Program-made: the position numbers and the translations under genes | In this document: piece by piece, positions 1-64,000 of the stretch | Layout of the letters: the number at the start of each line of letters is the position of its first letter | Numbering within the stretch: position 1 is the stretch's first letter | Source of the DNA: an uncultured bacterium | Lineage (GTDB): Bacteria; Verrucomicrobiota; Kiritimatiellia; RFP12; UBA1067 | Reading direction: 5' to 3' | Assembly: GCA_902780865.1 (NCBI GenBank) | Contig: CACZHC010000042.1 | Span: 279-64,278 of the forward strand | DNA: 64,000 bases | The notes under the pieces: generated by a model | Database searches by the model: none | What the model was told of the DNA's origin: nothing | The model's input: the letters and a program-made list of their open reading frames with translations, nothing else

Positions 1-829
1 GCGGTGCGAAAGCTTGACGCGGACGATTCGTCCGTCGTAGTCTCTGAGTAGAAGATTGCGTTTTTGCCATACGGCGATGATCTCGCCGCTTATCTTCCGC
101 TTGCCGAGCGAGCGGACGTTCTCGGGCGTCTGGTAGATCTTGCGTTCGAGGAAGGGAATGCTCTGCGGCGGGGGCGGCGGGGAGAGAACCTTGATGTCTT
201 CGATCTGCGACACGATCAAGGGCCTTGCGTAGCGGCGTACGGACGGAAGCGCCCAGTTGAACGTGCCGACCACAGACACCTGGGACTCCAGAAGCTGGTT
301 GACGGCGTCCGGGGCTACTGAAGGGAGGAGAACCGGCATTGTCGTCGGACCGTCTTTGAGGGTAAGGCAGATGAAGTTGGGGTCGTCTTCGCTTGTGCGC
401 CAGTCGATGACGGTTCCAGTAGTCCGTATGAGGAACTGGCTTGACTACGGCGCCGCTCCCGAGAAGCTGAATTTCATGTGCGACTGCGTAGGGCTCGTTG
501 CCGTAGTCGTGTTTCTGGAGGCCGAAGATGCCGGAGATAAAAACGCGGTCTCCCTGCTGCAGCGCGACTGGTGATGGCGCTCTGTTGAACACAGATACGA
601 GCAGTTCGCCGTCGTCGACGACGAAACACGCGATGGTGGACGGATCGCTTTCGGCCTTTTGGATTGTATGGACGGTGCCGGTCAACGCGAAGTAGTTGTG
701 GATTGCCGGCGCAGTGTTGTCCAGGACGTTCATCATCGACCTGATGTCCGTGTTGGTTACGGCACCTGAGAGATCGGCAAACGCGATTGACGTGGCTGCA
801 CATAAAAGCATCCGTGACCATTTCTTCAT
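1..829 (-). pseudogene. secreted hypothetical protein, 3' end outside window, reading frame changes near 410-445
   Basis: Complement ATG at 829 gives MKKWSRMLLCAATSIAFA (signal-peptide-like). This frame stays protein-like to ~420 (..AVAHEIQLLGSGAVVKPVPHTDYW), then turns Arg-rich. The frame one base further is open from 444 to base 1 and reads ..GTVIDWRTSEDDPNFICLTLKDG..FNWALPSVRRYARPLIVSQIEDIKVL..GEIIAVWQKRNLLLRDYDGRIVRVKLSHR. Not in the ORF track because no stop lies in the window; hand translated. Confidence 0.5.
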
Positions 830-836
830 GGCGAGA

Positions 837-845
837 ATTATATCA
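837..845 (-). promoter_or_regulatory. extended -10 box TGATATAAT, 7 nt before the ATG at 829 (leaderless)
   Basis: Complement of attatatca; the 7-nt gap leaves no room for a Shine-Dalgarno. Confidence 0.5.
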
Positions 846-876
846 TATATTGATGAATCGAGCCCGCAAATCCCCA

Positions 877-892
877 CCCTCCAGTTGGAGGG
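877..892. promoter_or_regulatory. 16-bp palindrome CCCTCCAGTTGGAGGG, candidate operator/activator site
   Basis: Identical 16-mer at 6711-6726 and 7688-7703. Each is centred 32-34 nt upstream of the TATAAT of a TGTATAAT box. Confidence 0.55.
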
Positions 893-915
893 GTTTCCAA
901 AAGCGAGTGGTCGGG

Positions 916-923
916 TGTATAAT
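916..923 (+). promoter_or_regulatory. -10 box TGTATAAT for the giant esterase gene
   Basis: Same box and same spacing to the palindrome as at 6749 and 7727. SD aaaggaaag lies before the ATG at 966. Confidence 0.45.
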
Positions 924-965
924 CGTGGTGACGCTGGACATATAACAATCTGCAAAAAGGAAAGC

Positions 966-3900
966 ATGAAAATCAAGACAATGTTGGCGATGGCGCTCGG
1001 CGCTCTGGCAGCGGGCTTTGCGGCGGCGGGAGATCTCGCGGTCTCCGCATACTGGCAGGACCACATGGTCCTCCAGCGAGGGAAGAACATCACCGTCTGG
1101 GGCAAGGACGCCCCGGGCCGCACCGTGACCGTGTCGTTCACCAACCAGACGGCTACCGCCACGACGGGCTCCGACGGATTCTGGGAGACGACGTTCGCGC
1201 AGCCGTTCGCGCTCTCGGCCACGCCGCAGGCGCTGACGATCACCGACAGCGCGAGCGAGTCCATAACGCTTTCGGACGTCCTCGTCGGCGACGTGTACCT
1301 CGCTGCCGGGCAGAGCAACATGGACCGCCGCCTGAAGGACAAGGACAAGGCCTTTGACGAGCCTCAGTCGACGACGACGGCATCCGCTTCCTCCGCATTG
1401 CGCGCAGCGCAGAGGACGCGACGGAGGAGAAGCTCTTCGACTTGCCCCCCATCAAGCCCGTCAACGACACGATCAAGTACTACGGCGAAGGATTCGACTG
1501 GGCTCCGGCGACGATGGGCGGGGCGGCAAGCAACAAGTACCACGTCAGCAGCGTCGCGCTCAACTTCGCCCACTACATCCGCAGGGCGAACGAGGAGAAG
1601 GGGCAGAACATCCCGATCGGCATCATCCATGCCTCGTCCGGCGGAACGTTCATCCGCGAGTGGATCGCCCCGTCGGTCCTCAACGATAACGGCATCTATT
1701 CCCCAGGCTCTGCGTCTTCCTCGGACGGCTGGTTCTGGAACAACATGATGGCCCCGATCCTCCGCGCGAAGATATGCGCCGTTCTTTGGTACCAGGGCTG
1801 CTCTGATTCCAGGCCGGATTGTGTGCCAGTATACAAGACGATGATGGATATCCTCGTGAGGGATCGCCGTGAGCGCTGGGGGGAGAACGGCGATTTGCCG
1901 TTCTATGCCGTGCAGATCGGCGCGCCCAACTACAATTCGGCCTCCGGCACGATTGGCCTTGATCAGTATCCGGCGCCGACCGAGGTCATAGCCGGAGAGA
2001 ACTACGCCACCATCCGCGAATGCCAGCGGCTCTGGAACATGACCGACACGGGCAGGCACGGCCTCGTCACCATCGTCGACTGCGTCGACTGCCTGAGCAA
2101 CGGGGCCCTTCATCCGGCCGACAAGAACTTCGTCGGGCGTCGCCTCTCTCTCCTCGCGCGCAGGGACATCTACGGCGAGACGGACCTTCCGGCGGAAGGG
2201 CCGACCTACACCCGTGCCGTGAGGGAGTTCGACGGGTCCGTCCGGATCTTCTTCAAGCCGGGCACGGCTAAGGGACTTACGGCGGGCCGCATGAAGCCGG
2301 CTACGGACATCACGGTGAGCCGTTGGATCAAGAAGGACACCGACCCGATCCGCGGCTTTGCGGTCTGCGGCGGCGACAGCGTCTGGAAGGACGCGGTCGC
2401 GACAGTCGACGGCGAAACAATCGTCCTGCGCGCGGACGGCGTCGCAACCCCGACGAAGTTCCACTACGGCTACTGGTGCGTTACCCGCGAGACCCTGCAG
2501 GAGGACGGCCAGCGCCTGAACCTCTACAACGACGCCGGGCTCCCGATGTCGCCCGTCGCGCCGCAGATGGTCGAGGACGCGGCAGCGTCGACGAAAGTAG
2601 TGGAACCCGTGATTGTGCCTGGCTCTTGCTTCTTCTCGCCGTCGACCAACGTGACGATCACCTGCGCGACTTCCGGCGCGACGATCCGCTACACGCTCGA
2701 CGGCAGCGAGCCGACCGCGTCGAGCACGGCCTACTCGGCGCCGATCCCGCTCACCGCGACGACGACGGTCAAGGCCCGCGCCTTCGCCGCGAACAAGGAT
2801 CCGAGCGACGTCGTCTTCGCGACATACACGCTTGGCGAGCCTCCGGCGGTGACGGCCGATCCTCAGTGGACCGTATCCTCCTACGACCCGTCCTTGTGGT
2901 CGAAGCTCTCTGGCAACATTCTCGCGGGGAAGACCGGCACGATTTCGGGCAGCGTCGCCTTCACGAGCAGCGGATACAACAACAATCCGGACAACCTGAC
3001 CGACGGTTCAGTGCCGTCCACGCCGGACAACTCCGCCTACGTCGGCTTCCAGGAGAACTCGTCCATCTACTGGACGTTCGACGAACCGCAGACGATCGAG
3101 GCGATCCGCTTCACGACGCAGCGGACCGCCGGTACTGACAGTGATGTGTCGAGGGCCTACGGCGGGCTCCACATCGAGGACGTCTACGTCCGGACGAGCG
3201 GCTCGTCGGAATGGGAGCCGCTGGGCACGCCGATCTACCAGAAGGGCGGGACGGTCGGCGGTTTCATGCTGGCTACCCTCGCGGATGACGGCGTCGGGAT
3301 TCTGGCCCAGAACGTCGTCGCCCTGAAGGTCGTATTCCTCCGGAGCGAATACTTCTGGTTCAACGTCGCGGAAGTTGAGGCGACCGGCTACGATTCGTCG
3401 GGCGGAACCGTCGGACCGGTCGATCCGATAACGCCTGTCGCGGGTTCGCTTGTCGTCGATACGACGATTTCCGACCACTGCGTCCTGCAGCGTGGAACGA
3501 ACAACTGCGTGAAGGGCACTGCGACCGTCGGCTCTACAGTCACGGTGACCTTCGGCGGAGTCTCGGCGTCGGCCGTCGCGGGGTCCGACGGAAGCTTCTC
3601 CGTCTCCATCAATCCCGGCGCCGCGAACGCCACGGGACGCGACCTCGTCGTCTCCGACACCGTCAACACGGTCACGATCACCGACGTCGTCGTGGGTGAC
3701 GTGTGGTACATTTCGGGACAGTCCAACGTCCGCTACACCGTCGATGCACTGGCGAAGTCCAAGGCTCTCGCGGACTGCGACTATCCGAGCCTCCGCATGA
3801 TGATGCTTCCGTCCGCGAACCCGGGACTCATCTCGGCGTCCGATGCGGAACTTCCCTGCGCATGGTCCGTCTGCTCGGCGACGACATGCACTAACATGTC

Positions 3901-6619
3901 CGCCACCGGATTCTTCTTCGGACGTGAATTGGTCAAGGCCGAGAACGTCCCCGTCGGCGTCGTGGTGGCGGCGATCAACGGATCCTACATCGCGAACTGG
4001 CTGCCGAACGCCAGCTGCGACAATTACATGGCCTCGCGCGCGAACCACATCGCGTTGAAGGGCGCGGTCTGGTATCAGGGCGAGTCCGATGCCTTGAACT
4101 ACAGCGACCGTAGCTATCCGAACAGGCTCAAGTCCCTCGTCCGGCACTTGCGCACGCGCCCCGGCAACGAAGGCCTGCCGGTCGTGGTGGTGCAGCTCCC
4201 GCGCTACCGCGACACATACATCAACTGCGGCAACCAGGCCGCGATCAACTGCTGGGGAATCTTCCGCGTCGACCAGGACCTCGCCGCCGCCGACATGGAC
4301 GGCGTCGTCTGCGTGCCGACGATCGAGTACGGCGCGGAATACAACATCCATCCGTCCGACAAGGACCTAATGGGCGCGCGCATAGCGCTCGCGGCCCGCA
4401 ACCTCGCGTACGGCGAGAACGTCGCCTACCGCTGCCCCTATCCGACTAGCGTGGAGAAGAACGAGGCCGGCACGACGGTCACGGTGACGTTCCCAGAAAC
4501 GACGACGCTCGTGGCCACCAACGATACGGCTTCCGTCCTCTTCGGAGAGGACCGGGAGATGTTCTCCGTCAGCGGAGCGAACGTAATGCCGGCAATCTCC
4601 GCCGACGGACATTCCCTCGTCTTCACCGGATCCTTCGCGGACGCCACGAGCGTCGAGTACGGCATCTGCGGATATCCGAAGATCCTCTTCGTGGACGCCA
4701 ACGGATTCCCCATGCCGCCGTTCAGCCTGGAACTCACCGGTGGTGGCAGTGGCGGCGAGCCAGTCGAAACGGCCGCGACACCGACCTTCAGCCCCGCCGC
4801 CTGCAGCTTCTATCCCACGACCAACGTGGCGCTCTCCTGCGCGACGTCCGGCGCGACGATCCGCTACACGCTCGACGGCAGCGATCCAACCGCAGAGAGC
4901 GCTATCTACACTGCTCCGATCGCTCTTTCCACCACGACGACGGTGAAGGCTCGCGCCTTTGCGGGCGGGATGAACGCGAGCGCCGTCGCATCCGCGACAT
5001 ATACACTGACAGAGCCCGTCGATCCGCCGGATCCGCCTCCGTCTGGCGACAAGATGTTCTACGTCGACGGGACGGGGTACGACAGCTGGGCGGCTGCGAT
5101 GAATGCGGCATCTGCCGGCGGCACTGTTTATCTCGGCGCGGATGCGGAAATTTCCGGCACCCAGCTGAAGTCGCTCACGATCGATCTCTGCGGGCATACG
5201 CTGACGGCGAGCAGCTCGGCTAGTCCTTATATCGGCGGCGTCGCCATTACCGTGATCGACAGCTCCGGCAATGGTATGTTCACGGCGCCCAATGGAATGA
5301 ATCTCCAGGGAACCATCGATCTCTCGGCTTTAACCCACGATCAGTTCTCCATTGCCGGCAACCGGTTTTGGACTGGCTCAGGCACTGTCGCGAAATTCCC
5401 CGCAGGCTGGACTCTTGACGAGTGCAAGGCCACGTTCAGGAATTCGGTCGCAGGTGCGAAGATCGTCGTGCAGGGCGTCACATACACTTGGGATGGATCG
5501 AACTGGGTGTCTGATGACCCTGGCCATGCCATTACGATCACGGCGCCTCAGAACGGCACGCTCGAGACGTCTGTGACGAACAATGTTGCGGCGGGAACGA
5601 CTGTGACTGTAACCGCGACCCCGGCGTCGGGATATCAGCTCGTATCGGTGACTACGAATGGCGCGGCGCTTGCGGGCAATTCGTTCACGATGCCCTCCGC
5701 GAATGTGACGGTTGCGGCGACGTTCGAAGAAGTGGAACTTCCGCCGGATCCGCCTCCGTCGGGCGACCATGCGTTCTACATAGGCGAGACGGGCTACGAC
5801 AGCTGGATGGACGTCTATGCCGCGGCGAAGGCCGGCGATACGATTGTCGTTGGTGTAAACGCCGAGATCAGACAGTCGTCCGGGACGTTCAGCAAGTCCG
5901 TCACGATCGATCTCCACGGACATGAGCTGAACTTCATACAGGGATGGCTGACAGGCTGCAGCGTCGACGTTGTCGACACGGGCGCACCGGCCGGACAGTT
6001 TGTGGTTTCGGCCTACTCGATGAATGTCGGCGGCGGCACTCTCGACCTTTCCTCCCTGGCCAGCGGCCAGGTGACCGGAAGGTTCCAGATGTCCGCTACA
6101 ACGCTTCTGTCGTTTCCCAGCGACCGCCCGCTTGCGGACTGCACGTCCGCCATCAATATTAAGGCGGAAGGCTCGCGTATCGTGGTTCAAGGCGTTACAT
6201 ACACCTGGGATGGAACGAACTGGGTGCCCGAGGGCAAAAGCTATCCGGAGTGGATCGATTCGACGAGCCAGACGCTTACGGACAAGTACGACGCGTGGGC
6301 GGCGAAGTTCAACGTCGCCGATCCGACGGCGGCCCAGAAGGACGCGTATCTCCTGAACTGCGCGAACACGGCGGAGGCCGTCGCCGCGGCGAAGGCTTCG
6401 TTCACGGTTACCTCCATTGCGGTCAATGCGGACGGCACGGTGGATGTCGGGCTTCCGGCCGCCCCGGAAGGCGGATTCAACGGAACGGTCACGATCCTCG
6501 GCTGCGAGACGGTTGATGGCGAATATCACGCCATGACGACGGGCAATCTCCTTGATGCCTTGTACCGCATCCCCGCGACATCGAACGTCCATTTCTTCAA
6601 GGCGTCGCTGGATATGTGA
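966..6619 (+). pseudogene. giant secreted multidomain carbohydrate esterase (2x SASA/sialate-O-acetylesterase-like), interrupted by a frameshift at 1358-1385
   Basis: SD plus ATG at 966, signal peptide MKIKTMLAMALGALAAGFAAAG. GQSNM at 1308 and GQSNV at 3716 (SGNH/SASA-type esterase motif). Two near-duplicate SGATIRYTLDGS(E/D)PT..TTTVKARAFA domains (~2620-2830, ~4785-5010). Discoidin-like domain ending AEVEATG (~2860-3390). PASGYQLVSV..VTVAATF B-repeat (~5525-5735). Two copies of an unassigned ~160-aa module (5024-5510, 5741-6226). The start is in the frame of ORF 696..1748 and the remainder in the frame of ORF 1442..6619. Confidence 0.75.
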
Positions 6620-6665
6620 GGCAACCACGAAACACACGAAGCACACGAATAGCTAAGATAACGAT

Positions 6666-6702
6666 TTGGACGGTTGCGCGGCAGAGCCGCGCAACCGTCC
6701 AA
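6666..6702 (+). terminator. intrinsic terminator hairpin (16-bp perfect stem, 5-nt loop)
   Basis: ttggacggttgcgcgg cagag ccgcgcaaccgtccaa, 47 nt after the stop at 6619. Paralogous hairpin at 7643-7679. Confidence 0.7.
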
Positions 6703-6710
6703 CTATTTCA

Positions 6711-6726
6711 CCCTCCAGTTGGAGGG
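6711..6726. promoter_or_regulatory. palindrome CCCTCCAGTTGGAGGG (copy 2)
   Basis: Identical to 877-892 and 7688-7703. Confidence 0.55.
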
Positions 6727-6748
6727 GTTTTCAACGGCGGGGGGCTGA

Positions 6749-6756
6749 TGTATAAT
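6749..6756 (+). promoter_or_regulatory. -10 box TGTATAAT
   Basis: Conserved position relative to the palindrome. Followed by SD aaggag and the ATG at 6820. Confidence 0.45.
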
Positions 6757-6819
6757 TTTGGCAAATAATTTACAGCCCAAAAAGCGATTATTTCAAGCAC
6801 TAAAAAAGGAGTGATTAAA

Positions 6820-7605
6820 ATGAGTAAAAAAATCGTACGTTCCTTGTTGGTCGCAATCGCGAGCGTCTTGGCCCTAGGCCTTCGCGCAGACCCGGAACCG
6901 ATGTTCTATGTCGGCGATACGGGTTACGACACCTGGATGGGCGCATACACCAACGTTGATGCCGGCGGCACGATCTTGGTCGGTGAGAATGCCGCTCTTG
7001 AGCAGACGAATGGGGAAAATGTGGGGGTTATCGGCAAGTCCGTCACGATAGATCTTAACGGACGCAATCTGCGCTACGTCAAAGGATGGCTGACTGGCTG
7101 CACCGTCAAAATTGTCGATACTGGCATGCCGAGCGTGACTGGTCGGTTCGAAATAGCGTCTGGCAGAATGAACATGTCCGGCGGCACGTTGGACCTTTCG
7201 GCTCTTTCCGGCAGTCAAGTCAATGGGAACTTCCAGATGTCCTCCACGTCGCTCTTGAAGTTTCCCAGCGACATGGACCTCGACCAGTGCACAACTCGCA
7301 TCGTGATCGATTCGGTAGACCAGCAGACGCCCAAGGGGAAGGGTGCGCGCATCGTGGTGAAAGGCGTCACGTACGTCTTTGACGGAACGAGCTGGGGCGT
7401 AGCGTTCAAGATCACGAGCATCTCCGTGTTTGACGAGGTGGTCGAGTTCGGTGTGATGGTCCCGGCAGACGGCGAGGTTACGATCCTCGGCAGTGAGTTT
7501 GTCAGCGGCACGTATAACGCGCTGACGACAACTAAGATCAGCGATGGTCTGTATCAAGTTCCGGTGTCGAACGCGCGGTTCTTCAAGGCGGCGATGGAGT
7601 TGTGA
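6820..7605 (+). CDS. secreted protein: one copy of the unassigned R module plus shared C-terminal domain
   Basis: AGGAG 8 nt before the ATG at 6820 (ORF track starts at GTG 6811). Signal peptide MSKKIVRSLLVAIASVLALG. Residues align along their length with residues encoded at 5741-6616 of the giant gene (FY.G.TGYD.WM, KSVTIDL.G, GWLTGC, GGGTLDLS, IVV.GVTY..DGT.W, FFKA). Confidence 0.8.
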   Translation: MSKKIVRSLLVAIASVLALGLRADPEPMFYVGDTGYDTWMGAYTNVDAGGTILVGENAALEQTNGENVGVIGKSVTIDLNGRNLRYVKGWLTGCTVKIVDTGMPSVTGRFEIASGRMNMSGGTLDLSALSGSQVNGNFQMSSTSLLKFPSDMDLDQCTTRIVIDSVDQQTPKGKGARIVVKGVTYVFDGTSWGVAFKITSISVFDEVVEFGVMVPADGEVTILGSEFVSGTYNALTTTKISDGLYQVPVSNARFFKAAMEL

Positions 7606-7642
7606 GGTAACCACGAAATACACGAAAAGCTAAGATAACAAG

Positions 7643-7679
7643 TTGGACGGTTGCGTAGCAGGGTTGCGCAACCGTCCAA
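7643..7679 (+). terminator. intrinsic terminator hairpin (13-bp stem)
   Basis: ttggacggttgcg..cgcaaccgtccaa; paralogue of 6666-6702. Confidence 0.65.
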
Positions 7680-7687
7680 ATCGTATA

Positions 7688-7703
7688 CCCTCCAGTTGGA
7701 GGG
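7688..7703. promoter_or_regulatory. palindrome CCCTCCAGTTGGAGGG (copy 3)
   Basis: Identical 16-mer. Confidence 0.55.
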
Positions 7704-7726
7704 GTTTTCAGTGGTGGGGGTGTGGA

Positions 7727-7734
7727 TGTATAAT
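7727..7734 (+). promoter_or_regulatory. -10 box TGTATAAT
   Basis: Same spacing to the palindrome. SD aaaggag before the ATG at 7794. Confidence 0.45.
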
Positions 7735-7793
7735 CTAAGCGAACAAACAACACGAACTCTACACTGTCATGCCTAGATAAAGGAGTGATAAAA

Positions 7794-9233
7794 ATGAGCA
7801 AGACGATTGTGACTTCCCTGCTGCCCGCCCTCGCGGTCGCCATTACTCTGAACCTCCATGCCGCACCGGCGTGGACAATAGAAGACGTCGCGCCTGGAGA
7901 CTGGACGTCGCTTGCGGGCAATCTGCTCGCCGGACTCACCGGCACGAAAACAGGGACGATATCAACTGGATACGGGACGACTGACATGGGGGTCCTGACG
8001 GACGGCGTGGCCCCTACGGTGAACGGCAACGAATCCAGGGTTGCCTTCCAAAACACTGGCGCGGTCGAATGGTCGTTCACGACGCCGAAGACGCTGGAGC
8101 AGGTTCGCGTGTCGGGTTGCTACCTGGGCGGTTCGACATACACACGCATCTCGATCAGCGCCGTCTACGTGAAACTCTCCGGCTCGGATACATGGACGGA
8201 GCTTGATGGCTCCAGCTTCCTGGACAACAGCGGCAGAAGCCAGAACGTCGTGATTTGCGCGTCTCTTGCCGATCCTGCCACCGGGTATCTCGCCCAGGGC
8301 GTCGCCGGTTTGAAGGTCGCCTTCGGGGCTAACGTCCCGCTCGCCAGTTACATCGTCGAAATAGAGGCCGTCGGTTCCACGGAGGCGACAGGGCCCGTCC
8401 TCGGGTTTTTCGCCGTCGCCCCCGCGAAGACCAAGGCAACCGTCTCCGGCACAATCGCAGATGTCGGTACGGACGCGACCACCTGCGATGTCTATCTCGC
8501 GCTCGACGGCGGTGCGGCGACGAAAATCGCCGAAGACGTGACGGGTGTGTTCGAGTACTTGGTCCAGGGCCTGACTGCGGGAACGACTTATGCCTACGAA
8601 CTCTCGGTCTCCAACAATGCCCCGACATCCAGGGGAACGGTGCAAAGCGGCGACTTCACGACGCTGGCCTCTGATGCGTCGACCGCGTTCTGGACGACGA
8701 GCGAGGGTGTTCCGGGCGACTTTTCGCCGCTTGCGGACAATCTGATTGCGAACAAGACAGGCACTGTGTCTGGGGGGAGCGTCTCGGGATACGGCGGCGG
8801 CGTAGAACTGCTGACGAACGGCGAGGTTTCGGGCGTGACGAAACAGACATGTGGATTAGGTGAAAATCGGGCGATGGAATGGTCTTTTGACGGGCCGAAG
8901 ACGCTGGAGAGAATCAGATTTACGACGTGTGACATTCCCGATGGTCGCCAGTACGACGACATCAAAATCTCCAAGGTCGAGGTGAAGACAGCTGGATCCG
9001 ACTCCTGGGCGGACCTTGGTGTCGTGCCGCTGGACTATGCCGGGAGCAATGCGCAGGGCGGCGCACTCTTCGCGACGCTTGCGGACGCGGAAACCGGATT
9101 CCTTGGTCAAAACGTGACGGCTATCCGCATCACATTCGGCAAACCCAATAATGTTGCGCAGTACTATGCAGAGATCGAAGCCGTTGGGCACGCGGCAGAT
9201 CAGAAAAATGGCGTGATAATTTATGTCTTATAA
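7794..9233 (+). CDS. secreted protein with two discoidin/galactose-binding-like domains
   Basis: Signal peptide MSKTIVTSLLPALAVAITLNLHA. Two internal repeats (..LAGNL.AG.TGT.S...LTDG...WSF..PKTLE.(V/I)R......EIEAVG) resemble the domain at ~2860-3390 of the giant gene. Confidence 0.75.
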   Translation: MSKTIVTSLLPALAVAITLNLHAAPAWTIEDVAPGDWTSLAGNLLAGLTGTKTGTISTGYGTTDMGVLTDGVAPTVNGNESRVAFQNTGAVEWSFTTPKTLEQVRVSGCYLGGSTYTRISISAVYVKLSGSDTWTELDGSSFLDNSGRSQNVVICASLADPATGYLAQGVAGLKVAFGANVPLASYIVEIEAVGSTEATGPVLGFFAVAPAKTKATVSGTIADVGTDATTCDVYLALDGGAATKIAEDVTGVFEYLVQGLTAGTTYAYELSVSNNAPTSRGTVQSGDFTTLASDASTAFWTTSEGVPGDFSPLADNLIANKTGTVSGGSVSGYGGGVELLTNGEVSGVTKQTCGLGENRAMEWSFDGPKTLERIRFTTCDIPDGRQYDDIKISKVEVKTAGSDSWADLGVVPLDYAGSNAQGGALFATLADAETGFLGQNVTAIRITFGKPNNVAQYYAEIEAVGHAADQKNGVIIYVL

Positions 9234-9248
9234 GGACTCCGCTGGCAA

Positions 9249-10325
9249 ATGAAAAACGCCTTGTTTATGGCTGCCGCCGTTGCATGTCAATTTGCAAGCG
9301 CCGCGAGTTCTTACGGGAGCTACATCGGCTCCGGGCCCGGGAAGGTCCCCGGCGCGGTAACGATCGGCTACGCCGACGGAAAGCTCACGACGCAGTGCTT
9401 CGGCTTCGCGGATACCGAGGCCAAGATACCGATGACCGCAGACACTGTTGGATGGCTCGCGTCGAACACGAAGGCCATTGCGTGCGCCCTCGCTCTTTCG
9501 TATGTCGAAGAGGGCAAGCTCGCTTTGGACGAGCCGATCTCCCGCTATCTTCCCGAATGGAAGGGCGAGAAGGTTCCGACGTTGAGGCAGTGCATGTCGC
9601 ACACGTCGGGGCTGAAGTTTTTTCCCGAGATGCCTATCGACAGGCGCCCTGTGCAGCTCCTGTCACGCCTTGCCGCGCAGAGCGAACGCGTGGCGGCGCC
9701 GGGCGAGAAGTACCAGTACTCGAACTGGGGAATCGACGTTGCGATGGCCTGTGTCGAGGCCGTGACGGGACAGCCGTGGGAGGTGCTCTTGAAGGAGAGG
9801 ATCCTCGATCCGCTGGAAATGCGCGACGCTACTTTCTTCCCGACCGAGGAGCAGTGTGCGCGGATGGCGAAGGGGTACGTGCTGACGGACGACAAGCCGG
9901 CGAAAGAAGTCGCTGTCAATCAGTTCCAGTACCCATATTCTCTTCACAGCCGCTATCCTGAGGCTGGCGGGGGGCTATTCGGAAGCCCGATGGACATGAT
10001 CAAGTTCTTCGCCATGGTCGCGAACGGAGGCGTCGGACTGAACGGAAAGCGCGTCCTGAAAGAGGAGACTGTGGCGCTCTGGTTCAAGAAACAGACGCCG
10101 GAATGCGTCGCCGAGAGATATTCCTTCGGAGCGTGGGTGTCCGAGGACGGACAGATGATGTCGCATGGCGGCGCCTGGTCGACATGGGGCTGCGCCTATC
10201 GCGAGAGCGGCGTTGCGCGCGTATTCTTCGTGCAATACGCCGGCGGCGAGTCGAAGGGATACGAGAAATTCAGGTCTTTGGTGGACAAGGATGCGGAGAC
10301 GAGCTATTCTCCGACAAAACTGTAA
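9249..10325 (+). CDS. serine hydrolase, beta-lactamase/esterase family
   Basis: Signal peptide. S-x-x-K motif SNTK and Y-x-N motif YSNWG, typical of class C beta-lactamase-fold hydrolases. Confidence 0.85.
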   Translation: MKNALFMAAAVACQFASAASSYGSYIGSGPGKVPGAVTIGYADGKLTTQCFGFADTEAKIPMTADTVGWLASNTKAIACALALSYVEEGKLALDEPISRYLPEWKGEKVPTLRQCMSHTSGLKFFPEMPIDRRPVQLLSRLAAQSERVAAPGEKYQYSNWGIDVAMACVEAVTGQPWEVLLKERILDPLEMRDATFFPTEEQCARMAKGYVLTDDKPAKEVAVNQFQYPYSLHSRYPEAGGGLFGSPMDMIKFFAMVANGGVGLNGKRVLKEETVALWFKKQTPECVAERYSFGAWVSEDGQMMSHGGAWSTWGCAYRESGVARVFFVQYAGGESKGYEKFRSLVDKDAETSYSPTKL

Positions 10326-13172
10326 ATGGCGGGTGACACTATGAAACGCAGAGCTCTTGTTCTTTCACTTCTGGTTGTCGTGTCGGCCGTTCCGACGCTG
10401 GCCGGCGTGACCTGGTGGTCTGTGCCGGCGATGAGCGGCGTCCAACGTCTGCCGGATGCAATTCCCGCCGATGGCGAGCAGGGAGGGACAGTCAGAATTG
10501 TCGCCGCCCACGATGAATACGAGCCTGGCTCGTTTGTTGTTCGCTCCGACACCGACCTCGGCAAGGTGCAGCCTGTCGTGGAAAAGCTTGTGAACGAGAA
10601 TGGAAACGTCTTCCCCGCCAACGCGCTTGACCTCGTCGTCGTCAAGGTCTGGTATCAGAACAAGAACGGATGGTTCAGCTATTTCGCCGACACGGGCATG
10701 AAGCTCTGCCCCGAACTCCTTCTCCACGACGAGGACCTCATTCGCGTCGACACGGCGAAAGAGGCGAACTACGCGCGGATCACGAGCGCGGACGGCAAGA
10801 TTGCGGAGTGGTGGCTAAACCCGCTTTTCAAGGAGAAGAAGCCGTTCCCCTCGATGCGCCCCGGCTTTGCGGACGCGAAGTCGATACGCCCCGTCGCGCT
10901 CGAGAAGAACGTCAGCAAGCAGTTCATCCTCACCGCGCATGTCACGCCTGACATCCCCGCCGGCCTGTACCGCGGCAAGATATCGTTCTCGACATTCTCT
11001 GTCCCCGTCGCAATCAAGGTCCTTGATTTCGGCTTGCCGAAGCCGATGGCATACATCCATCCCGAGATGGACTTCCGCATCTGCTCCTACGATTATATCG
11101 GAAAGAGTCATATCCTGGAGTTGAACGGCGGCGACGAGAATTTGATGTGGAAGCAGATGGAGGCGATTCTCGCGAATTTCGTCGCGCACGGACAGGACAT
11201 GAAGTGGGTCAGGTGCAAGACTGGTTCGGAGGAGGCCGAGCGTACGATTGAGCTGATGAAAAAAGTCGGCATGCGGACGGACGTCATTGTCGGCCCTGTA
11301 GACTACAAGTGGCAGGAACGCGATGCCAAGGCCGCACGCGAACGCGCAGACAGCATCGTCGCCTACTATGACAAGAAGTACGGACACCACAACGTTTACT
11401 GCGGATACGGCGACGAACCAGGGGTGAGGTTCTTCCCGGAGAACCGTCCAGTCTTCGACGCATATCAGGCCGCGGGGCTCAAGTTCATCATCGCCTCGCA
11501 CGGGCACATTTTCGATCAGGCGGGATACCGCTGGAACTGGCACAACGCCGCGCAGAATCCGGCGGACGCGTCCAGTCCGTCCGTTTGGAACCAGATGGGG
11601 ACGAACACCTACTGCGCATGGTATGCCAATCAGCATGTCGGCGCGGAGGATCCCGAGCTCAACCGCCGTCAGAACGGACTCGCTGCCTACCTGAGCGGCT
11701 ATTCCGCGCTTTGCAACTACGCCCACCACCTGGGACCGTACAACGATGTTTCCGAAACCTACAAGCCGATGGTCTTCGTGTATGGAACTGCGGATGGTGT
11801 CATCGACACGCTTCAGTGGAAGGGTTTCCGCGAGGGCGTCGACGACATCCGCTATGCGACGCTGATGACGGCGCTTGCGCGTGAGGCGGAGATGTCAGCC
11901 GACATCGAGGTGCGCTATCTCGCGGGCAAGGCAAAGCTTCTTCTTGCGCGGTTTGACAAGAAGACTGGCGACCTCAACGCGGCACGCGGCGAAATGATCG
12001 GCTTTATTGAGCATCTCCGCGCGGCGCTTGGCAAGGGAAAGAATAAAGTTGGGAGTTATGAGTTGGGAGTGGGTGAGTCAAACAATCTTAATTCAAAATC
12101 CCAGGTATACAAAACGCCTTTGCCGTCTGACATTTCGTGGGTTCAGGAGGGCCCGAGCGAAGGAGAGGCCGCGCCGAAGGGGTTGCCCGACAAGACATAT
12201 ACTGTCCGTATGAGCCCCGTGCGCATTCTTGGTCTCGGCAGCTGGGATGCGGCCGCGAAAGTTGTGAAACCTGGGACGGAGAAACTTGATCGCGGCTACG
12301 GCGGCGATGCCTCGTGTCTTTGGACGGATGTTGCGACCCAGCGCGGGGCGGTTGGCGCCGATGCTGAGAAACGCTACGCACGCGCACCCGAGTGGCAGGC
12401 GATGGCGGACGAGTGGGGGCTTCATTTCCGGCTTGAGGTCTTTGACGAGAAGGCCGCGGAAATCGCGCAGGGTTTTGGCTCGGTGGGGTCGCTCGAGGCA
12501 TATCTCGCGCCTGGAGCAAACACGCCATACTATGCGTTCATTCACTCTTTCGAGACTGGCGGCATGACCGTCTACAATCCCGTCTACAGCCAGCCGGATC
12601 ACCGCGAGATCGACGAAAAGGACCGTGCGAACTGCCGCGAGGAAGTCATGTGCACCGACAAGTCGGTCGTGCTTTACTTCGCGGTATCCTGGAAGTCCTA
12701 CGCGACGCGCATCCCTACGGCGAAGTCGGTTTGGGATTTCGAGCCGATGTTCTGGGGCCGCAAGGGGAACTGCTCGTGGAATGGACTCAAGACGATTCAC
12801 GGTCGTTCGTCGTGGGGTCATCTGGGCTTTGCGCTGACGGACGCCGAACGTCGCCTGATTTTGCGTTCCGTTATCGTCGCGGCGCGCAAGGCGTATGAGG
12901 CCGAAAAACGCCCGACGGGAGCATGCGGACGCTGGCAGAACGCCGAGGTCGGCGATCCCGCGTTCTACGAAAGCGAGCTGAAGCCGGTCGTGGAGAAGCT
13001 GGATGCGGCGGCAGCGCGGGTTTCGGCGGATATGGACGACGAGACTGTCGACGAACTCGCGAAGACCGCGCTTCCTGCATGGCACAACTTCAAGTTCGAA
13101 GTGCAGCGCCTGCGTGCCGATTACCTGCTGCGTAGGCAGGTGCTTGGCGAGACGAGTGCAAGAATGTTATAA
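10326..13172 (+). CDS. large secreted protein, N part DUF4091/GH123-like (tentative), C part CBM9-like (tentative)
   Basis: 948-aa ORF. ATG at 10326 abuts the previous TAA; alternative ATG at 10341 precedes signal peptide MKRRALVLSLLVVVSAVPTLAG. Family assignment from memory only. Confidence 0.6.
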   Translation: MAGDTMKRRALVLSLLVVVSAVPTLAGVTWWSVPAMSGVQRLPDAIPADGEQGGTVRIVAAHDEYEPGSFVVRSDTDLGKVQPVVEKLVNENGNVFPANALDLVVVKVWYQNKNGWFSYFADTGMKLCPELLLHDEDLIRVDTAKEANYARITSADGKIAEWWLNPLFKEKKPFPSMRPGFADAKSIRPVALEKNVSKQFILTAHVTPDIPAGLYRGKISFSTFSVPVAIKVLDFGLPKPMAYIHPEMDFRICSYDYIGKSHILELNGGDENLMWKQMEAILANFVAHGQDMKWVRCKTGSEEAERTIELMKKVGMRTDVIVGPVDYKWQERDAKAARERADSIVAYYDKKYGHHNVYCGYGDEPGVRFFPENRPVFDAYQAAGLKFIIASHGHIFDQAGYRWNWHNAAQNPADASSPSVWNQMGTNTYCAWYANQHVGAEDPELNRRQNGLAAYLSGYSALCNYAHHLGPYNDVSETYKPMVFVYGTADGVIDTLQWKGFREGVDDIRYATLMTALAREAEMSADIEVRYLAGKAKLLLARFDKKTGDLNAARGEMIGFIEHLRAALGKGKNKVGSYELGVGESNNLNSKSQVYKTPLPSDISWVQEGPSEGEAAPKGLPDKTYTVRMSPVRILGLGSWDAAAKVVKPGTEKLDRGYGGDASCLWTDVATQRGAVGADAEKRYARAPEWQAMADEWGLHFRLEVFDEKAAEIAQGFGSVGSLEAYLAPGANTPYYAFIHSFETGGMTVYNPVYSQPDHREIDEKDRANCREEVMCTDKSVVLYFAVSWKSYATRIPTAKSVWDFEPMFWGRKGNCSWNGLKTIHGRSSWGHLGFALTDAERRLILRSVIVAARKAYEAEKRPTGACGRWQNAEVGDPAFYESELKPVVEKLDAAAARVSADMDDETVDELAKTALPAWHNFKFEVQRLRADYLLRRQVLGETSARML

Positions 13173-13194
13173 CACAACCTTAACAGGAGTTAAA

Positions 13195-14238
13195 ATGAAA
13201 GACGTCAGGATTGGTCTTATAGGATTCGGTTTCATGGGAACGACGCACTGGGGCGTCTACAAGGGCGTCAAGGGCGCGAAGGTAGTTGCGCTTGCCGACG
13301 TCGATCCGGCGAAGCGCAAGGGCGACATCTCCAAGGTCGTCGGCAACATCGGCGGAGGCGACAACTCTAAGCCGGTCGACCTCTCTGGCGTCAAGGTCTA
13401 CAAGGACGCGATGGACCTGATCGCCGATCCCGACGTCGACGTCGTCGACATCTGCGTCCCGACGGCGATGCACATGGCGTATGCCCTGGCGGCGCTGAAG
13501 GCGGGCAAGCACGTCTTCAGCGAGAAGCCGCTCTGCCGCACCGAAGCGGAACTTCGCGCCTTCGTCGCGCAGGCGAAGCGCGCCAAGGGATTCTTCAACG
13601 TTGGCCTCTGCGTCCGCGCATGGCCGGAATACCGCGCCGCCTGGGAATACTTCAAGAGCGGGAAGGCGGGGAAGATGCTCACCGCGACCTTCAAGCGTAT
13701 CTCGCCCGGCGTGGACGGCAACTCGTGGAAGAACTGGTACATGGACGACAAGATGTCCGGCGGCGCGCTTCTCGATTTGCATGTGCACGACACTGACGAG
13801 GTCAACTACTTCTTCGGCAAGCCCAAGGCCGTCCGCTCGGTCGGTTCGAGTGTAGTCTCGAAGAACGGCGGAATCGACCATGTCGTGACGACGTACGACT
13901 TCGGCGACGGGCGGCTCGTCATGGCCGAGGGCGGCTGGGAGCAGGCGAAGGGCGCGACCTTCGAGATGAGCTTCACCATCGTCTGCGAGAAGGCGACCTT
14001 GAAGCTCGACTCGACCGGCTTCAACGTCTTCCTCAAGAACGGAAAGAAAGTGACGCCGAAGCTCGACGTCAAGAACGGTCCAACCGGCTGGCACCAGGAG
14101 CTTGCGTATTTCGTCGGCTGTGTCCGCAAAGGTATCAGGCCTACGAAGTACCAGACGATCGACTCGATTGCCGACACCATGAAGATCATCTTTGCCGAGG
14201 AGAAGTCCGCAAAGTCCCGCAAGACGATGAAGATTTAA
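13195..14238 (+). CDS. Gfo/Idh/MocA family oxidoreductase
   Basis: SD caggag plus ATG at 13195. N-terminal Rossmann motif MKDVRIGLIGFGFMG. The upstream part of ORF 13003 is Arg-rich read-through. Confidence 0.9.
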   Translation: MKDVRIGLIGFGFMGTTHWGVYKGVKGAKVVALADVDPAKRKGDISKVVGNIGGGDNSKPVDLSGVKVYKDAMDLIADPDVDVVDICVPTAMHMAYALAALKAGKHVFSEKPLCRTEAELRAFVAQAKRAKGFFNVGLCVRAWPEYRAAWEYFKSGKAGKMLTATFKRISPGVDGNSWKNWYMDDKMSGGALLDLHVHDTDEVNYFFGKPKAVRSVGSSVVSKNGGIDHVVTTYDFGDGRLVMAEGGWEQAKGATFEMSFTIVCEKATLKLDSTGFNVFLKNGKKVTPKLDVKNGPTGWHQELAYFVGCVRKGIRPTKYQTIDSIADTMKIIFAEEKSAKSRKTMKI

Positions 14239-14261
14239 CCTCAATTCTCCAACTCCAACTT

Positions 14262-14267
14262 TATACT
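14262..14267 (+). promoter_or_regulatory. -10 box TATACT, 9 nt before the ATG at 14277
   Basis: Lies in a 38-nt G-free spacer; no SD present. Confidence 0.35.
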
Positions 14268-14276
14268 CCAACTATT

Positions 14277-15143
14277 ATGTACAAAGCTCTGAACTACTGG
14301 GTTTTCGGCGGGTTTGGTCCGAACAGGACGCCGTACGAATTCATCGACTTCGCGAAGGCGCAGGGCCTCGACGGCGTCGAGCTTACGGTCGGCGACTGTC
14401 TCTCGATCGACATCGACGAGGCGGAGTGCCGCAAGATCGCCGCCTACGCAAAGGAGAAGGGCGTGGGACTTAGGACGCTCGCGAGCGGATACTACGGCGC
14501 CGAGTCGCTTGGCGCGGCGAATGAAGGCGAGCGCATTCGCGCGGTGGACTTCACGAAGAAGTATCTGCAGATTGCCGCGTGGATCGGCGCGGAGACGATT
14601 CTCGTCGTCCCTGGATCGACGCATGTGACGTGGGATCCTTCGCGTCCGGTCGTTCCCTACAAGACGGTCTGGGAAAACTCGACGAAGTCGATCAACGAAT
14701 TAATCCCGCTTGCCGAGAAGCTTGGCGTCAACATCGCTCTTGAGAACGTGTGGATGCGCTTCCTTCTCTCGCCGATGGAATGGAAGCTTTTCATCGACCA
14801 GTTCAAGAGCGATCGCATCGGCATGTATCTTGATATCGGCAACTGCCTCATCTACGCGCCGGCGCAGGACTACGTCGAGACGCTCGGCGCGAAGCGCATC
14901 AAGGCCGTTCACATCAAGAACTGGAAGGGCGGCGACTGCGGCGGCACGCTTCACGGCTTCGGAGACTCGCTGCTGTCCGGCGACGTCGACTACAAGGCCG
15001 TCTTCGCCGCGCTCAAGAAGGTCGGCTACAGCAAGACGTTCACGGCGGAGATGATTCCGTTCTCTCGACTGCCCGATCTGGTCCTTCCAGACCAGGCCCT
15101 TGCCGAGAAGACCGCGGCCGAACTAAGGGAGCTCTGCGTCTGA
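14277..15143 (+). CDS. sugar phosphate isomerase/epimerase (xylose isomerase-like TIM barrel)
   Basis: 288-aa ORF with family-typical LENV, IGMYLDIGN and VHIKN segments. Confidence 0.85.
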   Translation: MYKALNYWVFGGFGPNRTPYEFIDFAKAQGLDGVELTVGDCLSIDIDEAECRKIAAYAKEKGVGLRTLASGYYGAESLGAANEGERIRAVDFTKKYLQIAAWIGAETILVVPGSTHVTWDPSRPVVPYKTVWENSTKSINELIPLAEKLGVNIALENVWMRFLLSPMEWKLFIDQFKSDRIGMYLDIGNCLIYAPAQDYVETLGAKRIKAVHIKNWKGGDCGGTLHGFGDSLLSGDVDYKAVFAALKKVGYSKTFTAEMIPFSRLPDLVLPDQALAEKTAAELRELCV

Positions 15144-15191
15144 AGCGCGTTTGCCGCAAGTGATTCTGTCGTTGCGGCTTTAAGTTCGCTT

Positions 15192-15200
15192 TGATATACT
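15192..15200 (+). promoter_or_regulatory. extended -10 box TGATATACT
   Basis: Followed by SD gaaagggaag and the ATG at 15234. Confidence 0.4.
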
Positions 15201-15233
15201 GCCCAAAACACGAAAGGGAAGTGGTGTAGAACA

Positions 15234-16358
15234 ATGAGATATGGTGTTTTGGGTGTTTCGCTTCTGGCGGCGTTTGCCGCGTCCGTCTGGGCGAACGACG
15301 CGGCGGACGCGCCTTTGGGCGGGGAGCAGCGGTTTCGGAAAGTCTTCGCGTTCACCGACATCGGCGACGACGAACACGCGGCGAAGCTCGCTGAACTGAA
15401 CGTCTTCGCCGCGAACTGCTGCGATGCCGCGAACCGTCCGGACCCTGAGAAGATCGCACGGGCGAAGCGGTTCGGCATCGTGCCCTATGTCGCGTTCGGT
15501 CCGTTCTGCGATTCGCATGTCCAGGTGCTTTCGTCTGAGGAGGCGCGGCTCCAGTCCGAGCTGCAGAGCAGGTTCGTCGCGTCCGAGGCAAAAGGCGAGG
15601 CGGGAGACCGGGGGCGGACCGATCTCTGGCGGACGCGGCACTACCGTCTCGGCGGCGAACCCGAGCCCGGGAACACGGAGGTCTTCGTTGAGAACGTCGG
15701 CTGCTTCGTCGGAACTAACGCCTGCGCGAAAGGGGCCGCCAGTCTCGTGGAGCGGCTCAAGGCGAACCCTGAGGCGAAGGCGGTGTGCCTCGACTACATC
15801 GGTTACGCCAACTACCGTGGCTGCCGCCATCCCGACTGCCTGCGCCTGCTGAAGGCGTGGCTGGAGCGGGAGGGGCTCGCCGACACCGAGGAGAACCGCG
15901 ACCGTTTCTTCGAGGACCAGATCGTCGCGTACTATGCCGCGCTCTACGATGCCGTGAAGGCATACGATCCGTCCGTCGTCGTCTACGCGCACCTCTATCC
16001 CGTGTTCCTGCCGGATCCGCTGTATGGCAGCCGGCTGAAGCTCGACTATTGCGCGCAGACCTGCGCATGGTATTTCCGCTGGCCGGCGGAGAAGGTCCGG
16101 AAATACGCCGAGACGGTCGTTCGCGGCCAGCGCGAACACTGGCCGTTCGCCCACGGCGTGCCGTTCGTCGCCTACGGACCATGGGCGAACGACATCGACC
16201 CCGATTTCAGGAAGACGCCCGAGGACCTCGACCGCGAACTTCGCGCGGTGCTGGAGTCCGGCGCCGAGTACCTTTCCGTCCATGAGATTGATTCGATAAT
16301 CGCCGACCCAGTCGTCTTCGCGGTCTTCAAGAAGTACTGCGCCGACCCAAGTCGCTGA
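15234..16358 (+). CDS. secreted hypothetical protein
   Basis: Signal peptide MRYGVLGVSLLAAFAASVWA. Protein-like composition; no family recognised. Confidence 0.7.
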   Translation: MRYGVLGVSLLAAFAASVWANDAADAPLGGEQRFRKVFAFTDIGDDEHAAKLAELNVFAANCCDAANRPDPEKIARAKRFGIVPYVAFGPFCDSHVQVLSSEEARLQSELQSRFVASEAKGEAGDRGRTDLWRTRHYRLGGEPEPGNTEVFVENVGCFVGTNACAKGAASLVERLKANPEAKAVCLDYIGYANYRGCRHPDCLRLLKAWLEREGLADTEENRDRFFEDQIVAYYAALYDAVKAYDPSVVVYAHLYPVFLPDPLYGSRLKLDYCAQTCAWYFRWPAEKVRKYAETVVRGQREHWPFAHGVPFVAYGPWANDIDPDFRKTPEDLDRELRAVLESGAEYLSVHEIDSIIADPVVFAVFKKYCADPSR

Positions 16359-16388
16359 TGTGTGATTTGACCGCTGTCGGACAGATTC

Positions 16389-16396
16389 TGTATAAT
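16389..16396 (+). promoter_or_regulatory. -10 box TGTATAAT, 9 nt before the ATG at 16406
   Basis: No SD in the gap. Confidence 0.4.
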
Positions 16397-16405
16397 GTTC
16401 GTCAC

Positions 16406-18493
16406 ATGAATCTGAAAATGATTTTGCTGCACGTAAGCGTTCTGCTCGCCTGTTCTGTTGGAGCGGTTCAGTTTGACGCCGCCGAGCCGATCTGGACGAC
16501 GGCGGAGAAGGGCGAGGTCAACTCGTCCGTCGCCTTCACGACGCATTTCGAGTGGGACGGTAGGGCGCCGCTCAAGCTGCGGCTGGCGGGCTGTTCAATC
16601 TTCAAGGTGTTCGTGAATGGCGAGTTTGCCGCGTATGGTCCGGCGCGCGGCCCCCACGGATGGTTCCGGATGGACGAGTGGAACCTTTCCCGCGTCGCGC
16701 GCAAGGGCGACAACCGGCTCAGCATCGTGGGCGTCGCCTACAATACGACGACCTACTACATCGTCGAGCACGAGCCGTTTCTGCAGGCCGAGGTGCTGTC
16801 TGGTGGAAAGGTCGTGCGGGCCACGGGCGACGGGAAGTGGGGCGCCAACTTCACGGAGCGCGTCCGCAAGACCCAGCGCTACAGTCTCCAGCGCGCGCAG
16901 AGCGAAGTCTACGAAGTGCCGCGGCACGACCATTGGGAATGGTGGAAGCGCGACGGGCTTAAGGGCAAGTCTCTCATCATCACAAATGCGCCGTCGGTGA
17001 AGCTTCTCGAACGCGGGGCACCTTATCCGAAGTTTAAAATTGACGGCACCTATCGTCCGACAGACGTTCTCGCCGTCAGTCTGCAAACTGGCAATCTTGG
17101 CGAGGCGCCGCATCTCTGGGACAAGAAGGGGAGCTTTCTTGGACGCACTTATCAGACCGCTGAGTTGAAGTACACCCCGTCGGTCGATTGGTGGAAGCGG
17201 ACGATCGAGTCGAAGGCGAAATTCGAAGGCGGGGCGGCGAGGGTCGATGCGTCGCGCGGCGTCCGCTACGAGGGCGCGATAAACGACACTGGTTTTCTTC
17301 GCCTCAAGGTGAAGGTAACGAAGCCAGGGCGCTTGCTCGTCGGGTTTGACGAGATTCTCGTCGATGGCAAGCTCGATTTTCTAAAACGATTCGGATGCAA
17401 CAACATTGTTCTATGGGATGTTAAGGAGCCGGGCGAGTACGATTTCGAGTCGTTCGAGCCCTACACCTTCAAGTTCGCCGAGGTGATCATGCTGGAGCTG
17501 AAGGATCCGGCGGACCGCAAGATATTCGAGGCCGCGCGCGAGACTTTTGCGCAGAATGCGGTCGACGTGTTTACGGATTGCCCGAGTCGCGAGCGCGCTG
17601 GCTGGCTTTGCGACAGCTACTTCACTGGGCCTGCCGAGCATTTCTTTACGGGGAAGAACGAAATCGAGCGCACGTTCCTTCGAAACTTCGCGCTTGCCGA
17701 GAGGTTCCCGCATCTTCCCGATGGGATGGTGCCGATGTGTTATCCTGGGGACCACATCAACAAGACCTTCATTCCGAACTGGTCGATGTGGTTCATTCTC
17801 GAGCTTGCAAACTATTTCGAGCGTACGGGCGATCGTGAAACCGTCGATCTGCTTCGTCCTCGCGTAGAGGGACTTCTTAAATTCTATTTGCAGTTCTTGA
17901 ACGCGGATGGCGCGCTTGAGAACCTGCCGGGATGGGTGTTCGTGGAATGGAGCCACGCGAACGACACGAAGCTCGTCAAGGACGGTGTGAACTGGCCGTC
18001 GAACATGACGTACGCGGATGTCCTCTCGAAGGCGGCGCGGCTTTACGGACGTCCCGAACTCGCAGAGCAGTCAAAGAAGCTGAAGTCGCTCATCCGCGAA
18101 CGTGCGTACGACGGCGTATGGTTCCGTGACAACGCGAAGCATCCCGACGTTACGGAGACGTGCCAGTACTATGCGTTCTTCCACGGTATCGCGACGCCGA
18201 AGACGCATCCCGAGCTGTGGCGGCGGATTACGGACGAGTTCGGCCCCGAGCGCAAGGCGAAGGGGCTCTACAAGGAAGTCTGGCCGTCGAACGCCTTCAT
18301 CGGGAACCTGATGCGACTCATCGTCCTTAAGCGCGAGGGCCGCGACGCGCAGGTTTCGCGTGAGATACGCGGCTACTATCTCAAGATGGCGGAGACGACT
18401 GGAACGCTGTGGGAGCACGACCGTCCCGAGGCGAGCTGCAACCACGCATTCGCTTCATACTTAGCAATTCTCCTTGACGAGACGAACAAATAG
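16406..18493 (+). CDS. alpha-L-rhamnosidase-like six-hairpin glycosidase (GH78-like)
   Basis: Signal peptide MNLKMILLHVSVLLACSVGA. DCPSRERAGW motif resembles the DCPxR(D)ERxGW signature of the GH78 catalytic domain. Confidence 0.7.
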   Translation: MNLKMILLHVSVLLACSVGAVQFDAAEPIWTTAEKGEVNSSVAFTTHFEWDGRAPLKLRLAGCSIFKVFVNGEFAAYGPARGPHGWFRMDEWNLSRVARKGDNRLSIVGVAYNTTTYYIVEHEPFLQAEVLSGGKVVRATGDGKWGANFTERVRKTQRYSLQRAQSEVYEVPRHDHWEWWKRDGLKGKSLIITNAPSVKLLERGAPYPKFKIDGTYRPTDVLAVSLQTGNLGEAPHLWDKKGSFLGRTYQTAELKYTPSVDWWKRTIESKAKFEGGAARVDASRGVRYEGAINDTGFLRLKVKVTKPGRLLVGFDEILVDGKLDFLKRFGCNNIVLWDVKEPGEYDFESFEPYTFKFAEVIMLELKDPADRKIFEAARETFAQNAVDVFTDCPSRERAGWLCDSYFTGPAEHFFTGKNEIERTFLRNFALAERFPHLPDGMVPMCYPGDHINKTFIPNWSMWFILELANYFERTGDRETVDLLRPRVEGLLKFYLQFLNADGALENLPGWVFVEWSHANDTKLVKDGVNWPSNMTYADVLSKAARLYGRPELAEQSKKLKSLIRERAYDGVWFRDNAKHPDVTETCQYYAFFHGIATPKTHPELWRRITDEFGPERKAKGLYKEVWPSNAFIGNLMRLIVLKREGRDAQVSREIRGYYLKMAETTGTLWEHDRPEASCNHAFASYLAILLDETNK

Positions 18494-18504
18494 CCAGGAG
18501 AGGG

Positions 18505-18774
18505 AACTCCGAGCGTTAGGGCTCCCGCTACCGCTCCGCTGCTTCGCGATGTCTCAACGGTGATTCCGTGCGTTGAATTGTCTTTTGGGCTGCCTTCGGC
18601 AGGCTTTGAAGGCATAGTAACCATTCCGTCACGGCAATGAGGAGGTCTGGAGGACACGTCCTCCAGCTTTAAGACGATCTGTATCATTCAGCGAGACACG
18701 AATGATGGGCGCGAAGCAAATGAGATTCTGCGGAGCGGTAGCGAGAGACCTGCTGATCGGAGTTGAAAATCGGC
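18505..18774. repeat. 270-nt rod-like repeat element (copy A): MITE-like or structured ncRNA
   Basis: The first 119 nt are repeated at 63882-64000 (about 85 percent identity by eye, first 35 nt identical). Termini pair over about 45 nt: 18505-18512/18767-18774, 18521-18539/18730-18749, 18540-18548/18710-18718. Internal hairpins at 18590-18602 and 18647-18666. Confidence 0.7.
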
Positions 18775-18861
18775 GCCTTTTGGCGAGTGTCAGATCTGTG
18801 GAAGTTAAAAATGGATAAACACCAGACCGAACTGTGGCTTGTCCTCGTTGGTGTGTAAATA

Positions 18862-18870
18862 TGGTATACT
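18862..18870 (+). promoter_or_regulatory. extended -10 box TGGTATACT
   Basis: Followed by a ~30-nt leader with SD aaaggag before the ATG at 18906. Confidence 0.45.
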
Positions 18871-18905
18871 ATGTCCACAACTGAAACCTGAAAGGAGATT
18901 CAAAG

Positions 18906-20207
18906 ATGGCGAAGAGAGTGATGCTCATTGGCGCTGGCGGAGTTGCCGGAGTTGCGGCGGCGAAGATGGCCCAGAACCCTGACGTGTTCGGCGAGATCCT
19001 TATCGCCTCGCGCACGCAGTCGCGTTGCGACGCCATCAAGGCGGACATTGACCGTCGCGCGGCCGAAGGAAAGGGCGCGTGGGCAAAGGCGACTACGGCT
19101 CCTGCGAAGATCACGACTGCGCAGATTGACGCGATGGATACGCCGCGTCTCGTCGCGATGATCCGCGAGTTCAAGCCCGACCTCGTCATGAACATCGCGC
19201 TTCCCTATCAGGATCTCGCGATCATGGACGCGTGTCTCGCGGCTGGCGTGAGCTACCTGGACACCGCCAACTACGAGCCGCCGGACGAGGCGCACTTCGA
19301 GTACTCCTGGCAGTGGGCGTACCGCGAGAAGTTTGAGAAGGCGGGACTTACCGCTATCCTCGGTTGCGGTTTCGACCCTGGCGTAACGCAGGTGTTCTCG
19401 GCCTACGCGCAGAAGCACTACTTCGACACTATCGAGACGCTCGACATTCTCGACTGCAACGGCGGCGATCACGGGTATCCTTTCGCGACGAACTTTAACC
19501 CCGAGATCAACATTCGCGAAGTCGCCGCGAAGGGCAGCTACTGGGTAGCCGATCCTAAGGACGACAAGCCCGAGGTCGCCGTCGAGAACAAGAAGGCATT
19601 CGACAAGGGCTATTGGGTCGAGACCGCGCCTATGGCTATCAAGCGCGAGTATGTCTTTGACCAGGTTGGCAAGAAGGACATGTACCTTCTCCACCACGAG
19701 GAGCTCGAGTCGCTCGGCTGCAACTTGAAGGGCATCAAGCGAATCCGCTTCTTCATGACTTTCGGGCAGAGCTACCTCACTCACCTCAAGTGCCTTGAAA
19801 ACGTCGGGCTTACGCGCATCGACCCGATTGACTTCAAGGGCCAGAAGATCGTTCCTATCGAGTTCTTGAAAGCGCTTCTTCCCGACCCCGCGTCGCTTGG
19901 CCCCCGCACGAAGGGCAAGACGAACATCGGCTGCATCTTCCATGGGTTCAAGGACGGCAAGCCGGTCGACTACTACGTGTACAACGTGTGCGACCATCAG
20001 GAGTGCTACGCCGAGGTTGGCTCGCAGGCGATCAGCTACACGACGGGTGTCCCCGCGATGATCGGCGCCAAGATGTTCCTCGAGGGCAAGTGGACGACTA
20101 AGGGCGTCCACACATGCGAGGAGTTCGATCCCGATCCGTTCATGGCCGAGCTCAACGTTCAGGGTCTTCCGTGGCAGGAGACGTTCGATCCCGTCAAGGT
20201 TCCTTGA
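18906..20207 (+). CDS. carboxynorspermidine synthase/dehydrogenase (saccharopine dehydrogenase family)
   Basis: MLIGAGGVAGV Rossmann start. Length and adjacency to nspC fit the alternative spermidine/norspermidine pathway. Confidence 0.85.
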   Translation: MAKRVMLIGAGGVAGVAAAKMAQNPDVFGEILIASRTQSRCDAIKADIDRRAAEGKGAWAKATTAPAKITTAQIDAMDTPRLVAMIREFKPDLVMNIALPYQDLAIMDACLAAGVSYLDTANYEPPDEAHFEYSWQWAYREKFEKAGLTAILGCGFDPGVTQVFSAYAQKHYFDTIETLDILDCNGGDHGYPFATNFNPEINIREVAAKGSYWVADPKDDKPEVAVENKKAFDKGYWVETAPMAIKREYVFDQVGKKDMYLLHHEELESLGCNLKGIKRIRFFMTFGQSYLTHLKCLENVGLTRIDPIDFKGQKIVPIEFLKALLPDPASLGPRTKGKTNIGCIFHGFKDGKPVDYYVYNVCDHQECYAEVGSQAISYTTGVPAMIGAKMFLEGKWTTKGVHTCEEFDPDPFMAELNVQGLPWQETFDPVKVP

Positions 20208-21346
20208 TGCCAAGATACGTCATCGACGAAGCGGCGCTTGTGCGCAATCTGGAGATTCTAAAAAGCGTCTCCGAGCGTGCGGGCGTTCGCATCCTCCTTG
20301 CGCAGAAGGCGTTTTCGTGCACAGCCGTGTATCCGCTCTGTGCGAAGTATCTCGCGGGCACGACGGCAAGTTCGCTTTTCGAGGCGAAGCACGGTCACGA
20401 CAATTTTGGCGGCGAGACACACGTTTTCGCTCCGGCGTTTATTCCCGAGGAGATGGACGAACTCTTTGGGCTCGTAGACCACATCGTCTTCAATTCGCCG
20501 CGCCAGGTTGCGCTCTACGGCGAAATGGCGCGCAAGCGCGGCGTTTCAGTTGGGCTTAGGGTCAATCCTGAGGTTTCCGTCGCGACGACGCCCGCCTACG
20601 ATCCTTGTCGACCCTCGTCGCGGCTTGGCACGACGCGTACGGTGCTGGATGAGTCGGGGCTTTTCTTGGCCGCAAAGGACGCAAAGAGCGCAAAGGTTGA
20701 TGGTCTGCATTTTCACTGTCTCTGCGAGCAAGGACTTGACGAACTAAAGAAAGTCCTTGCCGGTTTTGAGGAGAAGTTTGGCGAGTTCCTCCCGCAGATG
20801 AAGTGGGTGAACTTCGGCGGCGGGCATCATATCACGCGCGAGGGCTACGACGTCGAGGGGCTTGTTGCGCTTTTGAACGATTTCAAGGCGCGTCACCCGC
20901 ATCTCGTCGTCTATCTTGAACCTGGCGAGGCGATTGCGCTCAATGCGGGAACGCTCGAGTCGCGCGTCCTCGAAATCCAGCCGAAGGGTGCGGACGGCAT
21001 TTTCAACGCGATTCTCGACACGAGCGCCGCGTGCCACATGCCCGACGTCATAGAGATGCCATACACCCCGCCACTCGTCGGTGCCGAGAAGGGGGCTGGC
21101 GGGCCATACGCCTACCGTTTCGGCGGGCCGACCTGCCTCGCCGGCGATGAAATCGGAGTATATTCGTTCAAACACGAGCTGCATGAGGGCGATTTCGTGG
21201 TTTTTGGCGACATGGCGATTTACACGATGGTCAAGAACAACACGTTCAACGGCGTAAACCTGCCCGACATAGTCGTGCGTCATGTGGATGGAAGCGAAGA
21301 ACTCGTCCGAAAGTTCGGCTATGACGACTTTGCTTGCCGCCTCTGA
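20207..21346 (+). CDS. nspC: carboxynorspermidine decarboxylase
   Basis: The ATG overlaps the previous stop (TGATG). MPRYVIDEAAL start. PLP-dependent decarboxylase fold III features (GLHFHCLCEQ, NFGGGHH). Confidence 0.85.
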   Translation: MPRYVIDEAALVRNLEILKSVSERAGVRILLAQKAFSCTAVYPLCAKYLAGTTASSLFEAKHGHDNFGGETHVFAPAFIPEEMDELFGLVDHIVFNSPRQVALYGEMARKRGVSVGLRVNPEVSVATTPAYDPCRPSSRLGTTRTVLDESGLFLAAKDAKSAKVDGLHFHCLCEQGLDELKKVLAGFEEKFGEFLPQMKWVNFGGGHHITREGYDVEGLVALLNDFKARHPHLVVYLEPGEAIALNAGTLESRVLEIQPKGADGIFNAILDTSAACHMPDVIEMPYTPPLVGAEKGAGGPYAYRFGGPTCLAGDEIGVYSFKHELHEGDFVVFGDMAIYTMVKNNTFNGVNLPDIVVRHVDGSEELVRKFGYDDFACRL

Positions 21347-21371
21347 TATCCAACAACTGACGCCGTATTTT

Positions 21372-21380
21372 TGGTATAAT
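21372..21380 (+). promoter_or_regulatory. extended -10 box TGGTATAAT
   Basis: tttttggtataat; a ~23-nt leader with gaaagga lies before the GTG at 21410. Confidence 0.5.
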
Positions 21381-21409
21381 TAGTACTTCACATTGAAAGG
21401 ACAAGACAA

Positions 21410-22684
21410 GTGAAGATTGACACACTATGCGTTCAGGGCGGCTGGTACCCCAAATGCGGCGAGCCGCGCCAGGTTCCCGTGTATTCGTCTACGACGTTCA
21501 AGTACGATACGACGCAGCACATGGCGGACCTCTTTGACCTGAAGGCGCCAGGATATTTCTACACTCGACTCGCGAACCCGACGAACGATGCGGTGGCGAA
21601 GAAGATTGCCGCGCTTGAAGGTGGTGTCGCGGCGATTCTCACGAGCTCCGGACAGGCGGCTTCTACGTTCGCGATCCTTAATCTCTGCAACGCTGGCGAC
21701 CATGTCGTCTCCTCGGCACAGATCTACGGCGGCACGTTCAATCTCTTTGCCGTATCGCTCAAGAAGCTCGGCATCGAGTTCACATTCGTCGACCCCGACG
21801 CGACGCCCGCGGAGATACAGAAGGCGTTCCGCCCGAATACGAAGTGCGTTTTCGGCGAGACGGTCGCGAATCCCTCGGGCTGCGTTCTCGACATCGCGAA
21901 GTTCGCCAAGGTCGCGCACAAGAACGGCGTGCCGCTCATCGTAGACAACACCTTCCCCACCCCGATTCTCTGCCGTCCGTTCGAATTCGGCTGCGACATC
22001 GTCACCCACGCGACGACGAAGTACATGGACGGCCACTCCTCGCAGGTTGGCGGCTGCATCGTCGACTCCGGCAACTTCGACTGGTCGAAGCACGCCGACA
22101 AGTTCCCCGGCCTCGTCGAGCCCGACGCCTCCTACCATGGTCTCAGCTACGTGAAGGCGTTCGGCAAGATGGCCTACATCGTGAAGTGCACCGCGCACCT
22201 GATGCGCGACTTCGGCTCGATCCCCTCGCCGTTCAACGCGTTCCTCCTGAACCTCGGCCTCGAGTCGCTGCACCTCAGGATACGTCGCCACGCGGAGTCT
22301 GCGCTCAAGATCGCCAAGTGGCTCAAGACCCAGAAGAAGGTCGCGTGGGTCAACTTCGCCGGTCTCCCCGGCTCGAAGTACAACAAACTCGTCAAGAAGC
22401 AGTTCAACGGCAACTCGCCGTGCGGCGTGATGACGTTCGGCATCAAGGGCGGCAGGAAGGCGTCCATCAAGTTCATGGACTCGCTGAAGCTCATTGGTAT
22501 CGTGACGCACGTTGCCGACGCCTGGAGCTGCGTCCTGCATCCTGCTTCGCACACGCACCGCCAGCTTACGGACGCGCAGCTCAAGGCTGCCGGCATCCCG
22601 CCGGATCTCATCCGCCTTTCGGTGGGCCTCGAGGATCCAGACGATCTCATTGCCGACATTAAGCAGGCACTGGCGAAGGTGTGA
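21410..22684 (+). CDS. metY: O-acetylhomoserine aminocarboxypropyltransferase/sulfhydrylase
   Basis: 424-aa Cys/Met-metabolism PLP enzyme (..STTFKYDT.., HATTKYMDGHS with the PLP lysine). Confidence 0.9.
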   Translation: MKIDTLCVQGGWYPKCGEPRQVPVYSSTTFKYDTTQHMADLFDLKAPGYFYTRLANPTNDAVAKKIAALEGGVAAILTSSGQAASTFAILNLCNAGDHVVSSAQIYGGTFNLFAVSLKKLGIEFTFVDPDATPAEIQKAFRPNTKCVFGETVANPSGCVLDIAKFAKVAHKNGVPLIVDNTFPTPILCRPFEFGCDIVTHATTKYMDGHSSQVGGCIVDSGNFDWSKHADKFPGLVEPDASYHGLSYVKAFGKMAYIVKCTAHLMRDFGSIPSPFNAFLLNLGLESLHLRIRRHAESALKIAKWLKTQKKVAWVNFAGLPGSKYNKLVKKQFNGNSPCGVMTFGIKGGRKASIKFMDSLKLIGIVTHVADAWSCVLHPASHTHRQLTDAQLKAAGIPPDLIRLSVGLEDPDDLIADIKQALAKV

Positions 22685-22742
22685 TGTTTAAAGTTAAAAG
22701 TTTAAAGTCTGAAGTCAAGGAATAACGGAGAGGATTCGTTCT

Positions 22743-25700
22743 ATGGCAGGTTTCAAAAATGCCGACAATCGCAGAGTTGACTGGCTGATCGCGCTTGCGC
22801 TCGGAGGCGTGGCTGCGCTTCTCTACTTCTGCACAATGGCGTCGTGCGCATACCCGGGCGAAGGCGCGCACCTGATGACGTTGTGGAAGGGCCTCGACTC
22901 TGCGGCGGTCAACGTCCATCCCCTGATGGCGATATTCGCGCGCCTGTTCGGGTGCTCGAACGTCCTTGGTCCGCTTTGCGGAATCGTCTCTGTCGTTGCA
23001 CTGTACCACCTGACGTCTTTCTTCGTCAGGGAGCGCATTGGCGGCGAGATGCTTGCCCAGTATGCCGACCCCATGGGGCGATTGGCGGGAATCGTCGCGG
23101 CCGTCGTGTTCATGGCGACTCCAGCCGTCCAGCAGTCGTTCGTGCACTTGAGCTCGTTCTCCTTTGACGCTGCATGGGCTCTTGTCACTGCGACGTTTCT
23201 TATTCCGTATGCCCGTGCCGGAAAGGGGTCTGGGTGGATGTATCCGATCCTCATCGGCGTCTTCGCCGGTCTCGGGTTCGCCGACTCACCGCTTTTCGGT
23301 CTCCTTGCGCCGCTCTACTTCGGCGGTGTCTGGGCCGTTTCGGGCAAGCGCGGCGGCAAGCCCTACGGCGCGGCGTTCGGGTTCCTGCTCGTTGCAATCG
23401 TCACGCTCTTCGTCTACGCTCCCAGCGCCTCAGGCAATTTCACCGAGCACATGCGCGCTCACTGGAACGAGACGAAGATGTGGTTCTCCGCCGAGGGCTG
23501 GTTCCTCGTCGGCGCATTTGCGGTGCTGCCGTTCATCGTGGCGCTCTACTCGAGCTTCGGCGCGTACAACCGCGAGAGCGGGCTTTCCCAGTGGATATAC
23601 CATGTCGCGATGAGCTTCGTTACGATTCTCGCGCTTGCTACTCCGCTTTCTCCTTCGACGCTCATGCGTCCCTACGGGCTTCTCCCCGTGGTGCCCTGCG
23701 CGCTTGCGGCGTTTACCGCCGCCTATCTCGTGACGTACTGGTGGCTTCTTGCCATGGCGAAGGTGCGCAAGAACGAGTCAATTGAAGAGGTGCCCGTTGC
23801 GATGAAGGGCCGCACGCTTGCGCTCGCCGTCCTGCCTGTTCTGTCGCTCGTGATGTTCATTACGATTTTGCTTAACCTGTTTTCATTCGACGGTTCGCGC
23901 GGTGACTTCGCGGACCGCACGGCAGAGAAGCTTCTCGCGGACCTCGGCGACCGCACCTGGTTCATAACGGACGGGCTTCTTGACGACCACCTGCGCCTCG
24001 CCGCGGCCAAGTCCGGAAAGGAACTCAATCTCGTATGCCTCCAGCGCGATCTCGACGAGCTCTATCTCGGCGATCTCGCGAAGCTCGTCGAGAAGAAGGG
24101 GATTGGCGGCGACAAGAACCGCGAGCTTTCGATTTCGCTTTCGCTTGGCGTCCTCGCGTTCGTCCAGGACTGGTTCGCTGCAGATCCCGACATCGCGAAG
24201 AAGGCCGCAATATTCGGCGCTCCTGACCTCTGGTATGCGGCCGGGATAAAGGCGGTGCCCGAGTTCCTCTTCTTTGGCGCCGATCCCGAGCGCAAGCCCG
24301 ACTGGAGCGCGTGGGACGAGTTCGACAAGGTCCTCGCCCCGCCGAAAGACGTAAAGGAATGGGGCAGCTACCGTCTCTGGAAGGAAAACGACCCTATCGA
24401 GCTGATGCGCCTCCGGCTTCGCCGCCATCTCGGACTCGTCGCGAACGACCGCGGCGTATGGCTCCAGGACACAGGCGACGACGATGGCGCGTTCAACATG
24501 TACGAGCTCGTCCTCAACTCGATCGACAAGGACAACGTCTGCGCTCTCTTCAACGAGTTCGAGATGGCGCGCGCCGGACATCCAAAGGCGTCGCGCAGGA
24601 AAAACGACATCGAGAAGGAGTTCAAGGCGATTGTAGAGGACAGGGAGCGCCGCTATGTGCTCTGGAAGCTGGCCAACGTCTACGGCTACATAAGGAACCC
24701 AGAGATATTCGTCCGCCTCGGCTATGCGTGGGCTAAGTCTGGCCGTCCTGGCGAGGCGCTGAACCAGATTCGCCGTGCAATTGACTTTGTCCCGACCGAG
24801 CGCCGCTCGAGCCTGCTCAACATGATGGCCGCGCTCTATGCGAGCGACAGCGACGTGAAGAGGTCGAGGGCGACGTACGAGGAAGTGCTATCCAAGGACT
24901 CCGAGAACCACGACGCTCTCGTAGGCCTCATGCGCCTCGAGCTTCTTGAAGGCAACAGCGCAAGGGCTATAGAGTATCTCGAGCGCGCGACGAAGGCGGC
25001 GCAAGACGATCCTCGCGTTGCGATCGAAGTCGCGATGCTCCACCTCATGAAGAACGAGCTCGCCGAGGCCAAGGCGATGCTCACGAAGTCGACGGACCTC
25101 GATCCGGCGAACCTCCAGGCGTGGTCGCTTCTCGCAGCCGTGTCCTTCCAGCAGTTCGACGCGTCGAAGGATCCTGCCGAAAAGGCGACGCTCCTCAAGA
25201 ACGTCGAGAACGTCATCCTTCCTGAAATGGAGAAAAACGCCAAGGACTCCAACGACTACAACATCCAGTCCACGCGCGCGTTTTTTATGCTGCGCCAGGG
25301 CAACGAGAAGCGCAAGGCCGCGCGCGACATGTTCGCCGCGGCGATCAAGACGCGCCCCGACGTCCAGGCGACGCAGGACATAGTGCTTGGTCTCGACATT
25401 TCCCTCAACGACACGGCTGATGCGGAGTTCCACGCCAAGGAAGTGCTGCGCCGCAACCGCAAGGCCCCGCTTGCCAACTACGTCATGGGCTCGCTCGCGC
25501 TGCAGAAGGGCAAGTACGAGGAGGCCGAGATGTTCCTCAGAAGAGCGTGCGACACCTCGCGTCCAGTCGTGCTTGCGCAGAACGACCTTGCCGAAGTGTT
25601 AAGGCGCACGAAGCGACTCGAAGAGGCAGAGCGCTACGCCCGTCTCGCGGTCCGCACCTCTCCCGAGCTCTATGTCGCGTGGGAGACGCTCGGGTCCATT

Positions 25701-25946
25701 CTCCTTGACGCCAAGGGGGACCTCAACGAAGCCGAGCAGTGCATCTCCAAGGCGTGCGAGCTTTCGAAGTCCGAGTCAGGCAAGGAGGAGGACGTGCGCA
25801 TGCTCATCGCCCTTGCGAGGGTGCAGGTCGCGAAGGGCGATCGCCAGCGCGCCAACATGACGATCCGCAAGGTCAGGGGCCGCGTAAAGGAATTGTCGGA
25901 TTTCGAGCGTGCGGAATTCGAGGAGCTCAGCAAGAGTGTTCGCTGA
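22743..25946 (+). CDS. polytopic membrane protein, GT-C-like (DUF2723/PMT-like, tentative) N domain plus C-terminal TPR repeats
   Basis: 1067 aa. About 10 hydrophobic segments in the first ~380 aa, with YPGEG..VHPLM near the N terminus. Multiple TPR-like repeats in the C half. Confidence 0.6.
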   Translation: MAGFKNADNRRVDWLIALALGGVAALLYFCTMASCAYPGEGAHLMTLWKGLDSAAVNVHPLMAIFARLFGCSNVLGPLCGIVSVVALYHLTSFFVRERIGGEMLAQYADPMGRLAGIVAAVVFMATPAVQQSFVHLSSFSFDAAWALVTATFLIPYARAGKGSGWMYPILIGVFAGLGFADSPLFGLLAPLYFGGVWAVSGKRGGKPYGAAFGFLLVAIVTLFVYAPSASGNFTEHMRAHWNETKMWFSAEGWFLVGAFAVLPFIVALYSSFGAYNRESGLSQWIYHVAMSFVTILALATPLSPSTLMRPYGLLPVVPCALAAFTAAYLVTYWWLLAMAKVRKNESIEEVPVAMKGRTLALAVLPVLSLVMFITILLNLFSFDGSRGDFADRTAEKLLADLGDRTWFITDGLLDDHLRLAAAKSGKELNLVCLQRDLDELYLGDLAKLVEKKGIGGDKNRELSISLSLGVLAFVQDWFAADPDIAKKAAIFGAPDLWYAAGIKAVPEFLFFGADPERKPDWSAWDEFDKVLAPPKDVKEWGSYRLWKENDPIELMRLRLRRHLGLVANDRGVWLQDTGDDDGAFNMYELVLNSIDKDNVCALFNEFEMARAGHPKASRRKNDIEKEFKAIVEDRERRYVLWKLANVYGYIRNPEIFVRLGYAWAKSGRPGEALNQIRRAIDFVPTERRSSLLNMMAALYASDSDVKRSRATYEEVLSKDSENHDALVGLMRLELLEGNSARAIEYLERATKAAQDDPRVAIEVAMLHLMKNELAEAKAMLTKSTDLDPANLQAWSLLAAVSFQQFDASKDPAEKATLLKNVENVILPEMEKNAKDSNDYNIQSTRAFFMLRQGNEKRKAARDMFAAAIKTRPDVQATQDIVLGLDISLNDTADAEFHAKEVLRRNRKAPLANYVMGSLALQKGKYEEAEMFLRRACDTSRPVVLAQNDLAEVLRRTKRLEEAERYARLAVRTSPELYVAWETLGSILLDAKGDLNEAEQCISKACELSKSESGKEEDVRMLIALARVQVAKGDRQRANMTIRKVRGRVKELSDFERAEFEELSKSVR

Positions 25947-27069
25947 ACTTCTCCTTGCCGCAACTTTCCAGGTCGGGCCGTTCTACGAACAGCGACCCGC
26001 CGACGACTATCTCGCCGTACGCCCGTTCTACGCCCACGAGGGCGATGTCGACGACGTCCTCTGGCCGGTCTTTACCTCCCACCGCGACTGGTGGCGGTTT
26101 TGCTTCTTCCTCCACTACCAGAACCAGGACGACGGCGGCTGGCAGTTTGACTTCATGCCGCTTTGGTTCAATGGGCACAAGCCGCAGCGCGGCGAATCTG
26201 CCGCGGAGGACTACTGGGGGCTTTTCCCGATCTACGGCCACCATCCGCATCTTCTCCTGATGTACGACATCGACTTTGCGCTTTGGCCTGTCTGGACGCG
26301 ATACAAGATGCCGCGTCCTTCCGAGGGGAAGTGGCTCACGACGAACACGGTGCTTTTCCCGTTCTTCAGCTGGCGCGACGATGGCGCCTGGAGTTTCTGG
26401 CCGCTCTACGGGATAAACCACCAGCGCGAGAGCGACCATCAGTACGCCCTCTGGCCGATCGTCACTTGGGCTAATTACCGTGAGGATCGCGACACTGCTG
26501 GAGAGGGAAACTCGTGGATGGTCTGGCCGCTTGTCGGGCGCGTTGACCGAGAGCGAGAACGCCAGTGGCTTTTTATCCCGCCGTTTTTCTCGTGGACTGA
26601 GGTTAGGAACAGGGGCTGGCTTGGCGAGCCAGGGGTGCGTCTGCGTTGCCCTTGGCCGATTGTCGACATCGAGGCGACGTCGTCGCGTGATCGCGTGTCG
26701 ATCTTTCCTCTTTATGAGCATGTTACGCTGAACTCATACGCCCAGGAGAGCGGTGGCCAGGTTTCGTCTTCTGTCACGCGCTTTGGCTGGAAGCTTGTAG
26801 AGCTCTATGACGACGAGACGCGCGTCTTTCCTTTCTGGACAAGCCGCAAGGACGATTCGTATTTCCGCCTTTGGCCTTTCTGGGAGACGGAGACCATGAA
26901 AGACGGCTCGTCGAAGTCTAGGCTACTTGCGCTTTTCCCGATGCGCTGGGTTCCTTCTGTAGACCGCAATTGGTCCAAGTTCTGGACGTTCTATGAGAAG
27001 GAGAGCAATCCCGTCTGCACATACCATTCGCTCCTGTGGGGAATCATAAGATGGAGGACGGTCAAGTGA
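25936..27069 (+). CDS. W-P repeat protein of unknown function
   Basis: GTG at 25936 is preceded by gaggag (track start GTG 25909). About ten degenerate repeats of type (L/F)WP(L/V/I)(F/Y/V)...; overlaps both neighbouring genes. Confidence 0.6.
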   Translation: MFAELLLAATFQVGPFYEQRPADDYLAVRPFYAHEGDVDDVLWPVFTSHRDWWRFCFFLHYQNQDDGGWQFDFMPLWFNGHKPQRGESAAEDYWGLFPIYGHHPHLLLMYDIDFALWPVWTRYKMPRPSEGKWLTTNTVLFPFFSWRDDGAWSFWPLYGINHQRESDHQYALWPIVTWANYREDRDTAGEGNSWMVWPLVGRVDRERERQWLFIPPFFSWTEVRNRGWLGEPGVRLRCPWPIVDIEATSSRDRVSIFPLYEHVTLNSYAQESGGQVSSSVTRFGWKLVELYDDETRVFPFWTSRKDDSYFRLWPFWETETMKDGSSKSRLLALFPMRWVPSVDRNWSKFWTFYEKESNPVCTYHSLLWGIIRWRTVK

Positions 27070-27960
27070 CGCAGCGAATCAGTGCGTGGCTTCGAGCCCT
27101 GAGGGTGAACCAGTGGACGAAGAACGGGATCGTCTTCCTCGCGTGGTTCTTTGCCGTCGCAGACCCGTCGCAGGCGGCACTGGCACGCGGCATAAGGCCA
27201 TTCATTCTTGTCGCCGCGATGGCCGTCGCATTTTGCTTTATCTCGAGCGCGTTCTATCTTCTCAATGACGTAGCAGACTTCGAGGCCGACCGTCTCCATC
27301 CGATAAAGCGGCTGCGTCCCGTCGCGGCTGGGCTTGTGTCGCGCATCGACGCGGTCAGGGTCGCGCTTTCGCTTTTTGCCATTGCGCTGATGTTCCCGTG
27401 CTATCTCGTCTTTCGCCATCCCGACCGCACATGGGGCTTTGCGGTAATCCTAATCTACTCCGTGATGCAGTGTGCTTATTCTGGGTTCCTGAAGCGTCTT
27501 CCATACATCGACGTCGTTGTTATCGCGGCGGGCTTTGTCCTTCGCGCGATTGCCGGTGCTGCGGCGATGAACGTGCGAATCTCGCCGTGGCTTCTTGCCT
27601 GCGCGTTTGCGCTTTCGCTCCATCGAGTCGCGCGAGGCGCTCAAGGGCTACCATCCAATTGTGCTTGACGCGCTGATGTTCGCGTCGGCTCTTGCGACGC
27701 TTGTCGTCTATACGTGGTACACTCTTTCGCCCGACACGGTGGCGCGCTTCGGGACGCGCTATCTTGTCGTCACCGCCGTCTTTGTCGCGCTTGGGCTTGT
27801 GCGCTACATACGGCTCGTATACTCGAAAGCCGACGTTGGCCGCCCCGAGAAGATACTCCTTTCCGACTGGCCGATGTGGATTATACTTGCGGGCTACGGC
27901 GTTTCAGCCGTCGTCGTCGTCCTGTTGCGTCACGTCGTTATCGTCTCGAGTGTCGGCTGA
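27051..27960 (+). pseudogene. UbiA-family decaprenyl-phosphate phosphoribosyltransferase-like prenyltransferase, frameshifted near 27615-27622
   Basis: NDVADFEADRLHPIKRLRPVAAG matches the DPPRT-type NDxxDxxxD(R)xHPxKxxRP motif. The first frame ends ..ISPWLLACAFALSL then nonsense and a stop at 27668. The +1 frame continues IESREALKGYHPIVLD..GRPEKILLSDWPMWII to 27960. Confidence 0.75.
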
Positions 27961-28042
27961 TTCCTCGGTGATGCAAGTTTGTGGCATAATGCCGCCATGT
28001 CGAACTTTGGCGAATTCGATGTGGCGGCGGGTGGCTCATATT

Positions 28043-28051
28043 TGGTATAAT
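28043..28051 (+). promoter_or_regulatory. extended -10 box TGGTATAAT, 6 nt before the ATG at 28058 (leaderless)
   Basis: atttggtataat tagcac ATG. Confidence 0.55.
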
Positions 28052-28057
28052 TAGCAC

Positions 28058-29512
28058 ATGAACGAAAATCAAACTTCAAGGATGTCCAATTTTCGCTGGG
28101 CCATCTGTGCGTTGCTGTTTTTTGCAACTACCGTAAACTACCTCGACCGTCAGGTCCTGTCACTCACGTGGAAGGACTTCATCTCGCCCGAGTTCAACTG
28201 GACCGACAACGACTACGGCACGATCACGGCGGTGTTTTCGATCATATACGCCTTGTGCAACCTCTTCGCCGGCAAGTTCATCGACAAGCTCGGGACGAAG
28301 AAGGGGTATCTCTGGGCGATCTTCATCTGGTCGCTCGGTGCGTGCCTCCATGCGGCGTGCGGCGTCGGCACTTCCGCGCTCAAGGCCGCCGGCTTTGTCG
28401 CCATGATGGGCATCACGGCGTCCGTGTGGCTCTTCCTCGCGTGCCGCGCTGTGCTCGCACTCGGCGAAGCGGGCAACTTCCCTGCGGCGATCAAGGTGAC
28501 GGCGGAGTACTTCCCGAAGAAAGACCGCGCGTTCGCGACCTCGATCTTCAACTCCGGCTCTTCCGTCGGCGCACTCGCCGCGCCTCTCACGATTCCGATT
28601 ATCGCGAAGTTCTGGGGCTGGGAGATGGCGTTTATCGTCATCGGCGCCCTTGGCTTTGTGTGGATGGGCTTCTGGATTTGGCTCTACAAGAAACCCGCCG
28701 AGAACCCGCGCGTCACGGCAGAGGAGCTCAAGTACATCGAGTCGGACGATGCAACGGACGGGGCCTCGGGCGGCCCCGCACCCTCGCCCGAGGAAAAGAA
28801 AATCTCTTATGGCAAGGCGTTTTCGCTTCGCCAGACGTGGTCGCTCGTCTTCGGCCGATTCCTCACCGACGGCGTGTGGTGGTTCTTCCTCTTCTGGACC
28901 CCTGGGTACTTCTCCGACCAGTTCGGCTACAAGAGCGACACCCTTGCGGGCATGGCGCTGATCTTCTCCCTCTACGCGATCGTCACTTTCGTCTCGATAG
29001 GGCTCTGCAAGATTCCGACGTACATGGTCGACAAGCGCGGCATGAACGCCTACGAGGGTCGCATGGTCGCGATGTTCATCTTCGCGTGCTTCCCGCTTCT
29101 CGCGCTCGGCGCACAGCCCCTCGGTGTGTTCGGCAGCTCCCTCGCGGTCAACGCTCAGAAATTCCTCGCCGCCATGGGTGTTGCGATCTTGATCGGCCTC
29201 GCTTGCGCTGGTCACCAGGCGTGGAGCGCGAACGTCTACTCCGTCGTCGGCGACATGTTCCCGAAGTCGACGATCGGTACCTTGACCGGCATCGCGCAGT
29301 TCGCGGCGGGCTGCGGCAGCTTCATGGTGAACAAGTGCGCGGGCAAGCTCTTTACATACGCGGCGGAACAGGGCGATGCGTTCGCGTTCTGCGGCTACAC
29401 CGGCAAGCCCGCCGGATACATGATTCTCTTTAGCTATTGCGCCGTCGCCTACATTGTCGGCTGGTGCTTTATGAAGGGCCTCGTGCCGCACTACAAGAAG
29501 GTTGAGCTGTAA
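28058..29512 (+). CDS. MFS transporter, hexuronate/sugar-acid (ExuT-like) type
   Basis: 484 aa, 12 TM-like segments, N terminus FRWAICALLFFATTVNYLDRQVLS typical of the anion:cation symporter branch. Confidence 0.85.
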   Translation: MNENQTSRMSNFRWAICALLFFATTVNYLDRQVLSLTWKDFISPEFNWTDNDYGTITAVFSIIYALCNLFAGKFIDKLGTKKGYLWAIFIWSLGACLHAACGVGTSALKAAGFVAMMGITASVWLFLACRAVLALGEAGNFPAAIKVTAEYFPKKDRAFATSIFNSGSSVGALAAPLTIPIIAKFWGWEMAFIVIGALGFVWMGFWIWLYKKPAENPRVTAEELKYIESDDATDGASGGPAPSPEEKKISYGKAFSLRQTWSLVFGRFLTDGVWWFFLFWTPGYFSDQFGYKSDTLAGMALIFSLYAIVTFVSIGLCKIPTYMVDKRGMNAYEGRMVAMFIFACFPLLALGAQPLGVFGSSLAVNAQKFLAAMGVAILIGLACAGHQAWSANVYSVVGDMFPKSTIGTLTGIAQFAAGCGSFMVNKCAGKLFTYAAEQGDAFAFCGYTGKPAGYMILFSYCAVAYIVGWCFMKGLVPHYKKVEL

Positions 29513-29522
29513 AGGAGAGAGC

Positions 29523-30596
29523 ATGAAAGTCAAGAAAAACGCAAAATACGCCGTGGCATGCGTGTCTTCCATGGGGCTTCGCATAACCCCCGAAAACCGC
29601 ATGGCGGTCCACAACTCGAATCGTTTCTACCTTCAGGCGACGAGTGCCGAGACGAATGTCCTCAACGTGACCAGCTCCCTCGGGCGCGAATGCCTTGTGC
29701 TGACGCGTTTCGTCGAGGGTTCGCCGATGGCGGCGTTCATCAAGGCGCAGCTGCGCTCGCGCAACATCGCGTACGTCGGGCCCGACGTGCCGCAGGGCGG
29801 GCCGTGGGGCTTCCGCCACCAGTTCAACATCGCAGACTCCGGCTTTGGTCTCCGTGCGCCTCGCGTCTGGAACGACCGCGCCGGTGAAGTCGGCCGCACG
29901 CTTGACGCGAAGGACTACGACACGAAGAAGCTCTTCGGCAAGGACGGGGTTCAGGTTCTGCACCTCTCCGGCCTCATCGCCGCGATGTCGCCCGAGACGA
30001 CGAAGTGCTGCCTCAAGCTCGCCGCCGAAGCGAAGAAATACGGCGTACTGGTTAGCTTCGACCTCAACTACCGCGCGACGTTCTGGAAGGGTCGCGAGGC
30101 GGAACTTTCCAAGGCGTTCCACAAGATCGCTTCGGTCGCCGACATCCTCGTCGGAAACGAGGAGGACTTCCAGCTCTGCCTGGGATTCAAAGGTCCTGAG
30201 GCCGGCGGCAAGGACCTCAAGGGCAAGATCGACCGTTTCAAGGAGATGATACTCCAGGTGACGAAGAAGTATCCGAACGCGAAGATGTACGGCACGACGC
30301 TTCGCCAGGTCGTTGCGGCTGACGAGCACCTTTGGGGCGCGATCGTCTACGCCGGCGGAAGGTTCTACGTCGAGGAGCCGCGCACGATCCAGGTGCTGGA
30401 CCGCATCGGCGGCGGCGACGGCTTCACGGGCGGGCTCCTCTACGGCGTCGTCAACGGCTGGAGCGCCGAGAAGTGCCTCCAGTTCGGCTGGGCGTCCGGC
30501 GTGATGGCGGCGAGCTCGCTGAACGACTATGCGGAACCTGCAGACGAGAAGCAGGTGTGGGATGTGTACGCGGGGAACGCGCGCGTCCAGCGCTGA
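29523..30596 (+). CDS. PfkB-family sugar kinase (2-keto-3-deoxygluconate kinase-like)
   Basis: SD aaaggagagag plus ATG at 29523. C-terminal DRIGGGDGFTGGLLYG motif of ribokinase-like kinases. Confidence 0.8.
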   Translation: MKVKKNAKYAVACVSSMGLRITPENRMAVHNSNRFYLQATSAETNVLNVTSSLGRECLVLTRFVEGSPMAAFIKAQLRSRNIAYVGPDVPQGGPWGFRHQFNIADSGFGLRAPRVWNDRAGEVGRTLDAKDYDTKKLFGKDGVQVLHLSGLIAAMSPETTKCCLKLAAEAKKYGVLVSFDLNYRATFWKGREAELSKAFHKIASVADILVGNEEDFQLCLGFKGPEAGGKDLKGKIDRFKEMILQVTKKYPNAKMYGTTLRQVVAADEHLWGAIVYAGGRFYVEEPRTIQVLDRIGGGDGFTGGLLYGVVNGWSAEKCLQFGWASGVMAASSLNDYAEPADEKQVWDVYAGNARVQR

Positions 30597-30617
30597 CAAT
30601 ACAAGGCAAGGAAAAAC

Positions 30618-32069
30618 ATGAAAAAAGCAGACATTGGTTTGATCGGGCTCGCCGTCATGGGTGAGAACCTCATCATGAACATGGAGTCGAAGGGCTTCAC
30701 GGTTGCATGCTTCAACCGCACCGTGGAGAAGGTCGACAACTTCGTGAACGGACGCGCGAAGGGCAAGAACATCATCGGCTGCCATTCCATCCAGGAACTC
30801 GCCGACAGTCTGGAGAAGCCGCGCAAGGTGTTCTGCATGGTCAAGGCCGGTGCCGCGGTTGACGCGATGATCGAGCAGCTGCTCGGCGTCTTGGAGCCTG
30901 GCGACATCATCATCGACGGCGGCAACAGCCACTTCCCCGACACGATCCGGCGCACCAAATACGTCGAGTCGAAGGGCCTTCTCTACGTCGGCACGGGGGT
31001 TTCCGGCGGCGAGGAAGGCGCACTTAAGGGGCCTTCGTTGATGCCGGGCGGCTCGCCTGCGGCGTGGCCGTTCGTCAAGCCGATCTTCCAGGGGATCTGC
31101 GCAAAGGTCGAGGACGGCTCACCGTGCTGCGACTGGGTCGGGGAGAACGGAGCCGGACACTTCGTCAAGATGGTGCACAACGGCATCGAGTACGGCGACA
31201 TGCAGCTCATCTGCGAGAGCTACCAGCTCATGCGCGACCTCCTCGGGATGTCCGACGACGAGATGCACGAGGTCTTCAAGAAGTGGAACACCACCGAGCT
31301 TGACTCGTATCTCATCGAGATTACGCGCGACATCCTCGCGTTCAAGGACGAAGACGGCTCGCCGATCGTCGAGAAGATCCTCGACACGGCGGGGCAGAAG
31401 GGCACGGGCAAGTGGACGGGCATCGCGGCGCTTGACGAGGGCGTGCCGCTCACGCTCATCGGCGAGGCCGTGTTCGCGCGTTGCCTGTCGGCGATGAAGG
31501 CCGACCGCGTGGAGGCCGCCAAGGCGTACGGCCGCAAGATTCCGGCGTTCACCGGCGACAAGGCGGAGTTCGTAGATGCCATACGCCAGGCTCTCTACGC
31601 CTCGAAGATCGTGTCCTACGCACAGGGCTACACGCTCATGCGCACTGCGGCGAAGACGTACGGATGGAACCTCAACTACGGCGGCATCGCGCTCATGTGG
31701 CGCGGCGGCTGCATCATACGCTCGGTCTTCCTTGGCAAGATCAAGGAGGCGTACGACAAGAACCCGCAGCTTTCGAACCTGCTTCTGGACCCGTACTTCA
31801 AGGGGACGGTGGAAAAGCTCGTCCCGGCGTGGCGCAAGGTCGCGTCCGCGGCGCTCCAGTACGGCATTCCGGCGCCGACCATGACTTCGGCGCTTAGCTA
31901 CTTCGACGGCTACACGACCGAGCGCCTTCCGGCGAACCTCCTGCAGGCGCAGCGCGACTACTTCGGCGCACACACGTACGAGCGCCTCGACAAGCCGCGC
32001 GGCGAGTTCTTCCACACAAACTGGACGGGACATGGCGGCAGCACTTCTGCCGCAACCTACAATGCATAA
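30618..32069 (+). CDS. gnd: 6-phosphogluconate dehydrogenase, decarboxylating
   Basis: MKKADIGLIGLAVMGENL..GAGHFVKMVHNGIEYGDMQLI; full-length 483 aa. Confidence 0.95.
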   Translation: MKKADIGLIGLAVMGENLIMNMESKGFTVACFNRTVEKVDNFVNGRAKGKNIIGCHSIQELADSLEKPRKVFCMVKAGAAVDAMIEQLLGVLEPGDIIIDGGNSHFPDTIRRTKYVESKGLLYVGTGVSGGEEGALKGPSLMPGGSPAAWPFVKPIFQGICAKVEDGSPCCDWVGENGAGHFVKMVHNGIEYGDMQLICESYQLMRDLLGMSDDEMHEVFKKWNTTELDSYLIEITRDILAFKDEDGSPIVEKILDTAGQKGTGKWTGIAALDEGVPLTLIGEAVFARCLSAMKADRVEAAKAYGRKIPAFTGDKAEFVDAIRQALYASKIVSYAQGYTLMRTAAKTYGWNLNYGGIALMWRGGCIIRSVFLGKIKEAYDKNPQLSNLLLDPYFKGTVEKLVPAWRKVASAALQYGIPAPTMTSALSYFDGYTTERLPANLLQAQRDYFGAHTYERLDKPRGEFFHTNWTGHGGSTSAATYNA

Positions 32070-32086
32070 GCGGGGTGGACGCAACG

Positions 32087-32962
32087 ATGAAAGGTTCTGA
32101 CGGCATGGGAGAGATACGCATCATCGCGCTCGACCTTGACGGCACGTTGCTCGATTCCGAGAAGAATCTGCCTGCCGCCAACCGCGCCGCGCTTGAACGC
32201 GCGGCGGCGGCCGGCATCCACGTCGTCCCCACGACGGGGAGGTTCTTCGGCATGATGCCGCAGGCCATACGCGACCTTCCGTTCGTCCGCTACGCGATAA
32301 CAATAAACGGGGCCCAGGTGTACGACCGCGAGACAGACTCGGCGATCGTGCGCGACGAGATACCCCTTGCGACGGCGCTTGAGGTAATGGAGATACTCGA
32401 CGGATGCGACGTTGTGTACGACTGCTACCGCGGCAACTGGGGGTGGATGACGGCGTCGCATCAGGACAGAGCCGAGGCGTACGCCACGAACGTCCACTAC
32501 CTCAAGATGGTGCGCGAGTTCCGCAATCCCGTCCCGGACCTCAAGACGCACCTCCGCAGCACTACTGCGGACGGAGACGTCCAGAAGATCATGCTGTTCG
32601 CGAGGAAGGACGATCCGGAAGCGGCGGCTGCGACGCTTGACGCCGTGAGGCGGGCCGTGGCTGGGCGCTTCCCGGAGATACGGGCTACGTCTTCGACGTG
32701 GAACAACATCGAGCTGAACATAGCCTCCGCCCACAAGGGCAATGCGCTCAGGCGTTTTGCGCAGCATCTTGGGCTCGGGCTCGAGAACTGCATGGCGTTC
32801 GGCGACGGCATGAACGACTTTACGATGGTGGAGGCGGCGGGCCTTGGAGTGGCGATGGAGAACGCCGATCCCGAGGTGAAGCGCGTCGCCAAGTACGTTG
32901 CGCCGTCGAACGACGACTGCGGCGTGGCGAAGGGAATCGAAAAATGGATATTTTCAAGATAG
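32087..32962 (+). CDS. Cof-type HAD-IIB phosphatase
   Basis: IIALDLDGTLL and GDGMND motifs. Start uncertain (GTG 32075, ATG 32087 or ATG 32105). Confidence 0.85.
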   Translation: MKGSDGMGEIRIIALDLDGTLLDSEKNLPAANRAALERAAAAGIHVVPTTGRFFGMMPQAIRDLPFVRYAITINGAQVYDRETDSAIVRDEIPLATALEVMEILDGCDVVYDCYRGNWGWMTASHQDRAEAYATNVHYLKMVREFRNPVPDLKTHLRSTTADGDVQKIMLFARKDDPEAAAATLDAVRRAVAGRFPEIRATSSTWNNIELNIASAHKGNALRRFAQHLGLGLENCMAFGDGMNDFTMVEAAGLGVAMENADPEVKRVAKYVAPSNDDCGVAKGIEKWIFSR

Positions 32963-34248
32963 CCGAAGAGGGAAGCGTCATTTCCGACGAGGAGATTGCG
33001 AAGCTGCTGGAACAGGCGCTCCGCGACTGGGAGTCGCGCAGGGGCGCGGTGAAGAACGCGCTCGTCATTCCGCCGGACTTCACGCGCTTCCACTCCAACG
33101 CCGGCTTCATAACTCAGGTGTTCTACCGGCTTCTGACGGCGAAAGGCGCGAACGTCGACGTCCTTCCGGCGCTCGGCACGCACGTGCCGGTGTCGGAGTC
33201 GCAGTGGAAGACGATGTTCGGCGACATCCCGTACGGGAAGATGCTCGTCCACAACTGGCGCACCGACGTAGTCCGCCTCGGCGAAGTGCCTGCGGCGGAG
33301 GTCGAGCGCATTTCCGAGGGACTTTGGAAGGATCCGGTGTCAGTCGAGGTCAACCGCAGGCTGATGGACGACAAGTACGACTTGATCGTCTCGCCTGGGC
33401 AGGTCGTCCCGCACGAGGTGATCGGAATGGCCAACCACGCGAAGAACATCTTCGTCGGCATAGGCGGCAGCGACATGATAAACAAGTCGCACATGATAGG
33501 CGCCGTGTGCGGGATGGAGAAGGCGATGGGACGCGACCACACGCCGGTCAGGCAGCTGTTCGACTATGCGTTCGACCACTATGTCTCGCACCGCCCGATT
33601 CTCTGGGTGCTGACCGTCAACACCGCCCCCGGCGGCAGGATCGCGAGCCACGGCCTCTTCATCGGCGAGGGGCGCAACTGCCTCACCGAGGCGGTGAAGC
33701 TCGCGCAGCAGCGCAACATCGACTACGTGGAGCACGGCCTGCGGAAGTGCGTCGTGTACCTCGACCCGTCCGAGTTTTCGTCTACCTGGCTTGGAAACAA
33801 GGCGATCTACCGCACGCGCATGGCGATGGCCGACGGCGGAGAGCTGATAGTCCTCGCGCCGGGCGTGAAGCAGTTCGGGGAGGACAAGGCGGTCGACGGG
33901 CTCATCCGCAAGTACGGCTACCGCGGGCGGCTCCACACGCTCGAGGTGTTCAAGCGCCCGGATGCTGACGACCTGCGCGCGAACATGGGCGCGGCCGCGC
34001 ACCTTATCCACGGCTCGTCCGACGGCCGCTTTTCGATTACCTACTGCGTGAGGGAAATATCACGCGAGGAAGTGGAAGGTGTCGGCTTCAAGGCCGCCTC
34101 GTACGACGAGATGTCCGCCAAGTACGATCCGACGAAGCTGAAGTATGGCTACAACGTAGTGGACGGGGAGGAAATCTACTTCATCCCGAACCCTGCGCTC
34201 GGACTTTGGATCAACAGGGAGAAGTTCAATGAGCAGAAAGGAGCATGA
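32944..34248 (+). CDS. LarA-like (DUF2088) nickel-pincer-dependent racemase/epimerase family protein
   Basis: ATG at 32944 (MDIFKIAEEG) follows the Arg-rich read-through part of ORF 32698. ~434 aa with a GQVVPHEVIGMANHAK..GIGG core. Assignment from memory of the family. Confidence 0.6.
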   Translation: MDIFKIAEEGSVISDEEIAKLLEQALRDWESRRGAVKNALVIPPDFTRFHSNAGFITQVFYRLLTAKGANVDVLPALGTHVPVSESQWKTMFGDIPYGKMLVHNWRTDVVRLGEVPAAEVERISEGLWKDPVSVEVNRRLMDDKYDLIVSPGQVVPHEVIGMANHAKNIFVGIGGSDMINKSHMIGAVCGMEKAMGRDHTPVRQLFDYAFDHYVSHRPILWVLTVNTAPGGRIASHGLFIGEGRNCLTEAVKLAQQRNIDYVEHGLRKCVVYLDPSEFSSTWLGNKAIYRTRMAMADGGELIVLAPGVKQFGEDKAVDGLIRKYGYRGRLHTLEVFKRPDADDLRANMGAAAHLIHGSSDGRFSITYCVREISREEVEGVGFKAASYDEMSAKYDPTKLKYGYNVVDGEEIYFIPNPALGLWINREKFNEQKGA

Positions 34249-34252
34249 GACA

Positions 34253-35566
34253 ATGAGGAGCATACTGTTCTTTGCCTTTGCCGCGCTGTTTGCGGCACCG
34301 GCTATTTCCGCCGCGCGCCCGGTCGCGCATTGGGACGTCATACCATGCCAGCGCCTCAAGGAGCCGTTCAAGGCGGGCGTAGTCGCGTTCTACGACAAGC
34401 CGTTCTACGTCGAGTTCACCGTAAACGGCAAGAAGGCCGCGAAGGTGACCGAGCCCACCATGAACGACAGGACAAAGGTCGTCGAGCACTGGTTCACGAT
34501 CGATCCTGCGTCGTTCGATCCCTCGAAGTTAAAGGACTACAAATTAGTCGTCGGTGCGAAGGCGGTTGCCGAGGACGGCACGAGCCACAAGCTCCCCGAC
34601 TTGCTGCTTTACTGGGACAAAAACGACAACCTCGGCTCGAAGAAAGTCGTCTGGATCGACCAGGCCGATGGAATCGACTACAACGACGGTTCCAAGGAGG
34701 CGCCTGTCAAGACGCTTAAGCAGGCGGTCAAGAGAGCTGGCGACGGCGGAACGGTATACCTCGCGAAGCCGGGCGTCTACACGGCCGAGCGCATTGGCGG
34801 CGGCAACGACCGCAAGTACTGGACGACTATCATGCCGGCACCTGGGCTCGCGCGCAAGGACGTCCGCATAAAGGGCGGGCGTACGGGTTGCGACAAGCTC
34901 AGGTTCAAGGACGTGAACGTATTCTGTGACTGCGAGGGTGGTCAGGGATATGCGCTCGCTGGTGTAGACGGAAACTCGAGCTGCTGGCTTGATGACTGCA
35001 TTGTCCGCAACAAGGGAGGCCGCTCTGTCGCACGCACGTTCGTTTTCGGCAACAAGCTCGTCGGCTACGTGACGGGCGGCGCGACTACCGAGATGGCGAA
35101 CGGCCCGTGCTGCAAGCTCGTCCGCAACCACATCATCAAGTCGATTTCTGCAGACGCGTTTACCGCCGACGACTGCCTTGCCATCAACTGCAAGGTGATC
35201 GACGTCGAGTCGTCAGGCGTCGTCGATGAGCCGGCGTTCCACCGCTCGCAGGGCCTGGGCGGCGCGTGGGTGCACGACGTGATTCTCGCGAACATCACTG
35301 CGACCGACTGCGGCTGCAACGGCTTCATCGGGCTCAAGCTCCGCGACTCGGTGTTCTCGAACATTACTCTCGAGACGACCGGGCCCGAGCGCCGCTTCGT
35401 GTCCCGCTACGCGTGGGAGATGGAGAACGTCTGGTTCGACCGCGTGAAGGTAACGGGTCAGGAATGGGTCTGGTTCAAGGCAGAGAACCACAACGGCGAC
35501 TTCACGCCGACGGACGTCCGCGTGACAGACTGCTCGTTCGAGCTGCCCAAGCCAGAGGAGGAGTGA
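34253..35566 (+). CDS. secreted right-handed beta-helix (pectate-lyase-fold-like) protein
   Basis: SD aaaggag plus ATG at 34253. Signal peptide MRSILFFAFAALFAAPAISA. Repetitive N/D/G-rich beta-helix-like turns. Confidence 0.6.
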   Translation: MRSILFFAFAALFAAPAISAARPVAHWDVIPCQRLKEPFKAGVVAFYDKPFYVEFTVNGKKAAKVTEPTMNDRTKVVEHWFTIDPASFDPSKLKDYKLVVGAKAVAEDGTSHKLPDLLLYWDKNDNLGSKKVVWIDQADGIDYNDGSKEAPVKTLKQAVKRAGDGGTVYLAKPGVYTAERIGGGNDRKYWTTIMPAPGLARKDVRIKGGRTGCDKLRFKDVNVFCDCEGGQGYALAGVDGNSSCWLDDCIVRNKGGRSVARTFVFGNKLVGYVTGGATTEMANGPCCKLVRNHIIKSISADAFTADDCLAINCKVIDVESSGVVDEPAFHRSQGLGGAWVHDVILANITATDCGCNGFIGLKLRDSVFSNITLETTGPERRFVSRYAWEMENVWFDRVKVTGQEWVWFKAENHNGDFTPTDVRVTDCSFELPKPEEE

Positions 35567-35656
35567 CGCACACTTCACGCGAACGGGTGGAACACGCGGA
35601 AATTCTACACGATCTACACGTTCTACACGGCTAAAAAAATTACAACTAACTCATAA

Positions 35657-36841
35657 GACAAGACAAAGGAGGACCTCGGCAAGATCGCGATCTCCCTCCA
35701 TTGCTGGCAGGGCGACGACGTCGGGGGCTTCGAGACTACGGGCGGAGCATCCGGCGGCATCGCGACGACCGGCAACTACCCCGGCAAGGCGAGGACGCCC
35801 GAGGAGCTCATGAAGGACCTCGAGTTCGCGCTCGCGCTGATCCCAGGGAAGCACCGCGTCAACCTGCACGCCTGTTACGGCATCCACAAGGGGCATATCG
35901 ACGACCGCGACAAGCTCACCGCAAAGAACTTCGAGCCGTGGGTGAAGTGGGCGAAGAAGACCGGCGTAAAGCTCGACTTCAACCCGACGTTCTTTTCCCA
36001 CAAGAACGTCAAGGACGGCCTCACGCTCTCCTCGCCCGACAAGAAGATCCGCAGCTTCTGGATCAAGCACGGCATCCAGTGCCTCAAGATCGCCGAGTAC
36101 TTCGCGAAGGAGCTCAAGAGCCCGTGCGGCATAAACTTTTGGATGCCCGACGGCTACAAGGACGAACCTTCCGACCGCCTCGGGCCGCGCCAGCGCATGG
36201 CCGACTCGCTTGACAAGATCTTCAAGTACAAGTACAACAAGAAGGCGGTGATTCCGTTCCTCGAATCGAAGCTCTTCGGCATCGGCGTCGAAAGCTACAC
36301 CGTCTGCTCGCACGAGTTCGTGATGGGCTACGCGATGAAGCAGAAGATCCTCGCGCTTCTCGACATGGGCCATTTCCATCTCTCCGAGTCGGTCGCCGAC
36401 AAGATCAGCTCGTTCCTCATGACGTTTGGCAAGGTCGCGTTCCACATCTCGCGCCCCGTGCGCTGGGATTCCGACCATGTCATCCGCCAGAACGACGACC
36501 TCCGCGCCTGTGCGCAGGAAATCGTCAAGATGGGCCCTGAGAACTTCATCATCGCGCTCGACTACTTCGACGCGTCCATCAACCGCGTCGCGGCGTGGGT
36601 GCTCGGCATGCGCAACATGCAGAAGGAGCTCCTCAAGGCGATGCTCGTTCCGTGGAAGGCGCTCAAGGCCGAGCAGGAGACCGGCAACTTCACGGCGCAG
36701 CTCGTCCTCCAGGAAGAGTACAAGAACTATCCAGTCGACGAGGTCTGGGCTGAGTTCTGCAGGCGCAACGGAGTCGTTGCAGACGAAGCGTGGTTCAAGC
36801 AGGTCGAGAAGTACGAGAAGGACGTTCTGCTCAAGCGGTAA
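35657..36841 (+). pseudogene. rhaA: L-rhamnose isomerase lacking about 20-25 N-terminal residues and any canonical start before 35810
   Basis: The frame opens after TAA 35654-35656 and reads DKTKEDLGKIAISLHCWQGDDVGGFE..GNYPGKARTPEEL, matching the RhaA region that follows its first helix. No ATG/GTG/TTG occurs until M at 35810. Confidence 0.7.
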
Positions 36842-36855
36842 CGCCTGGAGGTAAA

Positions 36856-37653
36856 TTGGGAAATTACCAGAATACACGGCACCACAAGGGCCCGCGCGAG
36901 CTGGTGACCGGCGGCGAGTGGATCTACGGGAGAAATCCCGTTGAGGAAGCTCTCGCCGCCGCTCGCCGCACCGCGTCCGAGATCATCTTGCCGCCCGCGT
37001 TCCCCGACGAGGACGACCAGATCGCGCGCATCCGCGCCGAGGCGCAGTCGCGGCGGCTGATGATCCGCACGATGGACCGCGACCAGCTAGACCGCCTGAC
37101 GCGCTTCGGCCACCACCAGGGTGTCGCGCTAAAGACGACGGGCTACCCGTATGTCGGCATCGAGGACATAGTCCGCGACGTCGAAGCGGACGAAAACGCC
37201 CTTGTCCTCGTCCTTGACCATCTCGAGGACCCGCAAAACGTCGGCGCGATTCTCCGCACGGCCGCGGCAGTCGGCGCGACAGGAGTCGTGATTCCCGAAG
37301 ACCGCGCGTGCGGCATCACGCCCGCGGCCGTCCGTGCTTCGGCTGGCGGCGCGGAGCACATAAAGGTCGCCCATGTCGTCAATCTGCCGCGTGCGATTGA
37401 AGAGCTAAAGGAGGCCGGGCTCTGGTTCACTGGGCTTGACTGGGGCGAGGACGCGAAGAACTACACGGACATCGACTTCAAGGGGCGCGTCGGTCTCGTC
37501 GTAGGCGCTGAGGGGAACGGCATCTCGCGTCTCGTGCGCGAGAAGTGCGACTTCATAGCGGTCCTCCCGATGCCCGGCGGCTTCGAGTCGCTGAACGCGG
37601 CGACGGCCGCATCTGTCGCCATGTACGAAATCCTAAGGCAGAGGGGTAAATGA
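36856..37653 (+). CDS. rlmB: 23S rRNA (guanosine-2'-O)-methyltransferase, TrmH/SpoU family
   Basis: GGAGG then TTG at 36856. LVLDHLEDPQNVGAILRTAAAVG and SLNAATAASVAMYE SpoU motifs. Confidence 0.85.
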   Translation: MGNYQNTRHHKGPRELVTGGEWIYGRNPVEEALAAARRTASEIILPPAFPDEDDQIARIRAEAQSRRLMIRTMDRDQLDRLTRFGHHQGVALKTTGYPYVGIEDIVRDVEADENALVLVLDHLEDPQNVGAILRTAAAVGATGVVIPEDRACGITPAAVRASAGGAEHIKVAHVVNLPRAIEELKEAGLWFTGLDWGEDAKNYTDIDFKGRVGLVVGAEGNGISRLVREKCDFIAVLPMPGGFESLNAATAASVAMYEILRQRGK

Positions 37654-38774
37654 TGTTGCGGGCCATAGCTGTTTTACTCGTGCTTGCGGCGCTTGCGGGG
37701 TGCAAGTCGTCCGGTGAGAAGTCTGACGTTCCGCAGGATCCTTTCGAGCAGTCGTTGAACGTCGAGGAGCGCGAGCTCTACTGGCATCAGCGCGGGGCCG
37801 ATGCGACAAAGGCGATATGGGAAAAGTTCCGGCTGCGCGACGACACCGCCCTGATTGGCGACGGCGTGCGCGGCATGCAGCCTTCTTATGCATTCTCCAC
37901 CCATACGTTCAACCTTCTTCTCGACAACGTGTCGATTTTTTGGCGAAAGGATCTTGCCGCAGAGGCGGTGAGCGCGTTTTTCTACGACTTCTCCAAGGTG
38001 TATCCAGACCGTTCGGCCAATTGCAGCAACGAAGAGGTGCTTCGCTGGGCAATCGTATGCACGCGCGCCTCCCGTGTCACGGGAAACAAGGTGTATCTCG
38101 AAGAGGCGCGGACTCTCTACGACTCCCTTTGGCAGTCGCAGGTTGACAACGCCCTTGACGGCGGCATGTGGCACAGAAGCGACGAGAAGGTGTCTAAAAG
38201 CGCGGCGGCCAACCTTTGCGCAGTCGTTGCTGCGCTCAACCTGTACCAGGCCACGCAGGACCTCAAGTATCTCCTTCAGGGCACCCGTCTCTACAAGTGG
38301 ACGGAAAAGCACCTTTTCGACAAGGCGACTGGTGCGATAAACACTGCGATCGACGCCGAGGGCGTTCGCTCCGCCGATGCCGAGTCCGTAGGCGATGTAG
38401 GCGTTTTTATCTGTGCGTCGATGCGGCTCTATAGGGCCACGGGGAAGGGCGCATACCTTGTGAATGCGAAGAAGGCGGCCGAGAAGCTTGTCGGGCAGTC
38501 TGCCGCAATACGCGTTGCCGAAAACTCCGAAGAGAGTCTTGCAAATGGCGTTGCCATGCGCTATCTCGCGGAGCTTGCGAGCCGTCCGGGCTGCGAACGG
38601 TATCGCGAGTACATTCTTTCCAACGCCAGGTCTGCCTGGACGTCCCGCCGTCTTTCCGACGGGCTTAACGGCCCTGACTGGGCCAAGGTGCCCCTTGCCA
38701 CCGATAGCGTGAAGCCGCAGACTGCGCTTTCCGCGGCAATTCTCTACTTCGCCGCTTCCCGCGCCTGCCGGTAA
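37650..38774 (+). CDS. lipoprotein, GH76-like (alpha-1,6-mannanase family, tentative)
   Basis: ATGATG overlap with the rlmB stop. Lipobox LAALAGC. Alpha/alpha-toroid-like repeats (AANLCAVVAALNLYQATQDLKYL). Confidence 0.55.
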   Translation: MMLRAIAVLLVLAALAGCKSSGEKSDVPQDPFEQSLNVEERELYWHQRGADATKAIWEKFRLRDDTALIGDGVRGMQPSYAFSTHTFNLLLDNVSIFWRKDLAAEAVSAFFYDFSKVYPDRSANCSNEEVLRWAIVCTRASRVTGNKVYLEEARTLYDSLWQSQVDNALDGGMWHRSDEKVSKSAAANLCAVVAALNLYQATQDLKYLLQGTRLYKWTEKHLFDKATGAINTAIDAEGVRSADAESVGDVGVFICASMRLYRATGKGAYLVNAKKAAEKLVGQSAAIRVAENSEESLANGVAMRYLAELASRPGCERYREYILSNARSAWTSRRLSDGLNGPDWAKVPLATDSVKPQTALSAAILYFAASRACR

Positions 38775-38822
38775 TGGCGCTGCGCGCGACCACAGAAATC
38801 CTACCCGTGCGGGCGTTCTTTT

Positions 38823-38831
38823 TGGTATAAT
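38823..38831 (+). promoter_or_regulatory. extended -10 box TGGTATAAT, 7 nt before the ATG at 38839 (leaderless)
   Basis: ttttggtataat acaaaga ATG. Confidence 0.55.
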
Positions 38832-38838
38832 ACAAAGA

Positions 38839-40209
38839 ATGAAATTCAAATATAAGTCGATGTCGGAGTACTGCTCCGAATACGTGCGCTATCTGGGGAT
38901 CGCGAAGACCGAACGCCGCAGCTATGCCGAGAGCGTTCGGCTTCTCGAAAAAAGGGGATTCAAGGACATCTCCAAGTTCAAGACGCTGAAGCCCGGCGAC
39001 AAGGTGTATCGCGGCTACGAAGGTCGCACCGTCATGGCCGCGGTGATCGGCAAGAAGAAGATTTCCGAAGTCGGTCTCAAGGTCGTCGGCGGCCATACCG
39101 ATGCGCCGCGTCTCGACCTCAAGCCGAGGCCACTCTACGAGAAAGGCGGCTACGTCTACTTCGACTGCCATATCTACGGCGGCATCAAGAAGTACCAGTG
39201 GCTCGTCCTTCCGCTCGCGCTCTACGGAACAGTCGTCCGCAAGGACGGCAAGAAGATCGACATCGCTGTGGGCGACGCGCCCGGCGACCCCGTCTTCATG
39301 ATTAGCGACATCCTGCCCCATCTCGGCAAGGATCAGGCGAAGCAGACGCGCGACGAGTTCTTCCCCGCCGAAGATCTCGATGTCTTTGCGTGGACGACTT
39401 ACGCGAAGCCCGAGAAGGGCGCGAAGCCAGGCGAAGAGCCCAAGGCCGGCAAGTCCGATTTCGTCGCCTATTTGAAGAAGACCTACAAGATCGACGAAGA
39501 GGATCTTCTCTCGGCCGAGCTCGAGATCGTCCCCGCGGGAATGCCGCGCGAAGTCGGCTTCGACCGCGCTCTCATCGCCGGCTACGGCCATGACGACCGC
39601 GTCTGCTCGTTCGCCGGCCTCCAGGCGCTTATCGACGCTTCCGACCACATCCCCGACGTCACCGCGTCGATTCTCATGTGCGACAAGGAGGAGATCGGCT
39701 CTATGGGCTCCACCGGCATGCAGTCGAGCTTCTTCGAGAACACCGTCGCCGAGATGGTCGAGCGCCAGGAGAAGAACGCGCGCGACATCCTCGTGCGCCG
39801 CGCGCTCGAGCACTCCACGATGCTCTCCGCCGACGTGTCGGCCGCGTCCGATCCCCACTTCCCCGACGTCGACTCGACCGGCAACCGTGCGCGCTTCCAC
39901 GCAGGCCCCGTCGCCTCTAAGTACACCGGCGGCACGACAAAGGGCGGCGCGAGCGACTGCGGCCCCGAGTTCATCGCCGAGATTCGCCGCATTATGGACG
40001 AAGGCGACGTCACATGGCAGATGTGCGAGCTTGGCCGCATGGAGAAGGGCGGCGGCGGCACGATCTCCCAGTACATGGCGAGGTTCGGCATGAAGGTGCT
40101 CGACATGGGCACACCTCTTCTCAACATGCACGCCCCGTGGGAGCTCGCATCGAAATTTGACTGTTGGCAAACATACCGCGCATACAGCGCATACCTAAGG
40201 AGTAAATAA
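38839..40209 (+). CDS. M18-family aminopeptidase
   Basis: VGGHTDAPRLDLKPRP, GYGHDDRVC, DKEEIGS motifs. Confidence 0.9.
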   Translation: MKFKYKSMSEYCSEYVRYLGIAKTERRSYAESVRLLEKRGFKDISKFKTLKPGDKVYRGYEGRTVMAAVIGKKKISEVGLKVVGGHTDAPRLDLKPRPLYEKGGYVYFDCHIYGGIKKYQWLVLPLALYGTVVRKDGKKIDIAVGDAPGDPVFMISDILPHLGKDQAKQTRDEFFPAEDLDVFAWTTYAKPEKGAKPGEEPKAGKSDFVAYLKKTYKIDEEDLLSAELEIVPAGMPREVGFDRALIAGYGHDDRVCSFAGLQALIDASDHIPDVTASILMCDKEEIGSMGSTGMQSSFFENTVAEMVERQEKNARDILVRRALEHSTMLSADVSAASDPHFPDVDSTGNRARFHAGPVASKYTGGTTKGGASDCGPEFIAEIRRIMDEGDVTWQMCELGRMEKGGGGTISQYMARFGMKVLDMGTPLLNMHAPWELASKFDCWQTYRAYSAYLRSK

Positions 40210-40210
40210 A

Positions 40211-41743
40211 ATGATCGACATCAACCGCAGGAGTTTTCTTTTTGGTTCGGCCGCGGCCGCAACGCTCGCCGGCTGCTCGACTGCAAAGGTCGGGGCTCGC
40301 GAACTCAAGCCGGGCGAGAAGCGCAACGTCGCCATGATCGGCATCGGCATCCAGGGGCGCTTCCTCCTCACCGAGTTCCTGAGGCAGCCCAACGTCCGCG
40401 TCGTCGCCATCTGCGACGTCGACAAGACGCGCCGCGAGGACAGCGCGGGGAAGGTCAATGCCCACTACAAGGACGGCTCCAAGTGTGCGACTTACGCAGA
40501 CTTCCGCGAAGTGCTCGCCAATCCCGAGATCGACGCCGTCTGCATCGCGACGCCTGACCACTGGCATGCGTACATCTCCGTCGAGGCGATGAAGCACGGC
40601 AAGGACGTCTACTGCGAAAAGCCGCTTACCTACTCGATCGACGAGGCGAAGAAGGTGATCGAGGCCCAGAAGAAGTACGGTCGCGTCTTCCAGACGGGCT
40701 CGATGCAGCGTTCGTGGCGCGTCTTCCGCATGGCGGCATCGCTCGTTCGCGGCGGCGTCATCGGCGACGTCAGGTACGTCGACGCCAACTACGGCATCGG
40801 CGGCAAGAAGCTCGGCGGTCCTTCCCACCCGATCCGTTTCTTCGACGATCCCAAGAACGCCGCCAAGGAGTCCGAGGGGTACGACAAGCTCGGAGAGTGG
40901 GGCTGGGACATGTGGCTTGGGCCTGCCAAGTGGCGCCCCTATTCCAACCAGCTTGCGCCTGTCGGCGTAAACACGTTCTACCCGATGTTCTGGCGCTTCG
41001 ACGACGACATCGGCTCGGGCTACAACGGCGACTGGGGTGCACATCACCTCGACATCGCGCAGTGGGGTCTTGACATGGACGACTCCGGCCCTTACAAGAT
41101 CATCCGCTCCGACGAGCCCTACTCGACCGACCTCTTCCACGGCGGCCGCCGCCAGTTCGGCATGAGGATGCTCTTCAAGTCGAAGAAGGACGGCAAGGAC
41201 ATCGAGCTCTACCACGGGCCGTTCGGCGTGTGGGGAACCGTGTTCTACGGCACCAAGGGCGTCGTCGCCGTCAACCGCGGCAAGATCGCCGTCTGGGCCG
41301 GCTTTGACGCAACGACCGTCCGTCCGACCGAGGACATCCGCAAGTCGCTTCAGGACGTCACCTACATGAAGGACCACATCGTCGCGGAGTCCGTCGGCAA
41401 GGACTACGGCACCGACGCCGCGGTCAAGAAGGACAACAAGCTTGACTCGGCCCTCGACCTCCTTGAGAAGAAGTACGCCGCCGAGATCAAGAAGGCCGGC
41501 CTCTACGAGAGCCCCAACCAGATCCAGAACTTCTGCGAGTGCATCGACTCCCGCAAGATCACGATCTCGCCTGCCGAGGTCGGCGGCCGCAGCTGCACGC
41601 TGTGCCTCCTCTGCAACATGTCGTACATCTACGACACCGGCTTCGACTGGGATCCCAAGAACATGCAGCTCGCCGAGGGCGAGAAGAAGGGCATCTCCAC
41701 CAAGCGCGAAGTCTACCGCAACGGATGGGAGATCGTCGTCTGA
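40211..41743 (+). CDS. Tat-exported lipoprotein, Gfo/Idh/MocA oxidoreductase (GH109-like architecture)
   Basis: NRRSFLFGSAAAATLAGC twin-arginine signal with lipobox, then VAMIGIGIQG Rossmann start. Confidence 0.8.
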   Translation: MIDINRRSFLFGSAAAATLAGCSTAKVGARELKPGEKRNVAMIGIGIQGRFLLTEFLRQPNVRVVAICDVDKTRREDSAGKVNAHYKDGSKCATYADFREVLANPEIDAVCIATPDHWHAYISVEAMKHGKDVYCEKPLTYSIDEAKKVIEAQKKYGRVFQTGSMQRSWRVFRMAASLVRGGVIGDVRYVDANYGIGGKKLGGPSHPIRFFDDPKNAAKESEGYDKLGEWGWDMWLGPAKWRPYSNQLAPVGVNTFYPMFWRFDDDIGSGYNGDWGAHHLDIAQWGLDMDDSGPYKIIRSDEPYSTDLFHGGRRQFGMRMLFKSKKDGKDIELYHGPFGVWGTVFYGTKGVVAVNRGKIAVWAGFDATTVRPTEDIRKSLQDVTYMKDHIVAESVGKDYGTDAAVKKDNKLDSALDLLEKKYAAEIKKAGLYESPNQIQNFCECIDSRKITISPAEVGGRSCTLCLLCNMSYIYDTGFDWDPKNMQLAEGEKKGISTKREVYRNGWEIVV

Positions 41744-42936
41744 TGAAACCTGTAAGGGCCATAATACTCGGCTACGGCATACGCGGACGCGCGTACGCGT
41801 CCTATGCGAAGACCCATCCCGACGAGTTCGAGATCGCGGGCCTTGCCGACCCCGTGGCCGAGTTCCCCGCAGACGCGACTTATCCGACGTGGAAGAGCTG
41901 GGAAGCGGCGCTTGACGCCGGCGTCGACGCTGATGCCGTCGTCATCTCGCTCCCCGACCGGCTTCACCACAAGTCGTGCCTCAAGGCGCTCGAGAAGGGC
42001 TACCACGTCCTTCTCGAGAAGCCGATCGGGTGCACTTGGCAGGAGTGCGTCGACATTGCGGAGGCCCAGAAGCGCACAAAGCGCCTCGTCCTCACGGGCT
42101 ACGTCCTCAGATATGCGCCGTTCTACAAGAAGCTCCGCGAGGTGATCGCCTCGGGTGCGATCGGCGAGCTTACGAGCGTCCATCACCTCGCGGCCATTTC
42201 ATACGGCAAGGCGGCCCACGCCTACTGCCGCGGCAACTGGTCGGTCGAGGCGAAGGGCACCGGCATGCTCGTCAACAAGTGTACGCACGACTTCGACCTC
42301 ATCGAATGGTGGACGAAGGGCAAGCGCTGCAAGAAGATATCGAGCTTCGGCTCGCTCATGCACTGGCGGCCCGAGAACAAGCCGGCAGGAGCTGCGGACC
42401 ACTGTAAGGACTGCCCCGCGTCCGTCCGCGAGAAGTGCCCGTTTGACGCGTACAAGATCTACTACGAGCGCACCGATCTGAGATATCACTTCGCCGACGA
42501 GTCCGACGAGGCGATACTGAACATGATAGAGAAGTCTCCGTACGGCCGCTGCGTCTATGCCTGCGGCAACGATTCCGTCGACCACCAGACGGTGCTCATG
42601 GAGTACGACGGCGGGCTTACGATCATCCTTGAGATGGAGAGCTACTCGCAGCAGCGCACGCGCGTCACGCATTTCTACGGTACGCGCGGCGAGGTGATTG
42701 CCGACGAGCACAAGATCGAGATACTTCCGTTCCTCGGCGACTCGACGACGATCATCCCGCAACAGTACGGCCATCACGGCGGCGGCGACCGCGAGATCAT
42801 GACCGAGTTCGTGAAGCTCGTGAGGACCGCGTCGCCTGAACGCTATTCCGCGGTGCTCGACGCCGCTCTGGAGTCTCACAGGATCGCCTTCCTCGCCGAA
42901 GAGTCCCGCAAGACCGCCCGCACGATCTGCGATTGA
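41743..42936 (+). CDS. Gfo/Idh/MocA family oxidoreductase
   Basis: TGATG stop/start overlap. MKPVRAIILGYGIRG start; upstream ORF extension is Arg-rich. Confidence 0.85.
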   Translation: MKPVRAIILGYGIRGRAYASYAKTHPDEFEIAGLADPVAEFPADATYPTWKSWEAALDAGVDADAVVISLPDRLHHKSCLKALEKGYHVLLEKPIGCTWQECVDIAEAQKRTKRLVLTGYVLRYAPFYKKLREVIASGAIGELTSVHHLAAISYGKAAHAYCRGNWSVEAKGTGMLVNKCTHDFDLIEWWTKGKRCKKISSFGSLMHWRPENKPAGAADHCKDCPASVREKCPFDAYKIYYERTDLRYHFADESDEAILNMIEKSPYGRCVYACGNDSVDHQTVLMEYDGGLTIILEMESYSQQRTRVTHFYGTRGEVIADEHKIEILPFLGDSTTIIPQQYGHHGGGDREIMTEFVKLVRTASPERYSAVLDAALESHRIAFLAEESRKTARTICD

Positions 42937-42960
42937 GGTTGTCAACCACGGAATACACTG

Positions 42961-42986
42961 AACACACGGAAGCGATTCCGTGTGTT
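42961..42986. terminator. intrinsic terminator (11-bp stem, GCGA loop, T tract) between convergent genes
   Basis: aacacacggaa gcga ttccgtgtgtt ttgtttt. Confidence 0.75.
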
Positions 42987-42991
42987 TTGTT

Positions 42992-43927
42992 TTATGCCGG
43001 CAGCAATAGCTTTAGGATGCCGACAACTGTGCCTTTCAGGTAAGACCAGGCAATGTCTGGGCGCTTGTTTTTGATTGCTACAAGTCCGTAGTAGACGGCA
43101 GACAGCGGAGCGAAGGCTAGTGCAACGGAAGCAATCTGCAGCAACGAGAAGTGTTTGCGCGCAAATCTAAGACGGTTGCGCGCAAAACAGTAGGTGCGAT
43201 AAGGCTTTTCTATGCCGAGCTGCCGAAGCTCTGGCACGCAGCCAGGCTCAAGAAAGCCGTGGTGTGCTGTTCGTGCCGTTGTAAGGACGATTTCCTCGTA
43301 GCCGGCTTCGCCGATTTTCCAACCAAAATCGGATTCTTCGAATATCTGGACATACTTCTCGTCAAATCCGCCGACGGCATCGAAGACCTTTCGCGGGACC
43401 ATGAAGCCGTTTGGATAATAAGACGTCGGATATGACGCTGGATTTTCTGGAAGTTCGGCGATTGGAAGGTTTGGGCAGTGGTCTTTTGGCTGAGATGTCC
43501 ATCTATTGAAGTTGCTTCCGAGAGACCAGATGACGTTGTTCTTCCCCGGCCGCGTGTGGATTGCCATTGGCGCGACGAGTCCAAGTTTTGCGTTCTCGCT
43601 GAACGCCTGAGTCATCTCAATGAAGATTCGCCTGTCAACGACATTGTCGTCATCAAGGAAGAAGAGATAGTCGCCAGTCGCAATCTTCGCGCCGTTGTTG
43701 CGCGACACCGCCTGAAAGGAATTACGTTCGTTACGAATGTATTTTACCTTGTCGCCAAACAGCTCCTTGATTCTTGTTCCCGTGTCGTCTGGCGAACAGT
43801 CGTCGACGACAATGACCTCAAGCTCAGGCCATTCCGTGTCCAGCACGCTCTGGACGCAGCGGCAGACCATCTCCGCGCGGTTGAACGTCGGGATTATGAC
43901 GGAGATTATATTGGATGACCTCATCAT
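42992..43927 (-). CDS. family 2 glycosyltransferase
   Basis: ISVIIPTFNRAE..VVDDCSPDDT..LFFLDDDN. Confidence 0.9.
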   Translation of the reverse strand: MMRSSNIISVIIPTFNRAEMVCRCVQSVLDTEWPELEVIVVDDCSPDDTGTRIKELFGDKVKYIRNERNSFQAVSRNNGAKIATGDYLFFLDDDNVVDRRIFIEMTQAFSENAKLGLVAPMAIHTRPGKNNVIWSLGSNFNRWTSQPKDHCPNLPIAELPENPASYPTSYYPNGFMVPRKVFDAVGGFDEKYVQIFEESDFGWKIGEAGYEEIVLTTARTAHHGFLEPGCVPELRQLGIEKPYRTYCFARNRLRFARKHFSLLQIASVALAFAPLSAVYYGLVAIKNKRPDIAWSYLKGTVVGILKLLLPA

Positions 43928-43933
43928 GTATGA

Positions 43934-44944
43934 TTATGATTTGCTATGAAGATACAACATAAGCTCTTTCAGCGGAGGGATACGAACAATGGTCTTGAAA
44001 ATTACTTTGTCTGAGACTTTCCGTATCCGTGAAATCTGTCTTCTAGCGGCACTGATTCTTGCGCGTTCGTTATGGGTAATGAAAATGGCGTGCCAATCCC
44101 CCTTGAATATGTCGATATGTCCCTTCAGAAGATGCAGAAGCGAATGGCAAAGCAAAAGGGTTTTGCAGACTGTTAGAATTCGCAGCCTACTCCCAAACGA
44201 CAAATTTGCACTTAGAGAGAACAAAACATTCTTTAGATATCTTGCCATCACATCGGAATGTCGGAATTGATTAGTTGTAGCTCCGCATAGGTGATCGATG
44301 GGAGGTGTCTTAACATACCAAACCTCGTTGCCCGATAGCCAAATCCTGTGGCAAAGGTCTGTCTCTTCGTAGTAACACCAGAAGTGCGACCTAAAGAGGA
44401 ATCCACCAACACATGTCAGAAGTGATCGGCGAAATAGCAAAAAGAATCCACTGACGGTATAGCATGGATGTGTCTCGTCAAAGATAGATTCTTTTTGATT
44501 AAACCCAGGGGACCACATAAAGCCTATTGGAGTAAGAAAACTTCCGCAGCCGGCGAGGGTGTTTCCTTCGCGCGGAAGTTGGCCAGACCCCTGTGCTGCT
44601 CCGCATCGTGGATTGTTGTCGAGGAAGGCGATGAGTTGATCGATGGACTCGCGTGTATGGACGATTGTATCGTTGTTGAGAAACAGGATGTATTCTCTGT
44701 CGCAGTATGGAAGTGCGCGGTTGTTTCCTCCTGCGAAGCCAGGATTGCCAGCGCTTGGCAGATATATTGCGTTAGAATGAGACGCGACGATTCGCCGTGT
44801 TGCTTCGGAAGGGGAATTGTCTACGACTATGATTTGTGGAGCTTGCCCACATGTTTCTTTCAATGAATCTAGACAAAGTCTTATCAACTCGTCGCCTTTA
44901 TAGGTGACAAGTATTATTGAAACATCATTCAAAGTATGTGTCAC
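43934..44944 (-). CDS. family 2 glycosyltransferase (rhamnosyltransferase-like)
   Basis: GTG start. VSIILVTYKG..VVDNSPSE..FLNNDT. Confidence 0.85.
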   Translation of the reverse strand: MTHTLNDVSIILVTYKGDELIRLCLDSLKETCGQAPQIIVVDNSPSEATRRIVASHSNAIYLPSAGNPGFAGGNNRALPYCDREYILFLNNDTIVHTRESIDQLIAFLDNNPRCGAAQGSGQLPREGNTLAGCGSFLTPIGFMWSPGFNQKESIFDETHPCYTVSGFFLLFRRSLLTCVGGFLFRSHFWCYYEETDLCHRIWLSGNEVWYVKTPPIDHLCGATTNQFRHSDVMARYLKNVLFSLSANLSFGSRLRILTVCKTLLLCHSLLHLLKGHIDIFKGDWHAIFITHNERARISAARRQISRIRKVSDKVIFKTIVRIPPLKELMLYLHSKS

Positions 44945-45003
44945 TATTGTTGATTATCGGAATTTGGAGAAGCTGCTATGGCAATCAAATATGGCTTTTT
45001 CAT
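44944..45003 (-). CDS. 19-codon leader ORF coupled to the GT2 operon (MKKPYLIAIAASPNSDNQQ)
   Basis: GGGAGG 6 nt before the ATG at 45003. Its TAG overlaps the GTG of the next gene (TAGTG). Below the ORF-track size cut-off. Confidence 0.3.
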   Translation of the reverse strand: MKKPYLIAIAASPNSDNQQ

Positions 45004-45026
45004 ATTGTGCCTCCCTTTGCGTAAAT

Positions 45027-45035
45027 ATTATACCA
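45027..45035 (-). promoter_or_regulatory. extended -10 box TGGTATAAT (minus strand)
   Basis: Complement of attatacca; faces the minus-strand GT operon. Confidence 0.5.
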
Positions 45036-45113
45036 TAAAGAGAGGAGGGATGTGAGCGCGTTATATGCGCCTCCTTTGACGAAGTGCGGTGAATTACGAA
45101 CGGGCGTTTAATT

Positions 45114-45122
45114 TGGTATAAT
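45114..45122 (+). promoter_or_regulatory. extended -10 box TGGTATAAT, 6 nt before the ATG at 45129
   Basis: atttggtataat atccgc ATG. Confidence 0.5.
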
Positions 45123-45128
45123 ATCCGC

Positions 45129-45272
45129 ATGGACAATGAGATGTTTGAGCGAAACCTACCGCCATATCTGGTGCACGAACGCGATGCCAGGAAGAAGGGC
45201 GTTCGGCTGCAGCTCTACAGGATCTATCTCGCAGCCAGGCAAGACGTGATGTTTAAAAGGACTGGAGTATGA
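45129..45272 (+). CDS. 47-codon leaderless small ORF coupled (ATGA) to the next gene
   Basis: MDNEMFERNLPPYLVHERDARKKGVRLQLYRIYLAARQDVMFKRTGV. Its stop TGA at 45270 overlaps the ATG at 45269. Below the ORF-track cut-off. Confidence 0.35.
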   Translation: MDNEMFERNLPPYLVHERDARKKGVRLQLYRIYLAARQDVMFKRTGV

Positions 45273-46297
45273 GTGGGAAATCTGCGGATTTTGTTGAGGA
45301 TCGTTTTGGATATCCGATGAATCTTCGAGCGTATGTGACGCGCGGAATCATATGGGGTCAGCGCATAGTCTTTTCTCGTGTCCTTAACGGGATAAACGAT
45401 CATCGCCCTATTCCGCCTGATTATGTTGGACAAGCTGCTAATGACATCATCCGTGAACTGCTTGAACGAGATGCCCCATGCCTGATTGCGCGTTTCGGAT
45501 GTGTGGAACTTGATGCAATTCTTCGTGGTTATGACATTGCAATCAGGAAAAATAACTTGATTAAGTTCGTTAGGCTCTTTACAGGCGCGTCGGGGCCATT
45601 TTGGTGGGATAATTCAATCCGAAAAAATATGCTTTGCACAACCGGCGTATTTCCTGTTGATGATGATACGTTGATGCGGTTCTCTAAACGATGCTTGGAG
45701 GATTGTGCGCAATTAGATGTATTGGGATCGTGGAATGCACGAGAACTTGAACTGAAACGTGGTTTTTTCCCCCATGTAAAAGGAATTTCGCTCATTGATC
45801 TGGAACCGTTTTTCAGGAACGAGCCATGGACGCAGGCACTTAAAGGGAAAAAGGTGCTTGTCGTGCATCCGTTTGACGCAACCATCCGGGAACAGTATGC
45901 GCGGCGGGAACGGCTGTTCAACGATGCGCGAATACTCCCGGCATTTGAACTTATCACTTACAGGCCGGTGCAGTCATTTCTTGGGTTAAAGACGCCGTAT
46001 CACGATTGGTTTGAAGCTCTCGGCAAGATGTGTGACGATATTGCCAAGATCGATTTTGATGTTGCCTTGCTCGGCTGCGGGGCTTATGGCATGTCGCTGG
46101 GCGCGTTCATCAAGCGCGACATGGGGCGCAAAGCCGTCCATCTTGGCGGGGTGACGCAAGTCCTTTTCGGGATTAAAGGTGGCCGCTATGACCCGAATCC
46201 GTATTACAATCGACTGTACAACGAATTCTGGGTGCGACCAAATGACAGAGAGCGTCCGATAAATTTTAGACAGCATGAAGGTGGTGCTTATTGGTAA
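45269..46297 (+). CDS. hypothetical glycan-biosynthesis protein, possibly GT-D/DUF1792-like glycosyltransferase
   Basis: 342-aa ORF in the glycan island. IARFGCVELD and LLGCGAYG segments are reminiscent of DUF1792. Weak assignment. Confidence 0.45.
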   Translation: MSGKSADFVEDRFGYPMNLRAYVTRGIIWGQRIVFSRVLNGINDHRPIPPDYVGQAANDIIRELLERDAPCLIARFGCVELDAILRGYDIAIRKNNLIKFVRLFTGASGPFWWDNSIRKNMLCTTGVFPVDDDTLMRFSKRCLEDCAQLDVLGSWNARELELKRGFFPHVKGISLIDLEPFFRNEPWTQALKGKKVLVVHPFDATIREQYARRERLFNDARILPAFELITYRPVQSFLGLKTPYHDWFEALGKMCDDIAKIDFDVALLGCGAYGMSLGAFIKRDMGRKAVHLGGVTQVLFGIKGGRYDPNPYYNRLYNEFWVRPNDRERPINFRQHEGGAYW

Positions 46298-47036
46298 TGG
46301 TATGTATAAGCAAGTAACAATCTTGATCTACACGTTTCCCGAGAAAGGGAACGAAGCGACTGCATTTACAAAGATTGTAGCCTCCATAGAACGCACTTGG
46401 GAAAATGTCGGGAAGCTAAAAACGGTCATTGTGGCAAGTCATCACTTCGCTGATGTGGACAACTTCGCATCGCAGCATTCCAATGTAGAGCTTCAGATAG
46501 AGCCATCGCTCGTCTACGGCAGCATCACCACTATGTCGATGGACTGCATCAAGCGACTTTATACAAGATTTACCACGCCTTATGTCCTCATTATCCAGGA
46601 TGACGGCTATCCGGTTCGCCCGGGTCTTGAGCAGTTTGTGGGCAAATGGGATTTCATCGGCGCGCCGTCGGTGCGTGACGGCCGTCGCCGCTTGATGAAC
46701 TTGCTTGGCTTTCCTTGCCTGAACGGAGGGTTCTCGCTGCGTTCTAAGCGCATCTGCATTCGCGCCGCAAACGCATGGAACAGATGGTGGCGTTTCTTTT
46801 TGAATCCTAAATCACGCTTCTTTTTTGAAGATACATTCTACACTCTGACTGCATGCCTAGGATGGGGCTATCGGCATGGGCTAAAGTTTGCGGGTGAAAA
46901 AGACGCCTTCGCATTTGCCTTTGATTCGCTTAAGGGCCTGATAGTAAAGCCGAAGGACATTGACTCTTTTGGCATTCATGGACGTTCTACAGTTGATATG
47001 TTGAGGCGCGGGATAGAAAACACAACAGTAGGATAG
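46275..47036 (+). CDS. DUF5672-like protein (paralogue of 48081..48914)
   Basis: YVLIIQDDGYP..DFIGAP..NGGFSLRS shared with the paralogue. Alternative start ATG at 46302. Confidence 0.7.
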   Translation: MKVVLIGNGMYKQVTILIYTFPEKGNEATAFTKIVASIERTWENVGKLKTVIVASHHFADVDNFASQHSNVELQIEPSLVYGSITTMSMDCIKRLYTRFTTPYVLIIQDDGYPVRPGLEQFVGKWDFIGAPSVRDGRRRLMNLLGFPCLNGGFSLRSKRICIRAANAWNRWWRFFLNPKSRFFFEDTFYTLTACLGWGYRHGLKFAGEKDAFAFAFDSLKGLIVKPKDIDSFGIHGRSTVDMLRRGIENTTVG

Positions 47037-47047
47037 GAGTCCGGTTG

Positions 47048-48076
47048 ATGAAAGTAACTGTAATTATCCCATGCTTTCACAATGAGTCGACGATATCTGA
47101 TGTGCTTGCGGACATTAGATGCCAGACCTGTTCCGATTGGGAATTGCTGGTTGTTGGAAATGGTTCTTGTCAAGAAGCACAGCGGAAGATTGTGGAGGCC
47201 GCCGCATCTAAAGATGGCCGCATAAAATACTTGTCCATAGAAGAGGCTGGTGTCAGTCGGGCACGAAATTTAGGAATTGAAAAGGCATCTGGCGAATGGA
47301 TCGCCTTTGTTGATGCGGATGACCGAGTGCCGCCGCAGTGGTTGGGTAATTTTCTTTCTCATGTTTCCCTGGAGCCGGATGTTGTCGCTGGCGGTATCAG
47401 CTATAGAGACGAGCGCTCTTCGAATGTGCATCGTACTGACTTGAAGCTCGACTCGGAAGAAGTGTATTGCACTGATGCCAAAGAGTTTGTCTCTGTATTT
47501 TTAAGCGATATGGCGGTAACTTATTCGCCGTGTACAAAAATATTCAGAACTCAATTTCTCAAGAATTCGGGCATAATGTTTCGAGAGGATATATCTGTCT
47601 ATGAAGACGGCATATTCAACCTTGAAATTGCCATGGCCTGTAGCTCGATGTGCTTCATAAGGCAAACGGGATATGAATATTGCCTGCATCCTTCGACATC
47701 TGCCATAGGTCGTTATCATGCATGTATGAAAGAGGCTGTCGATGCGAGAAGAAAGCTAATTGAATCCGTCATGCGGCGTGGCGGGCTCAAGCAGAATGAC
47801 ATAGAGCGGCGCATGTCTGTGCAGCTTGAAGCCGACATGCTCGATGTTTTTCTCAATCTCTACAGACCTGGTTCATCAACGAAATTCTCTGGCAAGGTCA
47901 AACTAGCCAGGGAGATTTTTGCAAATGAAGACATTGCACGTGCTTGGAGAGTATCACGTCCGACAATGAAGAACCTGCCTCTACTGGCGTTTTGGTCCTT
48001 CTATGTCATGCGGTCGCCATTCTTGTGCGTTATGGCGTTCCATTTTCTTTTTCTTCTACGAAAGCTTTGGAGGTGA
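47048..48076 (+). CDS. family 2 glycosyltransferase
   Basis: MKVTVIIPCFHNE..LLVVGNGS..FVDADD. Confidence 0.9.
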   Translation: MKVTVIIPCFHNESTISDVLADIRCQTCSDWELLVVGNGSCQEAQRKIVEAAASKDGRIKYLSIEEAGVSRARNLGIEKASGEWIAFVDADDRVPPQWLGNFLSHVSLEPDVVAGGISYRDERSSNVHRTDLKLDSEEVYCTDAKEFVSVFLSDMAVTYSPCTKIFRTQFLKNSGIMFREDISVYEDGIFNLEIAMACSSMCFIRQTGYEYCLHPSTSAIGRYHACMKEAVDARRKLIESVMRRGGLKQNDIERRMSVQLEADMLDVFLNLYRPGSSTKFSGKVKLAREIFANEDIARAWRVSRPTMKNLPLLAFWSFYVMRSPFLCVMAFHFLFLLRKLWR

Positions 48077-48080
48077 GGCC

Positions 48081-48914
48081 GTGAGACGTCCCGATTCACC
48101 AGAAGACCTGAAGCTTCTTTCCTTGCATCTGGAAAAAAGCAACGCGCTCGGAATGGCTGGGCTTGGAGATGTCACGCCAAGGAAAGACGTCACGGTGCTG
48201 ATGTACTTCTTCTGGGCAGAAGACAAAGCCGCAGAAAAGTGGCCTGAGTTCAAAGGTGCCATCCTGGAGACGTGGAGAAAATGCGGATTACTTAAGACTG
48301 TCATTGTAACAAATGCCTTGTGCCAATGTCTAAGCGATTTTGCTGGAGTCTTTGATAATGTTGAGATTCAGGTAGAGAAGCGTCTCGTTCCCGGTGATAT
48401 TGTTTCAATGAGCTATGATTGCAACTCACATCTTCACGAACGATTCTCAACTGACTATGTGCTCATAATCCAGAATGACGGTTTCCCGCTCCGCACGGGA
48501 TTAGATGAATTCATTGAGGCTGGATACGATTTCATTGGGGCGCCGCACTGCAGGCCGTTATTTATACCGAGTCTTTTGACTCGTCTGCTGCGCTACTGTC
48601 CGTCTAACGGCGGCTTTTCTCTGCGGTCAAGACGCCTTTGTCGGCTTGCCGCCAAGCTTTGGGAATCTGGGCATTTCGCTTCAAAGCCGTATGTTGAGGA
48701 TGTCATTGCAGAAGACTACTTCTATACAAAGACATTGCCTTTGTCCGGCTTAGGGAATTGGCTTCGTCGCAGCCAGGCGTCCAGTGCTTTGTCGGACCGG
48801 TTTTCGTATGGCGCGGCATTCCCATTGACTGCGAAGTCATTGCCATTTGGATTTCATACTGCAACTGCATTTGGCGAGCTGAACCGGAAGCTTGGATTTG
48901 TTGGTGCAGGATAG
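48081..48914 (+). CDS. DUF5672-like protein
   Basis: GGAGGTGA then GTG at 48081, just after the stop at 48076. YVLIIQNDGFP..DFIGAP..NGGFSLRS. Confidence 0.7.
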   Translation: MRRPDSPEDLKLLSLHLEKSNALGMAGLGDVTPRKDVTVLMYFFWAEDKAAEKWPEFKGAILETWRKCGLLKTVIVTNALCQCLSDFAGVFDNVEIQVEKRLVPGDIVSMSYDCNSHLHERFSTDYVLIIQNDGFPLRTGLDEFIEAGYDFIGAPHCRPLFIPSLLTRLLRYCPSNGGFSLRSRRLCRLAAKLWESGHFASKPYVEDVIAEDYFYTKTLPLSGLGNWLRRSQASSALSDRFSYGAAFPLTAKSLPFGFHTATAFGELNRKLGFVGAG

Positions 48915-49027
48915 ACGGCTAGTTATTCCTATAAGAGTTTATAGACTTTAGAGAATGATAATTCAAGTTCGGTGCAAGATGTTGGGACAGTTGAATATCA
49001 TCGTGATCTCATGTAGCATGGAGTGCT

Positions 49028-49666
49028 TTAGGGGCACTTGCGCAATCGAAAGGCAATTTGCATAGACTTAATCTCAGGGATGAATAGCTTGATGCAGTTC
49101 AAAATAAGATTCTTTATTGGCTTGAATGGCATTGGGGGCAGTGGTCTGCACAACTCAACGTGCCATCTGCTTTCCTCGGCCATTCGCGCAAAGCTTTTCT
49201 TCGTGAAGAGATGAAGATGCGTATAGTCAAGAACGCCGGCATCTACGTATTGAAAGTCGCCTTTGATCAGCAGCTCAAAAAGCGTGACTGCGTTTCTCAC
49301 GTTTGGCACAGAGACAATCATCGCGCCATTATCGCAAAGCTTTTCACGGACATTTCTGAGAAAACTTTTCGGGTCCGGCATATGCTCAATGACGTCGTTG
49401 CAGACAATTAGATCGAAGTGGCGGTCGGGAATCTGTGCGCTTACATCGTCATAAGCTCCGTTGAGCACATGCGTGAGCGACGAAGCTGCCAATGCGGCGG
49501 CGGATGAACATGGTTCTATTCCCCAGTACTCTATTCCATCCTTGAAATTGTCTCTAAATCTCCCTGCTCCACAACCGATTTCGAGAATGCGCTGTGGAGT
49601 GCCATTGATGAACGCTGCCATTTCTGGACGCAAATTGTTATAGTAGGACAAAACGTTGTCATTCAT
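49028..49666 (-). CDS. class I SAM-dependent methyltransferase
   Basis: ILEIGCGAGRF motif I. Start taken at MNDNVLSYY (49666), 12 nt after the flippase stop. Confidence 0.85.
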   Translation of the reverse strand: MNDNVLSYYNNLRPEMAAFINGTPQRILEIGCGAGRFRDNFKDGIEYWGIEPCSSAAALAASSLTHVLNGAYDDVSAQIPDRHFDLIVCNDVIEHMPDPKSFLRNVREKLCDNGAMIVSVPNVRNAVTLFELLIKGDFQYVDAGVLDYTHLHLFTKKSFARMAEESRWHVELCRPLPPMPFKPIKNLILNCIKLFIPEIKSMQIAFRLRKCP

Positions 49667-49677
49667 AGGGGGTGCCG

Positions 49678-50997
49678 CTAGTTGCGTGTTGTAATGTTTA
49701 ATAGGCAAGGCACGGCTCTCAGCGCATTGATACCTGTCATACACCAGAGCATGGTGTCAAGGGATCGGATGTTGTGCGCGTCGAGAAACGCTGCCCATGA
49801 GGCAGGAATATAGGCGGCGTAATAGCCGTAGCCCGTAACGAGAAGGAGCAGCGCGGGATATGCTAGGTCAAGAGGCATCATCCATTTCATAAAACCGAAT
49901 CTGTTGGCTGAAATCTCAGTTGTCGTGAAGAACCCGATGATTGATACGAGGAAAGATATTCCGATGAGCCAAGGGACAGCCCACCAATAGGCCGCATACT
50001 GGTCTCCATGTGGTAGCAGAGACAATATCCACTTCCCGCAAAACAGGAAGGGCACGGACAACGCGAGGCAAAAAAGGGCGTTTGCACCGATAACTTTCAG
50101 CAAAAGAGGACGAGTATCTTCACCTGCGGCGGATTTCTCTGCTGTAAACGGGAAGATGGTGAACGCGAGAGTAGCTGACAGAAAGCTGGCGATCTCCGAG
50201 AATCGCGTTGCCATGTAATAACCGGCAGAATCTAGATCGGGCAACCGCTGTCTAAGCACCATTGATTCGACGAGAAGGAAGAATCCGCCGGTAAGTCCGC
50301 TTGCCAAAAATACAGCGAGCAGTGCGGAGAATTGCTTGACTGTGGCGCGGTTCCAGTAAGGAGCGGCTTTTACGGAAAGTTCTTTGCGGAGAGCGACGAC
50401 GGAGGCGGCGATGGAGAATGCGGGCGTCGCGGCCTGACCTACGAAGTAGCCGGTTATGGCGCGAAAGGGCATCGCGAGAAGCATTGCTATCAGGCGCACG
50501 GGCGCGCCAACGATGCTAAGGAGCGATTGTGCCTTGAACTTCTTCAGTGCTTGTAGCGCGTTCGAGTAGATTGGCGCGACTGCTCCAACGAACGACGCGG
50601 CGATGATGACTAGGCCGAGCGAGCCTTCGACGATGCGGATGCGCTCGAGAAAGGCGGGGAGAAGGAATCGCGCGACGACGATAGCGACGAAGAGAAAAAC
50701 TGCAGTCGCGGCAAATACGCCGCGCATTAGGGTTTTGAGCTTGCCGAATTCCTTGCCGATGGAAAGACGAGTCAGTTCATTGCGGAATGTGTTGGCGAAC
50801 GCGGCGACGGGAATTGCGAGAAAGTTGGCGAACTGCGTGAGCGGCATTACTGCGCCGAGTTCCGTCGGGTCGACGTACTTCGGGACAAGCCACAGACCGA
50901 CAAAGGCGTTGAGCAAGTCCGCCGCGCGGCAGGCGCAGAAGAGCATCAGCGAATACCACCAGAAGTCGCCGAGCCGGGCATGGAGTTTTGCAAGCAT
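49678..50997 (-). CDS. Wzx-like polysaccharide flippase (MOP superfamily)
   Basis: 439 aa, about 12 hydrophobic segments, island context. Confidence 0.75.
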   Translation of the reverse strand: MLAKLHARLGDFWWYSLMLFCACRAADLLNAFVGLWLVPKYVDPTELGAVMPLTQFANFLAIPVAAFANTFRNELTRLSIGKEFGKLKTLMRGVFAATAVFLFVAIVVARFLLPAFLERIRIVEGSLGLVIIAASFVGAVAPIYSNALQALKKFKAQSLLSIVGAPVRLIAMLLAMPFRAITGYFVGQAATPAFSIAASVVALRKELSVKAAPYWNRATVKQFSALLAVFLASGLTGGFFLLVESMVLRQRLPDLDSAGYYMATRFSEIASFLSATLAFTIFPFTAEKSAAGEDTRPLLLKVIGANALFCLALSVPFLFCGKWILSLLPHGDQYAAYWWAVPWLIGISFLVSIIGFFTTTEISANRFGFMKWMMPLDLAYPALLLLVTGYGYYAAYIPASWAAFLDAHNIRSLDTMLWCMTGINALRAVPCLLNITTRN

Positions 50998-51005
50998 TGA
51001 CGCGT

Positions 51006-51014
51006 ATTATACCA
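51006..51014 (-). promoter_or_regulatory. extended -10 box TGGTATAAT, 8 nt before the ATG at 50997 (leaderless)
   Basis: Complement of attatacca. Confidence 0.5.
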
Positions 51015-51072
51015 AAATACCCGCTGGTAAGCATTGCGCGATGCGGACCCGATTCCAACGGCGGCGAGAATT

Positions 51073-51081
51073 TGGTATAAT
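51073..51081 (+). promoter_or_regulatory. extended -10 box TGGTATAAT, 7 nt before the ATG at 51089 (leaderless)
   Basis: atttggtataat atgcagc ATG. Confidence 0.55.
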
Positions 51082-51088
51082 ATGCAGC

Positions 51089-51967
51089 ATGAAGCTTTCA
51101 GGTACGATTACAGCCCTTATAACGCCGTTCTCTGGCGACGGCTCGGTTGACTATGGGGCGTTGCGCTCTTTGGTTGAGCGCCAGACACAGGCCGGCATCG
51201 AGGGCATCTGCTCCGTCGGCACGAGCGGAGAGTCGCCGACTCTCTCGCACGAGGAACACCACAAGGTCATCGAGAAGACGATCGAATTTGCCGCGGGGAA
51301 GTGCAAGATCATCGCCGGCACGGGCGCCAACTCCACATCCGAGGCCGTGTCTCTCACAAAGGCCGCGATAGCGGCTGGCGGCGCGGACGCATGCCTTCAG
51401 GTGACGCCATACTACAACAAGCCGAACCCAGAAGGGCTTTACCGCCACTTCATGACGGTCGCCGACCTCGGGCTTCCCGTCGTCCTCTACAACGTGCCTG
51501 GCCGCACCGGACGCGAGATACCGCTCGACGTCGTCGTGCGCCTCGCGAAGCATCCCAACATCGTCGCGATCAAGGAGGCCGCGGGCTCTGTCGAGAGGGT
51601 GAGCGCCATCAAGAATCGGCTTCCCGACTTCACCGTCCTCTCCGGCGACGATTCGCTCGCGCTCCCGATGGCCTCGGTCGGCGCGGAAGGCGTAATCTCC
51701 GTCGCGTCGAACGTCATCCCGAAGGAGATGGGCGACATGATCCGCCTCGCGCTCGCCGGCGACTTCGTTGGCGCCCGTGCGATTCACGCGAAATTCTATC
51801 CGCTCTTCCACGACCTCTTCATCGACGTAAATCCCGTCATGGTCAAGGAGGCGCTTTGGCTCATGGGCATCATTGAGCGCGCGTTCCGTCTACCTCTCTG
51901 CGAGACCGACGACGCAAAGCTCGCGCAGCTCAAGTCGACCCTGTCGGCCTTAAAGTTAATTGGCTGA
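51089..51967 (+). CDS. dapA: 4-hydroxy-tetrahydrodipicolinate synthase
   Basis: MKLSGTITALITPF..GTSGESPTLSHEEH..YNKP. The 162-codon upstream part of ORF 50603 is antisense to the flippase and Arg/Ser-rich. Confidence 0.95.
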   Translation: MKLSGTITALITPFSGDGSVDYGALRSLVERQTQAGIEGICSVGTSGESPTLSHEEHHKVIEKTIEFAAGKCKIIAGTGANSTSEAVSLTKAAIAAGGADACLQVTPYYNKPNPEGLYRHFMTVADLGLPVVLYNVPGRTGREIPLDVVVRLAKHPNIVAIKEAAGSVERVSAIKNRLPDFTVLSGDDSLALPMASVGAEGVISVASNVIPKEMGDMIRLALAGDFVGARAIHAKFYPLFHDLFIDVNPVMVKEALWLMGIIERAFRLPLCETDDAKLAQLKSTLSALKLIG

Positions 51968-52029
51968 CCCCTGACTCCTGACTCCTGACTCCTGGCCCCT
52001 AACCCCTGACTCCTGCCCCCTGACCCCTA
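51968..52029 (+). repeat. C-rich, G-poor degenerate CCTGACT heptamer array filling the dapA-ispF spacer
   Basis: cccctgactcctgactcctgactcctggcccctaacccctgactcctgccccctgaccccta. The reverse complement motif recurs inside hrpB (60106-60131, 60197-60225). Confidence 0.8.
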
Positions 52030-52497
52030 ATGCGCATCGGCTTTGGCTATGATTCACACATCTTCGAGAGCGGGAAGCCGCTTGTCCTCGGTGGCGTGAT
52101 CATTCCCGAATGCGACGGCCTTAAGGCGCATTCCGACGGCGATGTCGTAATCCACGCGGTGATCGACTCGCTCCTCGGCGCGGCGGCGCTTGGCGACATC
52201 GGCTCACATTTCCCCGACACTGACGACCGCTGGAAGGGCGCCGATTCCGGTGAGCTTCTGAAGAGCGTCGTCTACGAGCTTCGCGGTGCCGGCTACGCGA
52301 TCGAGAACATCGACGTCACCGTTATCTGCGAGCGTCCGAAACTGAGGCCGTTCGTCGAGCTCATCCGCTCGTCACTCGCCGAACTCATGAGCGTCGGCAT
52401 CGGCAGAATATCGGTGAAGGGGAAGACTAACGAGGGCATGGACGCAGTCGGCGCCGGGAAGGGCATCGCCGTCCACGCGGTCGCGCTGCTCAAGTAA
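52030..52497 (+). CDS. ispF: 2-C-methyl-D-erythritol 2,4-cyclodiphosphate synthase
   Basis: MRIGFGYDSH..HSDGDVVIHA..GDIGSHFPDTD. Confidence 0.95.
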   Translation: MRIGFGYDSHIFESGKPLVLGGVIIPECDGLKAHSDGDVVIHAVIDSLLGAAALGDIGSHFPDTDDRWKGADSGELLKSVVYELRGAGYAIENIDVTVICERPKLRPFVELIRSSLAELMSVGIGRISVKGKTNEGMDAVGAGKGIAVHAVALLK

Positions 52498-52502
52498 TGC
52501 GA

Positions 52503-52871
52503 CTACTCTTCGACTGACTTCGGCTTTACGTCGAGATAGCCCGCGACGCCCGTCGTGTTGGTGGGGAATACGACTTCGACACCTTTGCTCTGGATAAGCA
52601 TCCTGATGTTCGTCTGTGCGATTTTCATCGAGTCGTATTTCATTGTCAGCGTCTTCTTGTCGAAGTCGAATTTGAAAGAGTCGGTGAAGATGCCTTCGTA
52701 GACGCGTGGAGGGCGGCCCGGGCTGCGGATGGTAAAAGCGTCGACGACTTTCGACTTGTCGGCTTCTGTCAGCGACGGCATCTCTACGGTGAATTCGCGT
52801 ATGTCCTCGCGGCGGCACCCGCAAAGAACCGCCAGGGATACGATTGCAATCAAGGACAAAGTGTTTTTCAT
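52503..52871 (-). CDS. small lipoprotein of unknown function
   Basis: MKNTLSLIAIVSLAVLCGC lipobox; 122 aa. Confidence 0.7.
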   Translation of the reverse strand: MKNTLSLIAIVSLAVLCGCRREDIREFTVEMPSLTEADKSKVVDAFTIRSPGRPPRVYEGIFTDSFKFDFDKKTLTMKYDSMKIAQTNIRMLIQSKGVEVVFPTNTTGVAGYLDVKPKSVEE

Positions 52872-52951
52872 GGTGTTTGCTGGTTGTTTCAGACAGGATT
52901 TACAAGATTTACAGGATTTCCTGATATTTCAGAGCGCTGAATGATTTTTGA

Positions 52952-54148
52952 TTACTGAAATGTGCTAACGTCCTTGTCGGGACCGAAAGGCGAGAGGTCG
53001 CGAAGCCCCTTGATGATGGGCGGCAGCTTCTCAAGCACGTAGTCGACTTCTTCATCGGTCGAGTAGCGGCTTAGCGAGAGGCGCACCGAGCCGTGAATCG
53101 CGGTAAAGGGAACTCCCATCGCCCGTATTACGTGGCTCGGGTCGAGCGAGCCCGACGCGCATGCGGAGCCAGTCGAGATGCAGATCCCGATATCGCTAAG
53201 GCGATAGGCGATCGCCTCGCCCTCGATGTACTCGAAAGAGACGTTGAGCGTGTTCGGGAGTCGGTGCGCCTTGTCGCCGTTTACGCGGACGTTCGGGCAG
53301 GACGCGAGGATCCCCGCCTCGAGCCGGTCGCGGAGGGCCGTCAGCTTCTTCGCCTCGTCGGCCATGCCGAGGCGCGCGAGTTCGCACGCCTTTGCAAGCC
53401 CGATGATGTACGGGACGTTCTCCGTTCCCGCACGGCGACCGCCTTCCTGGTGCCCGCCGAGCATGAAGGGCTTGACCTTCGTTCCCTTGCGGACGTAGAA
53501 GATTCCGATTCCCTTCGGCGCGTGGAACTTGTGGCCCGACATTGCAAGCATGTCGACGGGAACTTTTTTCACGTCCACGGGAATCTTGCCGGCGACCTGC
53601 ACCGCGTCGGTGTGGAAGATCGCGCCGCGCGCCTTGCAGATTTCGGCGATCTTCTCGATCGGGAAGACGGTTCCAGTCTCGTTATTCGCCCACATCGTCG
53701 AGACGAGGACGGGGCGGTTCGCCGCCTTTGCGGAGTCGATTTCAGAGGAAAGCTGGTCGAGGTCGATCTGTCCGACGCCGTTGACGGGAAGCTCGACAGT
53801 CTCGAAGCCGAGCGCCTTGAGTCGGCGGACGGGCTGGAGGACCGCGGGGTGCTCCACGGCCGTCGTGATTACCTTCAGGTCCTTGCCGAACCAGTCGGCC
53901 GTGCCGCGGATCGCGGAGTTGTCGGACTCCGTCGCACAAGAAGTGAAGATGACTTCCTCTGGCGAGCAGTTGAGGAATGCCGCGACCTCTTCTCTCGACC
54001 GGTCGACAAATTTTGCGACTTGTCCGCCGAAAGCGTGCATCGAGCTTGGGTTGCCGTAGAGCTTGTCGAAAAACGGCAGCATAACGTCCCTCACCTCTGG
54101 CGCGATTGCAGACGTGGCGTTGTTGTCAAAGTAGACTGTCTTTTCCAT
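52952..54148 (-). CDS. cysteine desulfurase (NifS/IscS class)
   Basis: SGHKFHAPKGIG PLP-lysine motif and C-terminal TGSACASG active-site loop. Confidence 0.92.
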   Translation of the reverse strand: MEKTVYFDNNATSAIAPEVRDVMLPFFDKLYGNPSSMHAFGGQVAKFVDRSREEVAAFLNCSPEEVIFTSCATESDNSAIRGTADWFGKDLKVITTAVEHPAVLQPVRRLKALGFETVELPVNGVGQIDLDQLSSEIDSAKAANRPVLVSTMWANNETGTVFPIEKIAEICKARGAIFHTDAVQVAGKIPVDVKKVPVDMLAMSGHKFHAPKGIGIFYVRKGTKVKPFMLGGHQEGGRRAGTENVPYIIGLAKACELARLGMADEAKKLTALRDRLEAGILASCPNVRVNGDKAHRLPNTLNVSFEYIEGEAIAYRLSDIGICISTGSACASGSLDPSHVIRAMGVPFTAIHGSVRLSLSRYSTDEEVDYVLEKLPPIIKGLRDLSPFGPDKDVSTFQ

Positions 54149-54156
54149 CGGCGCAT

Positions 54157-54165
54157 ATTATACCA
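54157..54165 (-). promoter_or_regulatory. extended -10 box TGGTATAAT, 8 nt before the ATG at 54148 (leaderless)
   Basis: Complement of attatacca. Confidence 0.5.
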
Positions 54166-54212
54166 CAATCCGCTGTCCGATAGGAGAATCGCAAGTCGTC
54201 GCGCTAGATTTT

Positions 54213-54221
54213 TGGTATAAT
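54213..54221 (+). promoter_or_regulatory. extended -10 box TGGTATAAT, 6 nt before the ATG at 54228
   Basis: ttttggtataat ttacgc ATG. Confidence 0.5.
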
Positions 54222-54227
54222 TTACGC

Positions 54228-54278
54228 ATGGACATGACCGTGATTTTCGCAATGGGCGGGACTGTATGGCCCTATTGA
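54228..54278 (+). CDS. 16-codon leaderless uORF (MDMTVIFAMGGTVWPY) overlapping the hydF start
   Basis: Starts at the predicted TSS. Its TGA (54276) lies 10 nt past the hydF ATG in another frame. Confidence 0.25.
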   Translation: MDMTVIFAMGGTVWPY

Positions 54279-55402
54279 ACGAGACTCCTCAGGCAAATCG
54301 CGTTCGCATCGCCTTCTTCGGGCTGCGCAACGCGGGAAAGTCTACGCTCGTAAACGCCTTTACGGGCCAGGATCTCGCAATCGTCTCGGACACTCCCGGC
54401 ACGACGACAGACCCTGTCTCGAAGGCGATGGAGATTCTTCCTCTTGGACCCTGCCTTATCACCGATACGGCTGGTCTCGACGACGAGGGCGAGCTTGGCG
54501 AACTTCGCGTAAAGAAGACTCTGGGCGTTCTCGAAATCACCGACATCGCAATCTGGGTAGAGACGCCGCATGACGCCGATCGCGCCGACTTGCGCGAGCT
54601 TTTCCTCGGGGAGTGCCGTCGCCGCAACGTCGTCGTGCTTGACTACAGGCGCGGCGATTCTGTCGACGAACTCAAGCGCAAGATCGCCGACATCAAGCTT
54701 GTTGATGTCGTTCCTGGTCTTCTCGACGGCCTTGTCGAAAAAGGTGACCGCGTTGTGGCCGTATGCCCTATCGACGAGTCTGCGCCGAAGGGGCGAATTA
54801 TCCTCCCGCAAGTGCAGCTTATCCGCGATTGCCTCGACCGCCATGCGACGAGTATAGTCTGCCAGCCAGCGGAACTTCCCGACGCGCTTGATCGCGCAGG
54901 AGCAGGTGCGCTCGTTGTCACAGACTCGCAGGCGTTTGGCGAGGTGCGGCGAGCGGTTGCGGGACGCGATGTCCGCCTGACTTCATTTTCGATTCTCTTT
55001 GCGAGGCAGAAGGGTGATCTTGCCGAGTTCCTGAAAGGCGTCGCGGCGGTGAAGAATCTCAAGGACGGCGACACGGTGCTGATAGCCGAGGGCTGCACGC
55101 ACCATCGCCAGTGCAATGACATTGGCGCTGTGAAGATTCCGAAAGCGCTCACGAAGCTCTCAGGAGGGAAGAAGCTCAACTTCGTCTTTTCGTCTGGGGC
55201 GACATTCAGTTTGCGCGAACACGCAAATGTCGCGCTTGTCGTCCACTGCGGCGGCTGCATGCTGACGCGGCGAGAAGTCTTGCGACGCATCGACTGCGCG
55301 AAGGAAGCGAGAGTTCCCATCGTGAACTACGGCATCCTGCTCGCCGCCGCAAACGGTCTTTCCGATGTCTCCGAAATCGGAATCGTCGCTTCTTCTACAT
55401 AA
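54266..55402 (+). CDS. hydF: [FeFe]-hydrogenase H-cluster maturation GTPase
   Basis: P-loop GLRNAGKST, DTPG, and C-terminal EGCTHH..HCGGC cluster-binding motif. Confidence 0.88.
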   Translation: MALLNETPQANRVRIAFFGLRNAGKSTLVNAFTGQDLAIVSDTPGTTTDPVSKAMEILPLGPCLITDTAGLDDEGELGELRVKKTLGVLEITDIAIWVETPHDADRADLRELFLGECRRRNVVVLDYRRGDSVDELKRKIADIKLVDVVPGLLDGLVEKGDRVVAVCPIDESAPKGRIILPQVQLIRDCLDRHATSIVCQPAELPDALDRAGAGALVVTDSQAFGEVRRAVAGRDVRLTSFSILFARQKGDLAEFLKGVAAVKNLKDGDTVLIAEGCTHHRQCNDIGAVKIPKALTKLSGGKKLNFVFSSGATFSLREHANVALVVHCGGCMLTRREVLRRIDCAKEARVPIVNYGILLAAANGLSDVSEIGIVASST

Positions 55403-55417
55403 TCTACACTGTTCAAA

Positions 55418-55532
55418 TTTTAACGCAGAGACGCAAAGTACGCAGAGAAAGGTGGGATTTTAACGGAGATAACTTCAAAAAAGCTATAATGCAACTCAGC
55501 GTTCTCTGCGCCTCCGCGTCTCTGCGTTAAAA
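55418..55532. repeat. 115-nt imperfect long palindrome (15-17 bp + 9 bp arms, ~52-nt loop)
   Basis: ttttaacgcagagacgc (55418-55434) pairs with gcgtctctgcgttaaaa (55516-55532). cgcagagaa (55441-55449) pairs with ttctctgcg (55502-55510). Confidence 0.7.
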
Positions 55533-55578
55533 ACTATACACACTTTTGGTGAATTTGGCTAAAAATGAAAGGCGACAA

Positions 55579-56394
55579 ATGAAAGACCTTAATGAGATTT
55601 TAGAAGGTGTCCGCGGCAAAATCGCCGCGGCGTGTGCGCGTGTCGGACGCGACCCAAGCGAAGTCGAAATCATCGCCGTTACCAAGACCCACGGCGCTGA
55701 GGTCGTGAAGGAAGCGTGGGACGCGGGGCTTACGATCGTCGGCGAAAACAAGGTGCAGGAGGCGGCGTGGAAAAAGCCGGCGAGTGTCTCCGGGCCGTCG
55801 TGGCACCTGATAGGCCACCTCCAGTCGAACAAGGTTCGCCACGCGCTTGAGATCTTCGACTTCATCCACTCCGTCGATTCGATAAAGCTCGCGGACAGGA
55901 TCAACTTCATTGCCGACGAGATTGGCGCGTCGCCTCACATCCTTCTCGAAGTCAATGTCTCCGGCGAGAAGTCTAAGAGCGGCATGAAGCCCGAAGAGGT
56001 CGAGCCGACTGTCAAGCACATCGCCGAGTCGTGCCCGCGAATCACTCTTGAGGGGCTTATGACTATGGCTCCGTTCAGCGAGAATCCCGAAGACGCGAGG
56101 CCGTATTTCCGCAGGCTGCGCGAAATGCGCGACGACCTCGAGTCGCGGCTTGGCGTGGGGCTGCCGCGGCTTTCGATGGGCATGAGCGGCGACTACGAAG
56201 TTGCTGTCGAAGAGGGTGCGACATGGGTCAGGCTCGGCACGGTGCTCTTTGGCGAGAGGCCAAAGGTCAAGCGCGTCGCCGCGTCCGAAGGAGACGACGG
56301 CACGACGCCGTGCGGCGACTCCGATACATACGCTGGCTTCGGCGGCCTTGATTCTTACTCTGGCGCCGGCCCGACGGCAAAGGTTCTGGACTGA
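55579..56394 (+). CDS. yggS: YggS-family pyridoxal-phosphate homeostasis protein with C-terminal low-complexity tail
   Basis: gaaagg then ATG at 55579 (MKDLNEIL). AVTKTH PLP-lysine motif, HLIGHLQSNK. Confidence 0.88.
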   Translation: MKDLNEILEGVRGKIAAACARVGRDPSEVEIIAVTKTHGAEVVKEAWDAGLTIVGENKVQEAAWKKPASVSGPSWHLIGHLQSNKVRHALEIFDFIHSVDSIKLADRINFIADEIGASPHILLEVNVSGEKSKSGMKPEEVEPTVKHIAESCPRITLEGLMTMAPFSENPEDARPYFRRLREMRDDLESRLGVGLPRLSMGMSGDYEVAVEEGATWVRLGTVLFGERPKVKRVAASEGDDGTTPCGDSDTYAGFGGLDSYSGAGPTAKVLD

Positions 56395-56413
56395 CAAGAA
56401 AGGAGAGAACATC

Positions 56414-57547
56414 ATGCAGGCAATAACAACGAGAAGGTCGTTCATCGCTTCGTCTGTCGCTTTTGCGGCCGCGGCTGGATGCGTTTCCACATACGAGATG
56501 TTCGGCGCGGCAAATGCGCCGCGCTTCGAGTTTGGCCCCGACGGGACGTTCACATTCTTTCATCTCACAGATCTCCACCTCAACCCGAACGGTAGGAAGC
56601 TTCATCCGAGTGTCGAGCGCATAATTCGCGCGGCGCTCGAGAAGTACCGTCCGTCGCTTCTCGTCCTCACCGGCGACAACGTCAACGGACAGAACGGCGA
56701 TGTCAACGCGCGCGGGAAGTTCGAGGAAACCGTGGATCCGCTGATCGAGCTTTTCAATTCCAAGGAAGTGCCGTTCTGCGTGACGTTCGGCAACCACGAT
56801 TCGGAGAAGAAGGGTCCGGACAGGTTTTCAAGGCAGGAGCAGTACGACTACTACAAGGCGAAGGGCGGGAAGTTCTTCGTAGACCACGATGTTCCTGAGC
56901 TTTATGGCGTTGGAAGCGGCGTCGTGCGGATATTCAAGCGTGCTGCGCGCAAGCCATCGTTCAACCTTTTCGTAATGGATTCTGGCGACTATCCCGAGGC
57001 GACAGGCGCGGGATGGCCGGGATACGAGGGATGCCATACCGACCAGATCGCGTGGTATGAGCGCGTTTCAGGCAGCACGCCATGCCTTTGGTTCCAGCAC
57101 ATAATTGTGCCGGACGTCAATGTTGGGGGACTTTTCGTCGATGCTCCGCCATGCAGCGATCCCAAGGCGAAGGAGAACGACGAGAATGGGTACAAGATGG
57201 ACTGCCCCGATGGCGAGCGGCGAATGCTGCTGTCGAAAGGCGTCGCGGGAGTTCTCAAGGAGCACACGTGTCCGCCTTACTGGAAGACGTACCGCGACGA
57301 AGCGCACACGTTCGAGGGTCGGACGCTCTATGACAGCTGGAAGAAGATGGGCAACTTGAAAGGCGCCTACTTCGGCCATGACCACATGAATACCTTCGAC
57401 GGAACCGACGCAAACGGAATTCGCCTCGGAATGACGAAGTGCTGTACGTACTGGAGCTACAACGACGGCAATCCGGGGCTCCGTGTGTTCAAGGTCTCTG
57501 CCGACGGCACATACTCGACCGAGATATTCGCCGAGTCAATGGTATAA
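56414..57547 (+). CDS. Tat-exported lipoprotein, calcineurin-like metallophosphoesterase
   Basis: SD aaaggagag plus ATG at 56414. TRRSFIASSVAFAAAAGC. LTDLH, GDNVNG, GNHD motifs. Confidence 0.85.
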   Translation: MQAITTRRSFIASSVAFAAAAGCVSTYEMFGAANAPRFEFGPDGTFTFFHLTDLHLNPNGRKLHPSVERIIRAALEKYRPSLLVLTGDNVNGQNGDVNARGKFEETVDPLIELFNSKEVPFCVTFGNHDSEKKGPDRFSRQEQYDYYKAKGGKFFVDHDVPELYGVGSGVVRIFKRAARKPSFNLFVMDSGDYPEATGAGWPGYEGCHTDQIAWYERVSGSTPCLWFQHIIVPDVNVGGLFVDAPPCSDPKAKENDENGYKMDCPDGERRMLLSKGVAGVLKEHTCPPYWKTYRDEAHTFEGRTLYDSWKKMGNLKGAYFGHDHMNTFDGTDANGIRLGMTKCCTYWSYNDGNPGLRVFKVSADGTYSTEIFAESMV

Positions 57548-57580
57548 TCTGCTGTCGAAAAACGGCGTTGGCCCGCGGCG

Positions 57581-58693
57581 TCAGCGCAGACGGCAGCCGG
57601 AGATGTCTTCGCCGATGTGCGGGATTCGCGCGAGGGCGAGGACGGCGAGCGTCGAGATCGCGAACGTCGCGACGGCCGAGGCGATGATGCATACTGGCGT
57701 CGTCATTCCGGCGCGCCACGAGTCTACGACGCGCGGCAAGATTAGCATGTGGACGAGATAGACGCCGTAGCTCGCCTTTGCGCACGGCTGCACGACGCGG
57801 CGGTAGAATGCGCCGTTCCAGTTGAACTTGCGCAAGACGAGAATGTATGCGAACACCGTAAGCGCGACGCCAAACGATGTAAAGCCCCATGTCGTTTCCA
57901 TGTTGACGGCGAGCTGGATGTCAGTCTTGACGGGATAGCCCGTGCCGAATGTCGCAAGATACTTGTCGAGCGTCGCCCAGAAGCCGCCCGCTACAATCGA
58001 CCAGCCGGCGGCGAAGAGGAGAAGGGCTCGGACGAGCGTCCTCGTCCATGACCAGTACTTCAGGAATCGCCTCATGTAGAGTCCGAGGAAGAGGTAGCCA
58101 ATGAAGCCGCTCACGTAGTAGAATGCGTCAAAGGCGTTCCACGCTGCCTCACCGTACAGCTCCCCGGAAAAACCGGTCTTTCTGGCGAGCACGCGGATAA
58201 ACGGCAGAAGCGTCGTGAAAAGCCAGAGAAGGATCCAGCCGCGCAGTTCTTTCTCCGACACCTTTTCCGCCCACGGCGAAAGAAGCGGCATGAGAAGGTA
58301 GACGCCGACGAGCATCCATACGAACCAGAGGTGGCCGTAGTCTGTCGGAAAATTGAATAGGAGCTGTCGCCAGTCGCCGCCTTGAACCGCCATGTAGACG
58401 CATGTCCAGATGCCGAAGGGAATGAGGACGCGCGCGAGACGGCGCTTTAGGAAGTCGCCTGTTGCGCGGCGGACTGGGAAGAGGAGAAACGCAGAGGCGA
58501 TAACGAAGAGCGGTACCGCGGCGCGCATGGCGCTATCGATGATCGTCACCCATACGGCGTCGAATTTCGATGCGATGGCCGTTCCCTCTGCGTCGAGGTA
58601 GAACGGTTCGCAGGCGTGAATCAAGAGGACCATGAAGATGGCGATTGCGCGCAGCCAGTCGAGGAATACAATCCTGTCAGCGTCGGAGTTCAT
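57581..58693 (-). CDS. acyltransferase family 3 membrane protein (O-acyltransferase)
   Basis: SD aaaggaaag plus ATG at 58693. FLDWLRAIAIFMVLLIH family start. The upstream 119 codons of the track ORF overlap hrpB and are Arg-rich. Confidence 0.85.
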   Translation of the reverse strand: MNSDADRIVFLDWLRAIAIFMVLLIHACEPFYLDAEGTAIASKFDAVWVTIIDSAMRAAVPLFVIASAFLLFPVRRATGDFLKRRLARVLIPFGIWTCVYMAVQGGDWRQLLFNFPTDYGHLWFVWMLVGVYLLMPLLSPWAEKVSEKELRGWILLWLFTTLLPFIRVLARKTGFSGELYGEAAWNAFDAFYYVSGFIGYLFLGLYMRRFLKYWSWTRTLVRALLLFAAGWSIVAGGFWATLDKYLATFGTGYPVKTDIQLAVNMETTWGFTSFGVALTVFAYILVLRKFNWNGAFYRRVVQPCAKASYGVYLVHMLILPRVVDSWRAGMTTPVCIIASAVATFAISTLAVLALARIPHIGEDISGCRLR

Positions 58694-58715
58694 CGATCTT
58701 TCCTTTCTTGCGCAC

Positions 58716-58724
58716 AGTTTACCA
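58716..58724 (-). promoter_or_regulatory. extended -10-like box TGGTAAACT
   Basis: aatttggtaaact on the minus strand, ~16-nt leader with SD. Confidence 0.4.
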
Positions 58725-58773
58725 AATTCCCGTCGTCGTGTAAAAGCGCAACCGTTCGATGGCGGGCAATATT

Positions 58774-58782
58774 TGGTATAAT
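58774..58782 (+). promoter_or_regulatory. extended -10 box TGGTATAAT
   Basis: atttggtataat, ~25-nt leader to the ATG at 58815. Confidence 0.5.
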
Positions 58783-58814
58783 GTGCGCGTAATTTTTCTG
58801 GTGCAATAGAAAGC

Positions 58815-61436
58815 ATGGCGTTCCCAGTTGAAGAGAGGATCGGCGAGATTCGCCGCGCGCTCGCGGCGAACAGGGATGTTGTCCTCACCGCGCCTCCCGG
58901 GAGCGGCAAGACTACTTGCGTGCCGCCCGCGCTTCTTGACGAGCCGTGGATTAAGGGAAAGAAAATCGTCATGCTCGAGCCGCGGCGGCTTGCCGCGCGC
59001 AATTGCGCGGCATACATTGCGCGTAGACGCGGCGAGGCGGTTGGAGGCACCGTCGGTTACCAGGTGCGGCTTGAGCGCAAGATTTCCGCGGCGACTCGGC
59101 TTGAGATCGTGACGGAAGGGCTGCTTACACAGCGGCTTCTTTCAGACCCGGAGCTTTCGGATGTCGGGCTTGTGATCTTCGATGAATTCCACGAGCGCTC
59201 GCTCCCCTGCGATACGGCGTTTGCGCTCGCGCTCGAAGTGCGGCGCGCGCTTCGGCCGGATCTTCGCATCCTTGTCATGTCCGCGACGCTCGACGCCGAT
59301 GAGGTCGCCGCGCATCTCGGAGACGCCGACATCATTCGCGCCGAGGGGCGCATGTTCCCCGTCGAGACGAACTACTTGGGCGACATGTCGATGACGGCCG
59401 CTATCTCGAAGGCGCTCAAAGAGACAGACGGCGACATTCTCTGCTTCCTTCCTGGCGAGGGAGAGATTAGGCGAGTGCAGGACACGGTAGGGACGTCTTT
59501 CCAAGACGTCCGCGGGCGCCTGGGGACAGGCGCCCCTACCAATGTCGATATAGATGTCCTACCGCTTTACGGCAGTCTCCCCAAGGAGGAGCAGGACAGG
59601 GTGTTCGAGCGCGGCGGACGGCGCAAGGTAATTCTCGCGACGTCGATCGCCGAGACTTCGGTTACGATCGAGGGTATTTCGACTGTGATCGACTCGGGGC
59701 TTATGCGCGTGCCGAGGTTTCGCCCAGCGTCCGGCATGTCGGGGCTTGTCACGCTTCCGCTGACGCAGGACCGCGCAGAACAGCGCAGAGGCCGCGCCGG
59801 GCGCGTTCGCGCAGGCGTATGCTATCGCCTCTGGAGCGAGGGGGAGCAGCAGTCGCGTCCGAAGAAGATGATGCCCGAGATTCTTGACGCCGATCTCTGT
59901 TCGCTCGTTCTGACAAGCGCGGCGTGGGGTGCGCTTGGGCGCGAGGATCTGCCGTGGATGACACCGCCACCTGCGTCGAACTGGGATCAGGCGGTAGGGC
60001 TTCTTAAGATGCTTGGTGCGCTTGACGGCGATGGGCGTCTCACGAAGAAGGGTGAGGCGATGGCGAAGCTCCCGATGCATCCGAGGTTGGCGAATATGAT
60101 TATATGGGTCAGGGGTCAGGAGTCAGGAGTCGTAACCGCCCCTTGCGGGTGGGCGCGACCCTTGGGGAAGCGACCGAGCCGAGCGGAGCGAGTGCCGAGG
60201 AGTCAGGAGGTAGGAGTCAGGGGGGATGTGGCTTCGCTGCTGGCGGCGATTGTAGAAGAGGGGAACAGAAGCCGCGAGACGGACATCAGGAAGATTGCCG
60301 AGGAGATAAGAGAGACGCCGAACAGACCGTTTTCGAAAAGGGTGCTGCAGTTGGCGCGGAAGTTTAAAAAAGGGTCAGACCCCTCTGACACAGTAGCTGA
60401 TACAGCTAAAGCTGCAATCAGCTACTGCAGTCAGAAAGGTCTGACCCTAGAAGGCTCTCTTCTTGCGCTTGCGTATCCTGACAGGGTTGCGAAGAACCGA
60501 GGGAATGGAACATTCCGCATGGTGTCTGGGCGCGGCGCATTTGTCGACGAAACCGATCCTCTCGCGAAGTCGCCGTACCTCGTCTGCTGTGAACTCGATG
60601 ATCGCCCGGGCGATGCGAAGGTCTTTCTTGGCTGTCCCATTGGCGAGGACGAGATCGAAGACCTTTTCGGCGATCGCATTGTCGAGGAACCGTACTGCGC
60701 ATGGGACAGGCAGAACGACCGCGTGAAGAGCGTCGTTCGCCGCAAGCTTGGGGAGATGACTCTTGGGGAGAAGCCGCTCGTTGCTTCGTCGCACAACGCG
60801 CATCTTCAGGACGGCGTCGATGCAGAAATTGCGACGGCGCTTCTCGAAGGCATCCGCCAGAAGGGAGTCGAGAATCTGCCCTGTTGGACGAAGGAGTCGC
60901 GCCAATTTCGCGCAAGAATGACGTTTTTATCGCGTATTAATGGGGGTGAGTGGCCTAATCCGACCGATGAGGCGATTCTTGCCGCATTGCCTGGTTTCAT
61001 CGGCGGGATGACGAAGTGGAAGGATTTGGAGCGGCTTGACCTCTTTTCGGTCTTTGACTTTATGCTCGCGGAAGCGGGGCATGATAGGCGCGAGCTCGAT
61101 CGTCTTGCGCCTACGCGCATGGAGGTTCCGAGCGGCAGCCACATGCTTATCCACTACGAGGGTGACGAGCCGACGTGTGAGGTTCGTCTTCAGGAATGTT
61201 TCGGGCTTATGGAGACGCCGAAGGTCGCTGGCGGAAAGGTGCCCGTCGTGATGACGCTTCTTTCGCCTGCACAGAGGCCGATACAGATAACGAAAGACCT
61301 TGCTGGCTTCTGGCGCGAAGGGTATCAGCTCGTCCGCAAGGATATGCGCGGACGCTATCCGAAGCACTATTGGCCGGAAGACCCGTTCACCGCCGTCGCG
61401 ACACGTCGCACCGTCAAACGTGCTGGGCAGACCTGA
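58815..61436 (+). CDS. hrpB: ATP-dependent RNA helicase HrpB (DEAH box) carrying two in-frame repeat insertions
   Basis: TAPPGSGKTT, DEFHER, SATL, TSIAETS, QRRGRAGR motifs and C-terminal RYPKHYWPEDP. Confidence 0.92.
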   Translation: MAFPVEERIGEIRRALAANRDVVLTAPPGSGKTTCVPPALLDEPWIKGKKIVMLEPRRLAARNCAAYIARRRGEAVGGTVGYQVRLERKISAATRLEIVTEGLLTQRLLSDPELSDVGLVIFDEFHERSLPCDTAFALALEVRRALRPDLRILVMSATLDADEVAAHLGDADIIRAEGRMFPVETNYLGDMSMTAAISKALKETDGDILCFLPGEGEIRRVQDTVGTSFQDVRGRLGTGAPTNVDIDVLPLYGSLPKEEQDRVFERGGRRKVILATSIAETSVTIEGISTVIDSGLMRVPRFRPASGMSGLVTLPLTQDRAEQRRGRAGRVRAGVCYRLWSEGEQQSRPKKMMPEILDADLCSLVLTSAAWGALGREDLPWMTPPPASNWDQAVGLLKMLGALDGDGRLTKKGEAMAKLPMHPRLANMIIWVRGQESGVVTAPCGWARPLGKRPSRAERVPRSQEVGVRGDVASLLAAIVEEGNRSRETDIRKIAEEIRETPNRPFSKRVLQLARKFKKGSDPSDTVADTAKAAISYCSQKGLTLEGSLLALAYPDRVAKNRGNGTFRMVSGRGAFVDETDPLAKSPYLVCCELDDRPGDAKVFLGCPIGEDEIEDLFGDRIVEEPYCAWDRQNDRVKSVVRRKLGEMTLGEKPLVASSHNAHLQDGVDAEIATALLEGIRQKGVENLPCWTKESRQFRARMTFLSRINGGEWPNPTDEAILAALPGFIGGMTKWKDLERLDLFSVFDFMLAEAGHDRRELDRLAPTRMEVPSGSHMLIHYEGDEPTCEVRLQECFGLMETPKVAGGKVPVVMTLLSPAQRPIQITKDLAGFWREGYQLVRKDMRGRYPKHYWPEDPFTAVATRRTVKRAGQT
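59491..59535. repeat. 45-nt double perfect hairpin inside hrpB (in frame, 15 codons)
   Basis: ggacgtctt tcc aagacgtcc gc gggcgcct ggggac aggcgccc. Confidence 0.75.
60104..60225. repeat. ~120-nt in-frame insertion inside hrpB, bounded by GGAGTCA heptamer arrays
   Basis: gggtcaggggtcaggagtcaggagtc ... gaggagtcaggaggtaggagtcaggggg. Encodes WVRGQESGVVTAPCGWARPLGKRPSRAERVPRSQEVGVRG between the conserved HPRLANMI and AAIVEE segments. Confidence 0.7.
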
Positions 61437-61446
61437 CAACGGAACT

Positions 61447-62538
61447 CTATACGAGCTCTTCGAGGATCGAGTCGCAGACTTCGGTGCCGCGCTCGGTGAG
61501 GCGATAGACGGATTCGCCAATTTTGACGAGAAGTCCCTTGGTGACGAATCGGTCGAGAGCCGGTTGCCATTCGGGGAAGTGCGACGAGTCGATTCCGTCG
61601 CGAGTCCTCAATCGGAAAAGCGTGCGCTCCTTGATGTCTTCCTTTTCGCTCACCGTTTCGACGGAAGTGGCCGAACCGCAATGTTTATTTGGGTTTTGCG
61701 GGGTCTGTCCCCACCAGTTTCGGGTTCGGGATAGGCCAACGCGTCCGCATGCGCCTTCGCCAAGACCTATGTAGTCTTCGCCGCGCCAGACCGCGAGGTT
61801 GTGGCGGCACTCGAAACCGGGGACGGCGTAGTTGGAGATCTCGTAACGCTCAAGGCCGATTGATTTCAGGAACCGCGCTGCAGATCGTATGCCGTCCAGA
61901 ACCGTGTCGTCGTCGGGAACGTTTTTGAGGCCGCGCTCGTTCTGGAGCGAGTAGACGGAACAGTGGCGGAGTCCCCAGGTCGCGAGCGGCGCGAGAAGGG
62001 CTTCGGCGTTCTTGGTCGTCGGGTCGCCGGGATAGCCGAGAATCAGGTCGATTCCGGCGTTGTCGAAGCGAGACTTCACGAGCTCGAAGGCGCGCGCCGC
62101 TTCGTCAGCAGTGTAGCCGCGTCCCATCGCACGCAGCGTCGCGTCGTTGAGCGACTGGACTCCCATTGAGATGCGGTTGACGCCGATTGACTTAAGCTCG
62201 TCGAGCTTGGCGGGCGTGACGTCGAGCGGGTGGAGCTCAACGGTGAATTCAAACAGTGGAAAACAGGTCTGACCTTTTTTCCACTGTTTGAGCGGGGCAC
62301 GCAGGGGCGAGAGGTCGCAGAGAGCTGGCGAGCCGCCGCCGAAGTAAACAGTGTTTAGGGTCGGCGCAGGGTCGGTGTGAGTTCGGGTGAAGTCGTGCAC
62401 AAGAGCATCTAACTCGACCCTAAGCGACTCTACATACTCCGCTCGCGCTGCAGGGGACGAGCCCGCGCGCGAGTAGAGCGAACAGTAGGAGCATCTGCTC
62501 CTGCAGAATGGAAAGTGGACGTAGAGGTTAGCGGCCAA
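61447..62538 (-). CDS. hemW: radical SAM heme chaperone HemW / oxygen-independent coproporphyrinogen oxidase-like
   Basis: [18 protein letters not shown] CxxxCxxC motif; 363 aa. Confidence 0.88.
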
Positions 62539-63730
62539 TCTTGAAGAACTTCTTCAGAGCCGCGACCTTGTCCAGCTTCTCCCACGGGAATGCGCTGCGG
62601 CCGAAGTGACCGTAGGCCGCCGTGTCCTCGTACTTCCAGCCCTTTGGCTTGAGAAGCCCGAGGTCCTTGATGAGCTCGTAGGGACGGAAGTCGAATACTT
62701 TCCCCGACGCGAGCATCTTCTCAAGCTGCTCGTTCGTGACGCCGTGCGCGGACTTGAACGTCTTGACGCAGAAGCTCACGGGCTTATCGACGCCAATCGC
62801 GTATGCGACCTGGATCTGGCAGCGGTCGGCGAGCCCGGCGGCGACGATGTTCTTCGCCGCATAGCGCGCGTAGTACGCGGCCGAGCGGTCGACTTTCGAC
62901 GGATCCTTGCCCGAGAAAGCGCCGCCGCCGTGTGCGGCCATTCCGCCGTAGGTGTCGACGATGATCTTGCGGCCTGTGAGCCCCGAGTCGCCGCACGGCC
63001 CGCCGATGACGAACTTGCCTGTCGGGTTGATGAAGAACTTCGTCTTTGGCGTGAGAAGGCCAGTCTTCGAGAGGTAGCCCTTTGCAAGCTTCTTGATCTC
63101 TTCGTAGTGCGCCTTAGTCGCTCCCGCCTCGGTAGTTTGGTGGGAGATGACTACGGTGTCGATTGCGACAGGACGGCCGTTTTCGTAGACGACTGAAAGC
63201 TGGCTCTTCGAGTCGGGGCGAAGCCAAGAGTACTTCTTGTCAGTCTTGCGGAGCTTCGCGAACATCTTGAGTAGTTCATGCGAATAGACGATCGCGGCGG
63301 GCATGAGCGACTTTGTTTCGTTCGTCGCGTAGCCGAACATCATGCCCTGGTCGCCTGCTCCCTGTTTTTCCTTCTTCCTGCGCGAGACGCCCTGGTTGAT
63401 GTCGGGCGACTGGCCATGGAGGAAATTGTAGTACTTGAACGTCGCGTCGGCGAAATGTTCTTCGGGGATCGTGTAGCCGATTTTCTTTGCTACGCGGCGC
63501 GCAATTGCCTCGGTGTCGATTTTCTTGAAGTCCTTGCACGTTATTTCGCCCACGTTGACGACAACATCGGGGCCAACTGTCGTCTCGCATGCGACGTGGG
63601 CGCCTTTGTCTTTTGCGAGGCACGCGTCGAGGATTGCATCGGATATCTGGTCTGCCACTTTGTCAGGATGTCCTTCCGAAACGGACTCAGACGTAAAAAC
63701 GTGGCGATGGTTCTTCTTGGTCATTTTCAT
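62528..63730 (-). CDS. metK: S-adenosylmethionine synthetase
   Basis: [56 protein letters not shown]. Confidence 0.97.
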
Positions 63731-63801
63731 TCCCTGTAGACTCAGCTTGTCACACGCCGAGCACCATGCCCAGACGTCACAGACTGAAATGAGTGCCGCA
63801 T

Positions 63802-63810
63802 ATTATATCA
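63802..63810 (-). promoter_or_regulatory. extended -10 box TGATATAAT upstream of metK (~65-nt leader)
   Basis: Complement of attatatca. Confidence 0.45.
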
Positions 63811-63881
63811 TAAATACCGCCGCCTTAATGATAGCTCCACCGCCAACTTCGCCGCGCCGCCCGATGAATAAAGGAAGAAGA

Positions 63882-64000
63882 AACTCCGAGCGTTAGGGCT
63901 CCCGCTACCGCTCCGCAGCTTCGCTATGTCCCAACGGCAATTCAGTGCGTCGAATTGTCTTCTTGAGCTGCCTTCGGCAGGGTTGGAAGACATGACAACC
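63882..64000. repeat. copy B (5' part, truncated by window end) of the 270-nt element
   Basis: Aligns without gaps to 18505-18623. First 35 nt identical; the gctgccttcggcagg hairpin is conserved. Confidence 0.7.

What the first reader, a model, noticed from the sequence alone, without database searches (positions are those of the whole stretch)
60104..60225. ~120-nt repeat-bounded element inserted in frame in hrpB, bounded by the heptamer array that forms the dapA-ispF spacer
A block encodes WVRGQESGVVTAPCGWARPLGKRPSRAERVPRSQEVGVRG between HPRLANMI and (D)VASLLAAIVEE. My recollection of E. coli HrpB has only about 15 residues between those segments. The block is flanked on both sides by direct GGAGTCA/GGGGTCA heptamer arrays (60106-60131 and 60197-60225). 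These are the reverse complement of the CCTGACT array at 51968-52029. The core carries a GC-rich interrupted hairpin (cccc..gggt..accc..gggg, ~60140-60168). This looks like a small mobile or recombinogenic element that can sit both in spacers and, in frame, in genes.
Basis: partly seen in the sequence, partly recalled or inferred. Interest (0 to 1): 0.65.

Follow-up and report, generated by a model that had tools for sequence, protein, structure and literature searches.

The report
Small mobile repeat translated inside hrpB
The extra 36 amino acids in this rumen bacterium's HrpB helicase come from a 66-base mobile repeat that landed in a 7-base tandem repeat inside a tolerant protein loop; the same repeat sits in frame in many other housekeeping genes, a known kind of "selfish DNA in genes" in a group where it had not been described.

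Summary
HrpB (58815-61436, +) carries GGRGTCA heptamers at 60105-60131 and 60198-60226, matching the reverse complement of the dapA-ispF spacer array (51964-52028).

The block is two things, not one. It is a heptamer tandem array, plus an exact 66-nt element (60132-60197, GTAACC...GTGCCG) inserted inside the array. Removing the 66 nt restores the heptamer phase.

The 66-mer is a dispersed repeat of rumen and gut Kiritimatiellia:
- 94 distinct sites were found in public contigs.
- Its depth is roughly 10-30x that of the flanking hrpB sequence in four bovine gut metagenomes.
- Its ends are the same at almost all sites, next to a C^AG junction.
- Two clean empty/filled allele pairs show no target duplication. 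The ends are not inverted repeats.
- A central hairpin is supported by compensatory changes.

About a third of the sites lie in frame in real genes, in both orientations (UvrA, MnmG, GltB, AroKB, GH2, GT4 and others).

HrpB alleles 80-97% identical to the window's carry no insert, an array only, or array plus core read in two different frames. Every length sampled is a multiple of 3, so the insert is translated.

Closest known: Rickettsia palindromic elements and intragenic REPs of Opitutus terrae. The mobilising enzyme is unknown. I call it a new variant of a known kind, of moderate interest.

The parts
58815..61436 (+). hrpB ORF (873 aa), host gene of the insertions
   Evidence: PDB 6eud E=2.8e-150. 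Pfam DEAD, Helicase_C, HA2_N and HrpB_C. An identical protein is encoded on two independent assemblies.
60105..60131 (+). Left part of the GGRGTCA heptamer array (3 full units plus GGAGTC), translated as WVRGQESGV
   Evidence: L007 and contigs in runs X2 and X4 carry exactly 3 fewer units (21 nt) here.
60132..60197 (+). 66-nt dispersed element GTAACCGCCCCTTGCGGGTGGGCGCGACCCTTGGGGAAGCGACCGAGCCGAGCGGAGCGAGTGCCG, read here as (V)VTAPCGWARPLGKRPSRAERVP
   Evidence: Covariance-model hit at 97.6 bits, exactly these coordinates. 94 distinct sites, almost all with the same ends. Empty/filled allele pairs show an exact 66-nt insertion. Depth roughly 10-30x that of the flanks.
60151..60175 (+). Central hairpin of the element (positions 20-44 of the 66-mer)
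   Evidence: 5 of 10 pairs show changes on both sides among subfamilies. 0 of 500 shuffles reach the observed values, and slid controls give 0-3 pairs. Subfamily stems are GTTTGCG/CGCAAAC, GTTCGC/GCGAAC, GCGGC/GCCGC and GGCTCGC/GCGAGCC.
60198..60226 (+). Right part of the heptamer array (A, then GGAGTCA GGAGGTA GGAGTCA GGGGGGA). It continues the left part in phase once the 66 nt are removed.
   Evidence: A 66-nt excision gives the best cross-junction heptamer match.
51964..52028 (-). The same heptamer family (CCTGACT/CCCTGAC as read on the + strand) filling the whole dapA-ispF spacer, with no 66-nt core. It supplies dapA's TGA stop and ends at ispF's ATG.
   Evidence: The spacer is 2 units (14 nt) longer in relative L007, where the dapA reading frame would extend into the array.
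59487..59543 (+). Element Y: two GTAG-tagged hairpins in opposite orientation (a REP doublet), in frame in hrpB (VGTSFQDVRGRLGTGAPTN). In relatives, the loop of its first hairpin is the target of a 66-mer subfamily.
   Evidence: The extra residues relative to E. coli HrpB are visible.
60369..60448 (+). Element Z: an 80-nt near-perfect palindrome, in frame in hrpB (KGSDPSDTVADTAKAAISYCSQKGLTL). It occupies a second hypervariable loop.
   Evidence: Self inverted match. Duplicated in P0002/L007 and replaced by other repeats in other alleles. Depth peaks at 3-21x that of the flanks in metagenomes.

Best explanation
The block is a nested insertion of two kinds of repetitive DNA in a surface loop of HrpB that tolerates almost any sequence.

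First component: a tandem array of the heptamer GGRGTCA. Seven is coprime to three, so the array encodes the same cyclic peptide GVRSQES in all three sense frames and has no stop codon. Its reverse strand has TGA in every frame.

Second component: a 66-nt (22-codon) non-autonomous mobile element, inserted precisely between GGAGTC and A of one heptamer. It has a GTAA-tagged 5' end, a conserved central hairpin and a conserved 3' tail.

The element spreads through rumen and gut Kiritimatiellia genomes by a sequence-specific cut-and-join reaction. That reaction places it immediately 5' of AG (C^AG), with no target duplication and no inverted ends. Most often it lands in other repeats: heptamer arrays, REP hairpin loops and arms of palindromic elements.

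Insertions survive in genes when they fall in loops or linkers and the frame that is read has no stop. They are then simply translated.

Most likely enzyme (inferred, not shown): a trans-acting single-strand-DNA HUH/Y1 transposase of the RAYT or IS200/IS605 type.

The insert probably gives HrpB no function. It is tolerated junk that makes the loop hypervariable between strains.
For: SHOWN
- Dispersal. 14 genome loci and 92 metagenome stretches give 94 distinct sites. Core depth is roughly 10-30x that of the flanks in four metagenomes.
- Fixed ends. GTAACC starts 85 of 94 copies and GTGCCG ends 84 of 94. The flank is C at -1 in 89 of 94, and AG at +1/+2 in 92-93 of 94.
- Insertion chemistry. 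Two empty/filled allele pairs show exactly 66 nt with offset 0 and no duplication. The two ends are not complementary.
- Array phase. A 66-nt excision gives the best heptamer phase (358 matches, against 311 and 269 at shifts of +1 and -1).
- Youth or constraint. The core is 65/66 identical between window, L003 and L007, while the hrpB DNA upstream of the insert is about 81% identical.
- Hairpin. Compensatory changes support it.
- Intragenic copies. About 30 sites lie in ORFs open for at least 95 codons on both sides. Pfam confirms real proteins for 10 of them. HydF is a further host.
- Translation. All five sampled HrpB loop lengths are multiples of 3 (75, 147, 162, 168 and 183 nt). The core is read in two frames through compensating indels. 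A copy read in the third frame has TAA changed to TAT.
- Patchy distribution of the loop states across the HrpB tree.

INFERRED
- The HUH/Y1 mechanism. It rests on the absence of duplication and inverted ends, the hairpin, insertion into a hairpin loop, and CT^ on the complementary strand at one junction. E. coli RAYT cuts at CT dinucleotides, directed by GTAG (PMC3479197).
- GTAG-tagged REPs exist in the same gene (element Y), so a RAYT may be present in these genomes.
Against: - No transposase was found. A RAYT motif scan and a tblastn with a validated RAYT sequence both came up empty in 820 kb of held loci.
- The 5' tag is GTAA, not GTAG.
- Only one junction has CT.
- The single-sequence fold is not significant.
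- The covariation alignment was fitted to the model, so it leans towards the structure.
- Being open in 5 of 6 frames is expected for this base composition (P=0.47). A length divisible by 3 has a one-in-three chance. There is therefore no proof that the element is adapted to coding regions.
- Translation is inferred from frame conservation. RNA runs did not cover the hrpB flanks, and no proteomics was available.
- High similarity between copies could also come from gene conversion.
- The structure model is poor (mean pLDDT 56.7), so placing the insert in a surface loop rests mainly on alignment gaps.
Confidence: 0.78

Rival explanations
1. This is local simple-repeat instability only. The heptamers expanded in place by slipped-strand mispairing, and the sequence between them is a unique local stretch with no mobility.
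For: Heptamer copy number does vary by slippage-like steps: a 21-nt allele, 2 extra units (14 nt) in the L007 spacer, and array-only HrpB alleles.
Against: The 66-nt core is present at 94 unrelated sites, almost all with the same ends. It also occurs at sites without heptamers.
Confidence: 0.03
2. The copies are spread and kept alike by homologous recombination or gene conversion between dispersed arrays, not by a transposase.
For: - Most copies sit in arrays that offer homology on both sides.
- Mosaic cores exist (L109, L018, L047).
- Loop states are patchy across the HrpB tree.
- No transposase was found.
Against: - The junctions are the same to the nucleotide at almost all sites, in four unrelated flank types.
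- In REP hairpin loops the only shared flank is C^AG or N^AG.
- The 66 nt insert exactly, and the array phase is preserved.
Confidence: 0.12
3. The block is a selected, functional protein module in HrpB and other proteins, for example a flexible linker or an interaction peptide.
For: It is retained in frame in many housekeeping genes. Di Nocera et al. speculated that REP insertions in repair genes might modify the activity of those proteins (PMC3733652).
Against: - The same DNA is read in three sense frames and three antisense frames, giving unrelated peptides.
- Many copies are intergenic.
- Presence and absence vary among near-identical alleles.
- The insert region has pLDDT below 35 in the model, though the model as a whole is poor.
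Confidence: 0.04
4. The block is an intervening sequence removed from the RNA or the protein (intron-like or intein-like). The ends do read GT...AG if the flanking AG is included.
For: The element starts with GT and is followed by AG in 92-93 of 94 copies.
Against: - There is no Rfam match.
- 66-68 nt is far too small for a group I or group II intron, and there is no intein.
- All allele lengths are multiples of 3 with the insert retained. Removing 68 nt would shift the frame.
- The TAA to TAT change in the third-frame copy only makes sense if the copy is translated.
Confidence: 0.01
5. The element is a host cis-element, such as a protein-binding site or an RNA stabiliser or terminator like some REPs, kept by selection rather than by mobility.
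For: The sequence and hairpin are strongly conserved. The core is abundant in metatranscriptome contigs. Antisense heptamer arrays lie directly upstream of start codons, as reported for TAACTGA repeats (PMC4679880).
Against: Both orientations occur, and copies sit inside coding regions of unrelated genes. Presence and absence vary at orthologous sites. There is no T-run.
Confidence: 0.1

Closest known systems
Rickettsia palindromic elements (RPE; Ogata et al. 2000, as summarised in PMC10969869)
   Same: Both are short non-autonomous repeats inserted many times in frame into unrelated housekeeping genes, translated as extra peptide in tolerant loops, and also present between genes.
   Different: RPEs are about 100-150 bp and palindromic over their length, and they occur in Rickettsia. 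This element is 66 nt and asymmetric (a tagged 5' end, one well-supported hairpin and a non-palindromic tail). It lives in Kiritimatiellia, inserts with a C^AG junction, and lands largely inside other repeats. No sequence relationship was tested.
GTAG-tagged REPs/REPINs mobilised by RAYT, including the intragenic REPs of Opitutus terrae (PMC3733652; PMC3479197; PMC3116915)
   Same: - It is a hairpin repeat with a conserved unpaired tetranucleotide at the 5' foot.
- It is high in copy number.
- Precedents are intragenic copies in another member of the PVC superphylum (O. terrae is a verrucomicrobium), including in uvrA. A uvrA copy was found here too (L056).
- It has neither duplication nor inverted ends.
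- CT lies next to one junction.
- A true GTAG REP doublet (element Y) lies in the same hrpB.
   Different: The tag is GTAA (85 of 94), not GTAG. The unit is 66 nt with a long conserved 3' tail, rather than a 20-40-nt palindrome. About a third of copies are intragenic. No RAYT was found in the DNA held.
IS200/IS605-derived palindrome-associated elements and their single-strand 'peel and paste' transposition
   Same: Insertion is exact, without target duplication or terminal inverted repeats, next to a short fixed target on one strand. The element depends on a hairpin, and it inserts into a hairpin loop, a likely single-stranded target.
   Different: Those elements have hairpins near both ends and a 4-5-nt target. 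Here the conserved flank is only 2-3 nt, and just one hairpin is well supported.
Heptamer tandem repeats of bacteria (cyanobacterial STRR, from my own knowledge; TAACTGA repeats of Beggiatoaceae, Cyanobacteria and Bacteroidetes, PMC4679880)
   Same: These are direct tandem 7-nt units in short intergenic spacers, often ending right at a start codon, and occasionally inside ORFs. Copy number varies.
   Different: The unit sequence is GGRGTCA. Here the arrays also serve as landing sites for a second element and are common in coding loops in the sense orientation.
MITEs
   Same: Both are small, non-autonomous and dispersed, and both can fuse in frame with genes.
   Different: The defining terminal inverted repeats and target-site duplications are absent.

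Membership tests
REP/REPIN (RAYT-associated) | Short imperfect hairpin repeated at high copy number | tested here: met
   Hairpin with compensatory changes. 94 sites. Depth roughly 10-30x that of the flanks.
REP/REPIN (RAYT-associated) | Conserved GTAG tetranucleotide at the 5' foot of the hairpin | tested here: not met
   GTAACC in 85 of 94 copies and GTAGCC in 1. Element Y at 59487-59543 does carry GTAG.
REP/REPIN (RAYT-associated) | Cleavage or junction at a CT dinucleotide | tested here: inconclusive
   AG follows the element in 92-93 of 94 copies, which is CT^ on the other strand at one junction. The other junction is TTAC^G. The rule comes from PMC3479197.
REP/REPIN (RAYT-associated) | A RAYT gene in the genome, typically flanked by the repeats | tested here: inconclusive
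   None was found in 820 kb of held loci, by motif scan or by tblastn with a RAYT sequence validated against 4er8. Whole genomes could not be scanned.
REP/REPIN (RAYT-associated) | Predominantly extragenic | tested here: not met
   About 30 of 94 sites lie inside long ORFs, and 10 of these were confirmed by Pfam.
Rickettsia palindromic elements | Repeated in-frame insertion into unrelated protein-coding genes | tested here: met
Rickettsia palindromic elements | Palindromic over the whole 100-150-bp unit; sequence family of Rickettsia | tested here: not met
   The unit is 66 nt and its ends are not complementary. Only positions 20-44, and weakly 9-18, pair. Sequence similarity to RPE consensus sequences was not tested.
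MITE | Terminal inverted repeats | tested here: not met
   The left end is GTAACCGCC and the right end is GAGTGCCG, with no complementarity.
MITE | Target-site duplication | tested here: not met
   Two empty/filled pairs show offset 0 with at most 1 nt of ambiguity.
IS200/IS605-type non-autonomous element | No duplication, no inverted ends, fixed short target on one side, hairpin-dependent | tested here: inconclusive
   The first three features are met. Hairpins at both ends are not shown, and no TnpA was found.
Heptamer tandem repeat arrays (STRR / TAACTGA type) | Head-to-tail 7-nt units in spacers with variable copy number | tested here: met
   The unit sequence differs from the described families.
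Intron or intein | Removal from the RNA or protein; ribozyme or Hint-domain signatures | tested here: not met
   No Rfam hit. Frame conservation holds with the insert retained. The element is too small.

The most novel reading that the evidence does not exclude
The 66-mer, the heptamer arrays and the other short repeats together form a nested repeat ecosystem specialised for life inside genes. In this reading the frame-neutral arrays act as safe landing pads in protein loops, a 22-codon element targets them, and an undescribed single-strand-DNA enzyme drives the system. The result would be continual generation of hypervariable surface loops in housekeeping proteins of rumen Kiritimatiellia, a bacterial counterpart of transposon exonisation on a scale so far seen only in Rickettsia.
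Probability: 0.25. Interest if true: 0.7.

Novelty: new variant of a known kind. Interest (0 to 1): 0.5.

Why it matters
**Second large case of the phenomenon.** In-frame selfish DNA in essential genes is best known from Rickettsia, with scattered intragenic REPs elsewhere. This is a second large, apparently young case, in free-living, uncultured gut bacteria. It comes with unusually clean evidence: exact empty and filled alleles, the same DNA read in different frames, and nested insertions.

**Practical effects.**
- Protein lengths differ by up to about 130 residues among the HrpB homologues compared (792-928 aa).
- Assemblies break at these repeats.
- Alignments and gene trees show false "hypervariable regions".
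- Gene callers will produce spurious peptides.

**A defined substrate.** The element gives a concrete target for finding a new target-specific single-strand transposase: a 66-nt unit with a C^AG junction.

Tried and rejected
- **Single-sequence folding.** RNA and DNA folds of the 131-nt block and of the 66-mer are no better than shuffles.
- **Rfam at E<=1.** Nothing at the locus.
- **Viral contigs and plasmids.** No copy of the core, so nothing points to a phage or plasmid origin.
- **Other copies of the core in the 64-kb window.** None.
- **"Designed to be stop-free".** Rejected. Being open in 5 of 6 frames has P=0.47 for this composition.
- **RAYT search.** The motif scan and the tblastn in held loci were negative. 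This is inconclusive, because whole genomes could not be scanned.
- **RNA evidence for the hrpB transcript.** Metatranscriptome contigs contain the repeats but not the unique hrpB flanks, so they are uninformative on translation.
- **AlphaFold model from 42 close homologues.** It is poor overall (mean pLDDT 56.7, pTM 0.35). The insert regions score lowest, but that carries little weight.
- **MITE, intron and intein readings.** Rejected on defining features.
- **Literature search for such repeats in Kiritimatiellia.** Nothing found.
Full report
**1.

Window 58815-61436 (+) is one 873-codon ORF. It is HrpB: PDB 6eud at E=2.8e-150, and Pfam DEAD, Helicase_C, HA2_N and HrpB_C.

Between HPRLANMI and ASLLAAIVEE the DNA reads as follows:
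- TGGGTCA GGGGTCA GGAGTCA GGAGTC (60105-60131)
- a G+C-rich stretch (60132-60197)
- A GGAGTCA GGAGGTA GGAGTCA GGGGGGA (60198-60226)

Tandem Repeats Finder calls both period-7 arrays. It also calls the 9.3-unit array at 51964-52028, which is the reverse complement and fills the dapA-ispF spacer.

A 14-mer made of two units, with up to 2 mismatches, hits 10 times. All hits are at these two loci, and 0.46 are expected by chance.

Against E. coli HrpB, the alignment breaks at residue 442 and resumes at 545, against chain residues 440 and 490. The window protein is therefore about 53 residues longer across a region that contains this block and a second insert.

**2. Source.**

The same HrpB protein is encoded on two independent rumen metagenome assemblies (ENA ERZ28614175, 175 kb, and ERZ27280319). 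Named close homologues are Kiritimatiellae or Kiritimatiellia MAGs. Runs holding the sequence are bovine and other gut metagenomes.

**3. The loop is hypervariable among near-identical alleles.**

I compared 120 homologues (70-100% identity, lengths 792-928 aa). Among the 75 closest, which are 85-97% identical outside the two loops, the segment between NM(I/V)(I/L) and (A/S)LLAAIVEE ranges from 5 residues (GVRGD) to 51.

The DNA of five alleles shows the anatomy:
- L005 has only GGGGTTA GGGGGGA.
- L006 has a long heptamer array and nothing else.
- L007 has GGGGTC + core + A GGGGTCA GGAGTCA GGAGTCA GGGGGGA.
- The window has three more heptamers on the left.
- L003 and L004 carry the same core shifted by +1 nt on the left and +5 nt on the right. 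It is therefore read in another frame: RNRPLRVGATHGEATEPSGASAE instead of VVTAPCGWARPLGKRPSRAERVP.

The lengths from HPRL to VEE are 75, 147, 162, 168 and 183 nt, all multiples of three.

The states (none, array only, core in frame 0, core in frame 2, and an unrelated SRVERVDRAEGVG repeat) are scattered over the HrpB tree.

In four bovine gut metagenomes, contigs carry an allele lacking exactly 21 nt at 60104, alongside other loop alleles.

**4. The middle part is a dispersed 66-nt element.**

- It has no second copy in the window.
- A 23-mer from it hits 14 loci in GTDB species genomes. All are gut or rumen Kiritimatiellia, or MAGs labelled Lentisphaerae, and five are on different contigs of one MAG.
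- A 28-mer from its other half hits 92 metagenome stretches.
- There are none in viral contigs or plasmids.
- After removing duplicates there are 94 sites with distinct flanks and 38 sequence variants. The commonest variant, which is the window's, occurs at 20 sites.
- Depth over 60131-60193 is roughly 10-30 times that of the flanking hrpB sequence in all four DNA runs.
- The ends are fixed. GTAACC starts 85 of 94 copies and GTGCCG ends 84 of 94. The base before is C in 89 of 94, and the two bases after are AG in 92-93 of 94.

**5. It inserts exactly, with no duplication.**

A diverged subfamily gives two clean empty/filled pairs within hrpB itself. L115 carries it at 2682-2747, where L114, L003, L007 and the window's own allele are empty. 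L114 carries it at 3507-3572, where L115 is empty. Both show an exact 66 nt, an offset of 0 and at most 1 nt of ambiguity. The two ends are not complementary, so there are no terminal inverted repeats.

Excising 66 nt from all copies gives the best continuation of the heptamer period across the junction (358 matches, against 311 and 269 for shifts of +1 and -1). In 44 of 94 sites, at least 5 of the 7 bases match. For the window this gives a perfect array...GGAGTCA GGAGTC|A GGAGTCA...

The core is therefore a separate element that landed inside an existing array. The array is not its terminal repeat.

Other copies sit in different repeats, usually the same kind on both sides:
- a GCAGAG-rich repeat
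- GGGGAAC heptamers
- TTCGTGT repeats

The pairs above sit in the loop of a hairpin: GGGACGTCT^TTCCAAGACGTCC.

**6. A conserved hairpin.**

Single sequences do not fold better than shuffles. Subfamilies nevertheless keep a stem at positions 20-26 and 38-44 with different bases:
- GGGCGCG/AGCGACC
- GTTTGCG/CGCAAAC
- GTTCGC/GCGAAC
- GCGGC/GCCGC
- GGCTCGC/GCGAGCC

I built a covariance model from 15 variants and aligned its 88 matches. Five of 10 pairs change on both sides, 0 of 500 shuffles reach the observed values, and slid controls give 0-3 pairs. The caveat is that the alignment was fitted to the model.

A small 5' hairpin (CCC-TTGN-GGG) has one compensatory example (L005:977).

**7. It sits in many genes and is read through.**

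About 30 distinct sites lie in frames that are open for at least 95 codons on both sides.

Pfam confirms ten host proteins:
- an AroK-AroB fusion
- GH2 beta-galactosidase
- GT4 glycosyltransferase
- UvrA
- MnmG
- the glutamate synthase amidotransferase domain
- an AP_endonuc_2 (xylose isomerase-like TIM barrel) protein
- GH29 fucosidase
- an MFS transporter
- an AMP-binding enzyme that carries two tandem copies

HydF is another host.

Both orientations occur, and all six frames are used across sites. The one frame with a stop codon (TAA within GTAACC) is used in L014:239, and in that copy the codon is TAT.

Being open in 5 of 6 frames is not unusual for this base composition (P=0.47), so I do not claim adaptation to coding.

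Translation is an inference. It rests on the multiples of three, the compensated frameshifts and the TAA-to-TAT change. RNA runs contain the repeat at high depth but not the unique hrpB flanks.

**8. The heptamer array.**

GGAGTCA repeated gives GVRSQES in every sense frame with no stop. The reverse strand has TGA in every frame. This explains why the arrays lie in the sense direction inside genes and in the antisense direction in the dapA-ispF spacer. In that spacer the array provides dapA's stop codon and ends at ispF's ATG.

The spacer is 14 nt (2 units) longer in L007, where the dapA reading frame would run on into the array.

In frame, copy number changes in steps of three units.

**9. 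Age.**

The core is 65/66 identical between window, L003 and L007. The hrpB DNA upstream of the insert is about 81% identical, and the whole gene 86%. The copies are therefore much younger than the alleles, or they are homogenised, or they are constrained.

**10. Mechanism.**

Shown:
- a dispersed unit with fixed ends
- exact insertion next to C^AG
- no duplication and no inverted ends
- a hairpin
- nesting in other repeats
- survival in frame

Inferred: mobilisation in trans by a single-strand-DNA HUH/Y1 enzyme. E. coli RAYT needs a GTAG at the 5' foot of a REP hairpin and cuts at CT dinucleotides (PMC3479197). Here the tag is GTAA, and CT^ lies on the complementary strand at one junction.

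A true GTAG-tagged REP doublet (element Y, 59487-59543) lies in the same gene.

No RAYT-like gene was found in the 820 kb held, and whole genomes could not be scanned.

Gene conversion between arrays is the main rival for how copies spread. The identical junctions in four unrelated flank types argue against it being the only process.

**11. Comparison with what is known.**

- In-frame spread of a small repeat through unrelated genes is the hallmark of Rickettsia palindromic elements (PMC10969869).
- Intragenic GTAG and CGTC REPs, most numerous in the verrucomicrobium Opitutus terrae and including its uvrA genes, were catalogued by Di Nocera et al. (PMC3733652).
- Heptamer arrays next to start codons are known for TAACTGA (PMC4679880).
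- I found no description for Kiritimatiellia.
- The element fails strict membership of REP (GTAA tag, 66 nt, a third of copies intragenic), of RPE (not palindromic) and of MITE (no inverted ends, no duplication).

I file it as a new variant of the known kind "small non-autonomous repeats tolerated in frame in genes".

**12. Structure.**

An AlphaFold model built from 42 close homologues is poor overall (mean pLDDT 56.7). Residues 418-470, 231-243 and 521-544, which cover the three inserts, are among its segments with pLDDT below 50, and 427-471 have no secondary structure. This is consistent with surface loops but is weak evidence.

Noticed in passing
window 59487-59543 (+): A GTAG-tagged REP doublet (GTAGGGACGTCT-TTCCA-AGACGTCC, followed by the reverse complement of GTAGGGGCGCC-TGTCCCCA-GGCGCCC) lies in frame in hrpB as VGTSFQDVRGRLGTGAPTN. 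E. coli HrpB has no counterpart there. In relatives the loop of its first hairpin is where a 66-mer subfamily inserts. A similar unit occupies the second loop in L114 and L115.
   Followed up: partly
window 60369-60448 (+): An 80-nt near-perfect palindrome (GGGTCAGACC...CAGTAGCTGAT...ATCAGCTACTG...GGTCTGACCC) lies in frame in a second hypervariable HrpB loop. It is duplicated in tandem in P0002/L007, and a third copy lies elsewhere in L007's hrpB. In other alleles it is replaced by at least four other repeat-derived segments. Its depth peaks at 3-21x that of the flanks in metagenomes.
   Followed up: partly
window 55418-55532: An intergenic long inverted repeat: TTTTAACGCAGAGACGCAAAGTACGCAGAG ... 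CTCTGCGCCTCCGCGTCTCTGCGTTAAAA. It gave sub-threshold hits to microRNA precursor models (mir-999, 35.9 bits). Its arms are the same GCAGAG-rich repeat that flanks the second-largest subfamily of the 66-mer elsewhere.
   Followed up: partly
window 12041-12075 (+), inside ORF 10326-13172: A short array of a related heptamer (GAGTTGG/GAGTTAT) lies within a 948-codon ORF. It may be another in-frame array. The same GGAGTTG family flanks many core copies in other loci.
   Followed up: no
window 14240-14279: An antisense heptamer array (CTCCAAC units) fills the short spacer between ORFs 13003-14238 and 14277-15143 and ends at the ATG. This is the same layout as the dapA-ispF spacer, with no room for a Shine-Dalgarno sequence.
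   Followed up: no
L107:2827-2979; L014; L062; L003:8330-8395; L115:402-467: - L107 has two cores in tandem, separated by three heptamers, in the linker of an AMP-binding enzyme.
- L014, a 5.4-kb contig binned as Ruminococcus (probably misbinned), has three copies.
- L062 has two copies, one of them inside MnmG.
- L003 and L115 have a copy inside HydF.
   Followed up: partly
L062:1743-1808, L062:3003-3068, L080:4366-4431: A variant of the element has a different 5' end (GGGGGATATCC instead of GTAACCGCCCC) but the same hairpin and tail. This suggests modular or recombinant 5' ends.
   Followed up: no
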